A DNA stretch of 19,113 nt from positions 1-19,113 of the forward strand of contig JBDRLP010000031.1 in assembly GCA_043812975.1 (NCBI GenBank), read 5' to 3'. The notes below the pieces were generated by a model. The model was not told the DNA's origin and made no database searches. It saw nothing but the letters and a program-made list of their open reading frames with translations. Made by a program: the position numbers and the translations under genes. Positions 1-19,113 of this stretch are shown in pieces. This DNA comes from Candidatus Iainarchaeum sp. (GTDB lineage Archaea; Iainarchaeota; Iainarchaeia; Iainarchaeales; Iainarchaeaceae). Positions within the stretch are counted from its first letter, which is position 1. Each line of letters begins with the position of its first letter.

Positions 1-173
1 TGATGGTTCGTTATCAGAATTCCTGATGTTGTTGAACAGGTGTTTCCTCCAACCTGGCTTGGTTGAATCAAAAACACAAGTGCCGCAATAACTATAACTA
101 TGACAATTAATGCCCAGCCATAAGTCATCAGATATTCCAAAGCGGATTGTCCTTTTTGTTCTTTGAAAAACAT
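1..173 (-). CDS. Class III signal peptide (type IV pilin-like) protein; 5' part only, runs off the window start
   Basis: Not in the ORF track. Manual translation from ATG at 173: MFFKEQKG|QSALEYLMTYGWALIVIVIVIAALVFLIQPSQVGGNTCSTTSGILITNH. It has a short leader, a KG/Q prepilin cleavage site, Glu at +5 and a hydrophobic helix. Confidence 0.9.
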   Translation of the reverse strand, partial: MFFKEQKGQSALEYLMTYGWALIVIVIVIAALVFLIQPSQVGGNTCSTTSGILITNH

Positions 174-180
174 GTTTTTC

Positions 181-192
181 TCACTCCTCCTT
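181..192 (-). promoter_or_regulatory. Strong Shine-Dalgarno sequence for the pilin gene
   Basis: Minus strand reads AAGGAGGAGTGA-GAAAAAC-ATG. Confidence 0.8.
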
Positions 193-272
193 TTTTATTT
201 TAGGCATATGCCCTAAAAAGTTGAATTAATATAGAAAGGACTTATATTTAAAGATAAGGTCTTAAAGGAGGG

Positions 273-749
273 CTATTTAGCGTATTTTACCTTTAATTTT
301 GCTTCAACATGCTTTGGAACAAACTTGTTTATTTTTCCGCCATAAGCAGCAACTTCCTTTACAATGCCAGACGTAATGTAAAAGTATTCTGCATTAGTCA
401 TAACAAAAACAGTTTCAATTTCAGAATCGAGTTTTCTGTTAACAATAGCGTGCTGAAATTCGGCAGAAAAATCACTGGTTTCCCTCAAACCGCGAAGAAT
501 AATAGCGCCTTTTTCCTTTTTAACAAAATCAACCAACAGAGAACCAAAAGATTTTACTTCAACATTTTCTAAATCTTTAATGCTTTCCTTTAGCATTTCT
601 ATTCTTTCTTCTGTCGAAAATAATGGTTTTTTCCTTGGATTAACAGCCACGCCAATCATTAAAGAATCAAACATTTTCAGGCCACGTTTAATTACATCCA
701 AATGACCATTTGTTAATGGATCAAATGTTCCAGGATATATTGCTTTAAT
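273..749 (-). CDS. coaD: Bacterial-type phosphopantetheine adenylyltransferase
   Basis: The frame stays open upstream of the track start (701) to 749, giving (I/M)KAIYPGTFDPLTNGHLDVIKRG. This contains the YPGTFDP and TNGH motifs; RGLR and ITSGIVKEVA follow downstream. An in-frame TAG at 752-750 bounds the frame. Confidence 0.93.
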   Translation of the reverse strand: MKAIYPGTFDPLTNGHLDVIKRGLKMFDSLMIGVAVNPRKKPLFSTEERIEMLKESIKDLENVEVKSFGSLLVDFVKKEKGAIILRGLRETSDFSAEFQHAIVNRKLDSEIETVFVMTNAEYFYITSGIVKEVAAYGGKINKFVPKHVEAKLKVKYAK

Positions 750-754
750 CTAAA

Positions 755-1321
755 TCACCCCCCCAGTTCCTTTGCAATTTCCCTTGCTTTTTCCCTCAAT
801 TTTGAAATGCTCCCTTCAGTATCTATAATCCAGTCTGCTTTTTTTTCTTTTTTCTGATCAGGCTCCTGACTTTCCCTTATTTGGTCAAACTCAATATCGG
901 TAAAACCTCTTCTTTTAGATCTTTGCTTTGCAGTTTCATAAGACGATTTTATCAGGACAATTTTATCAAAGTTTTTTTCCATTTTCGTTTCAAAAAGTAA
1001 AGGAACTTCGACAAAAACAATTTTGTTTTCATGATTAATTTTTTTTATTATTTCAAGCACCAGAGGATGCATTAGCGAGTTAAGTTTCTCAAGTTTCTTT
1101 TTGTTATTAAAAACAATAGTTCTCAGTAAGTCATTGTCAACATTGCCTCCGAGTGTTACTGTTGAACCGAATTCTTTTCCGATTTTTTCAATTAAATCGT
1201 CATTTTTATAAAGGTCTTTTACAATCTTATCTGTTTCATAAGTATCAAATCCTAAGCTACGTATTATATTTATGAATGCACTTTTTCCCGTAACAAAGTT
1301 TCCTGTAATGCCTACAAGCAT
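755..1321 (-). CDS. coaE: Bacterial-type dephospho-CoA kinase
   Basis: MLVGITGNFVTGKS P-loop, then LRTIVF, LNSLMHP and VEVPLLFE motifs typical of CoaE. The start was moved from 1345 to ATG 1321 because CoaE begins just before the P-loop and a TATA-like TTTTAA lies about 25-30 nt upstream. Confidence 0.9.
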   Translation of the reverse strand: MLVGITGNFVTGKSAFINIIRSLGFDTYETDKIVKDLYKNDDLIEKIGKEFGSTVTLGGNVDNDLLRTIVFNNKKKLEKLNSLMHPLVLEIIKKINHENKIVFVEVPLLFETKMEKNFDKIVLIKSSYETAKQRSKRRGFTDIEFDQIRESQEPDQKKEKKADWIIDTEGSISKLREKAREIAKELGG

Positions 1322-1458
1322 AGAAAAAATTAGCGTTAAAAGCATTAAAAGGTCATTGTTTGTTAAAAAAACGAGTTCGGATTTCTTTTGTTTAGTGGTT
1401 TTTAGGTTTAAAATCAGAACAACAAAAAATTATTTATGAGTTAGGCTTTATTTTTATC

Positions 1459-1552
1459 GGTGCTGCGAAAAGCAAGTTCTTCGGAATCGGTTTTTTGCAA
1501 CACCATTGAAGTGGAAAGGAAGAGTAGCTTGCTATTCTTCCCAGAAACTTCG
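1459..1552 (+). ncRNA. Candidate structured RNA with two long hairpins; family unknown
   Basis: Hairpin 1459-1504 is capped by C(UUCG)G and hairpin 1507-1552 by G(CUUG)C. Several G-U pairs favour the + strand. A TATA-like TTATTTAT lies at about 1430-1437. Confidence 0.55.
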
Positions 1553-1566
1553 CCTTATTCTGAATG

Positions 1567-1573
1567 TTTATAA
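1567..1573 (+). promoter_or_regulatory. Putative TATA box for a leaderless PMM/PGM transcript
   Basis: TTTATAA starts 29 nt before ATG 1596, with no SD in between. Confidence 0.5.
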
Positions 1574-1595
1574 TTTCTTCTTCTCTTTTTAATGC

Positions 1596-2951
1596 ATGAA
1601 CCCGGAAATCTTTCGCGAATACGATATCAGAGGCATAGCTGATATCGATCTTCCTGATTCAGATGCTGAACTTATAGGAAAAGCATACGCAACTCTTATA
1701 CATAACAATGGGGGTAAAGTTGTTGTTCTTGGAAAAGATAATAGGGTTTCAGGCCCCAGAATTATTGAAGCATTAAAGAAAGGAATTCTGAGTACCGGAA
1801 TTAATATTATTTTTATTGGCGAAATCCCGACCCCGCTTTTGTATTACGCAGTTCACAAGTTAGATTCTGATGGAGGAATCTCAGTAACTGCTTCTCATAA
1901 TCCTCCTGAATTTAATGGTTTTAAAGTTCTGATAGGGAAGGAAGCAATTCACGGAGAAAAGATTCAGGAAATAAGGAAAATTGCTGAATCAGGGGGATTT
2001 GTTAAAGGAAAAGGAACTATTGAAGAAAAATTTTTGGATGATATTTATTTGAATGAAATTGTTTCTAATGTAACGCTTGGAAAAAAACTAAAAGTGGTTA
2101 TTGATGCAGGAAATGCAATGGCTTCTGAATTAGCCCCAAAACTTTTGCAAAAGCTTGGGTTAGATCCAATTTGCTTATTTTGTGAAAAAGATTCGTCTTT
2201 TCCAAATCATCAGCCAGATCCTGTGCAGGAAAAAAATGTGCAGGATTTAAAGAAAAAAGTTTTGGAAGAACAAGCTGATTTAGGAATTGCTTTTGACGGT
2301 GATGTTGACAGAATCGGTGTTTTAGATGAAAAAGGAAATCTCATTTATGGGGATAAGCTTCTTGGAATTTTTTCAGAAGATTTATTGAAAAGAAAGCCGG
2401 GTTCAAAAATAATTTTTGAGGTAAAATGTTCGCAATCTTTGGAAGAATGGATTAAAGAAAAAGGCGGAATTCCTATAATGTGGAAAACTGGTCATTCTTT
2501 AATTAAGGCAAAAATGAAAGAAGAAAATGCACTTCTTGCAGGTGAAATGTCAGGTCACATGTTTTTTACAGAAAACTGGTATGGTTTTGATGATGCATTA
2601 TTAGCTGCAGTAAAAATAATTGAAATTATTTCGCATTCTGATAAAAAACTCAGTGAAATCGTGGGAGAAATGCCTGAATATGTTTCTTCTCCTGAATACA
2701 GGGTTGAATGTCCCGACAACAAAAAAGGAATTGTTGTTAAGGCAATGGTTGATAAGTACAAAAAATTATACCCAAAATCTGTTACTATAGACGGTATAAG
2801 GGTTGTTTTTGATGATGGCTGGGCTTTAGTGAGGCAGAGTAATACTCAATCTAAACTAATTCTTCGCTTTGAGGCAAAAACAAAGAAAAAACTGGAAGAA
2901 ATAGAATCAATAATCAAACCAGAAGTTGAAAAACTCATAAAAGAAGCCTAA
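1596..2951 (+). CDS. Phosphomannomutase/phosphoglucomutase (alpha-D-phosphohexomutase, AlgC-like)
   Basis: IFREYDIRG N-terminus, catalytic TASHNP, metal-binding DGDVDR, sugar-binding GEMSGH, C-terminal RQSNTQ. Confidence 0.95.
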   Translation: MNPEIFREYDIRGIADIDLPDSDAELIGKAYATLIHNNGGKVVVLGKDNRVSGPRIIEALKKGILSTGINIIFIGEIPTPLLYYAVHKLDSDGGISVTASHNPPEFNGFKVLIGKEAIHGEKIQEIRKIAESGGFVKGKGTIEEKFLDDIYLNEIVSNVTLGKKLKVVIDAGNAMASELAPKLLQKLGLDPICLFCEKDSSFPNHQPDPVQEKNVQDLKKKVLEEQADLGIAFDGDVDRIGVLDEKGNLIYGDKLLGIFSEDLLKRKPGSKIIFEVKCSQSLEEWIKEKGGIPIMWKTGHSLIKAKMKEENALLAGEMSGHMFFTENWYGFDDALLAAVKIIEIISHSDKKLSEIVGEMPEYVSSPEYRVECPDNKKGIVVKAMVDKYKKLYPKSVTIDGIRVVFDDGWALVRQSNTQSKLILRFEAKTKKKLEEIESIIKPEVEKLIKEA

Positions 2952-3022
2952 TTTCGGTTCAGACTCTAATTATTTATATACTAATATTATAATATTAGGA
3001 GGATTTTCAGGCGAGTTTTTTT

Positions 3023-6000
3023 ATGAACAAAAAAATAATGTATTTAACTTTGATAATTTCATTTCTTATACTGCTTCCTGCCGTAACTGGGGCAGACTTA
3101 TTTTACTTAAGAGGGGACTCAAAAACAGAAGAAGTTGATTTTGTTGAGTATTACGAAATAAGTATCACTGCGCCAAAAGCAACTACTCAAACAACAACCA
3201 TTTCCAAAACAACTGTTGCCGGAGTACACGAGTTAGAAAGTTGGTTTACAGAATTAGTGACATCAGAGTTCAGTATTTCAAATTCAGCATACCTTTACTT
3301 TTCAAGCATTGGTATTTCAGGAGACACGGGAAAATATCGCTGGACTGTTTATGATTATAATCCTGTTACTACTTCAAGTATTATAATTGTTCAATCAAAT
3401 TGGTACACTATCCCAACAACACCTTCACCTCATGAAACGTTTGCTAATGTTCCTTCTTACACATTTGCAGTTGGTCGCAGAGCAAAATTAGTATTAGAAT
3501 ACAATGCTGATTCCGGAGGAGGAACAATAACTGCTATCCTTGATGAAGGCTCAAGCGGTAATTCTGTTCAATATAATTCCTCAGGCGGTTCTTCTTACAA
3601 TATAACTGATGTAAGCAATGCTGTTCTGATTTTAGTAAATTCAACGGGAAGTTGTTCTATTGCATGTACTTCAAATACTGCATGTAATGATTCTGATAGT
3701 TTAACCACTGACACGTGCAGTAATGCAGGGGGCTGTAATTCAGTATGCGTGAATTTAAGTTCTGATGTGGAAATAGCATGTTCTTCTAATTCTGATTGTG
3801 ACGATTCAAACAGTCTTACAACTGACTCTTGTTTAAATCCCGGAACTGGAAGTTCTTCATGTTCTAGTGCTGCGTGTTCTATTGTATGTTCTTTAGATTC
3901 AGATTGTCCCTCTGATACTAACGGAACCTGTTCTAATGCAGGAACATGTTCAGCAGTATGCAGCTATGGTAATTCAGTTGACGTTGATGATCCCACGGAT
4001 GATAATAACGATTCTACTGAAGAAATAATTTGCACTTCAGATTATGTTTGTAATGATAGAATAAGTATAACCACTGATACTTGTGTGAATCCCGGAACTA
4101 TTTCTTCTTATTGTGAAAATATTCAGTGTAGTATTGCATGTTCAAGTAATAGCGCTTGTAATGATGCAGATACTTTAACAACAGATTTTTGTGCTAATGC
4201 GGGCTTGTGTGATTCTGGGTGTATATACAATTCCTGTAATCCTGTTTGTTCTAACAGTTCTGATTGCGACGACGGTAATCCAGAAACAACAGATGTTTGT
4301 GCAGGTGCAGGGAGATGCACAGCTACTTGTGAAAATCTTCCTGATGTTGGTGATGGAGTTTGTGGTTCTGGTGAAACTAAATGTTCCGCTCCTGCTGATT
4401 GTGGTGTTTGCGGAGGAAGTATTTCTGAGGTTTATGAATTAGCATGCATTGGGAATTCCTGTAAAACCACAATAAAACTCGGGGTTTGCGGAAATAACAG
4501 GTGCGAATCCGGAGAAAATTATTTTAACTGTCCAGTAGATTGTGTTCCGCAGAACATTGAAATTGATGCTTCTTTTCCTGATACTTTTTATGTTCGCGGA
4601 GAAACTGTTCAGTTGAAAGCTACAATATTAGTTGATGGGGAAAAGGTTAGTGATGCTGATGTAAAAGCAAGCGGTTTTTTCGGAACTGTTCCGCTTCTGA
4701 ATGACGGTAAACATGATGAAGGAACAAGAAATGACAATATTTATGCAAACTTTATTACTATTGACTTTGCCGCTGAAAAAAACTTATACCCCGTGACTTT
4801 TATTGTTGAGGTTGGAGGAGTTAAAAGTGAAAAGATAGTATTTTTTAATCTTGTTCCAAAACTAAGTTTTTTGGTTGATTTTGAAAAAGAATTTTTTATT
4901 CTTGGAGACAACATAAAGATTGACGGAAGATTAACACTTAAGAAAAAACACCTGAACCTGCCTCTTAATCTTAATGTGTCTTTTAACAGTGAAATTATCC
5001 TGAATCAGGATCTTAATTCTGCTAATGGAAACTTTTCTTCTAATTACAGGACAACTCTAATCAATGAACCAGGAGATTATATTGTTACTATTAAAGCCGC
5101 TGATGAAAACGGAAATGTAGGTTTTTTTGAAAAAACAATCACTGTGTTAAGTCCGGAAGCAACTAACTTTTTGATTATTGAAATTGTAGACACTAATAAT
5201 AATTCTTTTAAAAAAGGGTCTGAAGCAGAGATTGTAGTAAATATATATGATATTGAAAGGAATCCTGTTTCAAAAGCAATTGTAAAAGGGGAAACAAAAG
5301 ATGGTTTGAAATTTTCTTTTGAAGAAAATGATTCATTAGAATATGCAGGTTCTTTTAAGCTCCCTTACCAGACACGTAATGGAGAATTGAGTATAAAAGT
5401 TGTTGCACAAAAACAGAACAAACAAGGTTCAGCGGAAACAAGTGTAAATGTTACTGAAGTAAAAATAAACCTGGAAATAATTGAACCAAAAAAAGACAAT
5501 TTTTTAGTAGGGGAAGAAATAAAAGTCAAAATTTATGCTGCTTATGAAGACGGTACTCCTCTGTTAACTGAATCAGTTTCCAGTATTATTGGAAATGAAA
5601 CAATCGAACTGAAAGGCACAGGAAAAGGAGTTTATGAGGGTGTTTATTTAGTGAAAACAACGGATGAAGGGACGGTTTCAGTTACAATTAATCTTCAGGA
5701 CGGTTTTGATAATACAGCTGTTGAAACAATGTCGGTTGATATTTCAGGAATTTCTTATCTTTATTATTTAAGAATTTACGGGACGAGTATTGGGCTTTTT
5801 TTAATTGCATCAATTATAACAATTATTTTTGGTTATGGTTTACTAAAAAAAAGATTCGGAATAAATGCTCTGCAAAACAAAGAGAAACAGGTTTTGGAAA
5901 CAATCAAAGGAATCCAGACACAATATTTTATTGAAGGAACAATGGATAAGCAAACCTATGATGTGCAGATGGAAAAATATGAAACAAAATTGCAGGACAT

Positions 6001-6043
6001 TAGAGAAACCATAAAACAAATGGTCTCGAAGGTAAAAAAATGA
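3023..6043 (+). CDS. Large single-pass surface protein with Cys-rich repeats, beta-rich (Ig-like) domains and a SHOCT-like tail (paralog 1)
   Basis: Signal peptide MNKKIMYLTLIISFLILLPAVTG, Cys repeats 3653-4543, NDGKHDE..NDNIY motif, TM at about 5779-5844, helical tail IQTQYFIEGTMDKQTY; many N-x-S/T sequons. Confidence 0.85.
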   Translation: MNKKIMYLTLIISFLILLPAVTGADLFYLRGDSKTEEVDFVEYYEISITAPKATTQTTTISKTTVAGVHELESWFTELVTSEFSISNSAYLYFSSIGISGDTGKYRWTVYDYNPVTTSSIIIVQSNWYTIPTTPSPHETFANVPSYTFAVGRRAKLVLEYNADSGGGTITAILDEGSSGNSVQYNSSGGSSYNITDVSNAVLILVNSTGSCSIACTSNTACNDSDSLTTDTCSNAGGCNSVCVNLSSDVEIACSSNSDCDDSNSLTTDSCLNPGTGSSSCSSAACSIVCSLDSDCPSDTNGTCSNAGTCSAVCSYGNSVDVDDPTDDNNDSTEEIICTSDYVCNDRISITTDTCVNPGTISSYCENIQCSIACSSNSACNDADTLTTDFCANAGLCDSGCIYNSCNPVCSNSSDCDDGNPETTDVCAGAGRCTATCENLPDVGDGVCGSGETKCSAPADCGVCGGSISEVYELACIGNSCKTTIKLGVCGNNRCESGENYFNCPVDCVPQNIEIDASFPDTFYVRGETVQLKATILVDGEKVSDADVKASGFFGTVPLLNDGKHDEGTRNDNIYANFITIDFAAEKNLYPVTFIVEVGGVKSEKIVFFNLVPKLSFLVDFEKEFFILGDNIKIDGRLTLKKKHLNLPLNLNVSFNSEIILNQDLNSANGNFSSNYRTTLINEPGDYIVTIKAADENGNVGFFEKTITVLSPEATNFLIIEIVDTNNNSFKKGSEAEIVVNIYDIERNPVSKAIVKGETKDGLKFSFEENDSLEYAGSFKLPYQTRNGELSIKVVAQKQNKQGSAETSVNVTEVKINLEIIEPKKDNFLVGEEIKVKIYAAYEDGTPLLTESVSSIIGNETIELKGTGKGVYEGVYLVKTTDEGTVSVTINLQDGFDNTAVETMSVDISGISYLYYLRIYGTSIGLFLIASIITIIFGYGLLKKRFGINALQNKEKQVLETIKGIQTQYFIEGTMDKQTYDVQMEKYETKLQDIRETIKQMVSKVKK
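3653..4543 (+). repeat. Six ~35-aa Cys-rich repeats plus two CG-type Cys modules within paralog 1
   Basis: Consensus (C)xxxCxSxxxCxDxxxxTTDxCxNxGx(C)xxxC; repeat 3 is shortened. Then GDGVCGSGETKCSAPADC and CGNNRCESGENYFNCPVDC. Confidence 0.9.
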
Positions 6044-8502
6044 AAAATATTTGGTTATTATTCATGCTGCTTTTTGCCACTGTTTCAATGGCTGCAAGCA
6101 ATGGTTATTGGTTAAGAGGTGACGATTTTACCAGTCTTTTGGAAGGAACGCAAAGTAACTTTATGACTGCCAATTCTCCAAATGCATCTTCAAGCAAAAC
6201 AGTTTTTTCCCCTAATGAAGAAGGAGTTTTAGGAAAATGGTACACAAGTTCTTTTCCAAGAGGACTGCAGCTTCATACAAGCATATCTTTCTGGGTAAAT
6301 AATATTGAATCATCAAAACCACTTATTTGGGAACTTTATGAGTATAATTCTAAATCTGCTGATAGTAAATTAATCACAACAGGAACTATAGAGTCGGGAA
6401 AAAATGAATCTGAGGTGACTCTGGAACAATCATACACTTTAGCTTCCGGAAGCAGGTTAAAAGTAGTTTTAAAACTTGAAGACGGAAAAATAACTCTTGA
6501 TGAAGGGGATTTATTCAGCAAATCAGAGTGGGATTCTCCCTCTGGTGAAACTTTTAATGCAATAGGAATTTCCTCAACAGCATTACTTTTTCTGAACCAA
6601 TGTGATTTTGTAGATGTTACATGCACTGATGACTTATCCTGTAATGACAGTAATCCTTTTACTCAGGACACTTGCAATAATCCAGGTACCTGTTCAGCTT
6701 CCTGTTCTTATAGTGCATGTGAACCCAGCTGTATTAATGGCCTTGACTGTGTTGATAAAAATCCTCTTACAATAGATGTTTGTAAGAATTCAGGTACTTG
6801 TCAGGCAGAATGTAGTTCTATCAATTGTAACTCGCTTTGTTCTGTAAACTCTGATTGTGATGATAATAATCCCGAAACTAAAGATATTTGTCAGTATTCT
6901 GATACTTGCTTTGCTTTCTGTGAAAATGAAGCTTTTGAAGGAACAATAACTGAGAAATCCTGTACAATAAATGAATGCATCGGAACAAACTGTACTATTT
7001 CAGTTTCAATAAACTGCTGCGGCAATGATTTTTGTGAACAAGGAGAAACATGTGATGAAGATTGTTCAGGAAACACAATAGAAATCATTAACCCAATGTT
7101 CGGGGATTATTTGAATTTAGAAGAGGACTTCAATATTCTTGTTAATGCAGGCATAGGAAAAAATGTAACTGCTACAGGATTTTTTGGAACCGCAGAATTA
7201 TTTGATGACGGTAAACATAATGACGAAAACCCAGGAGACGGCATATATGGGAATAATTTCAGAGCCCCCTCCAGAGAAGGATTTGAATCAATAGAAATTA
7301 GTGACGGTTCACAGCAAAAATCATTACAGCTGAATGTAATACCTTTATTGGAAACAATTCTTAACACTAATAACGAGGAATTTATTGTTACTGATTCTTT
7401 AGAAATTTTTGGAACTGTTTCCAGAAAATCTTCACCGGTAGCGGCAGAAATGACAATAATTGCAGAAAATTCTGACAGGATTATTTTTGAGACAAAACAA
7501 GAATTGGATAAATTTGGAAATTTTAATTATTCTTACAAATCATTTTCTTTAGACCCAATAGGAATCTGGAATATAAAAGTATCTGCTGAAGACGATTCAG
7601 GGAATATTGCCCATGCAGAAAAAAAAGTAAGATTTATGAACCCAGAATCGTCGCTTCCGATAGAAATAGAAGTGGTAAAAAGCATAAACGCCCAATATTC
7701 CAGAGGAGAACAGATCCTAATCTCAGTTAGAGTAAGAGAGGAAGGAATTCTGGTTAATAATGCGGTAGTAAAAGCATTTATTGGGGGGGAGGAAATAGAA
7801 TTTACTTTTGAAGATAACGGATCTTACGCTTTGCAATATGTTCTTCCTACTGATTTTAGCGGAAACTCATTAATGGTTGTTATACTTGCTAAAGTAAATG
7901 GTTTAACAGGCAGAACAGTTCTTGAATCTGAAATAAAAAATGAGAATCTTTTTGTGAACATTATAAGTCCTACTAAAAAAGTTTTTTCAATCGGGGAAAA
8001 AATAGATTTTGAGTTCAAGGTTATATTTGAAAGCGGTGCAGATGCAAAAATAGTTGAGCCACTTGTCGTAATCAACGGAACTCAAGTTGAAACAGAAAGA
8101 AATAATGGTTATTTTGTTGCAAAATATGTTGTTGAAAATGACGAAGAAATTAATGTTTCAATAAATGCACAAGATAATTATGAGAACAGTGGTTCGGCTG
8201 TTTTTAATGCAAGTGTTTCCGGTTATTCTTTGAATTATTATTTTTCCCAGTATTGGTTAATAATTTTAGTTGTTGGTTTAGCAATAATAATCGGGTTATT
8301 TTTAGTTGTTACACACTATCAATCTGATAAGCGAATTGAATTATTGGAAAAGCAGGAGAAAAAAATTAAGGCTAATCTAATAAATGTACAGGAGCGTTAT
8401 TTCAAGTTAGGGGCGCTTTCCAGATCAAAATATGATGGATTAATGCTTAAATATGAGCAGGAACTACAGGCTATTAGGAGAAAAAAAGGTGAAAAAAAAT
8501 GA
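6040..8502 (+). CDS. Single-pass surface protein, full-length paralog of 3023-6043 (paralog 2)
   Basis: Signal peptide; YWLRGD / WELYEYN / SYTLASGSRLKVVL / TLDEG match FYLRGD / WTVYDYN / SYTFAVGRRAKLVL / ILDEG of paralog 1. Three Cys repeats, DDGKHND..GDGIY, TM at about 8251-8310, tail VQERYFKLGALSRSKY. ATGA overlap with the upstream gene. Confidence 0.85.
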   Translation: MKNIWLLFMLLFATVSMAASNGYWLRGDDFTSLLEGTQSNFMTANSPNASSSKTVFSPNEEGVLGKWYTSSFPRGLQLHTSISFWVNNIESSKPLIWELYEYNSKSADSKLITTGTIESGKNESEVTLEQSYTLASGSRLKVVLKLEDGKITLDEGDLFSKSEWDSPSGETFNAIGISSTALLFLNQCDFVDVTCTDDLSCNDSNPFTQDTCNNPGTCSASCSYSACEPSCINGLDCVDKNPLTIDVCKNSGTCQAECSSINCNSLCSVNSDCDDNNPETKDICQYSDTCFAFCENEAFEGTITEKSCTINECIGTNCTISVSINCCGNDFCEQGETCDEDCSGNTIEIINPMFGDYLNLEEDFNILVNAGIGKNVTATGFFGTAELFDDGKHNDENPGDGIYGNNFRAPSREGFESIEISDGSQQKSLQLNVIPLLETILNTNNEEFIVTDSLEIFGTVSRKSSPVAAEMTIIAENSDRIIFETKQELDKFGNFNYSYKSFSLDPIGIWNIKVSAEDDSGNIAHAEKKVRFMNPESSLPIEIEVVKSINAQYSRGEQILISVRVREEGILVNNAVVKAFIGGEEIEFTFEDNGSYALQYVLPTDFSGNSLMVVILAKVNGLTGRTVLESEIKNENLFVNIISPTKKVFSIGEKIDFEFKVIFESGADAKIVEPLVVINGTQVETERNNGYFVAKYVVENDEEINVSINAQDNYENSGSAVFNASVSGYSLNYYFSQYWLIILVVGLAIIIGLFLVVTHYQSDKRIELLEKQEKKIKANLINVQERYFKLGALSRSKYDGLMLKYEQELQAIRRKKGEKK
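6601..7065 (+). repeat. Three Cys-rich repeats plus a CCGNDFCEQGETCDEDC module within paralog 2
   Basis: CNDSNPFTQDTCNNPGTC, CVDKNPLTIDVCKNSGTC, CDDNNPETKDICQYSDTC. Confidence 0.88.
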
Positions 8503-9719
8503 AGAAAATAATGATTATTTTTGCAGTTTTATTTTTAGCAGGCTTTTCTTGTGCATTAACGCTAAAATCCGGACAGACTAATTATGAAAAAGGAAGCGAA
8601 ATAATTCTTTCCGGTTCATGTGACCTTGGAAGTATGCATCGGTTAAGTGCAGAGCTTGGTAACAAAAAAATTTTTGATGAACAAGTAAGTTGTTTTAGTG
8701 ATGGAAAGTTTGATTTCAAATACCAAACTAATTTTTTAGATCCTAGTGGCAACTGGAGAATAAAATTGTTTACTGCTGAAAACGAAACAGATATAATTGT
8801 AATAGTAAAACCAATTCCAGAATCAGCATTTTACAGAATAACTTTTTTGAGTCCCGCGGGAGTAGCATTCAAACGAGGGGAAACCATATTTCTAAGTGTT
8901 GAAATAACAGATTCAGGGAAAATCGTGGATGATGCGCAAGTTATAATGTATGACGTATTCGGAAGAAGAATAGATCTCAAAAGAGAGGGAAACGGAATTT
9001 ATGATTTGAATTATGGCATTCCTTTTGATGCCCCTGAAGAAAACTGGGTTTTGACAGTTATTGCGCAAAAAGAAGAAAATGGCAAACTTTATGGCGGGGA
9101 AAGAATTTTGGAAATAGATGTTCTCCCGGCATCATTTATTTTCCAGATTATAGAGCCGGTAAACCAGACTTATGAGCAAAGCGATAAAATACCTGTAAAA
9201 GCAAAGGCAACTTATTCAAACGGAGCGAAATTAACCCAGGCAAATATTGAAGTTGCTGAACTGAGAGTGGGTCAGGAAAGAACTCCTTTTGAGATAAATT
9301 CTAACGGAGAACTTATTCTGGCTTACGAACCAAAAGAAACAGGGAACCAGATTTACCGGATTTATCTAAAAGATGCTGCAGGAAATGAAGCAGAACACAA
9401 GATAGAACTAATAATAACCTGCTCAGCAACCTGTCTGATAAAGAATTACGGGTTAATCGTCTTGGTGATTATTCTTGTTTTAGGTGTTGTTTCGAAATTA
9501 TTTTACACTAAAATAAATTACACAATTCAATTATTAAAACTTAAAAACGAAAAAGCAAAAACAACAGAACTAATCAAGGATTTACAAAGAGAGTATTTTG
9601 AAAAAGCCGTTATGCCTGCAACAAGCTATAAGCGTAACATGGCTATATACAAGTCAAAATTAATAGAACTTGATGAAAAAGTAAAACAGATGGAAAATAA
9701 GATTCAACAGGAAAAATAA
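8499..9719 (+). CDS. Short single-pass surface protein lacking Cys repeats (paralog 3)
   Basis: Signal peptide; FKYQTNFLDPSGNWRIK matches YSYKSFSLDPIGIWNIK (paralog 2) and SNYRTTLINEPGDYIVT (paralog 1). TM at about 9447-9506, tail LQREYFEKAVMPATSY. ATGA overlap and a GGTGA SD. Confidence 0.82.
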   Translation: MKKIMIIFAVLFLAGFSCALTLKSGQTNYEKGSEIILSGSCDLGSMHRLSAELGNKKIFDEQVSCFSDGKFDFKYQTNFLDPSGNWRIKLFTAENETDIIVIVKPIPESAFYRITFLSPAGVAFKRGETIFLSVEITDSGKIVDDAQVIMYDVFGRRIDLKREGNGIYDLNYGIPFDAPEENWVLTVIAQKEENGKLYGGERILEIDVLPASFIFQIIEPVNQTYEQSDKIPVKAKATYSNGAKLTQANIEVAELRVGQERTPFEINSNGELILAYEPKETGNQIYRIYLKDAAGNEAEHKIELIITCSATCLIKNYGLIVLVIILVLGVVSKLFYTKINYTIQLLKLKNEKAKTTELIKDLQREYFEKAVMPATSYKRNMAIYKSKLIELDEKVKQMENKIQQEK

Positions 9720-9755
9720 AGTATTTTAAATAAAGAAAAGTAATTGGTTTTGAAT

Positions 9756-12158
9756 ATGGATGAAAAAAGAAAACAAGCTATTTTGATTGCAACAAAAAAA
9801 TTGCTTGAAAGCAAAACTCCTGAAAAAGAAATATCAGTATCTTTAGGTGAATTTGGAGTAACCAAAGAACAGGCTCTTGTACTTATTAAAGAAGCAAAAT
9901 CGTCAAAAACACTCAAACCCTTACCAAAACCAGTACTTCAGAAGAAAGTATTGCTCGTGAAAAACCCAAAACCAGTTGAGAAACCAAAAATACCTGAACC
10001 AAAACCAGCCCCTGGATTAAAAGTAGAATCAAAAAAGGAAACTCTGAAAAAAATTGATGCGGAAAAACAAAAAATCCCGAAACAAAAAATCGAAATTCCT
10101 CTTAAGAAGGATTTCCCGGAAAATGATAATTTGTTTAAACAGGTGGAAAAACAAACAGAAGAATTAGAAAAAGAACCGAATAAAGAGAAAAAAAGTTTAT
10201 TTTCAGGATTTTTCCGAAAAAAGGAAAGCACCCCGAAAAAGGAAAGCACTCCAAAACAGAAAAGTCAGTTGCAAAATAAAAAAACATTTATCCCGAAACT
10301 AAAAAAAGGCGGAAAAGCAAAAGTAAAAGAAATACTTGTAGAATCTAAGCTTGGAAAACAAACAATGAAAAAAGTAAAAGAAACTTCTTCTGTTAAAATT
10401 CCAGTTAAGAAAGAAACTTTCTCAAAGCCAGAAGAAAAGAAAAAAGATGTGAATAAAGAAATTGTGCTTAATTCTGAAATAAAAAAGCTAGAAAAAAAAA
10501 TAGAACAACCGAAAAATCTTACAGGGTTTTCGTTTTCCAGCAGTCTTGACGTTTTAGAAAAAAAGGTAGAAAAAGGAGAAGATATTGAAACTGCAGTAAA
10601 AGAAATGAGTCAGGAAAAAGCAATGAAAAAGATTAAATCCTCTGAAATAACTATTCTTATAATCCCTAATAAAGAATACAGCCACGGTATTTCTACTTTG
10701 CTGACAAAAGTAGGGGCTTCTTATAAAAAAATTATTTATGTGAACCTGAATGAGGTTTACAAAAGTTTAATGCAGCACTTAAGGAATCTTAATTTAAAAC
10801 ATGAAAAATTCTTTTTTGTTGACGCAGTAACTCTAACTTCTGATAAAAGTACAACAAAAGAAGAAAACACTATTTTTGTAAGCAGTCCAAATTCATTAAT
10901 AGAATTAAGTCTAGGAATAACTCAGGCATTGAATACTCAAAATGCTGATGCGTTACTTTTTGATTCGCTTTCAACACTTTTGATTTATGAAAAAGAATCA
11001 ACAGTAACAAAATTTATCCATTCCCTAATCGGAAAAATAAAAGCGTCAGGAATAGATGCATTTTTTACTGCTCTTGAAGGAGATTCTCAGAGTGAATCAA
11101 TAAAGGACCTTGGGATGTTTGTTGATCGCGTTAATACTTTAACCGAGTTTGAACTTGGAGAAATGGGGTTCCCTAATCAGCAATCATCAATGAGAATGCA
11201 GCCAATGCAGATTAGTCAAACATTTTCTGCTCCGAAACGTTCCAGAAATGATTTAAATGTTCAGAATGAACAGAATAAGATAGTTACCCAAGAAATGGAA
11301 GGACTTAAACAAAGACTTCAGGAAATGCAAAATACAAAAGAAGTTACAAAATCACTTAATGAACTGAAAGGCAAAATAAGCAAAATTGACGATTTGAAGA
11401 ACCTTCAGGAACAGGTTAGGGAAATTTCTCAAAAAATTGAAAAAAAATCGGAAAAAACAATCGATAAAGACCTGATTAATGAAATTTCTAGGTTAGAGAA
11501 AAAGATAGATTCAACACAGAAAAAGAAAGTCAAAACTGAAGACAACCAAGCCAACAAGGAAATCCAAAAAGCACTGAAAACATTGAATGAAAAAATAACT
11601 AAAATAGAAAACCTTTCAAGTTTGCAGACAAAAGTAAAAAATCTTTCAGAAAAAATAGACAAGAAAAAAGAAAAACCCGTAGATAAAATTATGATAAATC
11701 AAATAAGCAAACTCGAGAAAAAAATCGGTTCTTTGGAAAAAAGGTTAGCAAAAAAAATGCGTGACAAAAAAACAAAAGACGAAAAAACCACGCTCAAAGA
11801 AAAACTTGCGATTCACAAAAAACAAATTGATTTGGAAAGCATGATGAATGACTTTTATAAAACAGATGTCAGCAAAATAAATCCTAATAATGTTATGACC
11901 AAGAAATTTGAACAGAATCTTGACAACAAAACAGGTGTTTTAACTAAGGCTTACAGAAAAGGAATTATTTCAAAGAACATTTACTCCAAAGGAAAAAAGA
12001 GAATAAAGCAAGAAGCAAAGCGTTTGAAGTATGCTGCTCAGATGAGTTCCCTTGAAAAAAATCTTAATGCGTTGAATGAAGCTTATGATTCAGGCATAAT
12101 AAGTAAGGAATCCTATGCAAAAGGAAAAGTAAGGCTTGAGAAATTGCTGAAATCGTAA
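9756..12158 (+). CDS. Multidomain cytoplasmic protein: N-terminal helical domain, K/E/P-rich linker, inactive KaiC/RecA-fold (DUF835-like) domain, duplicated coiled coil, two SHOCT-like repeats
   Basis: LLFDSLSTLLIY..KFIHSLIGK..FVD motif with no Walker A (about 10644-11141). AYRKGIISKNIY and AYDSGIISKESY at the C-terminus. ATG 9756 is preferred over TTG 9744 because TTTTAAATA lies at 9724-9732. Confidence 0.8.
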   Translation: MDEKRKQAILIATKKLLESKTPEKEISVSLGEFGVTKEQALVLIKEAKSSKTLKPLPKPVLQKKVLLVKNPKPVEKPKIPEPKPAPGLKVESKKETLKKIDAEKQKIPKQKIEIPLKKDFPENDNLFKQVEKQTEELEKEPNKEKKSLFSGFFRKKESTPKKESTPKQKSQLQNKKTFIPKLKKGGKAKVKEILVESKLGKQTMKKVKETSSVKIPVKKETFSKPEEKKKDVNKEIVLNSEIKKLEKKIEQPKNLTGFSFSSSLDVLEKKVEKGEDIETAVKEMSQEKAMKKIKSSEITILIIPNKEYSHGISTLLTKVGASYKKIIYVNLNEVYKSLMQHLRNLNLKHEKFFFVDAVTLTSDKSTTKEENTIFVSSPNSLIELSLGITQALNTQNADALLFDSLSTLLIYEKESTVTKFIHSLIGKIKASGIDAFFTALEGDSQSESIKDLGMFVDRVNTLTEFELGEMGFPNQQSSMRMQPMQISQTFSAPKRSRNDLNVQNEQNKIVTQEMEGLKQRLQEMQNTKEVTKSLNELKGKISKIDDLKNLQEQVREISQKIEKKSEKTIDKDLINEISRLEKKIDSTQKKKVKTEDNQANKEIQKALKTLNEKITKIENLSSLQTKVKNLSEKIDKKKEKPVDKIMINQISKLEKKIGSLEKRLAKKMRDKKTKDEKTTLKEKLAIHKKQIDLESMMNDFYKTDVSKINPNNVMTKKFEQNLDNKTGVLTKAYRKGIISKNIYSKGKKRIKQEAKRLKYAAQMSSLEKNLNALNEAYDSGIISKESYAKGKVRLEKLLKS
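10218..10253 (+). repeat. 18-bp in-frame tandem duplication (KKESTP x2)
   Basis: aaaaaggaaagcaccccg followed by aaaaaggaaagcactcca. Confidence 0.85.
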
Positions 12159-12208
12159 AAGAAACGTTTAAAAAGGAAAAAGAGTTTATATTTTAGAACA
12201 ATTTTGAG

Positions 12209-12625
12209 ATGAATCTAATGCCTAAAAAGAAAAAAATAGTTAAAAGATCCAAGAAATCAGTAAAAAAAATAAGGGCAAAAAAGCCTGTTAGAAGGAAAAA
12301 AACAACCAGAAAAACAACAAAAAAAGCTTCAGATAGATATGAGGAGCATCATTCTGTTTTAAGAGAGGCATTAAAGGATATTGCTAAGGAACTCAATCAG
12401 CTTAGAGAAGCAAAAGCAGAGATGGAAGGGACTTTAGATGATGTTGTTGGTGACATTACTTCTACTCAAAATAAGGAAGTTCAATTAAAAGATCAGCTTA
12501 GAAAACTTAGTTCTGTTGAAAATTCTCTAACTCTTAAAAGAGCAAGAATGAGAAAGAAACTGGAGAACGTCAAAGCCAGAATAAGCAAGGTAAGACAGCT
12601 TTCCAATCAGATGGAAAATATCTAA
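12209..12625 (+). CDS. Small protein with a highly basic N-terminal tail and C-terminal coiled coil
   Basis: MPKKKKIVKRSKKSVKKIRAKKPVRRKK..., then heptads (LKDIAKELNQLREAKAEMEGTLDDV). The start may be 12218; TATA-like TTTATATT at 12185. Confidence 0.75.
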   Translation: MNLMPKKKKIVKRSKKSVKKIRAKKPVRRKKTTRKTTKKASDRYEEHHSVLREALKDIAKELNQLREAKAEMEGTLDDVVGDITSTQNKEVQLKDQLRKLSSVENSLTLKRARMRKKLENVKARISKVRQLSNQMENI

Positions 12626-12643
12626 AACTATTTTTTTCAAAAA

Positions 12644-13861
12644 TTAGTCTTCTCTGAATATTTCCTGATCAATATAAATTTCAAAACCGCGCGGAGTAAT
12701 TTTGTATGGTACTAATTTTTTTGCATGTGCGCTACTCCTTAGTTTTAAAATTTCCAAAGCATTTTCTCTGTTGTTATGAACTTTAATATTATAAAAAACA
12801 ACAACTGCATCAGCAAGGAACTCTTCAATACCTAATCGTGAGTAAACATTAGGTAGTTGTTCTGTTTCCCCAAAAACTAAATTTACTGAACCATAATTTT
12901 CAAGTGTTTGAAACAAATGCCTCAAATATTGTCTATATCCCTGGTGGTTGTCAACAAAAGCAATTGATAAAGCTGATAATGAATCAACTACAACTCTTTC
13001 AGGTTTGAAAGGAAGATCAAACTGGAAAGGCAAATCAAATTGTTCAAATTCGATGTAAAGACCGCCTCTTTCTTTTGTTAAAGTTGCTTCAACGGCTCTG
13101 GCAATAGTCAAAGGATCAATTTTAATTATTGCGAGCATTCCTTCTTTTTCCAGTGCATCAAGATCCCACCCAAAATTTTCCATCATGTTTTCCTTAATTT
13201 TTTCACCTGTTTCCTCTAAAGTTAAATAAACTCCTTTTTCTTTTCTCAGTTTGGCGCCTTCATAAATAAACTGCATTCCAAAAGTTGTTTTTCCTGTTCC
13301 TGCACCCCCTGAAATTAGAATTGTGTCTCCTCTTTTGAATCCGCCTCTGTCGATTAGTTTGTCAAAATCACTAACAAGTACAGGAACGGTTTTCCTGAAC
13401 TGTGTTTTTTTGTAAGTATAGTGTCCAGGGGCTTTTGATTTAAGTTCTGCTTCAGCTTTCTCAAAATCAGGCTCATCACTTTTGCCCAATAAAGAAAAGC
13501 CTTGTTTTTTAAAAGGTTTTTCTTTTGTTGATTTGAAAAAACTTTCATCTGAAGAATTCCAAAAATCAGCGCCAGAGTTGCTTGCAGAAGCGTTTCTTTC
13601 TTTTCCCTGATTGTTTTTATTAATCAAAGATTCTCCTGAGTCCCAAAAACTGTTATTAGACGTGTTTTTTTCTATAGGTTTCTCTGCATTTTTATTTTCA
13701 ATAGGCTTTGGGGTGGCGTCTTTTGCTGCATCCAAAATAGTCTTTGCTTCTTCCTTGCTGACGCCTATATCAGTCATACTCTTCATTGCTTCTTCTTCCG
13801 AGGTCCCAGTATTAATAAGCCTCTTGGTAGCATCGATAAGTCTTTGTTTGTTTTCAACCAT
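12644..13861 (-). CDS. Single-domain KaiC/RAD55-family ATPase with an N-terminal helical domain and disordered linker
   Basis: Walker A GGAGTGKT, catalytic TLEE, MENFGWD, Walker B RVVVDS, IEEFLADAVV and LKLR finger. Confidence 0.92.
   Translation of the reverse strand: MVENKQRLIDATKRLINTGTSEEEAMKSMTDIGVSKEEAKTILDAAKDATPKPIENKNAEKPIEKNTSNNSFWDSGESLINKNNQGKERNASASNSGADFWNSSDESFFKSTKEKPFKKQGFSLLGKSDEPDFEKAEAELKSKAPGHYTYKKTQFRKTVPVLVSDFDKLIDRGGFKRGDTILISGGAGTGKTTFGMQFIYEGAKLRKEKGVYLTLEETGEKIKENMMENFGWDLDALEKEGMLAIIKIDPLTIARAVEATLTKERGGLYIEFEQFDLPFQFDLPFKPERVVVDSLSALSIAFVDNHQGYRQYLRHLFQTLENYGSVNLVFGETEQLPNVYSRLGIEEFLADAVVVFYNIKVHNNRENALEILKLRSSAHAKKLVPYKITPRGFEIYIDQEIFRED
13007..13042 (-). repeat. 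18-bp in-frame tandem duplication (QFDLPF x2)
   Basis: Minus strand caatttgatttgcctttc / cagtttgatcttcctttc; all differences are synonymous. Confidence 0.85.
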
Positions 13862-13957
13862 ACAAGCAAATAGTATATTTTAATGAATATAAAATTGTTT
13901 AGGTGTAGAAGATAGTCTTAATAATAGCCTCTTGGCTTATTTTTTGAGTGAATTTTA
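13862..13957. promoter_or_regulatory. Divergent promoter region between the two KaiC-like genes
   Basis: Minus-strand TTTTATAT at 13895-13888, about 30 nt before ATG 13861; plus-strand TTAATAAT at about 13918. Confidence 0.45.
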
Positions 13958-14686
13958 ATGCCGGAAAAAACTATTGAAAAAACCACTGAAAAATTTGATG
14001 TTAAAAGAGTCAAATCAGGAGTTGAAGGCCTTGATGAAATGATGAACGGAGGAATTCCACGGGGAAACTTAGTTGTTTTAAGCGGAGATCCTGGTTCTGG
14101 AAAAACAGTGTTATGTTGGCAGTTTATTTATGAAGGAATAACAAAATTCAATGAAAATGCAGTTTATGTTTCTTTGGAAGAAACAGAAGAAACTATTTAT
14201 GCGGGTGCGAAAGAATTTGGTTGGGATTTGAAGAAACTTGTTGATGAAGGAAAATTATTAATAATTACAATTGAACTTTATGATTTTGAAAGATTAAAGG
14301 CCGCGGTGGAAGATAACGTAAAAGCAATTGGTGCAAAAAGAGTGGTTATTGATCCCGGGGTTATATTCAGATTATTTTTTGATCGTGAGTTAGATGCAAG
14401 AAAAAGAATTGTTTCACTTGGAAAAATGTTAAAGGCAATAGGAACAACAACAATAATCACAAATGAAATAAGCCTTGACAAAATATCCTCTTTATATGGT
14501 TTGGAAGAATACGTTGCTGACGGAGTAATACTTATTTATCACACCAAAATGAAAAATCGTTTTGTGAGAAGCATCGCAGTTCTAAAAATGAGAAACACTG
14601 AGATAGCTGAAAAATTAAAACCAGTAAAAATCACGAATGAAGGAATAAAAGTTTTGTCAAAATCAGAATTATTTGACGAGGTGTAA
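13958..14686 (+). CDS. Single-domain KaiC/RAD55-family ATPase
   Basis: SGVEGLDEMMNGGIP, Walker A GDPGSGKT, SLEE, FGWD, RVVIDP, LEEYVADGVI, LKMRN. Confidence 0.93.
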   Translation: MPEKTIEKTTEKFDVKRVKSGVEGLDEMMNGGIPRGNLVVLSGDPGSGKTVLCWQFIYEGITKFNENAVYVSLEETEETIYAGAKEFGWDLKKLVDEGKLLIITIELYDFERLKAAVEDNVKAIGAKRVVIDPGVIFRLFFDRELDARKRIVSLGKMLKAIGTTTIITNEISLDKISSLYGLEEYVADGVILIYHTKMKNRFVRSIAVLKMRNTEIAEKLKPVKITNEGIKVLSKSELFDEV

Positions 14687-14689
14687 ATA

Positions 14690-15295
14690 ATGCCAGTTGG
14701 GGATTGGAGTGAAGAAAAACTGGAAAATCTGTTAGATAAACAAAATCAGTTACGTATAAGGGTAACTCATTCTTTGGATGGAATAAAAGAACCTTTTACA
14801 ATTCTTGCATTAGTAAAGCCAAAAGAATACTCTGGAATAAGAGACGGAGTAATACAAAAATATTCAAAATCAGATGTTCAGGTTGTATTCTTGTCTTTAA
14901 ATACAGGTTATGCTAAAATTGTACAGGATTTGCAAAAAGAAAAACTTGTTTCAGATAACATTTTTTTTATTGACATGATTTCTATAGAAAGAAACCTAGA
15001 CCCAAAAAAAGCCTCTAATGTGGTTTATTTAGAGTCACCAACAGACTTAACTGAGGCCATGCTTCAAGTAGTAAAAAAACTTGATGAAAAATCAAGAACT
15101 ATATTAGTACTGGATTCTATTTCAACACTTCTAATTTATAATGATAAATCATCTATTGAAAAGTTTGTCCACACTTTAATAGGAAAAATAAATGCAAATA
15201 AATCTTCAGCCTTACTTTTGACCTCGGATGCAAAGCAGAGTGAAGAAATAACAAAAACAATAAGCCAATTTGTTGATTTTACAATTAATTTTTAA
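14690..15295 (+). CDS. Stand-alone inactive KaiC/RecA-fold (DUF835-like) protein
   Basis: IFFID..ESPTDL..LVLDSISTLLIYN..KFVHTLIGK..SQFVD with no Walker A; starts after a 3-nt gap behind the KaiC-like gene. Confidence 0.82.
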   Translation: MPVGDWSEEKLENLLDKQNQLRIRVTHSLDGIKEPFTILALVKPKEYSGIRDGVIQKYSKSDVQVVFLSLNTGYAKIVQDLQKEKLVSDNIFFIDMISIERNLDPKKASNVVYLESPTDLTEAMLQVVKKLDEKSRTILVLDSISTLLIYNDKSSIEKFVHTLIGKINANKSSALLLTSDAKQSEEITKTISQFVDFTINF

Positions 15296-16562
15296 CTTCG
15301 AATTTTTTATCAAAAATCAGATTAAAAGCATACAAAATTTTTTTATCCACTGCCAAAATTTCCTCGTTAACAGAAACCTTTTCAGATTCTAATTTATTCA
15401 GAGACCAGTTTAATTGTGAAAGTTCTTTGCCTTCGGTTTCCAAATCTGATTCTAATCCTCTTAATTCTGAAGAAATATCAAGACTTGCAACCCTTTTTTC
15501 AATTTGATTAAGATCTGATTGTACATTATTAAGCTTCCAGAAATAATCTGAAAAAAAGTCCTTTTCTATAAGCTTTGACAATGCACTAAATTTCTTTTCT
15601 TTTTCTTTATCTTTGAAAGATATTGTTCCCTGTTTCACTAGTTTTTCGGCTTTCACAATAACACTCTTGAATGCTATCCCTTTCGGATCTAAAGTTATTG
15701 CCCTGGCAGGTGTACTCAAAAGAAAACCCAAAAGTTCCTTTTCTTTCGGATCAAGCATTTTAGTTGATTCTGCAACAGATTGAAGCCTCTTAAGTATTTT
15801 TTCAACAGGGGCTAATTCAGAATTAAAGTTTGCAACAAGTTCCTGTTTTTGTTTTTCAAAAGATTCCTTTTTATTTGCGAATTCATTAAGCGATTCTACT
15901 TCTTTGGAATTTTTTTTGTCAGAAATTTTCCTATCAAGCTTTACAACCATTTTTTCTTTTTCCCTTATCTTGTTTTTTGAATCAGAAATTTTCAATTCCA
16001 ATTCCTCTGAAAGTTTTTTATTTCCCTTAATTTTCTCAAGAAAATCATTTATCTTTTCTAGATTAATTAGTTTTTCAGAAAATGCTTTCTTCTGAAGTTC
16101 TTCTAAAGTCTCAAGGAGTTCTTTCAGATCATTGCCGATTGAATTCACTTCATCTTTAAGCATTAATTTTGCCAAAGCAATATTTTTCCAGTAAGGCATC
16201 AAATCATTAGTAATAACTAAATTAGATTTTGTAATATACTCTCTTAGAGTATCTGATTCAAACTTAGTTGGAGGGACAATTTTTTTAGAAATCCCTTTCA
16301 ACTGCCTAACAAGATTTTTTTGGGAAGTAACAACAATTTGTCTGTATTTTTTATTGCCTTCATTTAGGTCTATTTTATGGTTTTCAAACAAAGAAGCACT
16401 TTTGGTTAATCTAATTGAAAGATGCTTTATTTCCGCAAATTTTTTGGAAGAAAAATCAAGAATATCTTTCTTTTCAGCATCAAATTCACTCATAGCTAGT
16501 TTCTTTGCTTCCTCTAAAGAAACAGACTTTGCTTTTTGTTTTAAAAAATCCAGCATTCCCAT
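15285..16562 (-). CDS. Long coiled-coil hypothetical protein
   Basis: K/E/L-rich heptads throughout with no ATPase motifs. Likely start ATG 16562 or 16556 (MGMLDFLK) rather than GTG 16598. Its 3' end overlaps the convergent gene by 11 nt. Confidence 0.75.
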   Translation of the reverse strand: MGMLDFLKQKAKSVSLEEAKKLAMSEFDAEKKDILDFSSKKFAEIKHLSIRLTKSASLFENHKIDLNEGNKKYRQIVVTSQKNLVRQLKGISKKIVPPTKFESDTLREYITKSNLVITNDLMPYWKNIALAKLMLKDEVNSIGNDLKELLETLEELQKKAFSEKLINLEKINDFLEKIKGNKKLSEELELKISDSKNKIREKEKMVVKLDRKISDKKNSKEVESLNEFANKKESFEKQKQELVANFNSELAPVEKILKRLQSVAESTKMLDPKEKELLGFLLSTPARAITLDPKGIAFKSVIVKAEKLVKQGTISFKDKEKEKKFSALSKLIEKDFFSDYFWKLNNVQSDLNQIEKRVASLDISSELRGLESDLETEGKELSQLNWSLNKLESEKVSVNEEILAVDKKILYAFNLIFDKKFEVKN

Positions 16563-16579
16563 AAAAAATATTCCTCTAA

Positions 16580-16644
16580 AAATGGTTATTAACCGCACCG
16601 ATGCTCATTTGGATTCGCATCGGCACTCAACTCTAAAACCACTT
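16580..16644 (-). other. Intergenic extended hairpin / GC-rich inverted repeat
   Basis: Core CCGATGC-N12-GCATCGG (16598-16623), extended on the minus strand by G-U-containing stems. Confidence 0.6.
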
Positions 16645-16671
16645 AAAAACACTCCTTAAGAGTAATAATTC

Positions 16672-18066
16672 ATGGATTGGAAAGCAAAAATGCAGGATAT
16701 TGTGTCCAGAGTAAGAGAAAAGGATAATTTTGTTGTAATTCATCATTATGATGCTGATGGGTGCAGCTCAGGCGCAATAATGGTTAAGTGCCTTGAAAGA
16801 GAAGGGAAAAAAGTAACAAAAAAATGGGTTAAACAATTATACAAAGAAACAATCGAAGAAATCAAGGGTTTAGGTGAAAATTATTTGTTTGTTGACTTTG
16901 GCTCTGCCCAATTAGAATATTTAATCGAAGAGTTTGGAGATAACTTATTTGTTTTTGATCATCATGAAAAAATAAAAGCAGAACACCAAAATCATTTTTC
17001 TCCTTTCGATTATGGAATCAATGGAGGTAATGAAATAAGTGCTTCCGGAATTGCTTACCTATTCGCAAAAACCCTTAATGAAAAAAACACAGATTTAGTT
17101 ACATTAGCAATTGTTGGAGCTATTGGGGATATGCAGGATTTTCATGGTTCCTTAATTGGAATGAATGCAGAAATCCTGAAAGAAGGCCAGGAAAAAAGTT
17201 TGATTGTTGTTGAAAAAGATCTGAAACTTTACGGCAGAGTAACAAGACCTCTGACTGCTTTTCTGATGTTCAGTTCCTCTCCAATGCTTCCTGAACTAAC
17301 TGCTAATGAAGAAAATTGCGTAAAATTTTTACGCGAAACAGGAATCGACCTCAAAAGAGGCGAAACATGGAGAACTTATATAGACTTAAGTTCTGAAGAA
17401 AAAAAGAAACTCACTACTGCTTTGATATTACACTTACATAAATTTAATGTTCCGGAATGGAAAATTGAAGAACTAATCGGAGACGTTTATACTTTTCCAA
17501 GTGAAAACAGGAAAAGTCCTTTAAGCGACGTGAAAGAATATTCTACGTTGTTAAATGCTTGCGGTCGCCATGAAAAAGCAGAGGTAGGAATAGAAGTTTG
17601 CCTTGGGGATAGAGGAGAATTTTTGCTCACTGCAATGTCACTTATGCAGGAGCACAGGCGTCAATTAAGGCAGGGGATTGAGTGGGTTAATGCAAATGGT
17701 GTGGAAGAGGAAGAACAATATTATTACTTTGATTCAGGGGAAGAAATCAAGGATTCCATTGTTGGAATAGTGGCTGGAATGCTTTACGGCTCCGGGCTCA
17801 TAGAAAACAATAAACCTATAATAGCAATAGCCAGCAATGAAGACGATTCTTTGAAAATAAGCGGACGTGCCACAAAAGAACTTCTCCAAAGGGGTCTGAA
17901 CTTGGGTTTGGCATTCAGGGAAATATGTGATGATTTGGGAGAAGGCAATGAGGGAGGCGGTCACAATATTGCAGCCGGTTTGAAAATCCAGAAAGAAAAA
18001 CTCCCCGAATTTAAGGAAAAGCTGAACAAAAAAATTGAAGAACAATACAATAAATCTTCTACATAA
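16672..18066 (+). CDS. recJ: Archaeal RecJ/Cdc45-like DHH-family nuclease
   Basis: HHYDADG, VDFGS, FDHH, SASG, GAIGD, LLNACGR, ISGR and GGGHNIAAG (DHHA1) motifs. Confidence 0.9.
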   Translation: MDWKAKMQDIVSRVREKDNFVVIHHYDADGCSSGAIMVKCLEREGKKVTKKWVKQLYKETIEEIKGLGENYLFVDFGSAQLEYLIEEFGDNLFVFDHHEKIKAEHQNHFSPFDYGINGGNEISASGIAYLFAKTLNEKNTDLVTLAIVGAIGDMQDFHGSLIGMNAEILKEGQEKSLIVVEKDLKLYGRVTRPLTAFLMFSSSPMLPELTANEENCVKFLRETGIDLKRGETWRTYIDLSSEEKKKLTTALILHLHKFNVPEWKIEELIGDVYTFPSENRKSPLSDVKEYSTLLNACGRHEKAEVGIEVCLGDRGEFLLTAMSLMQEHRRQLRQGIEWVNANGVEEEEQYYYFDSGEEIKDSIVGIVAGMLYGSGLIENNKPIIAIASNEDDSLKISGRATKELLQRGLNLGLAFREICDDLGEGNEGGGHNIAAGLKIQKEKLPEFKEKLNKKIEEQYNKSST

Positions 18067-18108
18067 TTAGTTGTTTTTTTATATATCCACAACTTACTTT
18101 ACTTTACT

Positions 18109-18843
18109 ATGACCCCAAATCCAGCTTTAAAAGAATCAAGGGGTGTTTCTGGAAAGAAGTTAGAGCCTCTGCTTAAGCCCCGTTTATTTAGATGGTTTAA
18201 AAAAGCCAGAGTTTATGGAAAGATTGATGGTGCTATTGCTTTGCAGGAAATCTGCCGCAGAACCAATGTTCCTTTTGATCAATTCAGGGTTTATGAACCA
18301 AGAGAACCAGTTGATATTGGGTGGATCAAAGGCGCTGAAAGAATTTTGGTAAGAAGCAAAGATGACCGAAAGGAATATGTCCTGGCGGGTAAGAATTCAA
18401 GAGAAATCAATGAAGTTCTTCGTTCTATTAGGCGCGGTAACAATAGCCAACGGATAATTATCCAGAAAGTTGGATTGAGAGAGCATATTTCAAGTTATGG
18501 GCAGATAAAAATTGAAGTTAATCCAATAACAGGCCAGATTAGGATAAGTTATGGGGAAAAAACACAATCTCCCGCATCTATAAAAAATAAAGGGGTTTTT
18601 GTAGCTCCTGTAAAAAAATCTTTAAGTTCAATGGCCTCAAAACTCGGCAAAGGCGAGAAGCTCCAGATTAATGACATGCTTGGCCATCCGAATGCTGCAG
18701 AAATGATTCGGGAAGTTGCACATGAAATATGCAGAGATGGGAAAGTTGCGCGCGTGAGATATGTAAGATATCTACCGCGAGGAAATAAAGGAAGCGAACC
18801 GTATTTCTATGATTTAATTTCAATTAATCGCTTTATGGTTTAA
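18109..18843 (+). CDS. Hypothetical basic (Arg-rich) protein
   Basis: 244-aa ORF with a TATA-like TTTTATATA at about 18077-18085; no family motif recognised. Confidence 0.65.
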   Translation: MTPNPALKESRGVSGKKLEPLLKPRLFRWFKKARVYGKIDGAIALQEICRRTNVPFDQFRVYEPREPVDIGWIKGAERILVRSKDDRKEYVLAGKNSREINEVLRSIRRGNNSQRIIIQKVGLREHISSYGQIKIEVNPITGQIRISYGEKTQSPASIKNKGVFVAPVKKSLSSMASKLGKGEKLQINDMLGHPNAAEMIREVAHEICRDGKVARVRYVRYLPRGNKGSEPYFYDLISINRFMV

Positions 18844-18893
18844 CCCGCAAAAAATTAAGTAGTTTTAAATAATCTTAATAAATTAATTCTAAT

Positions 18894-19113
18894 ATGAAAA
18901 GCGTTTCAAATATTTTAATTGCAATAATTCTTGTTCTTGCATTGGTAGTGGTGCTTTTCATGCCTGCCGGTCAGGCAAGCACTAATGGATTTTTTCTATT
19001 AACTCAAAATCAGGAAGTAATAGATTCTTATTTTGTTAATGACAAACTAAACGAAGAAGTAATTCATGAAATTAATGAAAATCTTGATAATGTTCCTGAA
19101 CAATTGTTTGAAT
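18894..19113 (+). CDS. Secreted or membrane-anchored hypothetical protein; 5' part only, runs off the window end
   Basis: Not in the ORF track. MKSVSNILIAIILVLALVVVLFMPAGQASTNGFFLLTQNQEVIDSYF... is open to the window end; TATA-like TTTTAAATA at about 18863. Confidence 0.75.
   Translation, partial: MKSVSNILIAIILVLALVVVLFMPAGQASTNGFFLLTQNQEVIDSYFVNDKLNEEVIHEINENLDNVPEQLFE

Follow-up and report, generated by a model that had tools for sequence, protein, structure and literature searches.

A distinct KaiC-type ATPase, K1, recurs in several archaeal lineages together with surface proteins that share one cytoplasmic tail, which suggests an undescribed organisation or control of adhesins from inside the cell. 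We analysed a window of 19,113 nucleotides (the whole stretch of DNA) from Candidatus Iainarchaeum sp. and the neighbourhoods of its genes in other genomes; their architecture, linkage and modularity are described below as observed. On genomic evidence, we give a probability of roughly 0.55 to the reading in which K1 serves as a dedicated hub, switched by nucleotides, that binds the tails and clusters or regulates the adhesin-like proteins.

Modules and proteins of the locus

The initial annotation had taken eight genes for one system. All eight open reading frames were found where it placed them (Table 1), but their unity as an operon or system was not borne out: K1 lies on the opposite strand, and three modules separate in relatives. 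Because K1 runs on the minus strand and diverges from K2 with 96 bp between them, the locus holds at least three transcription units. Module A combines K1 with one to three single-pass surface proteins whose helical-hairpin tail is conserved; module B is K2 and the inactive protein D, a pair linked to the type IV pilus; module C is the scaffold and the basic coiled coil. The neighbouring 437 aa coiled-coil protein is probably part of module B. The product of the pilin-like gene shares 78% identity over 67 aa with a gene of genome G001 that adjoins TadB/TadC-like genes; the pilin and TadB/TadC-like labels, read from motifs, are what we take these genes to be. PADLOC anti-phage models matched none of nine proteins at E 1e-5.

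Table 1. Features of the window, with positions and strand
Feature	Position	Strand	Description
Pilin-like gene, 5' part	3..200	-	marks type IV pilus locus flanking region
S1	3023..6043	+	1006 aa
S1 tip domain	3089..3658	+	beta jelly roll like C-terminal domain of CocE/PepX hydrolases
S1 Cys-rich repeats	3665..4543	+	C-x-D-x-x-x-x-T-x-D-x-C type, plus CGN-x-x-C-E-x-x-E motifs
S1 cytoplasmic tail	5843..6040	+	two helices, turn Q-x-x-Y-F-x-x-x-x-(I/M)-x-x-x-x-Y; travels with K1
S2	6040..8502	+	820 aa, S1 paralog; tail 8311-8499
S3	8499..9719	+	406 aa, short paralog; tail 9510-9716
Scaffold	9744..12158	+	804 aa; likely start ATG 9756; module C
Scaffold three-helix N-terminal domain	9759-9920		
Scaffold inactive KaiC-fold domain	10620-11153		
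Scaffold SHOCT-like repeats	~11934-12152		two repeats
Basic coiled-coil protein	12209..12625	+	138 aa; module C
K1	12644..13861	-	405 aa single-domain KaiC ATPase, tail-linked clade
K1 clade-specific insertion	13004..13120	-	aa ~248-286, core D-P-x-x-I-A-R-x-V-E
K1 N-terminal three-helix domain	13700-13861	-	
K2	13958..14686	+	242 aa KaiC ATPase; module B
D	14690..15295	+	201 aa inactive KaiC-fold protein (DUF7090/DUF7504); module B
Coiled-coil protein, 437 aa	15285..16598	-	outside eight-gene set; conserved neighbour of K2-D

S1, S2 and S3 are indeed three coupled single-pass surface paralogs, as first annotated. ATGA overlaps join S1 to S2 (6040-6043) and S2 to S3 (8499-8502), S1 and S2 match at E 6e-76 and S3 matches both at E ~1e-17 to 1e-21, and each protein has one C-terminal hydrophobic helix; the S2 signal peptide was judged by eye and is below the hydropathy threshold used. 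Their description as Cys-rich holds for the ectodomains of S1 (42 Cys) and S2 (26 Cys) but not for that of S3 (5 Cys). From N to C terminus, S1 (AF2 model, mean pLDDT 87.6) consists of a signal peptide, a jelly-roll tip, Cys-rich repeats, about four Ig/macroglobulin-like domains, a membrane helix and the cytoplasmic hairpin tail. The tip, a domain type confined to long S forms, is modelled at pLDDT 95.9 with a structure match of Z 14.2 (rmsd 2.8, 153 aligned); carbohydrate-binding modules are the next-best structural likeness (CBM15, Z 8.0), and a ligand-binding role is possible. In the ESM Atlas it falls among unnamed clusters at 0.89-0.90, a lead only. That the Cys-rich repeats might bind calcium is a guess made because of their acidic residues. 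S2 scores 28.2 bits for NF041940, the choice-of-anchor X motif, where the cut-off is 25. S3 is an Ig/MG2-like stalk followed by membrane helix and tail, with MG2 in 23 of 61 family members; the ESM Atlas gives MG2 at 0.86, again a lead only.

In the scaffold (Table 1), a low-complexity linker with an FIPKLKKGG motif separates the N-terminal from the inactive KaiC-fold domain, and a coiled coil separates the latter from the SHOCT-like repeats. The basic coiled coil, present in 26 of 201 genomes, follows scaffold-like genes, also where these are away from surface genes.

Linkage of K1 and the tail across archaea

In a neighbourhood check set beforehand as a possible refutation, surface genes and one KaiC subfamily proved to co-occur and co-localise very strongly. 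Among 201 Iainarchaeota genomes, S3 is matched in 65 (matches listed, 31 weak ones left out), K1-clade genes occur in 52 (53 before G188, at 139 bits, was taken as outside the clade), and 51 have both. Counting eight places added from the S1 query, 66 of 82 K1 genes have a surface gene no more than 4 kb away, and inspection adds four such links (L123, L124, L127, L130). Gene order and strand vary among the cassettes, of which one genome (G035) has four. The tail profile matches 153 of 161 surface proteins; four of the remaining eight are cut or masked, three have only the Cys repeats in common, and one has a frameshifted tail. Some candidate exceptions and controls were discarded: in G069 and G062, the regions fetched around weak matches to S3 encode tail-less Cys-repeat proteins, and G044, considered as a control lacking both tail and K1, has a tail that is frameshifted, maybe through an assembly error.

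The association extends beyond this phylum. In the Woesearchaeota order (301 genomes), K1-like genes occur in 35 genomes, the tail in 43 and both in 31, and for 25 of 37 K1-like genes a tail lies no more than 8 kb away; the tailed proteins range from ~300 to 2400 aa and have other ectodomains. In the Hadarchaeota phylum (61 genomes), 11 of 16 K1-clade genes lie within 5 kb of a tail. The ectodomains in these two groups are mostly unrelated. At the thresholds used, 12 genomes of Woesearchaeota and 11 of Hadarchaeota have the tail but not K1, an orphan tailed protein occurs on contig C12 of G000, and K1-clade genes stand without a nearby tail at L121, L151, L167 and L228. Because the genomes are kin, these counts are not independent events. 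The support for a K1-tail hub is all genomic, and linkage could also reflect co-regulation.

K1 and K2 are intact KaiC-like ATPases, as had been proposed. PF06745 scores 166.9 bits for K1 and 199.7 bits for K2 (cut-off 26.6), both have Walker A, the catalytic EE, Walker B and the K-x-R finger, and Walker A is kept in the K1 alignment and in 18/18 members of the K2 family; the K2 Walker B is deviant, with IDPG in place of DS. In a quick tree of 97 of 196 domains, the K1-like ATPases of these groups fall together in a single clade that excludes K2 (SH-aLRT 98). K1 of stand-alone cassettes is without the N-terminal three-helix domain. The clade-specific insertion is a candidate tail-docking surface. 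Across three phyla, tail-linked K1 retains it, and in a Thermoplasmatota subclade with no tail nearby it is replaced; one genome (G514) has both kinds of K1, of which just the one whose insertion is intact adjoins tailed proteins. A strict insertion pattern, drawn up after the alignment had been viewed, fits 75 of 95 linked K1 and one of eight unlinked K1 away from contig ends, four of those eight being one clade; K1 at L151 retains the R-x-V-E core without a tail. The Thermoplasmatota subclade is weakened as a clean control for tail loss, because tail matches occur elsewhere in four of its five genomes. A complex prediction with two K1 ATPase domains, ATP and the S1 tail, whose controls were not folded, scored 0.10 against a mark of 0.32 and speaks neither for nor against docking.

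In the S1 model, the tail helices span residues 912-971 and 976-1005; they are two amphipathic helices near the C terminus, as in SHOCT, in a register that agrees with the scaffold repeat. The SHOCT-like helices first noted in tails and scaffold stand as a resemblance but not as SHOCT membership: PF09851 gives the scaffold 14.8 bits, under the cut-off of 27, and the 25 of 158 Pfam families listed for 129 tails do not include SHOCT. The tail profile reaches the scaffold's last repeat with a probability of 38% (E 3e-4) and has no meaningful match among PDB sequences (best E 0.032). SHOCT/GvpG-like hairpins, in the relevant passages of PMC3581485, showed no self-oligomerisation, and binding of another partner is suggested; they too are C-terminal two-helix hairpins behind a membrane helix, whereas the tails here turn at Y-F-x-x-x-x-I and their helices are longer. 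The locus may hint at binding partners of SHOCT-like hairpins.

A possible K1-tail mechanism and its alternatives

In the mechanism that we propose, the core would be the dedicated K1 clade and a set of type I membrane proteins whose adhesin-like ectodomains vary while their hairpin tail is conserved. An ATP-dependent K1 ring would sit at the inner membrane face, its insertion would bind several tails, and this binding would cluster S1, S2 and S3 into a surface patch that the K1 nucleotide cycle switches between held and released states. We infer the ring from KaiC and ArlH; tail binding, clustering and any adhesion role are likewise inferred. In this lineage, the cassette would have settled beside a type IV pilus region, and the pilus-linked K1 would have gained the small N-terminal domain common with the scaffold; the scaffold, with its inactive KaiC fold and tail-like repeats, could be a competing or tethering regulator. 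K2-D stands apart as a pilus-associated KaiC pair. More tentatively, and with the odds somewhat against it, the cassette may be an unrecognised mobile transmembrane platform for adhesion or reception in which any hairpin-tailed ectodomain docks on a dedicated KaiC ring. If so, it would correspond in prokaryotes to a focal adhesion or a receptor cluster, with which DPANN cells could grip or sense hosts, wired to pili in some lineages and to two-component systems in others. The archaeal KaiC hub idea has few named membrane inputs, and the cassette bears on how large surface proteins are arranged and controlled in DPANN cells. The 65-residue tail and the 256-residue ATPase with its candidate docking insertion make a small, soluble, testable pair, and the tail is a marker for candidate adhesins in uncultured archaea despite unrelated ectodomain sequences.

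The surface proteins may instead be sensors and not anchors: the tip would bind a glycan or host surface, the hairpin would shift, the ATPase or autophosphorylation state of K1 would change, and the signal would pass to inactive KaiC-fold proteins, pili or two-component systems. We consider such a transmembrane receptor rather unlikely, although several observations suit it. Of 13 Woesearchaeota-type cassette regions picked by hand, 9 contain inactive KaiC-fold genes, the cassette regions L213 and L214 contain Pfam-confirmed receiver-domain, histidine kinase, Cache/HAMP and PAS proteins, and the S1 tip jelly roll is akin to carbohydrate-binding modules; moreover, passages of PMC5847659 describe archaeal inactive KaiC domains fused to receiver domains, and passages of PMC10983859 the repression of motility in Haloferax by the KaiC-like CirA. 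Against it, ectodomains of up to 2400 aa with Ig-like repeats resemble stalked adhesins, and the stand-alone Iainarchaeota cassettes have no conserved flanking output gene. K1 also has glutamates at the KaiC CII S/T sites, yet ArlH autophosphorylates without mapped sites.

A single machine of all eight proteins, with the scaffold linking the membrane tails to rings of mixed K1, K2 and D, is improbable. A single contig of G014 repeats the eight-gene order, long stretches of it recur in G001, G003, G007, G010, G011 and G038, and short-scaffold versions of the locus occur in families f14 and f17; in pilus-linked loci, the scaffold and K1 have their N-terminal domain in common (scaffold aa 8-80 against K1 aa 3-65, 34%, E 3e-5). 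However, that domain, correctly annotated as shared, is not private to the pair: in this genome three unrelated proteins also begin with it, of which two are long coiled coils and one has two membrane helices. Most surface-K1 cassettes are without a nearby scaffold, coiled coil, K2 or D, and therefore the scaffold is not needed and the coupling of tails to mixed active and inactive rings, as initially envisaged, is not supported. Furthermore, K2 occurs without K1 in 32 genomes, a pilus operon lies between K1 and K2 in G038, scaffold and coiled coil form a separate locus in family f2, and the SHOCT-like scaffold repeats are missing in g5 and f14. It is equally doubtful that K1 makes no physical contact with the tails and is merely co-transcribed or co-transferred with the surface genes, for instance as an expression regulator or export helper. 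In its favour, K1 and S1-S3 are not transcribed together in this genome. Against it, conservation across phyla lies in the cytoplasmic tail, with the ectodomain not conserved, and the K1-tail link outlasts inversions and changes of order.

Relation to known KaiC systems

The initial annotation did not recognise the architecture as a named system, and we likewise found no matching described system. In the literature searched, no title or abstract opening describes a surface-K1 cassette, and the supplements of Makarova 2017 (mBio) may already list the neighbourhood. The hub proposal of Makarova, Galperin and Koonin (2017), as cited in PMC5847659, PMC10983859 and 10.1101/2021.03.19.436134, concerns KaiC-like ATPases and inactivated iKaiC/DUF835-type domains. 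It resembles the present locus in its single-domain KaiC ATPases, inactive KaiC-fold paralogs and ties to membrane or surface genes, whereas a specific KaiC clade tied to one tail motif on interchangeable single-pass surface proteins is not in the citing passages. The predicted arCOG01314 secretion complex, as outlined in passages of PMC5898192 (MoxR ATPase, vWA and Ig-like membrane proteins), likewise clusters an ATPase gene with several Ig-like membrane-anchored proteins; there the ATPase is an AAA+ MoxR with vWA, whereas here it is a RecA-fold KaiC, and Pfam/NCBIfam scans of the window proteins detected neither a MoxR AAA+ ATPase nor a vWA domain.

Cyanobacterial KaiC CI gives the best PDB sequence matches, and the G-I-E-E-F-L-A-D motif aligns to it. 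The K1 insertion sits at the position of the CI loop after D-P-D-P, the B-loop, which binds KaiB and SasA. Unlike circadian KaiC, K1 and K2 are single-domain (TIGR02655 102 and 128 bits vs 546), and K1 has E-E, with no S/T pair, at the place aligned to the KaiC CII S431/T432-type sites. Neither kaiA nor kaiB is among the window's open reading frames, and nothing suggests a clock role. The ArlH NCBIfam model gives 25.2 bits for K1 and 52 for K2 (cut-off 215).

D was correctly annotated as an inactive paralog of the scaffold's dead ATPase domain. The two share 29.6% identity over 169 aa (E 6e-21; hhalign probability 99.9), and both are KaiC-related folds without Walker A (0/18 for D, 0/22 for the scaffold domain), that is, iKaiC. 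D scores 35.5 bits for DUF7090 and 28.4 for DUF7504 (cut-off 27 each) and 24.6 for PF06745 (26.6), and the scaffold domain 36 for DUF7504 (27); D is under the cut-off of DUF835 proper (PF05763, 26 bits vs 33.1), and direct profile alignment of the two inactive domains to K2 is weak (probability 1 and 10).

Type IV pilus loci with KaiC ATPases of arCOG01171, arCOG01174 and arCOG01175 are described in passages of PMC4858521 (Makarova 2016). K2-D, with the same fold as ArlH of the archaellum, lies in or beside such a locus (secretion ATPase, TadC, pilin) in many relatives; the stand-alone K1 cassettes do not. The genes linked to K1 encode type I membrane proteins other than pilins, and pilus genes are absent from the surroundings of most K1 cassettes. 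K2, single copy in 77 of 201 genomes, stays with pilus genes and has D as its conserved partner gene. The pair adjoins pilus genes, labelled by similarity to G038 genes identified from motifs, at L244, L247, L248, L250, L039 and L047-L049.

Three modules in Iainarchaeota

The eight genes of the window, which is one entire 19,113-base contig of the source genome G000 (1.24 Mb, 94.5% complete), are three modules. The initial annotation had combined them into a single surface-receptor and KaiC-hub system, and all eight ORFs are present as it claimed. Our comparisons also bore out the paralogy among the surface proteins S1, S2 and S3, and between the scaffold and D, an inactive KaiC-fold protein. 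Other claims were amended: K1, the 405-aa KaiC-like ATPase, lies on the minus strand; S3 does not share the Cys-rich character ascribed to the surface proteins; and the cytoplasmic tails and scaffold repeats do resemble SHOCT helices but fall short of the Pfam cut-off. The N-terminal match between scaffold and K1 holds, but the same domain also begins three unrelated G000 proteins (Table). This unnamed three-helix domain gave no Pfam match and may mark proteins across the lineage for docking or localisation.

Module A consists of the surface genes and K1, whose nearest labelled relatives in a public-genome scan are Candidatus Iainarchaeum records, on which basis the window is assigned to Iainarchaeota (DPANN). 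Of 201 Iainarchaeota genomes searched, 65 have an S3 match and 52 have K1-clade genes, with both in 51. A surface gene lies within 4 kb of 66 of the 82 K1 genes, and inspection linked a further four; most of the other 12 lie close to the end of a contig or belong to a split copy of the window locus, L121 being a true exception. The typical cassette pairs K1 with just one surface gene or two, in varying order, and a genome carries up to four.

Module B comprises K2, the 242-aa KaiC-like ATPase, and D, usually joined by a 437-aa coiled coil. The K2 gene occurs once per genome in 77 of the 201, including 32 that lack K1, and keeps its position beside pilus genes. In both K2 sequences displayed, Walker B reads I-D-P-G, versus D-S in KaiC proteins.

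Module C is the scaffold and the basic coiled-coil gene CC, which occurs in 26 of the 201 genomes. In family f2, CC occupies a separate locus and adjoins a scaffold-matching gene in 4 of 7 regions fetched. The scaffold ranges from ~220 to 810 aa, and its N-terminal domain or repeats are frequently missing. The complete eight-gene order on a single contig is found in G000 and G014, with long stretches of it in six more genomes.

A scaffold-linker motif, F-I-P-K-L-K-K-G-G-x-x-x-V-K-E-I, recurs in 200-225-aa remnants of genus g4, twice in one of them; at the equivalent locus of this genus, the surface genes and K1 are gone. A basic 244-aa ORF in the window, lacking Pfam and NCBIfam matches, is missing at this place in genome G003, is unmatched in the other loci scanned, and is a lineage-specific insert.

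Surface proteins and tails across phyla

In its AlphaFold2 model (mean pLDDT 87.6, pTM 0.48), S1 has a beta-sandwich tip followed by Cys-rich repeats and about four Ig-like domains; a long helix then crosses the membrane and leads to a cytoplasmic hairpin, the tail. The stalk resembles tandem macroglobulin domains (Foldseek E 5e-16, yet whole-chain TM ~0.2), and 23 of 61 S3 homologs match MG2. Modelled separately, the tip is a jelly roll (pLDDT 95.9) closest to CocE/PepX hydrolase C-terminal domains (Z 14.2, rmsd 2.8, 153 aligned), followed by carbohydrate-binding modules (Z up to 8.0); the models suggest a common fold, which does not by itself establish function. The family is large: at E up to 1e-30, the S3 profile retrieved 509 representatives, and the tail is present in 140 of the 150 that scored best. 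Looking up seven representatives returned two names, both "hypothetical protein".

A tail profile made solely from Iainarchaeota tails detected the same hairpin adjoining K1-like genes of other phyla, the records being labelled Woesearchaeota or Hadarchaeota. In a Woesearchaeota order of 301 genomes, K1-like genes occur in 35, tails in 43 and both in 31, and a tail is found no more than 8 kb from 25 of the 37 K1-like genes. Among 61 Hadarchaeota genomes, the corresponding figure is 11 of 16 within 5 kb. One example, L148, comes from the unpublished genome G202, on which these counts do not rest. The usual Woesearchaeota set is K1, a ~1,300-2,400-aa protein with one or two tails and a 320-560-aa protein with one, their ectodomains carrying Big_1, Big_13, DUF11 or NEW3 domains. 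An inactive KaiC-fold gene often joins the set (in 9 of 13 regions chosen by hand). Two regions also have confirmed response regulators and sensor proteins, and one region has a confirmed MinD/ParA gene. In a quick tree, the K1-like ATPases of the three phyla form one clade apart from K2 (SH-aLRT 98); this clade also includes a Thermoplasmatota group without a tail nearby.

MinD/ParA-type ATPase genes lie between or beside tailed genes in three Woesearchaeota regions (label Pfam-checked for L216), one of which, from G383, is without K1 at the threshold used. Such a neighbour hints at positioning of the surface proteins.

The K1 insertion and competing explanations

K1 is CI-like and carries an insertion at aa ~248-286 that is missing from other KaiC proteins. 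Iainarchaeota, Woesearchaeota and Hadarchaeota retain the core of this insertion, D-P-x-x-I-x-R-x-V-E, in place of which the Thermoplasmatota group has a different sequence. Genome G514 has K1 copies with intact and replaced insertions, and the intact copy alone adjoins two tailed proteins. The insertion is a candidate tail interface. The homologous CI loop binds KaiB and SasA. Several observations count against this assignment: a strict pattern, drawn up once the alignment had been viewed, fits no more than 75 of the 95 linked K1 proteins, and 1 of the 8 unlinked proteins that are clear of contig ends; these unlinked proteins belong largely to one clade; locus L151 keeps the core with the tail absent; and in the Thermoplasmatota group, 4 of the 5 genomes carry tails at other places.

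We favour, at a probability of roughly 0.55, a nucleotide-switched K1 ring that binds tails and either clusters adhesin-like proteins or sets them free. K1 would assemble as do ArlH and KaiC, whose ring formation (10.1101/2021.03.19.436134) serves as the model; the ring would bind tails, and nucleotide switching would cluster or free the surface proteins. Receptor signalling, a possible but clearly weaker contender, differs mainly in the ring's next action. A single machine of all eight proteins is improbable, being weakened by the modularity of the genes. Mere co-regulation of K1 and surface genes is just as doubtful, as it leaves conservation of the tail rather than the ectodomain unexplained.

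The window system would work like the archaeal hubs of KaiC and inactive paralogs that have been proposed (PMC5847659), K2-D resembles pilus-linked KaiC (PMC4858521), and the system is not the MoxR/vWA complex (PMC5898192). Nor is it a clock KaiC or ArlH, and it matches no PADLOC system. No description of the cassette was found in the literature searched, which did not cover the most relevant source, Makarova 2017 and its supplements. The tail-K1 cassette is a real, conserved and probably undescribed variant.

Solitary and frameshifted copies, and other loci

Locations of the features discussed
Feature	Location	Strand
Protein starting with three-helix domain	G000:C23:11697-12338	
Protein starting with three-helix domain	G000:C41:24033-25550	
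Protein starting with three-helix domain	G000:C27:78663-79316	
Scaffold-linker motif (scaffold aa 182-205)	window 10287-10360	
K2	window 13958-14686	
Basic 244-aa ORF	window 18109-18843	+
g4 remnant	L048:11109-11711	
g4 remnant	L049:10800-11477	
MinD/ParA-type gene	L216:8114-8923	
MinD/ParA-type gene	L217:10270-11073	
MinD/ParA-type gene	L224:6481-7284	
Orphan tailed protein	G000:C12:19371-21035 (L234:4372-6036)	-
Second K1-clade gene	G000:C1:51726-52421	-
Soluble two-hairpin protein	G000:C28:10920-11669	+
Soluble two-hairpin protein	L043:3860-4456	-
S3 homolog, frameshifted tail	L071:10566-11693 (G044:C1)	
RecJ ortholog	L031:9060-11978 (G003:C34)	
Six tandem paralogs	G000:C60:3907-8950	

An orphan 554-aa single-pass protein of G000 ends in a weak tail copy (15.6 bits); KaiC genes are absent from its surroundings, and it could use K1 in trans. 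The second K1-clade gene of G000 is interrupted by a contig end; since its G003 ortholog comes after a 591-aa tailed protein, its partner probably lies in the C36-C1 assembly gap. Possible decoys or regulators are soluble 200-250-aa proteins that carry a pair of weak tail-like hairpins and have no evident membrane helix. In G044 (95% complete), which gave no K1 match, the tail of an S3 homolog runs on in another frame; either it decayed once K1 had been lost or the assembly is wrong there. A K1 fragment in L170, 60% identical to the window K1, is on a contig labelled Desulfovibrionales that is probably a misbinned archaeal one.

In the 972-aa RecJ ortholog of G003, positions 297 to 800 enclose ~500 additional residues, a putative intein. 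Additionally, six tandem paralogs of 231-286 aa in G000, with starts that look HTH-like by eye, adjoin two Cys-rich proteins of ~1,900 aa.
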